A stretch of DNA of 64,000 nt from Botryllus schlosseri (lineage: Eukaryota): NCBI GenBank assembly GCA_051294905.1, contig CM119378.1:14508001-14572000 (forward strand), written 5' to 3'. Numbering within the stretch: the stretch's first letter is position 1; the number at the start of each line of letters is the position of its first letter. The translations under genes and the position numbers were made by a program. The notes beneath the pieces are model-generated. The model was not told the origin of the DNA and did not search any database. It saw only the letters and a list, made by a program, of their open reading frames with translations. Shown one piece after another: positions 1 to 64,000 of the stretch.

Positions 1-730
1 TCATGTAACGAAGTCATATCAACGGGTCCGCCCGCCCGAAGATGTTTAATCATTATTTACGGGCCCTACCGTTTTCAAGACACTTCTCTCAGCTCTACTG
101 GTAAATCTAATTACGTGAGTAGAGAGGACAATAAATTGATAGCATAATATATGGGTAATCGCCGATCTGATTAACCGATTTTATCATAAATTATCGGAAA
201 TTTTCGCGCTTCGCGCTGGCTCACAATACAGTACAGATAATTTCGTGACAAACGCGAACAAAGTGATGGGGGGGGGTCGTTTTATCACCCTATGGGAGCC
301 CAAGACCCACGTTTTTTGGGGGCCTGACGAGGTGCTGTTTCGTTGCTACCAACGGGTATACCGTATACGCCCAAAGATGTTTAATTATTATTGAGTGGTC
401 CTACCTTTTCAAACACACCTCACTCAGCTCTACCGGCAAATCTGATTACGTGAGCAGAGAGAAGATAAAAATTGATAACAATTTATGCAATTCTCGATCG
501 TACTGACCGATGAAATTATGAATTCTTGAAATTTTCCGCGCTTGGCGCGATTAGGCTACAAAAGCTGACCCAATAAACAAAATCCCATGAATATGATGAA
601 TAACGGTAAAAGTTGATCGCCGGAGGGGGGTCTGGGGGGCGAAGCCCCCCAGAAGTTCGGCCTATAACCCTATGGGGGGCCCAAAACCTAAGTTTTGGGG
701 GGGCCTGACGAAGTGCTGTTACGGCCCTGC
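1..730 (-). repeat. Left arm of a large inverted repeat (two ~370-bp tandem units)
   Basis: Reverse complement of 4904-5627 (1-57 matches 5571-5627 exactly); may extend beyond the window start. Confidence 0.92.
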
Positions 731-3069
731 TTGGGTGAATGTACTTTTATAGCACTTGCACATGATGCATACAGCCTCTAGCAAAACGTTCATCGACACA
801 GTTCAATGTGTTAATTCTAAAACCTTTTGTATTATGTATGTGGCATTATTATATATACTTGTATACATACCGAATAAGCATCGTATGTTACTGAAATCGG
901 GTCAGCCCAAACGGCTGCATCGTTACGTTTCATGCATTTGTCGATAAACATACAAGTACAATTTGAAACGCATTTTTACCGCTTTTCACGGTCAAATTGA
1001 AACCGATTGGGGAATCCATCGGCGACAGACCCGACATCGATTTAACAACTTTGCTTAGGCTACTTAGACGGGCGTGTGAAATTTCACCTTTGCGGAATGC
1101 CATTTTTGCAAAGTCGCACTCCTAATTCTCTTCATCTGTTTGTTGGCTAAGCAGGATTGTCTTTCCAGTGGCGTGCGTTTAACCTTATCGTTGTCCTGCA
1201 ATTATAATCCCACAGCATGCTCTTCGTTTTGTGGTAATTTAATCCAGCCCTCCACCCAGATTGGAATCTGCCGGCTTCTGCCGATCATTGCTCCGTCTTT
1301 TCACGAGCATATCGTAAGTGATCGAATGCATTGTATATCATTGATGAGTTCAATAACGGTGGAGTATACTGAAATCCTCATATTCGATTAGCATCGATGT
1401 GGGTGAGGTGTAGAAGCTATGAAAGCTTGTTGAAGTCTAGAAATCAATCGATCGTGTTGGCGTGCGAGATGAATGAAATACGCCAGGGAATTTTATTACA
1501 AATAAAATGGGTAAATGTGCTTCGATAACGAGTACCGTCCTTAGTCAAGACAAGACCGCCGCACTAACCGATAAAACTTTATTTCAAAGTACAGAGGGGA
1601 CTCGAAGCTACAATAAGTCATTACTTTTGTTGCAGCCAATAACTGATTAGTGATTACCCAAACCGCAACTGAGCGAGAGAGTGATATCCTGCCACTGCCA
1701 CCATGCGACGCCAATATCAGTCAGTTCACCGGAGCTACCGTTTATTCTCCCTACAAATTTTTCTCGATTCCTCGCGAATAATATGAAGAAAAAATTACTA
1801 CACAAGCATGTTATATTGAGAATCATGTTTGGTGTTCAACATTCACTGTATTTTTCTCAATGCATTTGTGCAATATTGAGGTGCAAGTTAGAATCTGCCT
1901 ATACCGCTGTTACATCGTCAAGTTCATTGGTACTTTAGTAGGCTGCTATAGCAGGGATTAAGCGAGATTTATTACAGCGGGCCAGAAAATAATAGCAGGT
2001 CTGTAGCGGGCCGAACAGAATCGTTCTAACTGCGGGGTGCGGACACGTAAAATGGCTTGGAAAACACCAATTCTGCTCAACATTCCATTCATGGTAAACG
2101 TAGAGTGGGACTGATCTATTAAATTCTGCTGAGTATATGCCCACATAATGATCTATTCGCTATTTCAATCGATTCTCCTTGCGAAATATTTATATAGGCC
2201 TACCTTGTCAATACACAGTACATGCACGATGCTGTATATACCCATTTAATTTTTTATGGGGGTTCCAATATTCGTTCAAGCTATTTCGCGATGTTTTCAT
2301 TTGTACATGCATGGTAACGGATTGATAATTCAAGACATTAAATCAAATTCAACTGCGAGGAACCAGTTTACAAAAGATCATTGGGAATTGAACAATACGT
2401 TTAATATCAAAACGGAAATAATCATTTTCAACGGAACAATATATGTATGACCGACACGTTGCTGAGCGAGTGGTGCATCGGGTTAAAACTGCGTCGGAGC
2501 AGCAACGGTCGATTATGTGTTGGAGATTCATATTAACACCTCACCGCTGCCTAATCTGCGTCCGTAACTTTCGAACAATCCTAGATCGATAGTGGGCCGA
2601 GCCACTATTAGGACGAATCGGGAACGCCGAAATAAGGAGAATAAAAGACTTCAATGAAAAGAAACAGGTAAAGTCTAATGAGATATTGCAAAGTGTGTTA
2701 TGATATATATCGTTACACTTATCTGCCTACCTACACACAATCACACATATGACCTGGCGATTTTTTTACCTAAAAAACGGAAGATTTGTACCTGAAAATG
2801 GAAATTTTCACATTTTTTGACGTTAAAAACTTAATTTTGACAAAATTTTTCTCATGTGTATGTAAATTAGGCTTTTCCGCACATAATGTTAGAATTGTAC
2901 TACTTTTCTTCGTTGCTGGTTGGAACTGTCTGTCCTTACGATGTAGTTTGACCCGAAAAAAACCTTTTGACTTGAAAACTGACAAATTTTTACATGAAAA
3001 ACTATATTTTAACGAAACTGGACCTATGCAGAATTCCAGTAGTTACATCACGCATTGTCGCAGAAATAA

Positions 3070-3320
3070 TTAAAAGTTGTTGCAGTACTACAGAAGATAC
3101 TTTCCTACATTCTCGGGTAGCAAGTGTCTGTCCTTAACTCCTTACTGAGTATAGCTTGTCAAGAATGGTGAAAGAACGGTCAACAGCAGCAGCTGTTGGC
3201 TGGCAGCACTGAAGTTGTGCGTTCACTGCTGGTAACACACCGTGTTGCTTCATTTTGATAATGGTGTCTACAGCACAATTTTTCATCATTCGCTTCTTGA
3301 TATAAGAACCAATGCCCACG
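3070..3320 (-). pseudogene. Degenerate hAT-like transposase C-terminal (dimerisation) region
   Basis: YIKKRMM...LPAVNAQLQCCQPTAAAVDRSFTILDKL, then after a frameshift DRHLLPENVGKYLL; fits the PxSAxVERSFS-L-KL...R...ENV motif. Confidence 0.7.
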
Positions 3321-3556
3321 CAGTCTTGCTTCAGTTAGTCAACCTATTTGTTTCATTTGAACGTTTATGAAGGCTACGAGATGTCAAATGTCAAATGATA
3401 AGTTCCCGACAGTGCAAACATCTACGATACAAACGAAATACAGGTTGCAAAAGAATTTTGACTTTGTAAACAATTTTAACAATTCTTTGACCTAACGCTA
3501 CAATTTTGACAAAATTTCGAAGGGAGTCGAAGGCGATTTCAGTTCAATTTAGTTCA

Positions 3557-3800
3557 GGGGGGAGGCAAGTGGCGCAGTGTGAAAATCGACTGCGCTGCGA
3601 CACCAATGGTAGTTGGTTCGAACCCTTGTTCGGGCTAGTCTCTAGGTGTCGAAGGTTTATCAGGGCTCCTCATGTACTAACAGTGTCTTGAAAAAGCCCA
3701 GAAACACAGTAAGCCACGCTGGAAAAAGTCGGCATCCGAGACCCGAAGTTGAATGCATGGGAGAGTGAAATGAAGAGAGAAGAGTGAAATGAAAGTGAAC
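3557..3800 (+). mobile_element. tRNA-derived SINE, family B
   Basis: A box TGGCGCAGTGTG, B box GGTTCGAACCC (3615-3625), purine-rich GAAAT/GAGA tail; second copy at ~9185-9290 (-). Confidence 0.65.
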
Positions 3801-4076
3801 AATTGCGAAGCGCTTGAAGAAAGATGCAAATGTCAACGATACTGAAATATACAAGACAGACAATGACACTTATCTGTATAATATCCATGTCGTGATGCAC
3901 AGGCGTAACAAGGCTATAAGTGTCACTGAAATGCCCTGAATTGATAATAATATTAGTTTAGTTCAGTGTAGGCTACTTATAAATCATCATTTAAAAACAC
4001 CATAAGATATCGAATGAATAAAAAGACCGGGAAGAAGTCGAAAAAAGTAGTCGTGACCTATCATAACTTATCGTAC

Positions 4077-4180
4077 CAGGGGTTCCTAATTTTTTTACGC
4101 CATAGTCCCCAATGAAAATTTTGAAAAATAAATGTCGCCCCTATTTTTTCAACCATGGCCCCTAAGGTTGGGAACCCGTG
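4077..4180. mobile_element. Short hAT-type MITE remnant
   Basis: Imperfect TIR CAGGGGTTCCTAA / TTGGGAACCCGTG; no TSD found. Confidence 0.45.
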
Positions 4181-4903
4181 GTATAAATAATGACTCACGT
4201 GTAAATATAATGTGTAACATAGCCAAGGCTCCTATATAGCTGTCGCGATACTCACGAGGTCTGAAAGGGTCAAATGTATTTACAGGTGTCTTTTGCAATT
4301 TATAGCCCATCATTATTCCATCAATTATCATGTTATAAAGGTCCTATCCATGGAATACTGTTAAAAACAACGTGTGGCTTCATGTGTTTATTTAACAGAC
4401 ATTTTGAGAGTGCCAAGCCTTCCCATGATATTGATTGATACGCATCGAGCCAATATGCGTCGTGCGTGTATACAGCTCTCGGTTCTAAATAATCTCTAAA
4501 TTAGGCACCTCGAAACGATTTATTACTTGGAGTACACAGTGAGTACATACCCTTCATCGCAAACTTGACTGGTTTCTTGCAAGAAATAAATCCATCGACA
4601 TGTGCGTAGGCCTATTGGTAAATTCTTCATTACATGTTGGGAAATCCTATTAAACTACTTCATTGGGGGACGGAGCCGCATGCGTCGGTATCGTCATATA
4701 GGTTACATATCTTACTTTTAGGATATGATATTATTGCTCCACACTGTGACGCCATGGAAATAAAATAACATTCAGAATGAACTTGCTAATGTCTTTTATT
4801 GAAACGTGCACCCATCCTTGACTTCAGTAGCAGCAAATATAGACCCACTGAGAAATTGTTTTGAATGAGCACAAACATCGCGCTTCAAACCAGAAAAGTA
4901 TAT

Positions 4904-5627
4904 GCAGGGCCGTAACACTGGTAACAGCACTTCGTCAGCCCCCCCAAAAAACTTTGGTCTTGGGCCCCCCATTGGGTTATAGATCGAACTTCTGGGGGGC
5001 GAAGCCCCCCAGACCCCCCTCCGGCGATACACTTTTACCGCTAACATCATATTCATTGGGAATTTGTTTAGTCAATCAGCTTTTGTCGCCTAGGCGCACT
5101 TGGCGCGGAAAATTTCTAGAGTTCATGATTTCGTCGGTCAGTATGATCGGAAATTGCATATATTGTTATCAATTTTTATCTTCTCTCTGCTCACGTAATC
5201 AGATTTGCCGGTAGAGCGGAATGAGGTGTGTTTGAAAAGGTAGGACCACTCAATAATAATTAAACATCTTCGGGCGTATAACCGTTGGCAGGAACGAAAC
5301 AGCACCTCGTCAGGCCCCCAAAAACGGGGGTCTTGGGCTCCCATAGGGTGATGAAACGACCCCCCCATCACGTTGTTCGCGTTTGTCACGAAATTATCTG
5401 TACTGTATTGTGAGCCAGCGCGAAAATTTTCGATAATTTATGATAAAATCGGTAAATCAGATCGGAGATTGCATATATATTATGCTGTCAATTTATTGTC
5501 CTCTCTTGCTCACGTAATTAGATTTACCGGTAGAGCTGAGTGAAGTGTCTTGAAAACGGGAGGGTCCGTTAATAATGATTAAACATCTTCGGGCGGGCGG
5601 ACCCGTTGATATGACTTCGTTACATGA
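4904..5627 (+). repeat. Right arm of the inverted repeat; same family as the interior of the hAT element at 53371-54822
   Basis: Begins GCAGGGCCGTAAC...CAGCACTTCGTCAG as at 53844; homology continues past the SINE (5950-6140 ~ 54435-54625). Confidence 0.9.
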
Positions 5628-5699
5628 TGTTATTTCGTGACTTCCAGTCTGCTATATCAAAAAAAAATATATATATATATATAGAGAGAGATATGATAT

Positions 5700-5936
5700 T
5701 CTTTTTCGCCTGCACCATCGAGATGCTTTGACGACGGAGTTGCGATACGGCCCCATGAGGTCATCTAGTCTGCGCCCCCGTTTTTTTTCTCCTCCATGCT
5801 ATCCGTGATTGCTGAGCGCCTAGCAGGATAGCTGCGGATACCAATTTTCGAGTCTTTGGTATGACCCGGCCGGGGATCGAACCCACGACCTACCGCTCGA
5901 GAAGCCGGACGCATAACCATTACACTATCTCGCTCG
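5700..5936 (-). mobile_element. tRNA-derived SINE, family A (copy 1)
   Basis: Minus strand: TAGTGTAATGG A box, GGTTCGATCCC B box, body shared with 31700-31860 and 51219-51465; 3' GACTAGATGACCTC motif; (TA)n/(CT)n tail. Confidence 0.88.
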
Positions 5937-6961
5937 ATCGTCCAAACGTAGGCTTCTAAACTAAGAGACGCACACGATTACAAATTGGTATTTCTTCGCT
6001 GGCATAAACTTTTTCCCATCGGGATGGTATTTGTCTTGTGAGGTTCAGATTGCAAAGACAGGAACATTCGACTCCAGTCATTTAGGCGCCTATGGACAAT
6101 TAAACCTATATGTATTTTGTATATATAACGAAGTCTTCGGTCTGCATAAGGGCATAGACCTTTTCGGCCAAGCTTTTCTCGCTGCCGATCGTTCTGGCAC
6201 ACTTCTTGGAGTCGCATGTTATATGGCCTAAAACTTGATTGTATGTCTTGGTGGGTCGTGACGCGGTGATGGCCCAATACCCAATAATATATATAAATGG
6301 CTACTTGAATTTTTTTTAAATTGCATGAATTTTCAAAAAATACTCTATGATTTATGATAATTCACGAAATAATTTTAGTCCCCCTTCGAGCTCGCCCCCC
6401 CCCAATTAGGAGGTTTGGGGTGCGGCAGTTACGGTGCTGAGTATGTGACAATATATTAGTGCACGAATTCCCGTTGCTAATATTGCAAACATTTTTGTTT
6501 GTGGTATTCTTGGTGTTTGTCGACTGCTCTGGTCATTTACACCAGGCCAATTTTTTTTTCATTTTTCTTCCGTAGCTGCCGACTTGTAGCACGGCCCTCT
6601 TCTAGGCATTTATAAGACACCGCTTACACCAGGGGTCGACAAACTCCGGCACTCGTGCCATTTGTGGCACGCGGGATGATTTTTCGTGGCGCACCAAATG
6701 ATTCGACGCAAACTATTATAACCATGTCTTTGCAAAAAATGTAGCAGAAGTTTTCAAAATGTACAAAGCTTGTAGGCGATCCAAAATTATTTCGTAAATC
6801 AACATAAAATAGAGTCTTTTAGGGCAGATTTTAGTTATCTTGAAATTATTTTCCGCGCTTCGCGCGATTTATTGGGCTTGATGTCTTGATTATAATGTGA
6901 GAACCCCAATAAATAAATATTTATGTATTTATGTAGAAAATGTTTTTAAAGCTATGCAATT

Positions 6962-7825
6962 TAGGGATGGTGTGAACCTCTGAAAGGTTCAGGTTCGTGT
7001 GAACGCCAACCTTTTTGAAAGGTTCTGTGTGAACGCGAACGTGAACCTCATGACGTCACGGGACGTCATATTGCTGATTCCAACCCTAACTTTCAATGAA
7101 GTGATAGCCTATATTGATGTACACGATACCAAGCGACGACTCGGGCCCCATAATGCCACAATGCTGAAGTGCATACTGGCGTTTTAAACGTCGCTAAATG
7201 TATCAACTGAGGCAATCAAATGATATAATGCTTCCATAAAATCAATATTATCCGTCGCTTTACCAGGGAATATTAGCTTACACCTTAACAGTCTTGGCCA
7301 GACCGGACAATGTATTCGGCGTCTGAGTATTGCTACCGATATTAGGCTATCCTACAAGTTATACAGCTGTAGCCAACACCTCGATCGCACGGATTTGGTT
7401 TTATGATACAGCAAACATATGAAGTCAGGATTGACCCCGTACGCCTGCTAGATTTGTTACATCAAAAAACGATATCAATCTCATCGATTGGTTGAATAAG
7501 CAGAGAGTCACTAAATGTTCACAAACGGAAAGCTGGATATTTCGAGCACACTTTTGTTACAAAGCAAGTAACATTTTTGAGATTGTCAAGGTGCATACTC
7601 GTTTTGTGTTGATTTTTTTATGCCGCCAGCGCCATGCATAGAGTGGCCCGCAGTTAAAATGCAATAAATTCGAACCAAAGATGTCATAATGAAGTGAAAA
7701 TTGTAATATATGAAAAAGGTTCACTGTGCAGAACCTACCAAGGTTCTGTTGTGAACGCGAACCTCTATATTTCCGAGGTTCACACACAGAACGCGAACGT
7801 GAACCTCACGTTCACACCAACCCTA
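6962..7825. mobile_element. TAGGG-ended hAT-like MITE with GTGAAC repeats (family C)
   Basis: TIR TAGGGATGGTGTGAAC / GTTCACACCAACCCTA; reverse copies at ~10950-11797 and ~42070-42711. Confidence 0.82.
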
Positions 7826-8409
7826 CGTATGCATAATGTACAGAAATGAGTCAACCGTATTAGCAGTTATGAAAGAACGTTAACCGATTATCATAAGAAA
7901 CCATTTGGATGCTTTAGTCTAGGAGTGTTCACTCTGCAGCCTACGGGAGTCCAACTTATGAAGCGGAATTCCGGCGCTGGGCATTTTCACGCTATAGAAG
8001 ACACGACCGAGACAAAAGTTTCGGACAACGTGCGACCATGCGACTCGCTGTGCGGTGTATGCGTTGCCAAAATTATTGGCGGCGATGAAACATGGAAACA
8101 AAATAACCGCCGCATGATGGCCAAAACGTTCGACATTTTGATACGCCGAAACGACCAGCGCCGAATATTCCAGTGCCAGCAGCTTGAGCCGCATGTATCA
8201 AATGAGACCTGCCGAGGAAAATAATGAGCCCCGTGTCGAAATGCGAATTTGGAATCGTGTTCGTCTCTCAGATGAGATATTCTTTTAGTTTCCACTGGTG
8301 GCAAGCGATTCCGATATATCTGGAGCAACGACAATCTTTACCTATAGCGATACCATATTATGGGAATCTGAAGATAGGACCATTTTCAAAAATTTCCAGA
8401 CTCACAATA

Positions 8410-8699
8410 CCGGAGTAAAATCCGGAAAAAATGGTAAATTTGATGCGACTTTGTAATTGCTTGACTGAAAAACATAACAAAAGTCAACTTTGTGGCTCAA
8501 CTACCAAAGGTCCCGCCAAACTTTCACTTGAGTACTGGTTTCCTATATCTCAGTTGAATTTTAACATACATTTAACAAGAAGTTTTAAAAAAGAGGGCCA
8601 ATTCTAAAAAAAGAGGACATTTGGGCGTCCTCCGAGGACATTTTCAAAAATATCAAAAAGAGGACAAATCCTATTAAAAGAGGACGTATGGTAACCCTA
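8410..8699. mobile_element. End fragment of TAGGGTTACCATAC MITE (family D)
   Basis: Ends GGACGTATGGTAACCCTA; GAGGAC repeats shared with 11356-11680 and 61580-62280. Confidence 0.7.
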
Positions 8700-9184
8700 C
8701 TATACCGTGACCTTTGGAAACAAATCTAGAGTCACACCAACCTTAATATGACACCAAACCGATTTGAATGATACAAGGTTGGGTACATTTTTCATAATGA
8801 TCAGACCATATCATTGTGACAACACTGATTGGCCTGTCTTATTGGATATGGTACCGAACACAGTGGACTTGGAAACGACCAAATCAACCACAAAAGATCT
8901 ATCATTGCGCGACTGAAAATAAATTATGTCAATATTACGTACATGTAAGCGATAGGTCGGGTTCGGTAGCGACCAAAATTGATTCCCTTCGTGACCAATA
9001 ATTCAAGAATCTCTGACGTAACGGAGGCCGTTGCCAGCTGCCGAAAAACGGTTGGCGGTATTCCTTGCTTGAAACGTTAAATATCAATACATTGAATGTT
9101 TGGCACGCAAGCTGGTAAAAATTTGACGTTTTTTTGACATTTTGGCACGCTGAACACAAAAGGTTGCCGGCCCCTGGACTTACA

Positions 9185-9290
9185 CGGATCATGTGGCGAG
9201 GAGGAGCTTAGATAAACCTCTCACACTTAGGTAGGAATTTTTAAGCCGATCTCGGTCGGACTCGAACCCCCATTGATGTTGAAGTAGTTG
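9185..9290 (-). mobile_element. SINE family B, partial copy
   Basis: Minus strand CAATGGGGGTTCGAGTCC...TAAGTGTGAGAGGTTTATCT..GCTCCTC aligns with 3604-3670. Confidence 0.55.
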
Positions 9291-9660
9291 CGACTAAGAT
9301 TACGATTGCAACAAAACCTCTAAATAATCGATTATTATTACGATTACACGGTGAAGTAATCAGGATTACTCAAGAACACATTTGTTTTGGAAGGCATTAT
9401 AACGACTGAGATTGCTTAAATGCCGCATGATGAGAGAACAATTGTCTTCATAAATGTTACGTCCACTTCTCGATGCGCCACAATATACACATTGCACAAC
9501 TTCATAGCTGACGATTCAACCAAACATCCAACATCGATAATAACAATACTACAGTATTCTAATCGAGGAAGGGTCAACAATATATTGGTTGTGTGTTGAT
9601 GACCATGACGCGGCGGAGGTTCTCTCAATCATGTTACTACAATACACTACATGTAGAAAC

Positions 9661-10921
9661 CAGAGGTGGTCAGTAACGAAGTACTTCTACTTTTTCGAAG
9701 TACTCAAGTAGTTTTCCTCTACTTCTGGTACTTACTCAAGTAGATCTGATTTTCGCTACTTCTACTTCTACTTCGTAATATTTTGTGATCTACTTACTTA
9801 CTTTTCGCTATTTTCAGTTTGTCAAGTAGAAGTAGTTAAATCCACCACTCAGGAAGATAGCCTAAGGAATTTCGGGGCTGTTTTCACGGAGTATCAACAT
9901 TTAATTTTCATAAAAGTTGAGTATAGCCCACAATTTTCGTCGCGCTTCGCGCGCAGTGGATACGGAGTAACCAGTAGAATTTCACGATTGTATCGGTGAA
10001 TATAATTTAGGTAGCGTTGGCGTGGTTCCGTTCACACCAAATTGTCGCCCTTCGCTATATCAAATATTTCATCACAGTATATACGGCTCATCATACCGTT
10101 TGAAACTGATGTTTCGCAATCTAGCACTTACTCATCATATCGTAATCTAGCATGTCCATGGCGTGTCCTAATCTCGAAAAGTGTTATAGCATACCACTTT
10201 CTTGACTAAAGACATGAAATACATGTTCCGCTTTTAGAAGTAGTATTTATATTTCACTTTCAATTCCCAGTATCATATGCTTTGAGTTCTAATTAATATC
10301 AGTTCTTTCGTCTCGATACCATACATGTTGAAGCATAAAAGCAAGTGTAGTAATGCCCTTAATTTCCGGAAATAAAGACACAATATGGCATTTTTAAGGT
10401 CCACCCTATTTTTTATTACCGTTTACTAATCGCGCAAAATGTTTACACCGTATCTTATACAACTTCTCCGAATTGCTCTTCGACTAAACTACGGGCCTTA
10501 TAATGTGGGGGAGGGCGCCATTCCATGATATTTTCTAAAACATACTGTTCGAGAAAACAGAGATTTAGTATCGCCTTTCCAAACCAATACTATCATTTCC
10601 ATCCCATGATGCCGACGAATGCTTAATTGCTTATGCTGTCGAAAATTGGATACATCCTGGTATGCATCAATATGAATCAAGCTCGGCACCTTTCGTACTG
10701 CTCAATTTGTACCTTTTTGACAATATATGTGAACAAATTAGGATCGTTTTCAAAACTACTTACTTACTTGAGTAGATTTAAAGTCAGTCAATTCTACTTC
10801 TACTTGAAGTAGTTTTAGGTTGCTTATGGAAGAAGTACTTTTACTCGTACTTGAGTAGATTTTTTCGTCGCTACTTCTACTTCTACTTGAGTAGCTTTCT
10901 TGACTACTTTGACCACCTCTG
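9661..10921. mobile_element. Complete hAT MITE with ACTTCT/AGTAGA subterminal arrays (family E)
   Basis: TIR CAGAGGTGGTCA / TGACCACCTCTG; perfect 8-bp TSD GTAGAAAC. Confidence 0.95.
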
Positions 10922-10949
10922 GTAGAAACTAGGAAGTCAGCGAATTGTG

Positions 10950-11797
10950 CTTAGTCAACCAATCAATTATATTCTTTACATCGACGAAATTGATATAGAG
11001 AATGTAACGACGTCTAATGTAAAAGATCTATCAGGCGTACGGAATCCATCTTGATTTGATATCCTTATGCTACTGTCTAACTTTATTTTGAGATAATATC
11101 TGGCAAGCATGGAAACCGGTGTTTCACTCTTAAGAAACATCAGTCCGGTCGAGCCGAGTCCTTGTCGAAATTATTGGCAAAGCGACGGATGACATCGATT
11201 TTATGGAATTATAGCATTTGATTGTTGCAGTTGCTACAATAACGTGACGTTTAAAAAGTCAGCATGTACTTCAGCATTATGGCATAATATGGCCTGAGTC
11301 GTCGCTAGTTGTACAATAATACATTCGTTTATGGAAATGTAGGGTTGTAATTAGCTAGGGTTACCATACGCCCTACTTTAGGAGGATTTATCCTTCTTTT
11401 TCCGGTTTTTGAAAATGTCCTCCGAGGACGCCTAAATGTCTTCCTTTTGGCAATTCGTCCTCCTTTACAGCTTTTACAGCTATGATAATGGATAGATTCG
11501 AGTGAAAATAGGGCATAAAATGACGCTACATAGGAAATTCGTGGTCCGACTTTTTTTTAGTCAACCCACGAAATTTTTCAGCAAATTTTAGCGATATCGG
11601 CTGATTTCAGTTTTGTGCGACTAAATTTTCTGATCTGGTAAAAGCGTTCTCCTTTCCCGATTCCAAAATATGGTGACCCAAAATTAACAATATGACGTCA
11701 CGTGACGTCATCGGTTCACTTCGCATTCACACAAAACCTCGCAAAAAGGTTCGCATTCACCAGAACCTGAACCTTTCTGGGGTTCACGCCATCCCTA
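10950..11797. mobile_element. Family C copy (reverse), interrupted by family D
   Basis: Ends GTTCACGCCATCCCTA; colinear with 42070-42711 once 11356-11680 is removed. Confidence 0.75.
11356..11680. mobile_element. Family D MITE nested in family C
   Basis: TIR TAGGGTTACCATA / TATGGTGACCCA; TSD TAATTAGC / AAATTAAC; empty site visible in the paralog at 42591-42620. Confidence 0.82.
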
Positions 11798-11949
11798 TTA
11801 CTACGTGTGGATGATTTATAGTAAAAAGTGAAGTAATCGTTGTTTCGCAAAGAAATCGGTTGTATATGCGAAAGAATCGATTGCGATAACTACGATCTCG
11901 ATCAGACTCAAACCCGCGATACATTGATGTTGCAACATCCAGTAGCACT

Positions 11950-12226
11950 ACGCTAATTGCAAAGAAAGAAAGCACTCACAAAGAATGGAAAGAACTAGTA
12001 GAAAGGACCGCGGCTTCAAAAACAGATCAACATCGAAAAGAACTGTGACATCGGGCACTCTAGGCCGAGGTGGATGTTAGAGTAAAGGATCGCTACTGAT
12101 GCGTGTCGTTCGGCATCCTCCTATCTGTTCGTTATATCGCATTGTGTCTTATTGCATTGCACATTGTGTGTAACTTGTTCAGATGAAAATTATAACCCAA
12201 TGATTGTTGTTGTTGTTGTTGTTGTT
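11950..12226 (+). mobile_element. Probable 3' end of a non-LTR retrotransposon with (TTG)n tail
   Basis: ...THKEWKELVERTA...* (RTE-like terminal WxxLV motif) followed by ~7 TTG repeats at 12204-12226. Confidence 0.35.
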
Positions 12227-13421
12227 ACCGCCCCTAATGCAATCGCAAGAAAAGATATGACGATATGCAATAATTTTATCTCGCTATACAGCAGTAGAGA
12301 GGCAATGTATCTAATGTGACCACTGGCCAGTTTCCACCATTTCGGAGAAAGCAATCAAGATTACCAAATCCCCAACTCGCAGTCATGCTTGTGGTACAAT
12401 TGACGTTGCGTGTCGTAATTCGCAATGAATATTACGACTCGCATCGAGATTTTACACCCTTGTTTACGTTCAGCATCGTTGACATTTCCGTATTGGAGCG
12501 AATGCCAATACTTCTGCATTGGCGGTGATTGACGTAAACCGGAATCGAAAGATTCGTCGCATCATTACAGTTTGCAGCAAGGCAGGGCATAGTTCCTGTC
12601 GTTACGCCATGAACAAATAAGCGGAAACGAGCTACTGGATTTACATAGCTTCGTCATTGTCGGATACACAACATATACGCTCTGTCAAAGCTTGCACCGA
12701 GTACCAGTTTACCGTGATGTTGCACATATTCCGCGCGACATGCAAATGACACACGTCCGGGTGAACTATTCGATCAACGGTCACGTTTCGCATAGTATGC
12801 AGTTTCTCTGTGGAGCCGCAGTGCGAAAAAGCTTCACATTCCTACCGTATCATGCAACCGGGTGGCGGTTGGGCAGGTACACAGTACACACAGATAGACT
12901 ATAGGCCTATTATCGAAATCGTAATTCACTTTTTTAAGTGTTGAACTACAGGAAGACTATGTATATTTTCGCTGTGTGATTGAATAGTTTTGTTTCCTTG
13001 CGCATTGTCCATAATCTTGTACTTAAAGAGCTTCTTGGAGGTGAAGAACTTACTACATACTACATACTACGGTATCTAGTAATATCTTCAATGAATCTTG
13101 TAGCTTACTCCATCGGTTTCCGACGTCAAATTGTAGTTTGCCTTCTAGTTTCCACTCTCCATATCGCACATCTTGTAGAATATATCAAGGGTTTGTTAAT
13201 TAATACATGCCGTCGCTGTATCGAGAGAAATTGGAGCGGATTTGTTCTCCGATAGCAGTAATCGCACCCATGGAAATTACATTAATTATATTGGCAAATA
13301 TGTCAATCTGCATTAGTCACCTAGGCATTTTGTTAGGTAAGGGTATTGATGGATAATTCCTGGGCACATCGTGCCAACGTACGATGTCAAAGCTCGTTAT
13401 GTATTTGAGTATACTCTAGAT

Positions 13422-14541
13422 CAGGGGTCGCCAACTCAAAATGGGTCGCGGGCCACTTTTCAAAATTCCCAGAGGCCGCGGGCCGCATGTCTCCAATATC
13501 GAGATTAAAATAGGCAACACAGTTTAAAATCACGATTGATAACTCTGCGTTAGTACAATGCTGTGCTCTCTAACATGGGCGATGGGCATAGTCATCACAG
13601 AAGAAATAATATTTTATTGAACTAAAACAAATACAACAAAAATATCATGATCGTGAATTTCATTATATTTTGACCTATGAGCTGCGCACGATGCAACACT
13701 CTGTAGCAACTAAAACATGGGTGACCACTGACCAACCTTGTTGCTGTTCACGGCCGCATTTCGATTACTCATGTAGCCTGCGGCCGCATTCCATTGCATA
13801 GTCATAATGAACTAACTGGAGCCAAATACCCAGGTCAAACTGTCCATGTCCATTGCGGTTACACTCCGGACCTAATCGATTTACTTGTATCGGCGTACTA
13901 TGCGCATCGAAATCGTGAGTAGTCCTGTTATGAAGAGCAACAGGGATTCGATCTGTAGTCGCGCGAAGCGCGAAAATTTTTTCATGTTCATGAGTGAATT
14001 TCGCCATTAAATATTAGTATAGTTTCACATATTACTATCAAATATTTGTCCTCTCTCGGCCCATGTGATCAGATTCACCGATAAAGTTGATGCATGGGGT
14101 GTCTTGGAAAACTAAGGGAAGGTATTAATGCTGAGCTGCATCCTTGGGTGGGCCAATTCTTATTGGTCCCCTTTGTTGCATGCAGTTATTGCTTGACCTC
14201 CCATCAGAATTGTCGGTTTAGTGGAAATATATTGGATTGGCCACCCACTTGCTGGAAAACTATCTCGGTCTTGGCAGTGCACGTCAAGGCAATATGCCCA
14301 TTCATATCAGCAAATTCCCCCGTGGAATGATATTACCATCTCCGAAGCAGTATCAGCTAGTGAGGAATAGTGATATTGGGCACAGTAGAATGGCTTACTT
14401 TGAACAACAACAACAATATGTTTAAACTTAAATCAATTTCAGTATTTCAAAATGCTTTGCTAAGCGTTCTTCCGAAATTTCTCCGAATCAGGTCGCGGGC
14501 CGCAAAATATGACCTCGCGGGCCGCGTGTTGGGGACCCCTG
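13422..14541. mobile_element. Non-autonomous hAT (Charlie/Buster-type) element
   Basis: TIR CAGGGGTCGCCAAC / GTTGGGGACCCCTG, GCGGGCCGC subterminal repeats, perfect TSD CTCTAGAT. Confidence 0.93.
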
Positions 14542-15828
14542 CTCTAGATCTAGAACTATGCAACATTTTAACGTGCCAGAGAGGCATAGAACGCGATGTG
14601 CGCCTCCAAACCGATGGAGACTTTATCAATACCAATAACATTAATTTATCTTATCACGTTTTACTGTCAATCACGGATTCCGGGGCTTAATATCTTGCGA
14701 TTGGAACACGAAGAACAACACTTCGATGAACACCTGTGGTGATTTGCTTGTCCACGGTATAGTAGGATTATCAACAAGATTCGCACGAAAGCCATTGAAA
14801 AGTAATTGATACTGCTTTCTATCTAAGCGTGGCCTTTGGAATTCAAGAGTCGGCCACTCCAGATTACATACCACAAATACGTGAATTTAAAATGCAGTGT
14901 GGAGGAGTTAATGAAATTCAGGGGTTTTACGAGCGTAAACAAGTTTATCCCTTGTGTTTTGAAAACAACTGTTCACAAAGGAGCCGTTGTATTATGCATT
15001 TGTATGCATGCTCGTGTCACTGTGGATGCAATTACAAAACCTTAGCGGTATATGGTCCCATCGCATTAAACCTGTTCTTCTTGCTCTTTCGACGAAAAAG
15101 GCATGCATTAGCCTTTTTCTTCCTAGAAAATTAAAACACTATTAGCCATGATTCATCAGAAATCTTTGTTGCCCCGATGACAGGCCACTATCACATTGCA
15201 CGTGTCCGCCCACGACTCGTGCGTTGATAAATCCGTTTTTGATCGTGATGAGCTTGATTGTATAGCTTTTATGGAGTCACAATATCCGAGCCACACCCCG
15301 GCCACTCTTCCTGCGTGTCGTTTCAACGACTTATGTATCGTGAGAAAGTCTTCATTCTGGAAAGGTATCTCCAAACGAATTCGGAGCTTGTTTGAACTTT
15401 GTACGCCGACCACCCACGATTCCAAACTTAGATGACTGAAAAGGCGTAAACATGGCCAATAGCCATATCCTTGATCTATAACGGCAATGGTAGCTATAAG
15501 CGGAGTATGTCAGTAACGAATTACATCCATCTTTTTCGGAGTACCCATCGAAGAATTTGCCTATGGAAATGATATTAGACTTATTTCACTTCGAAGGTGA
15601 AGGTTTTTCTTCAAACCTGCCGCTATCCGCTATATACATGCTGATCGCCGACCACTTTCCGTATTTCATTTTACCCGCATAACCTGCCCATTGAAATAGT
15701 TTAGATATCCTCCCTTAAACATCAACATGCCTTATTGTAAAAAAAGTAGCAATCTTTATTCAGATAAACATAATCAGAAAAAAAACATAAATTAAATATA
15801 TAATAAATGGGTATTCGATAAGAAATCC

Positions 15829-15834
15829 TTTATT
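15829..15834 (-). terminator. Candidate polyadenylation signal of CCN
   Basis: AATAAA on the minus strand ~240 nt after the stop; a second one at 15755-15760. Confidence 0.4.
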
Positions 15835-16069
15835 TACGAAAATAATGGATATCCACAAAATCGAATATTGTGCAAAATAGAGTTACCGCCCAGGAACCGG
15901 AAATGCATGAGTTCGACTATAGACCCTTTTCGTTCGATAACATTTTCGGTCGCCGGGAAAATTGAATTCGTCTGGCACGAGACACTCGGCTCGTATACGA
16001 CAGTGATCGCTCTCGGAGACCGTGACTATCTAATAGCCATCTGCACGTCACGTTACCATGGAAACGTAT

Positions 16070-16402
16070 TCACGTGGCAATGGATGGCGATATATCACGA
16101 TGAAGGTCCAAGCCGAGCGACGAGCTTAAAATGTCATTGTTGCTACAGTAATACCCGCACGTGCAGCTTTGAATTAGCATCATCTTTCTCTTGATGCGAT
16201 AAGTTTCAGTTCCGCTGTGACGCGCGCGCTTACACTGGAATTCGATGTTTACTGTCTTGGTGTTGCTCGGCCGACAGCATTTCCTGGCTCCACGGCACGT
16301 ACCGCAGTATCGGGGACGGAAGGCTTTCGTGCTCAAGCAACCGCTCAATGAATACCGTACTCTCTTGCTGCGACGTGTGTGCCGTCGGCAGTTCTTTTTC
16401 AT
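16070..16402 (-). CDS. CCN: CCN exon 7: C-terminal cystine knot
   Basis: [17 protein letters not shown]...CCRP...IEFQC...[18 protein letters not shown]; ggacag|ATG; TGA stop at 16072-16070. Confidence 0.96.
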   Translation of the reverse strand: MKKNCRRHTRRSKRVRYSLSGCLSTKAFRPRYCGTCRGARKCCRPSNTKTVNIEFQCKRARHSGTETYRIKRKMMLIQSCTCGYYCSNNDILSSSLGLDLHRDISPSIAT

Positions 16403-19400
16403 CTGTCCAAATAAAATGGCAATGTACAGAACATGCTTAAAAACGGGGTTGACACTGCGACCTACAATAACTCTATATTATTACCATATTCAATAAAAGC
16501 TGTCCTAGTGAACGAGAATCGTACCGCAGAGGTGGTCAGTAACGAAGTACTTCTACTTTTTGGAAGTACTCAAGTAGTTTTCCTCTACTTCTGCTACTTA
16601 GTCAAGTAGATCTGATTTTCTCTACTTCTACTTCTACTTCGTAATATTTTGTGATCTACTTACTTACTTTTCGTTATTTTCAGTTTGTCAAGTAGAAGTA
16701 TTTTAATCCCCTAATACGGAAGATAGCCTGAGGAATTTCGGGGCTGTTTTCACGAAGTACCAACATTTAATATTCATAAAAGTCAAGTAAAGCCCAGAAA
16801 TTTTGTTGCGCTTCGCGCACAGTAGTTATGGAGTGACAAATATGTTGTCACGAAAGTATCAGTGAATATAATTTAGGTACCGGATTGCTTGGTTCCGTTC
16901 ACACCGCATTGTCGCCCATATCAAATATTTCATCACAGTAAATAAGGCCCACCATAACGTTTGAAACTACCGTTTTTCAATATAGAAATTACATATCGTA
17001 TCTTAATCTAACAGCCCATGACGTGTCCAGCTAATCTGGAAAATCCGGCATTTTTGAACGCTACACCTGATTGAGCAGATCACCTTTGAAGCTTTATGGA
17101 CAAAAGACATGAAATTTATTTTCCGCTTTTTAGAAGTGGTATTAGTATTTCACATTCAATTCCGAGTATCATACTTTGAGTTCTAATTATACGTTCAGTT
17201 CTTTTGTCTGCAGAACATATATTGAAGCATAAACGCAACCGTAGTACTGCCTCTATTTTCCGAAAATGAAGTTACACTAAGTATAAATTTTACGATCCAC
17301 AATATTTGTTATTAACGTATACTAATCGCGCAAAGTGTTGAAACCGTATCCGATACAACTTCCCCGTATTGCTCTTCGCCAAAACTTGGGGCCTTATCAT
17401 ATGGGGTCGGGCACCCTGTCATGATGTTCTCTAAAACGCAGTATTCTACTAAACAAAAGCTTAGTATCGCATTTTCATATCAATACTATAATTTGCATCC
17501 CATGATGCGAAAGAATGCTTATTCTGTCGAAAATTGATATCTCATGGGATGCATCAATACGAATCAAGCTCTCTGCACGTTCCACATAGCTCAATTTGCA
17601 GCTTTTGACAGTCCATGCGAACGAATTAAGACTGTTCTCAAAACTACTTACTTACTTGAGTAGATTTAAATTCGGTCAATTCTACTTCTACTTCAAGTAG
17701 TTTCAGGTTGCTTATGGAATAAGTACTTCTACTTGTACTTGAGTAGATTTTTCCGTCGCTACTTCTACTTCTACTTGAGTAGCTTCCTTGACTACTTTGA
17801 CCACCTCTGATCGTACGACGAATCGAATTCGAGATGAGTGAAATCTTTTGTGCTTGCAAGTTTGTTGTTGACTATATTTGTTTGGCGTTAGCACGGACAG
17901 ATTTTGTTCAAGATATATATAATCCAATTTTCTAAGACCATATATATTGATATCGAGCGACTATCTACAATTAGTGTGATCTTATCACTTGTCAGCACAA
18001 AGACAAACCGTCTGGAAGTGCATACGAGTATAGCGTTATGATCCAGTCAACGACTTTGCGGCGAACCAACCAAACCATACAAACAAACAAACACCAAATT
18101 AAACACCCTGTTACGACTATACGGGTCGTATGTACCAGGGTGGTTAAATTCCAAGTTGTATATAAACTACGGTTACGGAGAGGTCTGAAGCGTCACTGAT
18201 ACGATCTCGCAGACGAGATAAGTTTCGCTATTGAAGTTTGTGTCGAAACATAATAACGCATACATCGCATATCTATTCATCATGTGCAAATTGCTTGAAT
18301 CTATACCTTTCTAGGACGAGCTGAAGAGCTACAAGGTCGGATAATGCAAAGACGAGTCTCTTTTGTCATCCTGCAGTCCCTGTTATCGTTTGTCACGCGT
18401 TCGCTCACGCCGTAGTTGCACGTCTTCGAGCACGGGGACCAGGGTGTCGTTTGGACGACACACGAACCTCGCAATGTAAGCGACTCCTTCTGCGGCACTG
18501 AGAATTGAAAGGACGAAAGTAAGCATTGAGTAAAGGCGGACCCTTCGGGGTCAGGGGTTTGTTATTCCTCACAAATTCTATTTCGAAATTCCGGCCAGTT
18601 TTTGTTTCTCGGAGTGATTTATTCGTCCGACTTCTGATATTAAGTCAACATGTATAAATACAGTAGCCTGGAATGCAGTAAAAAACTATTCATTAGCGCT
18701 TCCGCCACTAAAAATTGTCCGTCACAATGACATGTCAAGATTATTCCCAAGCCCATAATATGTATAACTGTATACCGCCTTCCTACCATACGTTGTGATA
18801 AGTCTTGTGTTTATTTTATTTGATGACTCTGGTGCACGACTATGTCGGAAATAACACAATCGCTAAGCCCCAAACGCGTGTCACAATAGCGCGGAATTTC
18901 TCCACCCCAAATTCTGCATTGTTTTCGTTTATTCAGTCCCACTAATCCGCCAAACATCTTATCTACATCACACCCCCATAACAAACATGCGCCCAGAACA
19001 CTAAAATGACCCATCTTATTACAACGCCCATTTACCGAGGAATTTTCGTGCGCTGTTGACAGATGTACTTAGTGACAGGATTGTGGGTTGGCTGCAATTT
19101 AATTTGAAATTGCAATTCTATTTATCTTATTATTAAGGGATTTTTTCGCGGTATCAGCGAGTGGCATATCCTTAAAACGTATTTCAGATACTTAGCTACT
19201 CGTCAGTGATGCTATATACTTCACTAACAAAGGCTGTTAGTACGATATTTTTAAGATGGGCCAACTCCTACTCTTCACTCTAATGACGAGGCCATCGACA
19301 TCATGTTCAACGCTATCGTGGTATCTTCTAAAATTCAAGCATGCAATTCAGATTAGTTCTTCCGACCACTGATAATATGGTAACTTGATCTGGCTCTGAC

Positions 19401-22400
19401 GATATAAATCACGAAATTATTATTACGGTGAAGTGTCAGTCGGATGTGCGCGACCCTTACGTTTGCATGTCCCAAACCATAACAAAAGCGAGATTCAATT
19501 TGTCACACCCCCTTCAAATCACAACAGCGGGATTTATCAGGGCGTGGGCCGATGCGGTATTATTACGGATCAGTTTGACGCATGGCGTTTGACGAGATCA
19601 GTCTGCAGTGTTTTTACGACTGAAATGAACATATGCGAAGCGCGTGTGTAGGTGTGCCGATCAGTTAAATAGTTACAGTAAATGTACGCTATGCCGGTTT
19701 AGGCACGTGTGTTAGTTAAGTTTAATCGCATTTTCTGGGTCATTGAAAGGGAAACAATACACTGTCTTATAACCATACATGCGCTTCTAGTGTAATTCCT
19801 TGGGTCGTGTCATACATTCAACTTCATTCTAAATTCACATCACATATATATATATTGAGCATTCATTATACGTCACGTGCGTTCAACACACTACATGGGC
19901 CCTGTACATACCGAGTTGATAGTTACGCAAATGTGTATTCAATTAAATTAATGTCATGGTGCTGGTCACCGTCAGCATGCTGGCTTCATGAATCATGATG
20001 TCACGAAGAATTGCAGAACTTAACCGTTGACTATCCTTTTACAGATCAGTGTCCGAATATAGCTCCTCGATTTGTGGTATTGAAAATAAGATAGCCCTAT
20101 CCTATGTCATCCTGTCGTTTCGATATTTTGATTGGATTTTTTCCCTATACATTCTATCAAGGATTCCGCGAATTCTACGGTACACCTTGAACAATTACGG
20201 GTCTATTTCGGCAGCATTATGTCGTCTCATTGAAATAATGTATTTTCGCTGTTTCCTCACACTGGTGATGCTTTGTCCTCACTGCATCATGCATGCTACG
20301 CTTTCGAGGCAATTCGGCGAGCGATTTCGAGAAAATGAGTTCTGTTCGAGATCGCACAAGTATCGAATGAATCTCGAAAATGTCGGAAACGTGACGAAAG
20401 CGCATAAATGCAACGCCATATGCAATTAACTATGTTTGCCGAGCATACCTATATGTAATTGAGCGGAGAAGCGAAGACGCAAATACACCACGAGAACAAC
20501 AAGAAAACTCTGTTTTACGGATTTAAAGTAGGAACTGCTACATCGGAATAGTGTTTCGAGAGTTGTCGCATTTTGGCTTATCACACAATCGCAATTACGG
20601 GAATGTTGCAGCAATATTCCTTATGTGGAAGGGGTATAATGGCTTCGTGTGAAAGTTTCGGTGTGACTATATTGCTTCGTCTGTGGGTGTTTTTTTACAA
20701 CTGTAAACCATGACATATAGCACCTATTAGGGAATGTTTTGAAATGTCGTTTTCATAGCATCATAACGTTTCGTCTATACTCAATCACCTAATTTAGAAT
20801 TGATAAAACTCGCAAAAATCCGATTGTATTGCGTTGTTCTGCGTAAATTTCAAAGTTTTTGCTGTGTCTGGAGCAAACTAAGTTGGAATCTCGTCAATCA
20901 TGCATGCGCAGGTTGCGCGCTATGTGCAGTTTCACAAATGCTTTACAGAGGGAAAAGGATTGACAAAATTTTGAAGAAAATTTTCTCTAGCTTTTTATTA
21001 TGATATTTAATCACCATTATATTGAGCTATCGTCAAATTTCAACATACTTGTGACTATTTGTAAGTCTCATAATTTTGGGTGACTCAACTCAATCTCGTT
21101 GCGACGATAACGGTATGACGATGCAATCACAAAATAGATGTGTTAGTTTAGCCACAGTACGTTTATTAATGGTATAAAATGCGGCGAAAGGTAATTTTGT
21201 TCAACAACGTTTATCATCATACTTACAATATTGCACGGGACGTCTCGCGCACCTCCATTCTCCGCAGCAGGTGCTTGACGGTTTCGTCAATCTGAATGAA
21301 AATGTCCAATTAGGACCGTGCGCGCAGACACACATCTCTGTGGCATCCTAGGATATTGGTGTTTATATCTCCAGAGAGTTCTTTCGAAACAATGGCGCCT
21401 TTCAGCGTTTAGAATGATGTATTGGGGGTTCTTCTTTTCGGAAATTGTAATGTTATTCGCGTGCGCCGGGAGTTATTTGCCAAAGAATGTAGCGCGGGTG
21501 CAAAAACAAACCGTCTATATCCTTAACACATCGACTCTAGCAATGTTTATCAAATTTGGTATATCGTAACCATCTAAACCCGACTTAACCATGAGCTCAT
21601 CTTCTTTCTAAGGTTTCAGACCAGTTTTGGGGTATAGATTTCCAAACGTTTCAGTAAATTAGACGTGTAAACAAGGCAAAGTGTACACTTGCAGTTCTGC
21701 TGAGTTTAGCAGTCTTGTAATGTGTAAGGTCAACTCTTTTGAGGCTATTACGTCATGAAGTGGAGCCGAATTTTTATCTCACATTTCCTTCTAGTCGGCG
21801 CTCACACGCTTCTGAGCTGGCCGGATTAGCAGTAACTATAGACCAACAACATTAACATCTCACAATGAACTATTTCATCGGTGTTCTCGAAAGATGCTTT
21901 ACATAATTCCGCATCGATTGTTTCTGGCTTTTAGCGTATTTTGGTGAGTAAATTGAAACGATCAAAAATAGAATATTTCCGGCCATTCTTGATTTAGTAC
22001 TCGACGATTAATGTACCATTAACTTTGTCGGAATATGTAATTATCAGGCGATGTGCTAAAGGATACCGACATAGGGGCCTATTCGACCTATGTAGTCTAC
22101 ACGCGTTTATTTTTGTGCGATAACTAAATCGGGCTGAACACAACAAAACCATTGCTCGAATCAGATTTGTTCACGCATTGATGTAGCACGACTTACAGCT
22201 TGCGATTAGAATTATTTTGTCGTGGAATGTTACAGTTTTGGTCAGCAAGTGACCGCTATACGAGACACACGGCACGACAAGATATGACATACGAGTGATG
22301 GGAATGAATGCAGAGCAAATATATGACCGAATTTGCATTCGAATTTAATTTGCTTGACTAGACTGAACCGGTCAGCAAATGTCGATCGAACTCTCTTGAT

Positions 22401-25400
22401 TAAGTCATGCGGCGTGTGATTGATTGGTGGTATGGAAATCGTGAATTTTCCTCTCTTCCGTATTAGTTTTTGCAACTGACTTGTGCCCCCAATTGCTTTT
22501 CAGAATATGATTTGCATGCGGTCTCGTAACATATTTGCTCTTTTCCGCTTAACCGTTCTCGTAAAATCAGCGGTCATATCCGAACGCTGTCGAAGCTTTA
22601 CGAATACAAACTGATTTACAGCCTAATGCGGGCTGTAATTCGCTCTGGTCAATGCCGTTAGCGCAAAGCCGGGTCATCACCCGTATCAATCTTCTAATGC
22701 GATGGCCTCATTTCATCTAGTCGTGACGTCATTTATAGTTGAAAAACATGCCATTGGGAGAGTGTGTTACGTCTTAATGTAATTAAGAAAAGGTGTCGAA
22801 CAGGATCAAAGGCATTAGCGCCAGCTGGGAATGAAGACTGGTTTACCCGCAAGCCTTCGCGCCAATTTAGAGGCAGGAGGATGCGCGAAATATCGAGTAC
22901 CCGAGACTTTTAGGCGCCGCAAAATTTGTTTCCGCGAATGGGGTGTTGTGCTCTTTCCGGTAATAATATATGTATTGAAGAACCAAGGATAAGTCAAGAT
23001 GAAGATGATCTTCATAATGCGGCGTTTAGAGGTTATAATGACCACATGTGGGATATCTCGTGGATATAGTAGAAGGAGATTTCAATTTATGCGCCGTTAT
23101 TTTCAAGTAATACCGTTTGATTCACGTCGTACCTCGCGAAGTACTGCATATCGAACCAGGTCTATTATACCTTTAAGAATGTCGAGAACCTCTCCTCAAA
23201 TGACAATTTACGGACGTCGTCATTAAGCGTTGAAATTAAATATCTCGTGTTTGGGCTGAGTTTCTGACAGTGTATTATCCGAGTTCAATATTTTCGCTCG
23301 ACCATAAGTGTCTTTTAACTGGAGCGTAAACAAAGGGCACTGTATTGTTCGGATTACCCACAAGAATGCTCTGGAATCGCCGGTTCCCCATTATACGAAA
23401 ATAATTTAGTGCTAGATAAAGCATGAGGTAACTTTCAAAAATAGCGCATTGCCAAACTAGGTTAACATTCAGGAATTTATGAAACAACGTATAATACCTA
23501 GAAAAAGCGCATCCAGGCGGTGGAGGTTTGCACTTTGGAAAGCACGCAATGTGCCCGTCGATGCAGGAACATGCAATCCTGCAACTGGGCGAAAAGGTGG
23601 CTCCGTTCTGATGCCATTTGTTTGCGACGTAGCAATTTCTTCCCAGACGAGCTAAACCGAATAAATCGCGTGTTAATCAATATGAGTCTTGGCAGTCGGT
23701 AATAGCAAATTTCGAAACAATAGGGTTTTATCGGATATGCCCAACGAAGCTATGTTCTTATTGTATTACACACCATTGATTCAATAAGACTTTGCGATAT
23801 TTTCATTCGGTTCTCTTGAAGATATTACGAGTTTCGCACGGTGGGTAAATTTGGCATTTCAATGCTCAATATACCACATCGGTTCAAGGTAAAGATTAAA
23901 ACCGATTGATGGTGCAGTGATATTTGCTTTTCAATACATGGTGATTACAAATTCTCAGTGAGCTATGATTGATTGTGTGCTAGGAAGGATATTACCGACT
24001 CGTATTTAGCGTCCATAAAGGTCACAAGAGTTGGTAATATTCCGACGATTACATACCCGATTGCACAAGGATTCCTAGATTATATTTTTCTATAACTCAG
24101 AGACCTGATTCACTTCTCGGCTTCGCAGACATACTTAGAGAAAAGATAGAAAGCCCCGTGTTTACCTTTGCAAGTCAAGGAGTTTCCATCACAGTACAGG
24201 CCTTTGTGGTGATCGCAGACGTGTTCTAAATCGCACTTTTCATCGAGTTGCCGAGCGCACACCTTGCAGCATCCACAACCGTCGGCGACTAGACTGACAC
24301 CGGCTTCACATTTCGGGTGACTTGAAGCACATGAGCATTCGCGACACACTCCGGGCAGTGGAACCTAAATATGTATTCTCAATGTCATCACATTTTACAG
24401 TGTTGTTGTTATCTGTAAATTCATTACTAATCAATAGATGCAACATTACAGTTATAGACACTGTTCTAGGTACAGATAAACTATTTGTGCAATCATTAGA
24501 TATAACCAAAAGTATACTTTCCAGACACGAATGAAGTGAAGGAGAGCAGGCTAAAACTATTATATTGGAATGTGCGTAATGTAATGCACATAGCTTTTGA
24601 ATAGAACATACGCCTGAAGGGATATACAAGTTCAACAAATCAATGTTAAATCGTCCTATGAAGAGCTATGTGTCTCAACTATAGCATCAGTATACTACCA
24701 CAGTACACTGTACGTGTACGTACATTGGTCAATTCCGAGTGATCGCGTTTCGAAGTGGCGTTATAGGTTGTGTCAATCATTCAGGAATCTAAGAGGAGCA
24801 ATAAAACCTAGACGCGATTGCGATAGATATATCCAATAGCAATTAGTGCTAATGTTTGTCGAACAAAGGGTGCTCGCGATTCGATCGCAAATGTTTGCGG
24901 ATTAATCCTGAACGTAGCCGAAAAAAGATGCGTAGCACAAAGCCTCATTATTTTCCAATACCACCCCGACCACGAACTGACAGATCTCCCATTCAAATAA
25001 CGGCTATTGCAGACAAACACGATTCGCTTCGGTATATCAGATGTGAAGATCAGACGAAAGCGCCGCCGATAATTTCGGATGCATTGGAAACGCGCTTCAT
25101 CGTCTGTATTTTTAAAAGTTCCGATCTTGTGATGTTTTCGAAAAATCATTGGAACTGTGCGCACATCAAGGGAAAGTATTTTTTCTGTCAGGAAATTAGT
25201 CAGCATCTTGGGATTTTTGTAAATGAGAAATAATCTAGCAGTTGTCGATTTATCCTACTATCCGCATTCCTTCGTCCAATCACAATTATCACTTTCCATA
25301 ATGAGACATAACAAATGCGGGTAACAAGCGTCCTGCGGAATGTTTGGAATGTCTTCAACGCGAGAAAAATGTCTCGCACACGGCAACGCCGAACGAAACC

Positions 25401-26300
25401 GTACGGTGTCCGGTGATTTATAGCGTTGGAAATATGTTAATATATGTGATTCAGGTGATAATTATTGTCGCCTGAAACCAGGCCTTATACGGACATGTGA
25501 CACAATAACACCTTGTGTTTACAACGATCAAGATAATACCATGTTAAGACGGCTTATATGTTTTGAAGATGAAATCAACCAAGGCAAAATATGTGTCATT
25601 GTGGGCCATTGCGATATCATTGGGATTTCTTAATTTTGTTACCGGTTCCTGCAGAGCATGCCGCTTCAGAGGAACTGACAACTATACATAAATAAATATT
25701 CTGGTTTTATGAACCCAGCCATGATGAGATCACAGCTTTCCCAATCAGAAATTTCGTAGGGTATAGTACAAAATACAGATTATCCTATTTTTCGAAAGGT
25801 ATTCGCAGATGTTAGAATTGCATATATCGCTTCGAGGGTGAGAGAGTATTCAAGATTCAACGCGATTCGCTTTCACGTTGTTCTGGCGCGAATAAACTAA
25901 TCATCATTTAACGAGCTGTTGTTAAGATAGGCAGTCTATCTTAGATAGGTGAAGCCTAAATTGTTTTTTGAATTGTGTGGACTTATACGCCTGGCATTGT
26001 ATATTTACACTGCGAGATTGAACTTTTCATGTTGTCATGCTGGATGTGCAAAGATCTGTGTGATATATCTCGTGTAGTCTCTGCCTGTCCAGCACCGTGA
26101 CATAACAATGGGAAAATGTCACACTTGACGTCAGTTCGGACGCGCGTACTTACCGCATCGGGATACAAGTCTTTTTCCGAGGAATCAAAGATGACAGTGC
26201 CGTTTTCGGCAAGGTACGCAGCGCCGACGGTACGGACTGAGCTGGACCTCACTTGAACAGTGACCGTAAAAACAACAAACTGAGCCAACCAGCAGGTCAT
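16070..26300 (-). CDS. CCN: CCN family matricellular protein (CTGF/CYR61/NOV-like), 7 coding exons, ~375 aa
   Basis: join(26300-26154, 25681-25643, 24364-24166, 23651-23498, 21291-21227, 18497-18307, 16402-16070). All introns GT-AG, phases 0,0,1,2,1,0 give one open frame. IGFBP (12 Cys, GCGCCKVC), VWC (10 Cys), TSP1 (6 Cys, WSPCSKTC), CT (10 Cys) = 38 Cys, the canonical CCN count. Paralog assignment (CCN1-6) not possible by eye. Confidence 0.95.
16527..17809. mobile_element. Family E hAT MITE in the last CCN intron
   Basis: Full-length homolog of 9661-10921; TSD ATCGTAC(C)G / ATCGTACG. Confidence 0.93.
18307..18497 (-). CDS. CCN: CCN exon 6: TSP1 domain
   Basis: [44 protein letters not shown]; ttctcag|TG ... 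AAG|GTATAG. Confidence 0.95.
21227..21291 (-). CDS. CCN: CCN exon 5: VWC C-terminal part and start of hinge
   Basis: (R)[21 protein letters not shown]; ttttcattcag|A ... T|GTAAGT; supplies the CCxEWxC motif. Confidence 0.9.
23498..23651 (-). CDS. CCN: CCN exon 4: VWC domain, first part
   Basis: (A)[50 protein letters not shown](R); tttag|CT ... AG|GTATTA. Not in the ORF track (no start codon). Confidence 0.93.
24166..24364 (-). CDS. CCN: CCN exon 3: IGFBP domain
   Basis: [66 protein letters not shown]; acceptor atttag|GTT, donor G|GTAAAC (phase 1). Confidence 0.95.
25337..25351 (+). promoter_or_regulatory. Tandem TEAD (M-CAT) site GGAATG-TTT-GGAATG in CCN intron 2
   Basis: Exact double motif with a 3-nt spacer; further single sites at 24567 (GGAATG) and 25265 (CATTCC); CArG-like CCTTATACGG at 25483-25492. 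Confidence 0.55.
25643..25681 (-). CDS. CCN: CCN exon 2: 39-nt micro-exon ([13 protein letters not shown])
   Basis: Acceptor tttatgtatag|TTG, donor CCG|GTAACA; phase 0-0, matching both neighbours. Confidence 0.6.
26126..26133. promoter_or_regulatory. Perfect CRE palindrome TGACGTCA in CCN intron 1
   Basis: Exact 8-mer about 20 nt inside intron 1; function inferred only. Confidence 0.3.
26154..26300 (-). CDS. CCN: CCN exon 1: signal peptide plus N-terminal extension
   Basis: ATG at 26300; [21 protein letters not shown]...DLYPDA, then strong donor GCG|GTAAGT. A weaker in-phase donor CAA|GTGAGG exists after codon 16. Confidence 0.72.
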
Positions 26301-26441
26301 TGTTATGTCGCGGAATCTTGTCGTGGACACACTTGAGATTACTGGTGAGGTGCTTGAAATATCTTGACAGGGTATGGAATTCTTCGCAAATTCTTTGGAG
26401 CACTTCAAGCGCTCGCTTAACGCTCTTGAAAACTATAGATT

Positions 26442-26449
26442 CTATATAA
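26442..26449 (-). promoter_or_regulatory. Candidate TATA box of the CCN gene
   Basis: TTTATATAGA on the minus strand, ~145 nt upstream of the ATG. Confidence 0.4.
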
Positions 26450-29400
26450 ATAAGCTAAGAAAGAACGGTAAAGTTTATTTGTACAGGGTCGTAAACGAAG
26501 TTAATCCGCTACAATGTACACTGCTTCCAAACTTCTTATAATCAATGTTCAGTGACATTGATGACCTATGACCCAACTTGGTGAACAATCTGTATCGTAT
26601 GTATTGGATGCCAACCTAACAAAAGTTAGAGGCAGGAAGCTAAATCCGTGCTTGAGCGGTTCATAAATTCTATTATAACATCAAAGCTCCGTGATTATAA
26701 CATTAAACAATTATAAGAACGAGTAATGTACGGATGTAGAATAGTACCTGGTGATATTTTAATCGACAATGTCAGCAGTTCGAAAACTCGCGTTTGTGAC
26801 CGACGAGAGTAAGATATGTGCCGAACGCAGAACCCGATTGCCTTTTATATATGTCCCGATGACGGGTATTACTATTATATATCACAAAGCCCAATGAAAC
26901 GGGTAGTGTACCACCGATCATGGCAACAGCATGAATGTGAGATGGTGCATGTCTAAGGAAACGGGTGCAATCCAGTGAATATATATAATACATGTTCGTA
27001 ACACGGCTCATGTTTTTTTCTGACTATACCCACAAATGTATAATTGCTGACTTCCTGAACGCATATCGAAATGCATGCGCATTTGCACATTGTACACGAT
27101 ACAACATTTTAGTTTGGCCGATTCAAATACCTCACGATTGAATATTGTAAACGACCAATGCAGGCCATTAAACTTTTTTTCTAGGACACGGGTCACGCAG
27201 AAACCCTCAACTTCCGTGGATATCTTTCATATATATACTATATAGTCTATACAAAGTTACAGGTTGCTAGCTAGAAATGCATTAATGAATTGTACATTCT
27301 TCGCCTCAACACAACAGGAAACCATCATGCTGATATCGGTTTATCAATTTGAAATCATCACTAAATTTCCAGGCAACAACTACATTTGCGACATCGCAAC
27401 CTATAGGATAAGTCGATTAAAACTATCAGGTGACAAAACAGCCGACTGTACCTCGAGTGGAATTCTGCATACCACACGTGCTACGAATTATTCCTATTCA
27501 AAGCACTGTCGCCTGGTCAGTCCTGTTTGTTGTATACTCCGCCCCTCTTCGCAACATTTCATTGTCTGATGGTCCTCGTTTCATAAATCTAAATTCCGCT
27601 GCCTGTCCAACGGCGTGTTCATACATTATCCTAGTATGACGTAAAGTAGAAATTGGAAATGCCGATAACTGGCGTACGTACGGCCGCATTTATACATATT
27701 TCACCACGTGCCGCACTATATAATCATTGAAGCCTTCTTTTGAGAAAAGTATCACGATGATTCAGAGGATATGAATTTGAGATTAAAATTTTCGTTCACT
27801 CAAGCTATTAGTAAAACTACTCACTGGATGATAACGTTATGACTGATCCCTTGTGAGTACTCAATCGCTATTGCACTACAAGCCTCTTACAATCGATAAT
27901 TCTTCAAAGGTTATTGACTTAGCTTGACTAGATAGCTTCGTCGATTACAGGTAACTTGGGACTCCACATTCCCTCACACTGTGCATTCCATAATCCCATA
28001 CAGGAATATCAAGTCTATTAACTTTGACATTATCTGAATTATCAGCCGCTATCATCCGAGCAAATATTTCGCTCATGTTACACCAGGAGCTTCATAGGAG
28101 GTATGCCGCAAGATCCTTTGATGGCGCCGATTGATGGGGTTGCTAGAGTATCGAGCTATTGTTAGAAGCACAACCATATTTCTGTACGTGATCGTTCAAT
28201 TAATTTACTACTGACATACCCGTTAAAACAAATGATGTGAGGAATTGACACCTTCGCCGTTACTGACACGTAAAGATATTCCTCTGTCATCAAAATAGTA
28301 TCTCACGTGCGCCCTGATTCAGAGTCAATATTTAAGGGCCATTCCATTTTCGTTTTGTTTCATTTATGTATTAGTGCTTCCACGACTTTATGCTATTGGA
28401 TGACATAGCCAATCATAACTGTGCCATCATGAGCGTGACAAATACGCTTATTACCCCAGGGACTTATCTAGATATCCCTGTTATTACCCATGTAAAGTTC
28501 CTAGAAATAACATCTATTATGAGACAGCACCGTCGACTGTATATCACAAGATACTTATTAACACTGCGATGCGTCCATCCGTCATTTCTGCAATTAACGA
28601 GAATTCACCTCTTTCCTAGCGGTTGCATGATTATCGAAGTCGTTCATGATGAATGAAATGCCTTCACACATACCAGGATTGGAACAAAACGCTTATTTAC
28701 ATTACACACGACAACGCCGATATGATAACATCCGTTTGTAGCCCATTGTAGAAGACTAATTGTTCAGTTAAGGTATGCTTCCTTTCAAGTTTGTCAGCGC
28801 TAAGTTATACATAAATTAATAGGCAAAGTCACTTCTTAAGGAAATATCACTCCTCTCGCTACAAGCAGTCGCTATTGCCGCCAATGTAAATAGAGATTCG
28901 TTTACATTACAGATCAGTTTTAACTGTACAAACTACGCTTCAGTAACCCTATAGCAATTGCGCTGATTGTGTCAACGATCATATACAGACATAATCACCA
29001 TATCACAAGCCCTCGCCATTCGGCCCAGTGGAGAATAGACAAATTATCCTATGTTCTGAAAGACGTTGGTTTCTCGGAAAACAATAGCACCATGTTCGGT
29101 GATATTTGGAATTAAATTCGGGTGGAGCAAACAATTATCAGAAATGAACAAGATCATATGGTTTCATGTTTAGAGGATGAAACGAAAGGGACATGAAAAA
29201 ATTCACGATGTCATCTCGTTGAAATGCGTGCATATAACTGGAAGATCGGCAACAACATTGTCCCGTCGATTACGATGTCATCACAATTTCCGCGAAGCGA
29301 TAAACCCGTGCTCTTCTAACGCGGCAAGGGGATATATGCCTGTAAGAGATTCTAGACTAGAGGATGCCGTAGACGCTTCGGCTGCTTCGGCCGTCGATGA

Positions 29401-31699
29401 CGAAATAACGCAGCGCGACATTCCGAACTTACGCCAGGATATACGCCGCAAATCACGCGTCGCGTCTCTCGTGCACCACGCTATTTTTTGTTTGCACAAG
29501 AGAGATTATTCTCTGTCTTTATTAGAACATTCTTCTCTGCCATGCCTTTCGGTTTTGGGCCTTCCGCGGAGATAGCGCTCTTTATAAAGCTACGTGCATC
29601 TCTCGTTGGCCATCGAATGTAGGTTGCGAAATATCTAAAAATAGATTGCTTATGCCATCGCCGCCGAATAACAAGCGATTACGCTAAATTGCCTGAGTTG
29701 ACTTTGTTTTATAGTTGCAGCATAATTTTATCCTGTAGTATTCAATGTGTAAGTAATTTAGACTAGCAGTGCCAAAACGCAATACGACCGTCGCTTCGTT
29801 AACGAGAATTATTTTCGCACCAATTTGGAACATTATACGGTTAAATTTACAGAGTGAGTGTGAGATATAGTTGAAGATCATCAGTCACAGTTACATCGCT
29901 TAAGAAGAAAGTCATTTTGACGCACCTGTGCAATTGCATATGGACCCTGTTGAAGTTTCAGTTGCCGATTTTCGTATAAGTCTACTCGGCATCAATATAT
30001 CTATGACGTTATGGTACAATAATAATTAATCCATTAGATCAGGCAGGAGATTATTTCAGTTAGTACGCTTAATAAGCCGGCTATACTGATGACGCGTAGA
30101 ATGCATGTATGCAGCACGGCCCGCGCGGACAATAGAAGTACTGTGCAAAAAAATGGAAGAATTATCGCATCGCACTGCGTTACGGCATTACGTATTATGT
30201 AATGTTGTGTATACGCGTTCTGGGCTGGAATAAACTCTCTCGTAGGTGCGATAATAGGAAATTACCAAAAACTTATCCCCGATGAGTAGGCAATCTAGGC
30301 ATTCTGCTTCCCACAAATTTGAAAGCTGTACTCTCGCTTCGTCACCGTTTATAGGTTCTCGCAGACAATCGCGCGCTGTTTTCAGCGTCAAAACAATCTT
30401 TTTGAACTCAATCAATCACCTTAATATAACCTGATCGATGCCGCGTACGCGCACAGCGATTTTGAAACATGATCATTGATCACACAACAAGCTCGCTAAA
30501 ACGCACTCTCAAACCATGAAATCTATTCGTTACAGATTTATTTTGTGAGATCAGCAACGAGAGACAAGCCACAAAAGAGAGGGAGACGGAGACACTATCA
30601 GAAACGTCATCTGCGTTGTCTCTTTATGGCAGAAAAGAATAAGCTTTTGAGTACATCGGGCAGCATAAAGTGGATAATGTTTTGGATGGGCCACATTATT
30701 TGTTTTATTAGCAAATTCGGTATAAAAAAATTGAAAGCATAGCGCATAGCAATTGGTCGAGTAATTGCAATTATTACCGAATCTGGACCTTGTTAAGTTT
30801 AATGTGAGGAAATTGCCTATAATTCACCAATGCGTCCAATTCATTTGTGGTGAAGTTTACCTATATTCACCTTATACCACAATGTAGCGTTGTAGCCTCA
30901 AGCGTCCCAAATTGGGGGGTCGCGTATACGATTCCGGGGTTCGCAGAAAGCAGGGGTTGTTAAAGTATGGGTCGCGAATGATATAAAGTTGGGTCACGAC
31001 CGCACCAGAGCGATGTTTGTAATATTTGCCGAATTTCTTGCAACAATGAAATTCTTCGCGCTTTGCGCGATCTCATGTTTGTTCTCATTCACGGTAACTG
31101 TGTTGCGTACTCATAACCAATGGGCTTTTCACGCAGGACATTGGTTATGAGAAGATGGCTTGGTCGTGAAAATGCGTCGACCTTTGTATTACACAAATTG
31201 GTTTGATATCATGATAAGATTTCTCCGTCATTGGTTTCTCTGGAGATTTATAAGTCGCTCGAGCAATACTCGGCCAGGCCAGGCCAGGTGAGGGAGAGTA
31301 CGTGGCCATAACTAACGCACCTCATATGTTTTCGAACAGCTATAATTTACACCGAGGTTTTATCGCCGCCAATCTGTTTGGCAGCGCACTTTGCTCAGTC
31401 ACATGTTGGCCGAGACTCAATACTTCTTGGTGTGCCCTGACGCGGAAATGGTCGGTACCAACACGTTTGTGCCTATATGGCTCGGCAATCCTAATTTGCA
31501 CACCCCGCGGCCTCAAGCGATATTAGGAGAGGGAAGGAAAAGGGACGTAGTTCATTTTTGTCCTTGATGTTTTGCGGCATCTAAACCGACTCATGATAGA
31601 CATACACACGGTCTGTGCATATGCAATATGCATACCATGAGCTCATGATGTGCATATGCCTCTGGACAAAGAAGGTGCAGATATAGCCTTGTACGACTT

Positions 31700-31860
31700 T
31701 CTAAGTCTTGCACCACCCTTCATGCTATCCCTGTAATGCATGGGCGCCAAGCAGGGAAGTCATGGATACCGGCGTTTTAATCAGGTCTTTGGTCTGACCC
31801 GGCCGGGGATAGAACCCACGACCCACCGATCAAGAAGCCGGACGCTTCACAATTACGCTA
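31700..31860 (-). mobile_element. SINE family A (copy 2, diverged)
   Basis: GTCTTTGGTCTGACCCGGCCGGGGATAGAACCCACGACC...GAAGCCGGACGC matches 5854-5912. Confidence 0.8.
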
Positions 31861-34779
31861 TGTTGTAGTAGTAGAAATTTATCTCCTAATTGCAAATGCA
31901 GTTGGACCCCTTTTTGTAAGTATGCGTATTTTTTAATTTTTGATTTTCATTTTGGGGATGGCGGTATCCAATATCCATATTAAAATAAAGAAATGCACTG
32001 ACACTAAATTGTGCGAAGAAAAATTTGTCGATGATACTTTACTTTGATTTGATTTACGAAACCTCTTGGCACCGTCGACATGGCCCTCTTAAATTGGGGG
32101 GTTCGAGTGCGGCAATTACGACCATTACCAAAACTGTTCTTTGCGTAGTCTCATGCATCTCTTTACGTCAATGTATTAATTTGTGATTTTTCGCTCTCCC
32201 GACGCCGTAAAATAGACGAGACATATATATGTTCGCTATCGATATAGTCTTCAAGGCAGCGTTCTCTTCATTGACGCAGTACAATCCACCCCGAGAATCT
32301 CACACGCTAGTTCTCGTGCCACGGATACGGGTATAGGGCAGAGTGCGCTAATCAATCGAAAATTGAAAAATTAATTGCAACCGAGCAACTTGCGAAATTA
32401 GCGTTTACCGAAATGGCATGCAGGGATTTAGTACCAGTTGACTTGATGAAAATGATTTTCGTCATGAGCACCTTTTCTGAATTCTAATACAGATTTTATA
32501 AGTTTTAGTTTGCATTTTCTTCATCAGTGAAATAGTATAGTGTTGTATAATCTGGCGCCGAGAACAAGGAGTCCTATATAAGTCCAAGGAATAGACACGC
32601 CTTATCTGTTACAGCGAATTTGCAACGAATTCTATAGTTGTTATAGCATCTATCGACGCGGCGAAACAATACCAAGGCTCACATTCAAAACGAGCTGACA
32701 GTACATTTTATGGCGGGGTGTCAAACTCAACTTGCGCCGCGGGCCGGATTCAGACCTTCAGATTGCTCGCGGGCCGGACTGGTGAAAGTGATTCCAAAAT
32801 GTTACCTCAGAATCCATGTCCTTGTTTTCCACTTTAATACGTTAGCACCAAGTCTATACATAATATTATATTACATTATATTACGAATCATATAGGGGTT
32901 CTATTCTATCAGCACCACGAACAGCGGAATTGGCAAAATACGACGATTAGCCGGTTGAACACAGTTATCAACCGTTCAAACAGTGGCTCTGACGACGATA
33001 TGAGTTGGAATATTTCTATGTTCCCTGCGTTTTAGTCGTAATCTGGCAGTAAGCTTGCGTATGCGTCTTGAGGTATATACAAGAGAGTTAACTAACTATA
33101 GACGCGGAATTTGGAGTTTGGTTCATTGATATTAAATCGCGATTCGGGTTTCTCTTGAGGCCGGGAACCTTTTGAGTCGGAAGTGATACAGCAGTGTGGC
33201 CACTAATATTTAATTCGTAAATTTGTCTAACTATTATATTGTCCACGTGACCTGCATATAACTGTTTCGCATTGGCGTTTTCGCTTCTCTGTTTAACTAC
33301 GTTTCGGTATATTTTCCTTGAAAGTCTGAACACGTGTACATGTACATTGTACGTACAGTGTGCAGTTTTGTCTTTTCCGGAATTGGGTCTCAATGTCAGC
33401 GCATTGTTCGTAATGGTGACTAGAGTGAAACCACAACACCTCTGTCGCATGGTTATAATAAACACACTCGAGATTTGCTCTCTTCATGTAATATATATTA
33501 AATGTATTTCAAAAGTATTGCAAAATAGGTGGCCAAGCCATGCTTTATATAGGCCATAAAGGATTTATGACGTCACACCATTTATGGAATACCAAAAATA
33601 CATCAACCACCCCTCTAAAAATTCCATCATGGCTTCTACTATTGTGATGTTTTCAATGAATCTGACCAATCAGACGTATGAAAAGAAATGATGCGATGTT
33701 TCGGCATGTTGCCAAATGTATGAGCTCTTGGAGGTACCACAATCTAAGATGTTCGTTCCTTTTAGCCTTTGACCGCTGGGCGAACTATGCTGCGCACTAT
33801 ATATACAAGACCTATCTCTCGCTATACCGTCAAGTAATCGAAATGATGTCACCGCTTTCTTTGCCTGCCATCAAAAAATTAGAATTCCCCCGTACAGCAA
33901 TTGAAATCCATTCGTTACGGAATGTTTACTTACGACCGCGATGTGTTCCAATTTAACAATATTCGAAGTACAAACAAACACACGAGCATCGCAATACTAT
34001 TGCGTTGCGCCAGATTTTAACAGGCAATAACGGGGTGGAATTTCAAACATTCGATCATGCCTCGTGAATTTGTAGAGTACAGTTTTCTTCGAACTGCTTA
34101 TTTGGTTTTTAATTCACAGAAGTCGTTTCGAGCCGAAATATATTGAGCAAAGAGCAATTGAGCATATATACCATTCATAAATTACAGTCGGTCACGGACA
34201 TGTCACTGCATGCTCTTCCAAGTGTGATTTGCGAAGAACTGTAATTTGAGCGAAATTCCGAGAACACGGCGTCTGCGTTCGTGTACCCACAAATTTTATG
34301 CGACGGGTTTATAGTAAACTGGATTCTCTTCCTAAAACAGAAAGTACGCCAATTATTGGAAACGGATGTCAAACATATATAATGGCATCCGCTTTTATCT
34401 AGCACAATCAGATAGATATGATAGATATTTTTATTTGAGCCATATTGGCCCAAACTTTTCAATTGTCACTTCCAAAGAGTCATACATGTCAATCAAATGT
34501 TGCGTCACAATTGAAAAGTTCTGACGTATGGGCAGCACTAATATAGGGGACTCGTAGTGTGCGCCATATTTTTCTGCCCACATTCGTAGGTGGAGCCGTC
34601 ACATGCAGTACATTCACATTGCAAGGTGTGATAGGTCAGTGACGTGGGTTAGGGGAAGCAAGTGAGGCAGTGCTTCACATGTCGTCATGGATGAGTGAAG
34701 GAAAATTGTGAAACCTTCAATGATTTGGTACTTTTTATCGATGTTTATGAATGACTAGATTCTGAACATTTTTATTACC

Positions 34780-35098
34780 AAAATTACAGAACTTGTATAT
34801 TCATTGTTTGAAAATACTAGGTAGGCCTTTATTTTACCGGACTACGACCTGACATATCGATCCCGCCATCTGACACATGCCACCTTTCATTTATCCCCGG
34901 TCCTTTTATATGATCTTCTTTTACTTTTCTTTCAGTGGGCATGCCTTCTTTTTTTTATCATCTCGCCTGGGCCATGTGGGTGTCTAATATCGATGACTAC
35001 TCCAAGTTGTTTGGACACCTTCCTATCTTTCATTGTATCGCAGTCTTGTGGTGTATTGAAATGATGAAATTACTAGCAACAAATTGAATTGAATTGAA
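34780..35098 (+). mobile_element. 3' end of an L2-type LINE with (AATTG)n tail
   Basis: Colinear with the reverse complement of 60520-60920; terminal AATTGAATTGAATTGAA. Confidence 0.7.
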
Positions 35099-36424
35099 AA
35101 TAAAGCGCGAAAGAAGAGGTAAGGCACGGATGAGGCACAGACGGGCCAAACCTCACCTATGATAGCGCAACTCATCGTAAATAGCTTGGAATTTATGATC
35201 ACTGATATTAATCATATGTACCTGTCGCTCTGATTCCGAAAATCTAAATATCGATCGACTTCTAAAGTATTCGGCGTAACATAACGTTGCGCTATACACA
35301 CCTACATTTTTACGGCGGTGCTAGAAAGCGTACCAAACAAGAACATGGATAGCCATGGCGGTGTTCTGAATTTGAATTTGTAATTGTGAATCTCACTTTC
35401 AAGGCAATTTATTTCGCGTCGATCAGGAAGACAAAGTGTATTTGAAAACTGCATTGTCTTACAAGCATCGTCATGTCTGCTATTCTCTCTGATCAATCCA
35501 GGTATCGAACGATCCAAGATTTCGAGGCGCGCGAAGGCGGGTAGATCGAATGCCCGAGTGGTGTTAGTCGCAACTTAAATTAAGGGATTTTGAAAGGTGG
35601 TTTGAGTCCCTGACCCCGGATACTCTACTGTCTTCACTATTCAAAGACATGTTTATCCTGCCACGAGAATAATTTTTCAGGCCGCCATGAAAATTTACTA
35701 ACAAATTGCTGCAATATTGCTGAATTGAGAACAAAATTAAAAATTTGTCAAAGAGCCATATCTTATACCCAAAAGAGCCATAGGTCCCCGACCACTGCAC
35801 TATTACCATTCACTTCAGGGGGCCTATACGACATTCCGAAAAATTTTACTCGCAGTATTATACAATGCATTTGTCACCGTCGGTTACTAACCGATAGGTG
35901 ATGAGGTAGCGCTGTGGTATACGTTCCATTTGTAAATGATCAATTGACCCTAGTAGTCGGAAGACCAATACAACTGACAACACGTTTTGAGAAATGTGGG
36001 TATGAGACATCTGCGCCACCCAGCGAATAAGCGATTCGCAATTCGAATAATGACAGTGGCGGCTCGTGACAAGGTTGGGTGGTGGGGCAAGGTCAGGGCC
36101 TACAATTTCGCGATTTTTTTTTTGTCATGTTGACGTCATAATGATGCATTATGGCATGAAAATGTCACGTCATTCTGTTCACACGAGCTCTCCTCTAGCT
36201 GGAGGCAAGGCATTTGAATGCAAACCAAGAAACTTAGTAAACTGTATTGTGAGATCGTTGAGATATACCATTCGAAATTTAAACACCTATCTCGGTATGG
36301 AACACCGTCAAAATAAGCACAGGCCAACACCGGCTTTTGCGTGAAATCCGCAATGCGGTAGGCAGATGCCATGCCAGATCAGCGCACACCTTTATACCAT
36401 ACTCGAACTCGATAACGAAATTAC

Positions 36425-38620
36425 TGATAGATAGATAGATCATTTATTAAATTCGTCTCACCAGGAAAATTTGAAACATTCAAATAATCGGTATATGGAC
36501 AGGGGAGGGACGATACGACCGAGAGGTCATCTAGTCAATCCCTTCCCTATAGAGCATACAAATTATAACTCACGAGACAGACGAACACAATGATAAATTT
36601 CAAAAACACAAAAATAAAAGAGATGGGTATAAACGAACAACATACACATAAGAAAGCCATGTTCGAACAGCAACAACAACAGTGCATCAATTACAGACCA
36701 ATAGGTTGATTAGAAGGGTCCAGCAGATAGTCTATCAGTGATTTTTTAAGACCGTTGAAGCTTCGTTCACGAATTGTAATGGGTACATTATTCCAGATGA
36801 TAGGACCGGCTATCAAAAGAGATCGTTTGCAGAATTCCTTCCTTACTAAATTGTGGCGGTAATTTGGTGCGGCTGAAAATCTGGTATTGTGACTATGGGT
36901 GGATGTTGATAGTTGTAATTCATCCTCCAAACTAAAGTCAAGCTGTTTATTGTAAAAACGATACATGAATTTAGCTACTTCCAGATATTTAATTTCTTCA
37001 ACTCTCAATATTCTCCACTCCCGATATGACTTCCCAAGATTACATCGAAATGACCCCGTAAGGTCACGAATGGCGTTGTTTTGAATCACCTGTATTGGAT
37101 GCAAAGTAGTTTTGTTGCAGAAGCCCCAACTCAAAATTCCATATTGCAAGTGACTGTGAACCATTGCAAAATACACTTCTCGGAGCACCGTCTTCGGAAC
37201 TAGATGTCTAAGGCGCCGTGAGATGCCAACACCACGGGAGAGTTTAACCGCTAGCTTCTGGGTATGGTCCTTCCAGGATAGATCGCCATCAATGAATATG
37301 CAACCTTAGAAGGGTTTATCGTCTTATCATTTACCATTACACTAACAGTGCGATATTCTTTAGTACTTATGACGTTACTAATGAATATAATCTGGGTTTC
37401 GGCAGCATTCAGCGTTAATTTATTACACATCATCCATTTGGATACCAAAGTCATTTCCCTATTAAGCTTCGCATTGAGCTCATCAACGTAATCTGATGAG
37501 GCGAAGAGGTGCGTGTCATCAGCAAATAGGGTGGTTTCCATCGATGTGGATTTAGCTAGGTCGTTGATATAAATCAAGAACAATGTCGGACCAAGAACAG
37601 ACCCTTGAGGGACACCGCATCGTATGGCGCCAGGCGACGAGTTGATGCCACCGATATCGACACATTGAGATCTATTGCTCAAGTAAGATCTGAAAAGGTC
37701 ATTGGCAACACCCCTGATACCGCAGGCCGATAACTTGGCAAGAAGGATTTCATGATCAACGGTATCAAACGCTTTCTTGAGATCAAGGAATATACTGCAT
37801 GCCACTTTGTTTCGCTCAATTACCTTATAGTATTTCTCCGTCACATCGAGAATTGCCTGGGAGGTATTGAATCCTTCCCGAAAACCAAATTGCTGTTTCG
37901 ACTGTTCAATAACTCGTCAATGGCATTCTTGAAAGCATCGAAGTATGCTTCAAAATTGCTCAAGGTTAAGGGTTTGTCAAATAATGTAGAGAACACATAT
38001 TGAGATTCGGTTGCTAAACGGGAAGGATCAATACCATCGAGGTCACGTTTATAATAACGCAAGGGTTTACATTTGCTAGTTCTCAAATCAACTATCGCAA
38101 AAACAGGCAAGTGGTCAGATATTACATATGGGCACACACACGGTTGGATTTCCCGGGTGGATAAATTCGTGTAAATATGGTCAAGAAGAGTACTAGAACT
38201 GTCCGAATACCTAGTCGGTTGGGAAATTAATGGTACGAAGTTACAGCATCGTAACATATTGATATATCGGTTCACAGTCGGGCTATTTTTTGCTTTGAGG
38301 TTAACATTAAGATCTCCAATGATGAAACAATCGTTCGACTTTTCGTTGATTTTACACAAGGCTCGATTCCTTTCTTCTGTGAATTCGGTGACATCATCCA
38401 CGCTAGATCTAGGGTGTCTATATATGATCGCAATGATTAGGGACTTGTTATGCTGGAAATCTTCCAAATTGACCCATAGCTGCTCACAGTCTCGATACGC
38501 AAGATTATAGGCCGTTAGCACAGTGAATCGCAGATTAGATTTGATATAGAGGCCTACCCCGCCCGCATTGGAACGGGTCGGTGAGTGCAGGAACGTATAT
38601 CCATCCAATGCTATATTAGA
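36425..38620 (-). mobile_element. CR1-group (L2/Crack-like) LINE: ORF2 pseudogene with APE endonuclease, RT and C-terminus
   Basis: EN: GGVGLYIK, IYRHP, IIGDLNVNL, LLDHIYTN, SDHLPVF. RT: FLDLKKAFDTVDH, GVPQGSVLGPTLFLIYINDL, FADDT. C-term: YFAMVHSHLQYGILSWG, GPIIWNNVP. Frameshifts, an internal deletion, (ATCT)n tail. Confidence 0.95.
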
Positions 38621-38952
38621 AGTCGGATACTGCCCTAATCATTCAGTGTCAACCTTGAAACTTGGCACGGCGTTTGACACTAAGATCAAGATGTACCGTG
38701 CCTAATCGCATATGACCGATCCCAGTATGGAACATCGTTAAAATCAATATAGACCAGTGGTTCTCAACCTTTTCGTCTTCGCGGACCCCTTTTTGGTCGT
38801 CACAGACCCCCTCGGACCCCCACACAGTTTTGGTTCAAATTTACCTATATCATCGTACAAATATTAACTGTAGGCTAGTGATAAACAGCAACAAAGTGAC
38901 CTTTCTTCAAAATAACATCATACTATTTATACAGAAATTGAGGAGACTTTGA

Positions 38953-39237
38953 TTATTTCAAAGTGAATTTTGTAGCTACACTATTGGAAATATGTTGTGT
39001 CTTGAAAATACGCACCATCAATTTGATATGAAAGAGTGCCGAAAATCCATTTCCACAGAAATAGGTTTTGGCGAATGTAATAATAACGCGTAACGCTTCC
39101 GACAACACCTTTGGGTATTTAAATAGCTGGTTCGTGGTACAGAACTTGAATATAGCTTTCAATACAATATCCATCGTATAATAATATTTATTAACTCGAA
39201 GACTTTTCGGGTGCCTCTTTTCAAGAGTTAACGGCAC
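38953..39237 (-). pseudogene. hAT (Buster/Charlie) transposase C-terminal fragment
   Basis: YPKVLSEALRVIITFAKTYFCGNGFSALFHIK matches YPxLxxxAxxxLxPFxTTYLCExGFSxLxxIK. Confidence 0.85.
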
Positions 39238-39360
39238 ACTAAAGGGATTTAAACAGATTTAAAAGCAAAACCAAAAAGGCAAAGTATGACGCAACAATCA
39301 AAATCACAAACCATGAAATTCGCATTGTACCGATGGCAACAATAACAAACTATGAAGTAT

Positions 39361-40219
39361 ACGGGGTTGCCAGTAAACTCGTCCCAAAGTAAATTCGGCC
39401 CGTCGAATTCGGCCCTCGGTCACTTTGGCCGTCGGTGAATTCGGCCCTCGGTGAATTCGGCCCTCGGTAAATTTGGCCAGTGCCAGAGTAACAACAACAG
39501 TTACAATACCATTATCTAACCTGAACCCTAACCCTAATCCTAACCTAACCCTAATCCTAACCTAACCCTAATCCTAACCCTAATCCTAACCTAACCTAAC
39601 CTAACCCTAATCCTAACCCTAACCTAACCCTAATCCTAACCCTAACGCTAATCCTAACCCTAAACCTAACCCCTAACCTCCAAATCACTTGATAATATTA
39701 TAATTATGTAATATAATACACATTATTAGTTCGTAATACAATTTCACACAATGTTCTCCGAGGGCCGAATATACCGATTGAATTAAGCTGTCGGTAAATT
39801 CGGCCCCGTAAACATCGGCATATATATATACATATATATATTTATACGCATGCCCTGTTCTCCAAATCACTTGATAATAATATAATTATGAAATTAATTC
39901 ACGTTAATAGTTGGTAATACATTTTTATAAAAAATTCTCCGAGGGCAGAATTGACCGAGTAACCAGTGAATTGACCGGTGAATTCGGCCGTCGGTAAATT
40001 CGGTCCCCGTGAATATCCGCGCTATCTCCCGTGATTACGCGATCTACGCATACTCTGACATCCAAATCACTTAATAATAGTATAATTATGTAATTAATTC
40101 ATGTTAACGGTTGGTAATACATTATAATACAATATTCTCGGTGGGCCGAATTTACTGATGTAATGGCCGAATTTGCCTGGGCCGAATTTACTTTGGGGCG
40201 AGTTTACTGGCAACCAGTA
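39361..40219. mobile_element. Foldback-type DNA element with AATTCGGCC repeats, telomere-like array and ~190-bp triplication
   Basis: ~40-bp TIR GGTTGCCAGTAAACTCG(T/C)CCCAAAGTAAATTCGGCCC; GTATAC at both ends (TA or TATA duplication); internal units start at ~39681, 39861, 40061. Confidence 0.85.
39517..39680 (+). repeat. Degenerate telomere-like array (CCCTAA/CCTAA/TCCTAA)
   Basis: About 28 units read directly from the sequence. Confidence 0.95.
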
Positions 40220-40288
40220 TACGGACATACGGTACTATAGTAGCAACGCAATTCGTAAATAAACAGTTACACACACGAAACACATGCA

Positions 40289-40507
40289 CTAATGGGAAAT
40301 TTGTAGGTTATAGAGAAAATCTTTTTGTCTACATAAAATAGGTTTGTTCAACTGAATAATAGTAGACTCCAGCACTTTTAGATGAAACAAAGACCTACCA
40401 CGCGCAATGACAGTGAACATATTGTCATCATAGTGCTGTGCACAGGCGCATATCATACCTTTGGGTATGATCGCAATGGCACCAATATAACGTCCCAGCC
40501 TTGTCAT
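40289..40507 (-). pseudogene. Penelope-like element GIY-YIG endonuclease C-terminal fragment
   Basis: CAQHYDDNMFTVIARGRSLFHLKVLESTIIQLNKPILCRQKDFLYNL fits the PLE terminal motif F-I-----S-FHL--LE---I---P-LC-QK. Confidence 0.78.
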
Positions 40508-42069
40508 TTCTATCTATAGCAGATCTTCCTGCAGTTATGCCGGAATAGCGGTTATGTAGTCTACATCACAGGAGAAAATGGATTTTTGCAAACAAATTGT
40601 TTCTGAAACCCCATCAAAACATCTCTAATCAGCAATATGTTTGTATCAGTCGGCTATTGTCGATTTGGCAACTAAAATGAGTTAGCGCAGTAGAATATTT
40701 CATTCCACGACCATTCTGTTTATGTGAGTCCTGGAGTTTTAGCGGTTTTGGAGCGAAAGTGCTTCGTGCTGACGATTACCCCTGACGAGTGTCAGCCGGA
40801 AATATTCGGGTTCATTTCAATCTGAATATGCTATTCAATTCGTGATTTCTCTAATTAAAAAAAATACAAATTAGGTTATCAATCATTTTGTTTATTTGAA
40901 GGTTTCGCGGACCCCCTGAAAATGCTTCGCGGACCCCCGGTTGAAAACCACTGAAATAGGCTAATGCCGGGTTTTGCATAAAATCTGTTTGCGAAAATTG
41001 TATGTAATACTCCTTATAGCTAAAGCACGCATACCAGTTTAGTTGGTGAATGTTCGTAGGTCACAAATCGAATAATATGCTGTGCGAAGAATTGTTTAGC
41101 TCAAGAGATGGCACTCATTTACCGAAACTACCCTCAAGCACGAATAGACGGTTCGACAATTGTGGCCGAATATTTTGTACGAATGGGTTGCGCACGACAC
41201 TGAAGGCCTTCATAAGCTAACGACTCGGCAACTCTTATGAAACATCAGGGTCGCAACGACACCCTGATTCTGTAACTGTTGACCCAAATTATCGCGTGTG
41301 TAGCCTATTTGCCGAATATTTAAAAGACACAAGTAGAACCTCGGATCATTTTCATAACGAAATCTCTGATGCCTGCAACGCAAAAGGGCGTGCTACCTGC
41401 TACTAATCAAAACAACATATTCTATCAATACATGTGCCGATGTGATTCGTCACCATGTCCGATGGCAAATTAGAAAAACAAATGATGTTGCTCTAACTCA
41501 CTGTGGTGCTGTAGCACCCCAAATAATTCAAGTAAAATGTGATCACTCCGACTGTGGCCAATATTTCCAGATTCTTGCTTTGGGTTCTAGGTAGATGTGG
41601 GCAAAATCGAGTGATTCGATTCTGAATCACGTACATTGTGACGTAATAACAGTATTAGGATGTCAAAGTTGAAGTATGTATATTGTATATTTTATGCGTC
41701 CACAAAGAATATCATGTTTGCTCTACATCACATTGATAAAACCTTGTTATTTTTCGACCATACCGATTTCCTTGCATGCACTATGAACATTTTTTCATAT
41801 ATTACAATTTTCACTTCATTAGAACATCTTTGGTTCAAATTTATTGCATTTCAACTGCGGGTCACCCTATGCATGGCGCTGGCAGCACAAAAAAACAACA
41901 CGAGCATGCACCTTGACAATCTCAAACATTTTACTTTACTCTGTTACAAAAGTTTGCTCGAAATATCCAGCTTTCCGTTTGTGAAAATTTAGTGACTCTC
42001 TGCTGTGAGCTTCACCCGCTATCACACAACATCAAGAGCTACATACACTACATGTGGGTAGTCGGCGAA

Positions 42070-42711
42070 TTATGCTTATTAAACCTATCAATGAAATTGA
42101 TATCATTGCCTGATGTAAAAAATCTAGCAGGCGTACGGGGTCAATCTTGATTTCATATGTATATTGTATCATGAAAACCAGATCCGTGCGATTTGTAGAT
42201 GTTGGCTACTGCTGTGTAACTTGTTAAAGGGGTAATATCGGTAGCAAGTACAGAAACCCGTTTTACACTCTGCTCAATATTAACGTAGCAATTATACTCA
42301 GGCGCCGAATACATTGTCCGGTCTTGTCTAGACTGCTAAGGCGTAAGCATGGCCTACTAAGTATCGTAGGCCACGCCGTAGGCTTATATTCCCTTGCAAG
42401 TCCTCGTCGATATTGTTGGCAAAGCGACGGAAGATATTAATTTATGGGATTATTATATCATTTGATTGCCCCAGTTGATACATTTGGCAACGTTTAAAAA
42501 GTCAATATGTACTTCAGCATTGCGGCATTATGTGGCCCGAGTCGTCGCTAGGTATCGTACATTTATATATGCTATCACTTTACTGAAACGTAGGGTTGGA
42601 ATTAGCAATATGACGTCACGTGACGTTATGAGGTTCACGTTCGCACAGAACCTTTCAGAAAGGTTCGCGTTCACACGAACCTGAACCTTATAGACGTTCA
42701 CACCATCCCTA
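42070..42711. mobile_element. Family C copy (reverse)
   Basis: Reverse complement of ~6962-7500; ends GTTCACACCATCCCTA. Confidence 0.8.
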
Positions 42712-42774
42712 GAAAATACCATCGAAACTATAACTCTCGCTGATAAATCTACCTTCAGTAGCGAGGACAATTCA

Positions 42775-43130
42775 CAAGGTTCCGAGTCACGAGTCAATCT
42801 CCCTTTTATAGTTTTGTCTCGAGTCAAGTCCGAGTCCAAGTCAGTGAGTATACGAGTCATAGTGTTGTGACTCGAGCCCGAGTCCAAGTCATCGTGCTCA
42901 CTGTTCAGTTTCGAAATCAATCCGGTTCAACCCACTTTTTTCAACTCTGCTCGAGTGATTTAGAATGGCTCGCATTCATAATATCGTACTTTCCCTTGAC
43001 CCTAACACTTTTCGGCCCTATTTTCCAAGTATATGACTTGATTCGAGCCATACACTGCACAATGAAGCGAGTTCAAGTCGAGTCAATACACAAATTGACT
43101 CGAGTCAAGTCGGGTCGAGTCACCAAAAAC
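42775..43130. repeat. (CGAGTC/GACTCG)-rich MITE-like element
   Basis: More than 12 dispersed CGAGTC or GACTCG motifs clustered at both ends. Confidence 0.6.
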
Positions 43131-44149
43131 ATGTAGATAGTATATCCTCAATCGCCGTAAAAGGCGGGCGGTATAGCAATCTCTCCACGGGGTATGATTC
43201 ATGGATAACATTGACAAAAATGGGGGAAAGTTCAAGCGGTTGTTTCTCCATGCAACGCAGTCTCCCGTGAACTCCTCTTTGTCGCGTGAAAGTATTTATT
43301 GAATACAAGAACCACCTTCTGAGCATTCCATGCCGTGCAATCGCGTGAACTAGTGTCTCGTAATTTCAGATGTTATTTTCGTCTGTAGGAAATCATGGCA
43401 AAACGTGTTAGTTTTTGTTTTAAATTAATTTATGTTTCAAACGTAACCATGGTGTCGATGCTGTTGGAAATAATCGCTAAAATATTTGGCTCCAGAAAAT
43501 ACCGTGATTGAATTAGGGATTTGGCAACAAACATATATTTTCAAAGATTGATAATATAAAAAATACCGCTCAATTCTGAATTCCTGCAATATTCGATCAT
43601 GCGGATTGGAATTTATTCATCTGCACTGTATACGCCTATTATACAATCACGGAGATATTGCGAAAGTGCTTCTATAATTAAAAAATAGCTATTTCAAAAG
43701 TAAGAAATGCTCAGTTTGGTTATAACATAACATTTAAATACAACTATTTGCAATATGCATTCTCATTCACAAATCAACATAACAAAGCAGTCAATCGTTG
43801 CTTTTTGCGTAAATAATGAACATTGTGGATTACCTAACGTAGAATAAAAAGTCAATAGTTACGTACTGTACGGCGCATATCCCTGTACGGCGTATAACAT
43901 ATATCTTGTTCAACTATTACGGCAGGCACTTGAAAGTTCCCAGGTGTAAGTAGGATTATCCCCAGGAGACGTGCACAGTTTTCAAAGCAAAAGCAGAAAA
44001 TAATTCGGAATACCACTATATCAGACCACGTATAATATTTGCGCAAATGATGTGGTAGCCTAGTATACAGGCCCCGGTCGCGCATCATACACCCATAACA
44101 AGAAACGTGCTTATCATAACCCAAAAAGTTGTGCACCCTGTACACGGAA

Positions 44150-44410
44150 TTAGCTAGTAATTGAATAGTATATTCATATTGAAATGAGCCCGAATATTTT
44201 CGGCTGACACTCGTCAGGGGTAATCGTCGGCAACTAGTAGAGAATTGGAAAGAATATTGTATATCAACGATCGTATCACAAAATATGACGTCACCAGCAT
44301 GAAATTTCGAGTGAGAGAGCGTTCAATGTACTATTTTAGGTGGTACACGAAGTTCTTTTGTGGACAGAGTTTTGGTCGGTGTATTTTGATAAAAGTCGAC
44401 TTCAAGGCAC
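44150..44410. repeat. Dispersed repeat, inverted partner of 50860-51120
   Basis: High-identity reverse complement of 50860-51120; partial third copy at 40768-40835. Confidence 0.88.
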
Positions 44411-44714
44411 AGCACACAAGCACACAAGCTAGCTACATGGTTATGTCGGCATTGGTCTTCTATGGGTCCCTCCGAAAAGGTGTCCCATCCCGGAGTTATC
44501 GATATTCCTGGAGTGTGAGAGCAAAAGTTGATACCGGAAAATGTTATTGAATGGAGTTGCACTATACGCGTTGGCGAAAATTGGTAAAATACAAGGTTTG
44601 GGTTTAGACGGATAACTTAATCGAATGACCGCAAATCCTGTAGGCTTTATCTTGTTTACCAATCGAAAACCAAATTCAGATAATAATAGCAACATGGCGG
44701 AAGATCGTTCAACG

Positions 44715-45038
44715 TCATTCACCACCATCACCGCATCCTCCTCCATCTCCATCACCGCATCCTCCTCCATCTCCGCCACCGCATCCTCCTCCACCACCGA
44801 ATCCTCCTCCACCACTGCATCCTCCTCCATCTCCACCACCGAATCCCCCTCCACTACTGCATCCTCCTACATCCCAACTACCACCGGGATTGCCTCCGTC
44901 ACACACATACCCTCCGCCAAAGCCTCCTCTATGTCCGTCGTAGCAGCCTCCTCCATCATATCCGCCATAATTGTTGGATAATGTGCACGGTGTCCTGTGT
45001 ATAGGCGGCGCTGATGCTTTGGTTGTTGTAGTCTTGAC
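44715..45038 (-). CDS. Mini-gene last exon: SAPP repeat plus Gly/Cys/Asp-rich tail
   Basis: cattcttcag|GTC; VKTTTTKASAPPIHRTPCTLSNNYGGYDGGGC...GGGDGGGCGDGGE*. Confidence 0.78.
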   Translation of the reverse strand, partial: VKTTTTKASAPPIHRTPCTLSNNYGGYDGGGCYDGHRGGFGGGYVCDGGNPGGSWDVGGCSSGGGFGGGDGGGCSGGGGFGGGGGCGGGDGGGCGDGDGGGCGDGGE

Positions 45039-48000
45039 CTGAAGAATGTGAGAAGTCAAAACTATTTCGAAAGATCCCTGATAGCAAACTTCGATGCATT
45101 GCCGAGGCGTAATTGGAGAAAGTTCGACCACAGAGGCCAAATAGATACTTAGCCTTGTGCAGGATATCTTTGGATCCGGATTTTAACATTTGAGACGGAA
45201 ACAGGATACGGATTCCATTTTATCTAACAGGATTGAACCCGGACCCCCAAAGTACCATGATACCTACATCTCTAGCGTACGGTGCCATGTGGATAGGCGG
45301 CGCTGATGCTCTGGTCGTTGTGGTCTTGAGCTGAAAAATGTGAGAAGTCAAAACAACTCTATACATCGAATTTAATTGCAACTACACCAATGCCAAATTT
45401 GAACATATGCACATGGAGGGGTACATCCTAATGGGCCATGGATTGAATAAGGGGCTTTAACGGAAATGATTCTCGTCTGGTTTTGGTTTCATTCCACATT
45501 CCATCATTCCACAATTCGTCATTTTCGGCATTGCCGAAAGACTGTGGAAGGTTCTTCATCAGGATTTTTTTTGAAACGAATGCGACCCTGCCAAATTTTT
45601 ATCTTAGCGATGCGGTGCACCCATATATATATATATATTGAACATGATTTTGGTTTCATCATATTGCTCAACGTCACGTCGGCCTATCCCATATACAGTT
45701 AGCGACCCCAACCCTGAGATATAAAAAGACAGCAGTAGAAATTTCTATCACGAAATGATATCTAACGCTACTTCAGTATTTGTAACCAGCAGGGTTTCAT
45801 GTCCAACTGTAACATGCCTATAGATGCTCATGGTTTATGTAACTTGTGCGCCTGAGCAATGAGCAGTCGCACAATATTTACTAGCTGAAGTATTGTTCTA
45901 ACTAAAATTCCATCGATACCAAAAAACTGCCCGTACCGTGCTTCCTGCAGTTCTTCCACTCTTCGGAGTCTGAAAGAAACAATATTTCTCATGTCCGACA
46001 GAAAGTAACTACGTCATTAAAACTCACCCCAAGTGCCCACCAACAGCAAGCGGCGATAATGAATAGTAGAATGATAACACCCAGTTGCACACACGCAATA
46101 AATCCAGCACCAGCTGAAAAACGAATATTATAATCAGTACCGTTCAGTTACTAGTCGGGAGCGTGAGGTTCAGTGTTGGTGAAGAACTGGCCCCTATAGT
46201 CAATGTTTTCAATATATGCACCCAAAAGGGTAGTTTAGCTTGAAACTTGTTATTTCATATCGCATGAGCAATGAGTATTCATTACACACATACACACACG
46301 TAAGGCACTTAATATCACGCTGTGTACGTAAGAAGGTATACTACATATCCAGTGTCCCTAATTGATGGTAGGTATGAATAATACATAACAGCTTCATAAG
46401 TAAGTAATTGCTACATGAGTATTTTCTCTGCAATACATATTGGTCGTCGCAACCTTCACACTATACACTGTCGGTTCGAGATGCCGATAACCGATAACTC
46501 ATTGTTTCACGGCGCTGCGTTGGTAGATAGTATAAATGCAAACGTTTTTTATGAGCTGATTGAGGAGACTATCATGAGTGACTTGATGTGCCCAGAAATT
46601 GCGTACATGAATCACCCAACCGCTACATGAATTATATTTATTTATACTTTCGTGGAAAGAAATTGGTTATTCCATATTTATTCTGCGCTGGGCATAATGA
46701 AAATTCTGGACTCTCCGCGAAAAAATAGCCTTAATTTCTCCGACTTGGTCTCTCTCACCCTCTCTCTCTCACTGTGAAGTAGAAGTAGAAGAGTAAGTGA
46801 CGTAAAATTAGATTTGCTTGAGTATAAGTAGTAAGTACTGCAAATAGACGAAAACTATTTGATTACCTCGAAAAAGTGAAAGTAGTTACTGATTGTATCC
46901 GAGTACTTCTACTGTTTCGAAGTATTCAAGTGAGGTTTGTCTAGTTCCATTACCTATTCATTTCACCGAAAATTCAACAATTTCTGAATCCCTTTTTATA
47001 TTTTACATTTTCGATTTTGTGTAATAACCACATGAATTCGTATCACTACCATGCGTGAAATTACGTTGAGAGCTGAGCGATAATGGAGAGAGCCCGTATG
47101 ACGGCATCTGATTAAATTTCCAAAATCGCGCTTCTTGCAGTCGCGATATAGCCACTCGGCTCGGCACGAAGACGCCCATATGGTATTCTCACATTCCTTG
47201 AGCCCCGCTACTTGTACTGATGTACTGTACGTACACCAGGGGTGGGCAAAGTAGTCAAGAGAGCTACTAAAGTAGAAGTAGCGACGCAAAAATCTAGTCA
47301 AGTACGGGTAGGAGTAGTAGTTTTAAAAGCAGCTTACAACTACTTGAAGTAGAAGTAGAAATGACTGACCTTAAATCTACTCAAGTAAGTAAGTACTCGT
47401 GAAAATGATCGTTATTCGTTCTTATAGATATAGACTGTCAAAAGCTGCAAATTGAGCTATGCGAAAGGTACAGAGCTTGATTCATATTGATGAATCCCAG
47501 CAGGTATAGACTTTTGACAGCATTATCATTCGTACGGATCGTGGGATGAAAGTGAAAGCATTGACAAGGGAATGCGATACTCATACTCTGTTTACTCGAA
47601 CACCTCTGGTATGGCACCCTCTCCCATATCATAAGGCCCGTAGGCCCGAAATTCCTCAGGCTATCCTTCTGGTTGGAGGATTAAACTACTTCTACTTGTT
47701 AAACTGAGAATAGCGAAAAGTAAGTAAGTAGATCACAAAATATCACGACGTAGAAGTATAAGTAGCTAAAAATTGGATCTACTTGAGTAAGTACCCAAGT
47801 AGCGGAAAACTACCTGAGTTCTTCAAAAAGTGGAAGTACTTCGTTACTGACCTCTCTGCTGTGTACATTATTTGAGTATCATCAATAGCAACTTTGTCTA
47901 TACATCTGCTCATTAGTCATACGAGATAATAATGTGTCAGCGCCGGCGCCGGGACCTACGATCACTTGGGCCCCAGTTGCTACTTTTGGCAAATGAGAAG

Positions 48001-49657
48001 ACCAGATATATGCTCAATGCTCACCCGTCGACGGAGTTGCGACGGTAGTCGTCCTCGTAGTAGTATCAAGAGTATCGTAGTGGCCCTGAAAGTACATTTT
48101 GATATAACATGATGACCTCTCATCCATATAAACACTGTACATTTGGGAGAGAAAGTAGTGGGCCTATCCTCTCGGTTTCTGGAAACTCTTGCTGTTGGAT
48201 CTAGCTGGGATCTGGGATTGCTTTATCGTGATTGCGTTTACTATCGTTACCCCAAATCATATATCGGGTTTTCAATTTATTTAAATGCTCATGCCCAGGC
48301 CGGTTAAGGTTGAATTTAAAACTAAAACCAATGTAAAACATAAAATGAAATTAAAAAAAGATTAAAACATACATGTTTTAAACAGGGCACTTGTTTAAAT
48401 CATGTTCTTTATTGTTTTTGGTTAGTCATGACGTCATCAATATGTTATTGTGACGTCACAGTGGGTTGACATTGAAAATATAGGGTAAATATGGCACCTT
48501 TGACGAATAATGCTTCCGAGCCCTGTCATAAACGGACAAAAAATATGTTTAACCAGGACTATATCGGTATGCAGCATTTTTACGGTCGGCGGTCATCATC
48601 GTCAGGACATTCATTCTTGACCAATAATCCTTCTGTTGAGCCGACAACGATTTCCAGGGTTTTAACCATTCTATATTGTATACGTCGACCATAGATCGGG
48701 AGCAAATCGACCGTAGGCTCATACTATACATGTCTTTTTCCAAAGTATTTGCACAATTGCGGCATAATTATACAACTTTTGAAGAAAAAAATCACAAATT
48801 TTCGTAAAAGGCATTTTTTTAGAAACAATGTTTAAAAAATGTTTTAAACAAAGTGTTTTAAAGCAGCATTTGTTTTAAATGCAACCCGAAGGCCGGTATA
48901 ACTAATTCTACTAACACATCGAGTGGTGGTTATAAAGGATTAGAAAATCAGTTGACGACGAGAAAGGAAAGGTTTTGCTTGTATTGACATGAAACTATAT
49001 GCATGCAATGCACCCGCCCGGCACGTTTATACGTGTACGTAACGTAATTACTATTACGCAACCTGTTATTTTCAGTTTCGGGAGAGCGACGAGATAATAA
49101 CACGTGACTCGTGTGGTTCTCCGGTATAATGTATATCATAGCAGTGCGAAGGATTGTGCTGCTAATGGTAGCTTAAATTACTGCAGCAGGACGTATACTT
49201 TTGCGGCGTGATAGCTGTGCTGTGCTAATAATATATAAGGTATCCAAATACATGAAGGTATGTAATACGATATCTGGCATCAGCAGTTCCCGTATCCAGC
49301 TTTTCCTATACATGTTTATGGCTCTTCGTATCATTTCCTTCCGTTATTTTTACTGTAATTTTAACCAAGGGAGAGTTTGATTGATGGATATCACCAAGGA
49401 ATTTCGACTCGTTTTCATATTTTCATTCAGTCGCAATTAATGTGGTATTTGGAATCGACGAAATGTCTAATACACGATCGCACCTGTAAGTCGTTGACTC
49501 CCAAAACTTTTTCGGCGAATTCTTCCACCTTTTTCGATAATTTATCCGCGCTCTGTTTCGATTCTGTTTTCCAGTCTTGAGCTCTGACTCGATCAATAGA
49601 GAGACTCGATATCCCGATAAATATAATTAATTTTAGCGCGCTTCCCATGACAAACAT
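44715..49657 (-). CDS. Small single-pass membrane protein with a CACHD1/alpha2delta-like N-terminus and Gly/Cys-rich tail, 6 coding exons, ~246 aa
   Basis: join(49657-49484, 48085-48025, 46113-46028, 45969-45937, 45330-45268, 45038-44715). All GT-AG, phases 0,1,0,0,0 give one open frame: signal peptide, ADKLSKKVEEFAEKVLGVNDLQ|GHYDTL, Thr-rich stalk, TM (LGVIILLFIIAACCWW), two ASAPPIH repeats, Gly-rich tail. Confidence 0.78.
45268..45330 (-). CDS. Mini-gene coding exon 5 (LKTTTTRASAPPIHMAPYARD)
   Basis: catttttcag|CTC ... GAT|GTAGGT; near-duplicate of the start of the last exon. Confidence 0.72.
45937..45969 (-). CDS. Mini-gene coding exon 4 (33 nt, TPKSGRTAGST)
   Basis: tttctttcag|ACT ... 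ACG|GTACGG; preceded by a 58-nt intron. Confidence 0.72.
46028..46113 (-). CDS. Mini-gene coding exon 3: transmembrane helix
   Basis: GAGFIACVQLGVIILLFIIAACCWWALG; cgtttttcag|CT ... GGG|GTGAGT. Confidence 0.82.
47237..47858. mobile_element. Internally deleted family E MITE (reverse) in a mini-gene intron
   Basis: CAGGGGTGGGCAAAGTAGTCAAG ... GTACTTCGTTACTGACCTCTCTG; a related fragment lies at 46770-46930. Confidence 0.85.
48025..48085 (-). CDS. Mini-gene coding exon 2: GHYDTLDTTTRTTTVATPST(A)
   Basis: tactttcag|GGC ... G|GTGAGC; phase 0 in, phase 1 out. Confidence 0.72.
48300..48897. mobile_element. MITE-like element in a mini-gene intron
   Basis: Imperfect TIR CCGG..GGTTGAATTTAAAAC / GTTTTAAATGCAACC..GGCCGG; two TGACGTCA at 48429 and 48451. 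Confidence 0.5.
49484..49657 (-). CDS. Mini-gene coding exon 1: signal peptide plus CACHD1/alpha2delta-like helix
   Basis: MFVMGSALKLIIFIGISSLSIDRVRAQDWKTESKQSADKLSKKVEEFAEKVLGVNDLQ; acceptor cattttatag immediately before the ATG; donor CAG|GTGCGA. Confidence 0.8.
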
Positions 49658-50157
49658 CTATAAAATGCGAAGTTTGCAAATAGGTCACAAAAGTGACGAC
49701 AGCGACGTAAGTGTGTAATTGAAAGTTTTAAGGCAATTCACAAGTCTACAGTAAAGTTTGAGGTACGTTGTTTTTCATACGTCAAATAGCTCGGTGTTCT
49801 TGAAATATTATACCAACCAAAGCAGGCTTTTCTCTAAAAATAAAATAAAAGTCCGAATATGATCATAACAAAACTACGAAGTATAGATATTGTCAAGCAC
49901 TTGTGAGATATGCAAAGTAATATATTCATATAATATTGTATTTATCAAACTGTACACCATGGTTAATAAATATGGATTGTAAAAATTGATGGACACAGCC
50001 GCCTAATTTTTACATATTCTTATTTCGACACCTTAAAACACTGCAGCGGGGCCTACGACTGCAGGTATCAGTAAATGACATTTGTAGCGGTCGCTGCAAC
50101 GGCTTGTTGCAAGACACGCTGGTATAGTGCTTGATTGGAGTCGACGCTACAGCTTAC

Positions 50158-50253
50158 AGTTCCTGTTGTACGCACTAGTCACTGACTAATGACCGCTCTG
50201 AGTACTCTGGCAATCCTGATCACACACGCAGATCCAAGGAGCTTTCTTTATAG
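50158..50253 (-). promoter_or_regulatory. Candidate TATA box and non-coding first exon of the mini-gene
   Basis: CTATAAAG on the minus strand at ~50246-50253; donor ACT|GTAAGC at 50157; matches the acceptor just before ATG 49657. Confidence 0.45.
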
Positions 50254-50859
50254 CACAGAACAGCAGAATAGTAGTAATTAATGGTCAGAAACTTGTAGAT
50301 TTACCAGGTTCAATGATACTGCGGTTCAATAAGAAATAGAAGAATAAATGAAGCGAAATGGAGCCAATTGTCTATCTTACGACTGCTGCGCGAGCGCGCC
50401 GACCTGAATATGCGGGCTCTGAGAACACGTGCGCCGCAGACTAACTGTGCCGTCACAGCTTGTGGCTTTGAGAGCAGGGGTATGTTTAGATATCCCTGTT
50501 CGAGAGTGACCTATTTACGCTTTCGCGCACAAAGGAATTTGGACAGCCATTTACAACATTGCTGTGGAATCCATTCTGTCGCTTCCCGAATCTCGAAAAG
50601 GGCATTCATTTCAGTATTCATATTATATTTCGCCCATCGTCAACGTACAGAAATCGCGCCTTTAGATAAACGACATCGGTATATATAACGAACAAAATCA
50701 AGCCCGCTGGGTGTGTACTGTGTAATCTTTCTACAGCGCTACGTTGGTAAATGAGTTTGATATATGCGCGCGGATTATTATAAGAATTTGACGAGAGTTG
50801 ATGCGATGACGTGAGCGCGATAGATACTTATTTCCACGAGGTCGTTCACAATTCCATTT

Positions 50860-51120
50860 GTGTGCCTTGGAATCAACTTTTATCAAAATACACCAACCAA
50901 AACTCTGTCAACAAAAGGAGTTCGTGTATCACCTAAAAATAGTACATTGAACGTTCTCTCATTCGAAATTTCATGCTGGTGACGTCATATTTTGTGATAC
51001 GACTGTTGATATACAATGTTCTTTCCAATTCTCTACTAGTTGCTGACGATTACCCCTGACGAGTGTCAGCCGAAAATATTCGGGTTCATTTCAATTTGAA
51101 TATACTATTTAATTGTATAT
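50860..51120. repeat. Dispersed repeat, inverted partner of 44150-44410
   Basis: Contains GACGATTACCCCTGACGAGTGTCAGCCGAAAATATTCGGGTTCATTTC, the reverse complement of ~44180-44230. Confidence 0.88.
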
Positions 51121-51218
51121 TGAAGTTCTGTACCTCCAAGAAGCTCTTCAAATATTTCCACGATGTTGTATTTCGAGACAACTTTACCGCCATCGGTGAA
51201 TTTTTCATGTCAGCTGAG

Positions 51219-51465
51219 CGAGGTAGCGTAATGGTGATGCGACCGGCTTGTTGATCGGTACGTATAGGTCGTGGATTCAATTCCCGGCCGGGTAAGACCA
51301 AAGACTCGAAAACTGACATCCGCGGCTATCCCACCAGGCGCTCGGCATCCACGGACAGCATGGAGGAGAAAATTAGTAATGCAGACTAGATGACCTTATT
51401 TAAAGGGCGTATCCGCATCTCCATCGCATCGCATCTCCATCGCATCGCATCTCGATGGTACAGGC
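51219..51465 (+). mobile_element. SINE family A (copy 3)
   Basis: TAGCGTAATGG A box, GGATTCAATTCCC B box, GACTAGATGACC at 51384; runs into the N gap. Confidence 0.88.
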
Positions 51466-51814
51466 NNNNNNNNNNNNNNNNNNNNNNNNNNNNNNNNNNN
51501 NNNNNNNNNNNNNNNNNNNNNNNNNNNNNNNNNNNNNNNNNNNNNNNNNNNNNNNNNNNNNNNNNNNNNNNNNNNNNNNNNNNNNNNNNNNNNNNNNNNN
51601 NNNNNNNNNNNNNNNNNNNNNNNNNNNNNNNNNNNNNNNNNNNNNNNNNNNNNNNNNNNNNNNNNNNNNNNNNNNNNNNNNNNNNNNNNNNNNNNNNNNN
51701 NNNNNNNNNNNNNNNNNNNNNNNNNNNNNNNNNNNNNNNNNNNNNNNNNNNNNNNNNNNNNNNNNNNNNNNNNNNNNNNNNNNNNNNNNNNNNNNNNNNN
51801 NNNNNNNNNNNNNN
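51466..51814. other. Assembly gap (349 N)
   Basis: Run of N. Confidence 1.
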
Positions 51815-53370
51815 CTTTGCTATATGCTTACGTTGATGAGCTTTTACGAAGGTGTGTCTCGCTATTGTTTTTCATTTCATTTCGAAATTTTCATGACAGA
51901 ATTTTTATGTTGTTGCAAGCCGTCTTTGTGAAATCAAAATATGTTTTAACTAGGCCCTATAGACCGCCTTCATTTATAGCCACGAGGCTGGAGAAATCAC
52001 CAATCATCGCAGTCAGCGTCATGTTGCTCATCACATAACGTATAAAGTTAAGGTTGCGTGTGAATATCATAACGTGATTAATATTATCTACGCCAGGCAT
52101 TACGGTGATTTCTCCAGGGTTCTCGGCAACTGACTTCATTGTTGTGAATGTTGGAATTCGCAGTTCTTTCGACCAAAAATCTTCTGTGACAAAATCTGCG
52201 CCAATTTCCAGTTTGAATATCTCGATTGTCGAGTCTTTAAGGGAAAAATACATAAAATTCTCAGGATGAAAGATCAACCAGAGCAACTACATTTCTCTGA
52301 GAGTCGTGTAACGTAAGATGAAATCAGCCTGCCGAACGAGACCGTAAAATTTTCGATTTCGAAAAATCATCAATTGTGCATGTGATTCTGTAGTATCGAC
52401 TCCGTTACGATCATTATTGGCACGAGAGTCATTATCTGCGATAACCGTCACGTTCCGATGACGTTGTGTTGCGAGGACCGAAATAAAATTCTCGAGAAAA
52501 CGGATATCAAAAATGTGTTATATTATTATTATTTTCTTTATTCACAGTAAAATTGGTAAATACGCACATAATCCGGGTAGTAACCTGCCCCGTCCAACCT
52601 GTCCAAGCCTACAAACAGTTTCCGTTGCCACCATTGTCACAGTCCAAGATCGGCGTAAACTTACGCCTGGCTACGTTAATATCGAAGGATGACCATCCCG
52701 TCTTCGCGAAACAAATCACCGAAGAAGTCATACCGCACGAGCAGTCAACGGGTAGCATCAGAATTTATACTGATAGCTCGAAAACCACACCAGGGTGTGG
52801 GTCGAGTTTCTTCGTGGAGAACAGAGACGTATGTTCCGGTTGTACGCTTGACGGTCACTTATCCGTCCTCTCGACAGAGTCGATTGCCATCCGGAATAGT
52901 TTTAATTGGGTTGAACGCAATGGTATACGCCAGAAAGTCGTGTGGTTATTTTTTCAGGCAGCCAGAGCAATCTAGTGGGGATCCGAAACTGCTCTCCAGA
53001 CGACAAAATCATCGCCGATATCCACCTCCTATAGGATCCGAAATACATGCAATAGAGATCAAACTGGTTTTGGTCTTGATCCCAGCCATAAGGGCATCCG
53101 CGGCAACGAAAAAGCTGATGAAACCGCAAGGAGAGCAGCCCTGAGGCCACTTGCACGTGATGAAACCCTCCAGCAAAAAATAACTATGAAGGAGATGAAA
53201 CCCCACATTACCGATATATATCGGGAAAAGTGGATCGATCACACGAATGCCAATGACGACGACTCGCAATGTAGAAAAATTATTGAAGTTATTAGGGACA
53301 TTAACAATCATTAATTTGTCATGCAGAGAAACCGGAATTCTAATTAGATTGCAGACTGGTCGTTCTAGGC

Positions 53371-54822
53371 CAGTGGTTCTTAACCTTTTTTCTTCCAGCG
53401 CCTCCTTTCAAAAATCATCGTGCTCCAGCGCCCCCCCCCCCCCCCTCCAACTTCATATTGTAAGGAATGTAATAAAGACAATGAGTAAGAGGGAGGGCCG
53501 TAACAGCACTTTGTTAACCCCCCTAAAAACGATTGCCTTGCGCACCCATAGCGTGATAAACCGAACTTCTGAGGGCTTCGCCCCCACGAAACCTATATCG
53601 TGATTTTGATGGTCAGCAAAGTTTGTATGGCCTGGTCGCCCTAGGTACCAAAATTTTCCATAATGCATGAATGAATAGGTGGTAATTACATATATAAGTC
53701 GCTATATAAACTTTTTATCCTCTCAGCCCACGTAATCAGATTTACCAGTAGCACTGAGAGAGCTGTTGTATAGGAAAATAAAGGGCACGTAATTAATAAT
53801 TAAACATATTCGGGCGTGCCCGCAGGTACAATTATTCGTTACCAGGGCCGTAACAGCACTTCGTCAGCCCCCCTCCCCCCAACAAAAAACGTTGGTCCTG
53901 GGCCCCCACCGGGTGATGACCCAAACTTCCGGGGTACTTCACTCCCAGACCCCCATTAGGCTGCCCGCTATTTGCTGATAGCCTATTAGGTATCTACATT
54001 GGGTGTCCATTTACTGAGGCAGCTACTCTCGCCTATTCGCGCGAAGTGCGAAAAATTTCACTAATTAATGATTGAATTGGTCAATATCATCGGGAATTGC
54101 ATGTAAATTGAGATCAATTTTTATCCTCTCTCTGCTCACGTAAACACATTTACCGGTAGAGCTGAGTGAGGTGCAATGTTCCCTCTAAGCTGCGCACGTG
54201 CGCAGTGCTGACACGGTCTCTGCACACAGAAAATCTACGTTGCGCACAACAAATCCGGAGTTATTACCTTTTTTAGTCGTTACGCACTGTTGTCCAAGGG
54301 TCAGCGCAGTGAGTTGTTGAGTGTGCGCAGACTCATCAAAACTTAAAGCGAACATTGTGAGGTTTCTTGGAAACTGTAGGGCCCGTTACTAATAATTAAA
54401 CATATTCGAGCGGGCGAACCCGGTACCCAATCGTACTAAACTAAAAGACGCACACGATTTCAGATGGGTTTTTCTTTACTGACATATAATTTTTCCCTGC
54501 CAGATGGAATTCGTCTTCTGGGGTTCTGATTGCCAAGACAGGAACATTCGGTGTCAGTCATTTAGGCGCCCATGGACAATTAAACCTATATGTATTTTGA
54601 AGGCTATATGTAACGACGTTTTCGGTGTTAATTTGCTCTGAATACTCATTAAGGATATGTCCTATCACCACATCATCTACTGCGAAGCCATTTTTCTCCA
54701 GCGCCCCCCATACCGCCCCCCTGAGCCCAGCGCCCCCCATATCGCCCCCTGAGCGTTTCCGCCCACCTTCAAGATCGCTAGCGCCCCCTGGGGGGCGCTG
54801 GGGGCAAGGTTAAGAACCACTG
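53371..54822. mobile_element. Non-autonomous hAT element carrying the ~370-bp tandem unit
   Basis: Perfect 15-bp TIR CAGTGGTTCTTAACC; perfect TSD TTCTAGGC; a related end fragment lies at 63440-63498. Confidence 0.95.
54174..54357. mobile_element. ~190-bp CAATGTTCCCTCTAA MITE (copy 1)
   Basis: Homologous to 59145-59344; TSD-like GTGAGGTG / (G)TGAGGTT. Confidence 0.85.
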
Positions 54823-56206
54823 TTCTAGGCTGATCGACCATCTCCACACATTGCAATGTCACCAACACGGCCTTTGTGATGTCGGCCTATGCGGGATCGA
54901 AGAAAACGTGAAACATTTCCTCCTTCGCTGCCCTAAGTATGACCGTGCCAGGACGACTTTAATTCAGACCGCCGAGCGGAATGAAGTAGCACTAACGCCA
55001 GAGTCCCTGCTAACAGGTGTGCAATTTAGGGCTCTTCAAAAAATGACTTTTTTCTCAAATCGTCCTGGCTACTTGATAACATTGTTAGGTTACCTAATTT
55101 AAGCCTACACACAAAATTTGGTTCAATTCCAGCCAGTAACCGCTTTGCTACAGGAGAAGAAAGTTTCTATTTATTATGGAAAAATAAATAATAAAATTTT
55201 GAAAATTTCTGTTTACCCCATGAAAGTGTTAGGCTGTCTATAGAAACTGTGCTCACCAAATTTGGTTCAATTCCAACCAGTGGAAGCGGAGTTATTGCCG
55301 TCGAAAATTTGGATTTGAATAAAATAGTATTTACGGTGACCGATTCTTTGTTTATTTATGATAGTTCTGCTCACCGTAAATACTATTTTATTCAAATCCA
55401 AATTGGAGTATTTGGTTGTATTAAGGTAAGCAGCGGCCAGAGAGACGCTGATCGGTGCGAAACCCTCGTGGTACAACCGGTACTTCCAATCACTTGCACA
55501 CCCAGGAGAAGTATGGCCGTCAGGCCTTCATGCTCCGACCCGGGATCTGAAACCGCTTGACGGGGTAGTATCCCAGTCACAAGTATGGTGGCGGCGGGAC
55601 AAGCTTCTGCAGACGCCCCCAGCCAAAGCCTGCTTGTGACAGCCGTTTGAACCCCTTAACCTAGGGGTGGGCAAACTACGGCCCGCGGGCCGCATTTGGC
55701 CCTCAACACCGTTCCGTGCGGCCCGCGAGAGTCTAAAGAAACTTATCCAAAATATTGATAAAATGCGTAACAAAAATCGAATTAATGCAGGGACTTTATT
55801 GACCTTTTCTTAGTATATTCCACCATATTAATTCTAAGACAGTGGTTGTCAAACGGAGGGGTGCACCAACCTTGGGGGTCGTGAAAGCATCTGAAAGGGG
55901 CGCGAAGCTGAGCTCAACTGGAATTTTTCGCGCTCAGCGCGATTTATATACGATTCTAGGGTACATAATTTCTATATTACTTTTATGTTCAATTTCTGGC
56001 GCGACAGCCCGATCTCAAGGCCCACGAAGTTCAAAAGGTTTTAACTGGTAAACATCACAGAAATCCTAAACGACATTGACATAATTCGGATCACGAATGT
56101 GATTTCAGGTTGGCCAGTTTAGTTTTAAATATTTCAGTGGTGTGCTTATAATAACGATTCGCGCGTGTCTTGAATAGATTCGTTCACTGTATGCGTACAA
56201 TTAGGG

Positions 56207-57898
56207 CAGTGGTTCCCAACCGGTGTGCCGCGGCACACTAGTGTGCCAATTGGACTGCTCAGGTGTGCCGCGAGCAAATGCACTAAACTGGGTCGAAGCA
56301 TAACAAAAATCCAAATTTTGAGTGTGTCATTGTTGGAGTTTCTATTGAATTTACTATATCAAGACACGCGATGTACAATCCGATGCAGTGAACAGATACA
56401 AGGATGTCGCGACGGCCATAAGTAACGTTATCTCAATTAGCCATCCCCATCAGGTCATGGATTGGGTCTTTTTCTGGCTTTTTATTGTAAAGACGCTCTG
56501 AGCACAGCAACGTATAGAGTCGGAGAATCTCATAAATCTGCGACGCTTCGTAACTTGCTACTGCACTGTCATGAATGAAACTGGGGCCTCCACCGTCAAT
56601 GGGTGTGATACGCTAGTTGTCCCATATATAGTAGCATTTTGGACGGTGACAGATAGATAGATAACTAGACTCGGGCTATTGAACCGTGATGTTGATGTGT
56701 GGCCGAAGGTGACCTTTTACTTGTCACCCCATCAGAACCGGAGGCAAAACAGGGACGTGACGTAGTTGATGACCTTCTTCTGTTTCTATTTGTAGTCGTA
56801 TTCTTGCCATGTCTTCGTTATCGATGATAATTTTATACCATGCCGATATAACATATTTTGATTCCTGAGATGCCAACTTATAGCACGGTCCACTTTTTGT
56901 AAGATACTGCTCTTGCAGATCCGAGGACGAGTAGGAGCCAACATAAACCTCCAACACCTAGGAAGGCATCCCCACCATCGATAAATGTATACTCATTTGG
57001 AAGTGAGGTTCACGTTTACAAATTAGAATTGCCGACATAGCCATTGCGATTGTTAGGTAGCGTGCCAGCATTGCAGGTAAAATGTAGGCCCAGGGCGCAA
57101 CGTAATGTTGCAGGCGACAAATTTGAGAATTGAAAAGTAATGTTGATCAAATTATATCAGTTAACAAATTTCATTGGTCCTGAGGTTTATCATCCCGGTT
57201 TGTTGGAAGTGGAACTGCAACTGAACAGCAGCTGGCTGCCAGTAAGACTCTTGACATTGAGGCATTGCTATCCTCACAGAAGCTATTACACGATGTGCAT
57301 GGAAACGCGTTTGGCTTCCAAGTATAGACACCTCTATACGCGTCTGTATTTGTTAGTGACGATCGCGATTAGACTCTTCCATGCGACGGTTAATTACATG
57401 GACAACGAGGTAGTAAGGCAGACTTTGTTGTCAAGCCAATCTTATGAAATTAACCCCAGCCGGAAGTTTGAACGAGATCTCAGCAGGCAAGTTATGTGGC
57501 AACAGAGGTAATGGTTGATAATTCAAAACCTCACACGGATTGAGAGAAAGTCCTTATTCCTGTCTGCAATAAAATTGTAAAAAAAGAAGAATTGAAAACG
57601 AACCCCATGTCAAATTATAGCATTCGTAGACGTATTTGTGAAATGTCCACAGAGATAAAAAGAAAACTTAATTTCTTCTTTACAGCAGCGAAAAGCCTAC
57701 TTGAGTACACCGAAAAGGCAGAAGTACTTCGTCAGTGACCAGTGATCACCTATATAAGACTGTGGTTGCTGCTATACGCATTCTGGTAGTTTGCTTTTGC
57801 CGTAAGCCAAAAGAGTACAGAACCACTGTACTAGTGTGCCGCGAACTCTTTTTCATTTTCAAAGTGTGCCGCGAGGTCACAAAGGTTGGGAACCACTG
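56207..57898. mobile_element. Buster/Charlie hAT element nested in 55662-58325
   Basis: TIR CAGTGGTTCCCAACC / GGTTGGGAACCACTG; GTGTGCCGCG repeats; perfect TSD AATTAGGG. Confidence 0.95.
57400..57670 (+). pseudogene. Charlie/Buster transposase N-terminal relic
   Basis: ASYVATEVMVDNSKPHTD*EKVLIPVCNKIV...PMSNYSIRRRICEMSTEIK matches the KPHTIGE-LI-P....PLSNNT--RRI-DMS motif. Confidence 0.8.
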
Positions 57899-59012
57899 AA
57901 TTAGGGTATTTATATCTTGTCTACACATAGTAGAAGCGTGTTTGAAGCTAACATGGTTATGATGCTGTCAGCATTGTGTGTCCTGGAACTGTACCAAAAG
58001 TGGAATTGGTAAATCTATGAACAGATCGCTGCTCACAGATTCAAATTTCAATCCTGTTCTAAGAATCAGGACAACCGACAAATTGGTTATTGAGGTCGAC
58101 CAGCCTATGAAATCCCGCCACTGTTTCTCACGCTTGTACGACATCATCAAAGTGATGTCTTGTTTGCATTGAATAAGCATATATATTATCTCCATGTCAT
58201 CACTATGATATAATCAAATACCAATACTGCGTTTTGTTGTATAGTCCCAATTTTATCTAGTGCGGCCCGCGAATGGATTCAGATGTCGAATGCGGCCCGC
58301 GAGCTCAAAAGTTTGCCCACCCCTGCCTTAACCAGACGCAAAATAAAAGGGAAGTAAAATGGTAGCAAACACCGAGCTGGGTGCTTTTGTGTACTTTGGA
58401 CACAAAAGGGCACTATAACGGCGCTTGTGACTTTGCACTATGTGTAAAAACATAGTCTGTCACAAGCGTAGCAGGGTGGAGGTTTACTGCGGTTCCCCTG
58501 AGCATAGTTTCTATAGACAGCCTAACACTTTCATGGGGTGAACAGAAAATTTTCAAATTTTTCATCATTTATTTTTTTATATAGTAAATAGAAACTTTCT
58601 TCTCCTGTAGCAAAGCGGTTACTGGCTGGAATTGAACCAAATTTTGTGTGTAGGCTTAAATTAGGTAACCTAACAATTTTATCAAGTAGCCAGTACGATT
58701 TGAGAAAAAAAAGTCATTTTTGAAGAGCCCTAGTGTGCATACTATACGGCCAGTCATTGAATTCACGATAGCAAGTGGTAGTGCTATATAAATATAAAGA
58801 GTTGTAGACCATTGAATTAGTACAGGAGTCAATATCGCCAGATTTCGCCCAGGGGCAAAAAGCCAAGTAGCTAAGCCGCATTTCCCCCAATACCTACCTA
58901 CCTACAACCTGTCCCCAGTCAGACAGTCACTATAGTAAGTCTATGCTGAGGTGAGGCAAAATTGCCTTGCCAATATAAACGTGCTCTTGCTACCGCCGAG
59001 AGTCGATTACAG

Positions 59013-60450
59013 CAGTGCTCTTCAACCGGGGTTGTCGTACACCCTAGGGTGTACCAGAATTTGCAAAGGGTGTACCACTCGGATGGGGTGTACAGGGGTG
59101 TACCAGATCCGAATTACAATGAGCCGATGGCTAGCTATTACAAACAATGTTCCCTCTAAGATGGGCGTGGGCACGTGCGCAAATGCGCAGTGCTGACACG
59201 GTCTCTGCGCACAGAAAATCTAAGTTGCGCACAAAAAATCCGAAGTTATGACCTTTTTTTCAGTCGTTACGCACTGTTGTCCAAGGGTCTACGCAGTGAG
59301 TTAGTGAGTGTGCGCAGACTCGTCAAAAATTAGAGGGAACATTGATTACAAAAGCAGGTTTATGGATCAGTACAGGTTGATGCACAGGTTAATGAGCAAT
59401 ATGGTACGATGTTATCTCAAGTGTACACCGCTTGATTGTGATGTCATAAGCAAATATTTCTCCTATTCATTTATCCGTCGGCAATAGACCATTGGTTCCG
59501 TTCCGTTTGGTGTTGGAAAGTATGCAGTGAACACTGAACAAACATGTGTTCAGCTAGTCATTTGTCTTTTAATGAATTTTGAGGAAAACGCCGCGATAGC
59601 TCAGACTTCTTGAATCGGTACTTCCTATACCCGACATTAATAAATACCGCAATGCACATAAATGAAGTGACGTAGCCACTAGCCAGCCAGGGTCGAAACA
59701 GCTTCCATGTTGAAATCGGGACCCTTTCGTTTTAAAATGCCGATTTTATGTCCAATATTTCGCCATACATTTGCAATATAGCGGCATACGATCTGAGGTT
59801 ACTGACATCTCTTGCAGCCCATGTGCCACTATCGACTGTGTGTGGTGTGGTGTGGTGCAGGCCTGATACGCAGTAGGCTGGTGCGCCTGCTATCGTCGCT
59901 GATCTGAATTACCGCTTCTGCAGCAGTAGCTTTACCTACTCTCTCCCCAATACTGTTACATTTAGGTTGATTTATCGTTCGTAATGTCATGCTGTTTTTG
60001 GGCTGACACGAAATAAATTCCAATTTGCGTGGCGGGCGTCCTAACTAGCTGCGAATAGACTCTGTGACCAAATACTATTTTATTCAAATCCAAATTTTTT
60101 GACGGCAATAACTCCGCTTCTACTGGTTGGAATTGAACCAAATTCGAAGAACATCGTTTTTATAGACAACCTAATACTTTCATGGGGTGATCAGAAAAAT
60201 TGGAAATGTTTCGTTATTTATTTTTATATAATAAATAGAAACTTTCTTCTCCCGTAGCAATGCGGCTACTGGTTGGAATTGAACCAGATTTGGTGTGTAG
60301 GCTTAAGTTAGTTAACGTAACAATTTTATCAAGTAGCCAGTACGATTTGATAAAAAAGTCATTTTTGAAGCCCCCTAATGAACAGGGGTGTACGGGTTTT
60401 GAGCAAACGTTAAAAGGGTGTACCACGTCGAAAAAGGTTGAAGAGCACCG
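59013..60450. mobile_element. Non-autonomous hAT element with GGGTGTAC repeats
   Basis: TIR CAGTGCTCTTCAACC / GGTTGAAGAGCACCG; perfect TSD GATTACAG. Confidence 0.93.
59145..59344. mobile_element. 200-bp CAATGTTCCCTCTAA MITE (copy 2)
   Basis: Perfect 15-bp TIR; perfect TSD ATTACAAA. Confidence 0.95.
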
Positions 60451-60519
60451 GATTACAGTCTTTGCGTCGAAGGCCGTGGATACACCGACTACGCCAACTC
60501 GAATGAAATTCTTCGTTTC

Positions 60520-61045
60520 GCCAATTCAATTCGATTTATTGTTAATAATTTCATCATTCCAATACAGCACAAGACTGCTATAAGTCGGCAGTTACGGAAA
60601 AAAAATGAAGAATCTCGGTCTGATGTAAGGTACCATAGTAGTCGACAAACACCATGAATACCACAAAACACAAACAAACAAGACTGCGATACAATGAAAG
60701 AGAGAAAGGTGTCGTAACAGCTTGGAGTAGTCTTCGATATCAGACACCCACCTGGCCTAGGCGATAAGAAATTAGGCATGCACAGCACACTGAATGAAAA
60801 ATAAAGGAAGAAAATATAAAAGGTCAGGTGATAAAAAAAGGTGTCATGTATCGGAAGGCGAGGTCGATATAATAGGTCGTGGTCCGGTAAAATAAAGGGC
60901 CAACTAGTATTGATTCAGTGGAAATTGTTTGTATTTTGACTTGAATGTGAAAATGCTCAATGACTGTCGGATAGCCGACGAGATACTGTTCCACAAATCA
61001 GGTCCGGCATATTTGATAGTGCGATGATATTTTATGTCCACCATA
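60520..61045 (-). mobile_element. 3' end of an L2-type LINE
   Basis: ...RTIKYAGPDLWNSISSAIRQSLSIFTFKSKYKQFPLNQY* followed by a 3' UTR shared with 34820-35098. Confidence 0.82.
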
Positions 61046-61579
61046 TGATAGTTGGACGACGGTGGACGCGCGTGTCGTACTTATGCACTTTTGATACCGA
61101 GAGGATAACGGTTCAGGCCGTTTCGATGCTTTATTTAAAGATAGTGATTATAAACCTGGGGATCGTTTACCTATATTCTGGGGCTCGCGAAGATGTTGAA
61201 CGTAAACAGTTTTCATCAGATTTTGAGCTGGGCCACGGAACATTTTCAAATTGGAAATGGAGTCGCGACCAGAAAGGTTGGAAACCACCGGATGTGCGTT
61301 ATTTATATAGCTCAGTGGTGCGCAGGTCGCCCCGACATTAGGCTGATAAACAATCTTATCGGATGTGACATGAACATGACTTAACGATGTAGGCTACATT
61401 GTACATGTACAATTACCCTTCCTGCATTTTCGAAGTTATCATCCTCCACGAGTTCTACCGTTAACTCTGATTACGTGGGCGGAGAGAGGATCAAAATTAT
61501 ATAGTAGGCTAATATATGGAAGAACCAATATTATTGACAGAATTCATTCAAATCATTTAACGACCAGATGCCTATGGAA

Positions 61580-62280
61580 TAGGGCTACCATACGTCCGCT
61601 TTTAAGATGACTTGTCCTCCTTTTTTCACAAAATTGAAACTGACCTCGGAGGACGCCTAAATGTCGTCTCTTTTTGGGGATTTTTCCTCTTTTTCAGAAA
61701 AAGTATTAAAATGCCATCAAAAAGTCGACTTCTAGCCAGAATTGGTGAGAAGAACTGTAGAAAAGTGGATAATGATGGAGCCGATCAAAATGCCGACCTT
61801 TTTTGTAGTCAAAACCACAAATGTATTGTGAAAAAGCGGGTTTTCGGGGGCTGAGACCAATTGATGCCCTTTTATTTTTTCGATCAACACAGACCTTTTG
61901 ATAGAAAATTCTTCAAATTTACCAGTTATTCTTAGAATTTAGGAAAAGTGTTATATTTTTCTGGTAACGCTAATATAGAAACCAGATGCATATAGAGTAA
62001 GCCCCCAGAAGTTGCATCGGTTACCCTATACGGTGGCCCAAGATCAGTGTTTATTTGGGCGGGATGGGGCTAAAAAAAATCTGGTTTCGGCCCTGGTTAC
62101 AACTTATAACACACAACCGCATACTCCTTAACCGGGTCGCGAACACCTCTAGCCGATAGGCAAAGCTTTGCTGGTACGACGTCATATTGATCTGACAATG
62201 TGCTGCTACCTCATTTTGAAATCCGATAATGGGCGCTAAAGAGCGTCCGGAATTTGAGTCACAAAAATATGGTAACCCTA
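61580..62280. mobile_element. Family D MITE
   Basis: TIR TAGGGCTACCATA / TATGGTAACCCTA; no TSD recognised. Confidence 0.75.
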
Positions 62281-64000
62281 ACCTAGCGGACTGGCAGGAA
62301 GGACGTCGGCACCGACCGGCGCCGGCGGTTGCGAACCACTATACCTCCATTTCAATAGTTAATGAAACTTGCTGTTTCTATTCAAAATTTTTCGTGTAGA
62401 ATTTATTTTCAGGATCACTTTTTCAGCTATAATCAAGGCAATAACTGCCGCACCACAAACCCCCCACTCCTGCGTGAGCCATATTGCATATTTATGTTGC
62501 AATTTTGTAACCTGTCACTGGCGGCTGCTGACTGAAATAATTGCCACGCTTTATTTCTTCACAACAACCACATACTTTTCACAGCTCACAGTTTTTGAAT
62601 TAGCCGGATGTTGGTATCCTCGGGTCGATGCTTCAAAGTGCTTGATATAAGACTCAGTGATGGCCAATCTTTTTCGGCTCATCACCCCCAGGGATATATA
62701 CATGAATAACCCTGATCCCTGATGGCCCCTTTATCAATCTCGACATCTTTTATCGCCCTCCCACCATATTTTTGGATCTGGGAAAGAGTGTATATAAACA
62801 GGTAATTTATACAGCTAACTCTGGTCGCTGGTAATAAAAGTTAACTTCTCGCGTGTCGATATCGAAAAGGCTCTGCACTGCACAGTGCACAATTTTTATA
62901 GTGAGGCCCTTTGTGCATTGAAGATGTTTTGAAGCTTTTTGGCTAAACTGATTAACTAAATGTACTTATATTTGAGAGATACAAAATCAGATCCTCAAAA
63001 TATCTCTTCATCGTATCATAAAGGATGATGCTGCTTAGCGTTGTTACCCCCATTCGTGTTAAAGTTAAGAGCATATTGGTGCAGTACTCAATTTAATGTG
63101 AGCAAATCCCTGCCACATTCTCAGTTGATTTAGTAGTCACACTATAGAATGTAAACGTTTACATTCTATAGTCACACAAAGCAATAAAACAAAACCGAAT
63201 ACAATTAACTTCCCCGTATCGCCAATCGTAGAGTTTGGGATCTGTACATCGATCGCGAACCAAATTCTATGAGCCCGTAGGCCTTACCCGATGGCTGTTA
63301 TAACAACCTGGATTTGATCCCGAAAATATCACATACAATTATATCGTAAATTAGCCGAGTGGTGTAATAGTGAAATCCCAGCCCGAAACCGGACTTCGAC
63401 CACTTACCCATTGTTTTTTTTTACTACAGTCCTCGAAATTGGGGGGGGGGGCGCCAGACCCAGGCAAGGGAGCGCTGGAGAAAAAAGGTTAAGAACCATA
63501 CGGCTGTACAGTGTACACCTATACGTATAAAAACATTGCTATTTCCTTCATTGTTTGTCCTAGTTAATAAAAGTCTTGGATGTAAAGAGGATTCACAACT
63601 ATAGTTAGACTGAATTAAAAATTTTCAGGACTCACAATCCACTCATCACTGCACTGTACAGTTGACCCTGCTGAATTCGGACACTTTGGATCCGATTACG
63701 TGTGGCAAATCAATTGCTTGTTTCATGGCCACGCGGAAAGGCGAACAATCTATTACAAATACTGTCCTGTTGGGTAATAAAGGAATTACAGCCGCCCTAC
63801 AGCGCAGAAATCGGTACTGATCGCATAACAGTTAGGGTTAGTTGTATTGTACAAAATTACGATGCCAAAGTACTCAATAAATGCCGTATATTGTGCTTCT
63901 GTGCGACACATACTATAGACCAGTAGTCGGGAACCTGTGGCTCTTTTGGGTATACGATAGGGCTCTGTGACATATTATAAATTTTGTGCTTAATTTTATC

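What the first reader, a model, noticed from the sequence alone, without database searches (positions are those of the whole stretch)
44715..49657. 'Mini-CACHD1/alpha2delta': a small membrane protein that keeps only the first helix of the VWA-Cache scaffold
Seen in sequence: six GT-AG exons splice in frame into a protein of about 246 aa with a signal peptide, ADKLSKKVEEFAEKVLGVNDLQ|GHYDTL, a Thr-rich stalk, a TM helix with juxtamembrane CC, and a cytoplasmic tail. Established (sequences recalled from memory, to be verified): CACHD1 begins EAQVLASQMRRLAAEELGVVTMQ|RIFNSF and alpha2delta-1 has TASGVNQL. The segment aligns without gaps to CACHD1, with the same hydrophobic register, and the phase-0 intron after LQ appears to match the intron I recall after MQ in CACHD1. 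The TM exon (AGFIACVQLGV) also resembles CACHD1's AGGIMGCIMV. Only about 1.9 kb, largely MITE, separates exon 2 from the TM exon, with no N gap, so the roughly 1000-aa VWA/Cache core cannot be there. Inference: an internally deleted or exon-shuffled CACHD1-like paralog, a new architecture that could act as a decoy or helix-swapping modulator, or be repurposed as a structural surface protein.
Basis: partly seen in the sequence, partly recalled or inferred. Interest (0 to 1): 0.85.

Follow-up and report, generated by a model that had tools for sequence, protein, structure and literature searches.

The report
Small membrane protein with CACHD1-derived head
This is a real, spliced and transcribed gene for a 246-residue single-pass membrane protein whose signal peptide and first helix come from the first two exons of a CACHD1-like Wnt/calcium-channel accessory gene, while the roughly 1000-residue VWA/Cache body is absent; what it does is untested.

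Summary
Six GT-AG exons on the minus strand (49657 to 44715) join in frame into 246 codons. The product has a signal peptide, an amphipathic helix, a Thr-rich stalk, a TM segment with a CC pair, and a Gly/Cys/Asp-rich tail. Transcript contigs from two runs support all five junctions.

Exon 1 gives no Pfam or PDB hit to CACHD1 or alpha2delta, alone or as a profile, and the Pfam VWA_N model appears to begin downstream of this helix.

The support comes from an exhaustive phmmer search. It found a 51%-identical exon-1 homolog (E 3e-5 against 1.84 billion proteins) in contig L002. In L002 that exon has the same phase-0 intron after LQ. A 63-nt exon follows, opening DYYDTL (here 61 nt, GHYDTL). Then come exons that match VWA_N, VWA and, in the PDB, only CACHD1 (8S7C).

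No VWA or Cache relic exists anywhere in the 64-kb window. A collinear locus in a close relative (L001) shows dN/dS of about 0.3 on exon 1.

Most likely this is a chimeric or truncated derivative of a CACHD1-like gene. Function, the origin of the TM and tail exons, and whether a full-length parent persists in this genome remain open. Interest is moderate.

The parts
49484..49657 (-). Exon 1 (58 codons). It encodes the signal peptide (1-26, predicted cleavage after V-R-A) and an amphipathic helix (27-58) ending in LGVNDLQ. The donor is GT in phase 0.
   Evidence: sequence and frame. (contigs 49493-49659 and joint 48085|49484). (P0001 81% identical, P0003 51% identical). (23 invariant columns). 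(hydrophobic moment in the top 2% of shuffles). (AF2 gives a single helix, pLDDT about 80 over residues 31-50).
48086..49483 (-). Intron 1 (1398 nt). Parts are collinear with the L001 locus of a close relative, and it holds a repeat at about 48568-48955.
48025..48085 (-). Exon 2 (61 nt). It opens GHYDTL, then runs into a Thr-rich stalk, and ends in phase 1. Its counterpart is the 63-nt second exon of the CACHD1-like gene in L002, which opens DYYDTL.
46114..48024 (-). Intron 2 (1911 nt, no N). Interspersed-repeat copies lie at 47230-47868 and 46620-46892. There is no VWA_N, VWA or Cache relic.
46028..46113 (-). Exon 3, the transmembrane segment (about residues 80-106) with CC and WW at its cytoplasmic end.
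   Evidence: loose ends at 48025 and 46114; joint 45969|46028.
45937..45969 (-). Exon 4 (11 codons), a basic juxtamembrane stretch (TPKSGRTAGST).
45268..45330 (-). Exon 5 (21 codons, LKTTTTRASAPPIH...). It is a tandem duplicate of the 5' part of exon 6, including the acceptor region.
   Evidence: 76 nt at 89% identity, spacing 292 nt.
44715..45038 (-). Exon 6 (107 codons plus stop). It holds the second TTTT-x-ASAPPIH motif, then a tail in which 49 of 86 residues are Gly, with 7 Cys and 9 Asp. The tail is encoded by an 18/24-nt coding minisatellite.
   Evidence: No Pfam family and no homolog.
44500..44714 (-). 3' UTR (approximate), covered by transcript contigs. It runs into a high-copy repeat at 44300-44493.
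   Evidence: depth table; X1 record 1 spans 44583-45036..

Best explanation
This is a transcribed, lineage-restricted gene that arose when the 5' end of a CACHD1-like gene became joined to a transmembrane exon and low-complexity tail exons. The retained 5' end is exon 1 (signal peptide plus the first amphipathic helix of the N-terminal helical region) and exon 2. The join happened either by partial duplication and exon shuffling or by an internal deletion. The product is a 246-residue type I membrane protein. After signal-peptide cleavage (predicted after V-R-A) it would display a helix of about 32 residues on a short Thr-rich, probably O-glycosylated stalk. A TM helix with two candidate palmitoylation cysteines follows, then a cytoplasmic tail of about 140 residues rich in Gly, Cys and Asp. 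Shown here: the gene model, its splicing, the homology of exons 1-2 to the first exons of a CACHD1-like gene, and the absence of the VWA/Cache body. Inferred: the helix keeps its conserved hydrophobic seam (A37, L40, V44, F47, V51) although its intramolecular packing partner is gone. The most likely way it works is therefore as a membrane-tethered interaction helix, like a 'microProtein'. It could self-associate, or it could dock on whatever normally contacts this helix in CACHD1-like proteins.
For: The six exons are in frame with canonical splice sites. All five junctions appear in transcript contigs of two runs. phmmer of exon 1 against 1.84e9 proteins found only two real relatives. P0001 is 81% identical and lies in locus L001. 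P0003 is 51% identical (E 3.1e-5) and lies in L002. In L002 the homologous exon ends at the same LQ|GT phase-0 intron. After 258 nt comes a 63-nt exon opening DYYDTL (ours: 61 nt, GHYDTL). Further exons follow on the same strand: one starts with ATG but has no signal peptide, then come exons matching Pfam VWA_N (8e-5) and VWA_2 (7e-7). In the PDB these match only CACHD1 8S7C (5e-7 and 1.6e-4). No core exon relic exists in the gene or in the 64-kb window. L001 is collinear over about 3 kb. Exon 1 there is 88% identical against 77-81% for the flanks. dN/dS is 0.30 overall and 0.19 for the helix, and all four helix replacements are conservative. The helix is amphipathic and AF2 predicts it as helical. 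[quoted passage not shown]
Against: The link to CACHD1 rests on a single contig (L002). It also rests on the inference, without RNA evidence, that L002 exons 1-2 are spliced to its VWA_N/VWA exons. L002 exon 3 itself gives no Pfam or PDB hit. Exon 1 shows no direct significant similarity to vertebrate CACHD1 or alpha2delta. The TM and tail exons have no detectable relative, so their origin is unknown. The constraint estimate rests on 21 substitutions in one exon, and L001 ends before exon 2, so its architecture is unknown. The two coding differences seen in transcripts are both non-synonymous (R176K, L119P). Expression is low or restricted. Nothing shows that this particular helix is one of the LRP6-contacting helices, or that a single helix would bind anything.
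Confidence: 0.7

Rival explanations
1. This is a transcribed evolutionary leftover. A partial duplicate or broken copy of a CACHD1-like gene keeps its promoter and first exons, and they splice to fortuitous downstream exons. The open frame is young and the protein has no selected function.
For: The gene sits in a gene-poor, repeat-rich region with a LINE fragment at 36.7-38.6 kb. The tail is a coding minisatellite with no homolog, and exon 5 is a recent duplicate. No reads were found in two bulk RNA runs. Both coding differences seen are non-synonymous.
Against: There are six in-frame exons with a coherent topology: signal peptide, stalk, TM, then basic residues on the inside. dN/dS on exon 1 is about 0.3, and exon 1 is more conserved than its flanks. 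The indel polymorphism seen in the tail is in frame (+3 nt at 44790). The hydrophobic seam of the helix is invariant even against the distant L002 sequence.
Confidence: 0.2
2. This is an orphan small membrane protein unrelated to CACHD1. On this reading the exon-1-like ORF in L002 belongs to a separate small gene that merely lies upstream of a CACHD1-like gene.
For: There is no direct Pfam or PDB similarity of exon 1 to CACHD1 or alpha2delta. L002 exon 3 begins with ATG. No RNA evidence exists for L002.
Against: The L002 CACHD1-like exons lack a signal peptide of their own, and exon 3 is preceded by an acceptor AG in the right phase. L002 exons 1 and 2 are both phase 0-0, and no TM or tail exon is visible in the 950 nt between exons 2 and 3. 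If neighbours were random among about 2e4 genes, the chance would be of order 1e-4 (my estimate).
Confidence: 0.1
3. This is a short alternative isoform of a full-length CACHD1-like gene whose core exons lie more than 44 kb downstream, outside the window.
For: The window ends 44.7 kb downstream of the gene, so distant exons cannot be excluded. TE-rich genomes can have long introns.
Against: No VWA_N or VWA relic exists anywhere in the window. Exon 2 here ends in phase 1, whereas the L002 counterpart ends in phase 0, so it would not join a phase-0 core exon. The transcript contigs show only the exon 2 to TM-exon junction. Introns of the L002 gene are 0.06-1 kb.
Confidence: 0.05

Closest known systems
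CACHD1 (VWFA and cache domain-containing protein 1; mouse ectodomain structure PDB 8S7C/9EQ6)
   Same: Both are type I membrane proteins with an N-terminal signal peptide followed directly by an amphipathic helix. Through the L002 intermediate, exon 1 and the start of exon 2 are homologous, with the same phase-0 intron.
   Different: It lacks the rest of the N-terminal helical region, the VWA domain, both dCache domains and the FZD-interaction domain, about 1000 residues in all. Its ectodomain is about 52 residues. The tail is an unrelated low-complexity sequence. There is no direct significant sequence match to the vertebrate protein.
Voltage-gated calcium channel alpha2delta subunits (CACNA2D1-4)
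   Same: They share the wider VWA_N-VWA-Cache superfamily with the inferred parent gene.
   Different: The L002 parent-like gene hits only CACHD1 in the PDB, not alpha2delta chains. Alpha2delta proteins are GPI-anchored or cleaved (my own knowledge). This protein has a true TM segment and none of their domains.
MicroProteins: small single-interaction-domain proteins derived from larger multidomain proteins, such as Id proteins and plant LITTLE ZIPPER (from my own knowledge, not checked here)
   Same: It is a small protein derived from a large one that keeps only one potential protein-protein interaction element. That element could titrate partners of the parent family.
   Different: Known microProteins are mostly soluble regulators of transcription factors. 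This one would be membrane-tethered and extracellular, and no interaction has been shown.
Chimeric new genes formed by partial duplication or exon shuffling
   Same: The 5' exons (and probably the promoter) of a parent gene are fused to unrelated 3' exons. There is a recent internal exon duplication and a minisatellite coding tail.
   Different: The donor of the 3' part was not identified, and the parent copy in this genome was not seen.

Membership tests
CACHD1 / alpha2delta (VWA_N-VWA-dCache) family | VWA domain (with or without an intact MIDAS motif) | tested here: not met
   There is no Pfam VWA hit in the exons or in intron ORFs. tBLASTn with the L002 VWA exons against the whole window gave only chance hits (E>=2). 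Transcripts join exon 2 directly to the TM exon.
CACHD1 / alpha2delta (VWA_N-VWA-dCache) family | Pfam VWA_N region (helices plus the WQYF-type motif preceding the VWA domain) | tested here: not met
   There is no VWA_N hit at E<=10 for exon 1. No relic of the WQYF exon exists in the window. Caveat: the model appears to start downstream of the retained helix (inferred).
CACHD1 / alpha2delta (VWA_N-VWA-dCache) family | Double Cache domains | tested here: not met
   The 52-residue ectodomain leaves no room for them. No Pfam hit was found in the ten longest minus-strand stop-free segments that lie in introns 1-3.
CACHD1 / alpha2delta (VWA_N-VWA-dCache) family | Signal peptide followed by the first N-terminal helix, encoded by exon 1 with a phase-0 intron after ...LQ | tested here: met
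   Exon 1 is 51% identical to exon 1 of the CACHD1-like gene in L002 (E 3.1e-5 against 1.84e9 proteins) and the intron position is the same. The next exon opens (G/D)(H/Y)YDTL in both. Whether L002 exon 1 belongs to the CACHD1-like transcript is inferred, not shown.
CACHD1 / alpha2delta (VWA_N-VWA-dCache) family | C-terminal TM helix homologous to that of CACHD1 | not testable with these tools
   A TM segment is predicted. No CACHD1-like TM sequence could be fetched: the L002 contig ends in the VWA domain and the PDB entry is ectodomain only.
Chimeric gene from partial duplication or exon shuffling | A parent-derived block with conserved exon boundaries joined to a non-parental block | tested here: inconclusive
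   The parent-derived 5' block is shown. The 3' block has no homolog, so 'non-parental' cannot be told apart from 'diverged CACHD1 C-terminus'.
Chimeric gene from partial duplication or exon shuffling | The parent gene is still present elsewhere in the same genome | not testable with these tools
   Only this window of the genome was available. Earlier notes of the scan mention no CACHD1-like gene.
Chimeric gene from partial duplication or exon shuffling | Transcribed and correctly spliced | tested here: met
   All five junctions are present in the contigs of runs X1 and X2.

The most novel reading that the evidence does not exclude
This is a natural membrane-tethered 'microProtein' of the Wnt and calcium-channel accessory family. 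The retained helix would be one of the two N-terminal dCache helices with which CACHD1 contacts the LRP6 P3 propeller. Displayed alone on a mucin-like stalk, it would bind an LRP5/6-type propeller or a full-length CACHD1-like protein, and so tune Wnt co-receptor availability in the cells that express it.
Probability: 0.07. Interest if true: 0.7.

Novelty: new variant of a known kind. Interest (0 to 1): 0.42.

Why it matters
If the origin holds, this is a clean natural example of a very large extracellular scaffold reduced to a single surface-displayed helix, and that helix is still under some constraint. It gives an experiment that nature has already set up on what the N-terminal helix of CACHD1-type proteins can do on its own. 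In the mouse structure that region is part of the LRP6-binding face. It also shows that Pfam VWA_N does not cover the first helix of the family, so genes like this one escape domain-based annotation. If the protein turns out to be inert, it is still a documented case of new-gene birth by 5'-exon capture, which is an ordinary process.

Tried and rejected
- Pfam on exon 1 and exon 6 at E<=10 gave nothing.
- phmmer of exon 1 against the PDB, and a profile of three exon-1 sequences against the PDB, gave no CACHD1 or alpha2delta hit. The best hit was the YWTD-propeller motif of LRP4 (DW.T.S.QSAD.L). Its E of 0.044 comes from four summed weak repeats and worsens to 0.73 with the profile, so I treat it as chance.
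- The ESM Atlas feature search on exon 1 scored 0.75 or less, with no informative cluster.
- P0002 is a 1081-aa tandem-repeat ORF that matched in 17 weak stretches (E 4e-19). I rejected it as repeat-inflated statistics.
- The word-indexed homolog searches found no relatives: with exon 1, with P0001 residues 1-58 to reach proteins of 106-338 aa (it returned only P0001 itself), and with the exon-6 ORF. All three searches are now used.
- A metagenome scan with the exon-1 alignment gave nothing. A scan with a CACHD1 exon alignment gave only vertebrate-type CACHD1 exon contigs L003-L005, which lack the upstream exons.
- tBLASTx of L002 against the window showed no synteny beyond exon 1.
- I considered a frameshift origin for the Thr-rich half of exon 2, because an alternative frame reads YYYEDDYRRNSVDG. 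The match to L002 is only E 2.6 and in a different register, so I dropped it.
- The full-length spliced protein has no reference form, so it was not submitted to the search or folding tools. The supplement of the CACHD1 structure paper held no interface residues.


Full report
**1. What is in the sequence**

On the minus strand, six exons are each bounded by a pyrimidine-rich AG acceptor and a GT donor. They are 49657-49484, 48085-48025, 46113-46028, 45969-45937, 45330-45268 and 45038-44715. Together they make a 741-nt reading frame of 246 codons plus a stop.

The product has these parts:
- a hydrophobic N-terminus (residues 1-26, ending V-R-A);
- a charged amphipathic stretch (27-58) ending LGVNDLQ exactly at the phase-0 intron;
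- GHYDTL followed by a Thr-rich stretch (59-79);
- a strongly hydrophobic segment (about 80-106) ending CCWW;
- a basic juxtamembrane piece;
- two copies of a TTTT-x-ASAPPIH motif;
- an 86-residue tail with 49 Gly, 9 Asp and 7 Cys.

The only N run in the window is 51466-51814, outside the gene.

Exon 5 is a tandem duplicate of the start of exon 6, acceptor included (76 nt at 89% identity). The tail is encoded by an 18/24-nt coding repeat.

**2. Is it transcribed and spliced that way?**

Yes. Contigs from two runs of one 2015 study (X1, X2) carry joints 45038|45268, 45330|45937 (with an A>G difference that gives L119P), 45969|46028 and 48085|49484.

The exon 2 to exon 3 junction is shown from both sides by loose ends. 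Twelve letters before 48025 equal the start of exon 3, and 17 letters behind 46114 equal the end of exon 2.

Exon depth is 15-50, against 0-8 for the unique parts of the introns. Two bulk RNA runs read at 6-13% gave no exon reads, so expression is low or restricted.

No transcript evidence places any further exon between exon 2 and the TM exon.

**3. Is the missing body hidden nearby?**

No. tBLASTn with the VWA_N and VWA exons of the CACHD1-like gene in L002 gave only chance-level hits across the 64-kb window (E>=0.4). The ten longest minus-strand stop-free segments lying in introns 1-3 gave no Pfam family of that kind.

About half of intron 2 is interspersed repeat. Other copies lie in the window at 9.65-10.9 kb and 16.5-17.8 kb, and contig depth there is very high. 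I found no terminal inverted repeats, so 'MITE' is unverified.

The neighbourhood is gene-poor and repeat-rich, with a LINE endonuclease/reverse-transcriptase fragment at 36.7-38.6 kb.

**4.

Exon 1 gives no Pfam family at E<=10. It gives no CACHD1 or alpha2delta chain in the PDB at E<=10, either alone or as a three-sequence profile. CACHD1 (8S7C) is in that PDB copy, so the silence is real.

However, the WQYF-type motif of the L002 gene aligned to positions 96-127 of the 128-position VWA_N model. Counting back, the model starts at about the second or third exon. The first helix therefore lies outside it. This is my inference from the coordinates.

A 30-residue helix at about 30% identity is also below what phmmer can report.

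**5. The decisive evidence came from an unbiased search**

phmmer of the 58 exon-1 residues against 1.84 billion representatives returned three proteins.
- P0002 is a tandem-repeat ORF whose score is the sum of 17 copies of one weak match. I discard it.
- P0001 (81% identical) and P0003 (51% identical, E 3.1e-5) are exon-1 ORFs called on shotgun contigs. Both end at ...LQ followed by GT, which is the same intron position.

L001 (P0001) is collinear with the window over about 3 kb of upstream sequence and intron 1. It ends about 50 nt short of where exon 2 should be. It is the orthologous locus of a close relative, or a recent duplicate. Exon 1 is 88% identical against 77-81% for the flanks. 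dN/dS is 0.30 (9 synonymous and 12 non-synonymous changes). For the mature helix it is 0.19, with only conservative replacements.

L002 (P0003) is the informative one. The exon-1 homolog lies at 10001-10153. Downstream on the same strand lie:
- a 63-nt phase-0 exon opening DYYDTL (ours: 61 nt, GHYDTL);
- an exon that starts with ATG behind an acceptor AG but has no signal peptide;
- an exon matching Pfam VWA_N (E 8e-5);
- an exon matching VWA_2 (E 7e-7) with an intact D-x-S-x-S motif.

Against the PDB, the VWA_N and VWA_2 exons hit only CACHD1: 8S7C chain positions 173-228 (E 5e-7) and 228-288 (E 1.6e-4). They hit no alpha2delta chain.

So the nearest relative of our exon 1 outside its own lineage sits where the signal-peptide exon of a CACHD1-like gene must be. 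An independent search then landed beside a CACHD1-like gene, which chance does not plausibly explain.

The weak point is that no RNA evidence shows the L002 exons 1-2 spliced to its core exons. In addition, L002 exon 3 itself has no Pfam or PDB match.

**6. What the retained piece looks like**

Across the three exon-1 sequences, 23 columns are invariant. They include AQDW at the predicted cleavage site and the seam A37, L40, V44, F47, V51-L52-G53.

The mature segment has a helical hydrophobic moment in the top 2% of shuffles. AlphaFold2 models it as one helix, with pLDDT about 80 over residues 31-50.

In mouse CACHD1 the crystallised ectodomain starts at D50 (bioRxiv 10.1101/2022.05.16.492129). 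[quoted passage not shown] Whether the retained helix is one of those two could not be checked here.

**7. Most likely explanation**

The gene is a chimeric or truncated derivative of a CACHD1-like gene. It keeps the 5' two exons and joins them to a TM exon and a low-complexity tail. It encodes a small type I membrane protein that displays one amphipathic helix on a short Thr-rich stalk.

I put about 0.7 on this origin together with a real, expressed gene. Given that origin, I lean towards the helix being the working part, because of its conserved seam and low dN/dS. It would act through protein-protein contact, as a microProtein does. This step is inference only.

The rivals are:
- a transcribed but functionless relic (0.2, and compatible with the same origin);
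- an orphan gene with coincidental adjacency in L002 (0.1);
- a short isoform of a gene whose core lies beyond the window (0.05).

**8. Membership and novelty**

The gene fails every defining domain test of the CACHD1/alpha2delta family: VWA, VWA_N as modelled, and dCache. It should not be filed as a member. It is a derivative that shares only the first exon pair.

I found no description of a natural CACHD1 derivative of this kind. A literature search on CACHD1 with 'truncated' listed nothing relevant by title or abstract among the ten best-ranked of 39 papers.

Partial-duplication chimeras are a well-known kind of event. I therefore rate it a new variant of a known kind, of moderate interest. 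The interest would rise sharply only if an interaction with an LRP5/6-type propeller or with CACHD1-like proteins were shown.

**9. Limits**

The full-length spliced protein could not be handed to the search or folding tools, because it has no reference form. Only this window of the genome was available. All homolog-search quotas were used without finding relatives of the TM or tail part. Earlier notes of the scan contain nothing on this locus or on a CACHD1-like gene in this genome.

Noticed in passing
window 36691-38608 (minus strand): Three consecutive ORFs form a degraded LINE: Exo_endo_phos endonuclease (E 6e-8) and RVT_1 reverse transcriptase (E 6e-21).
   Followed up: partly
window 47230-47868 and 46620-46892; other copies at about 9651-10923 and 16523-17817: An interspersed repeat family has at least three copies in the window at 71-87% identity. 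RNA-contig depth over the intron-2 copy is in the thousands. No terminal inverted repeats were detected.
   Followed up: partly
window 44300-44411 and 50861-50973: A 113-nt repeat at 90% identity, in inverted orientation, flanks the gene on both sides, just beyond the 3' UTR and about 1.2 kb upstream of the start codon. Contig depth over it is very high.
   Followed up: no
window 49520-49590 (exon 1 residues 21-44): The N-terminus (DWKTESKQSADKL) resembles the recurring YWTD-propeller motif of LRP4 (DWQTKSIQSADRL). The E of 0.044 comes from four summed weak repeats and weakens to 0.73 with a profile. It is probably chance, but curious because CACHD1 binds an LRP6 propeller.
   Followed up: partly
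window 44790, 44929, 45329: Transcript contigs differ from the assembly by an in-frame 3-nt insertion in the Gly-rich tail and by two non-synonymous changes (R176K, L119P). A second 3'-UTR haplotype carries six differences within 44518-44582.
   Followed up: partly
L002:3375-3938 (minus strand): A cytochrome P450 fragment lies upstream of the CACHD1-like gene in L002. It has no counterpart in the window, so no synteny was detectable.
   Followed up: partly
L002:11980-11994: The CACHD1-like gene of L002 has an intact D-x-S-x-S MIDAS-type motif (VIDKSAS). The mouse CACHD1 chain shows ILDHGAS at the aligned position.
   Followed up: no
L003, L004, L005 (metagenome contigs): Three metagenome contigs carry an exon almost identical to the mouse CACHD1 chain in the PDB, presumably vertebrate host DNA in the samples. 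They were not used further.
   Followed up: no
P0002 (1081 aa, from the representatives library): This ORF is the translation of a tandem repeat of about 61 residues. It reached E 4e-19 against a 58-residue query purely by summing 17 weak matches, which is a caution for repeat-inflated phmmer scores.
   Followed up: partly
window 52553-52975 (plus strand): An ORF has an RNase H-like motif (IYTDSSK...GCG) in a GC-richer stretch, probably another retroelement fragment. It was not checked against Pfam.
   Followed up: no
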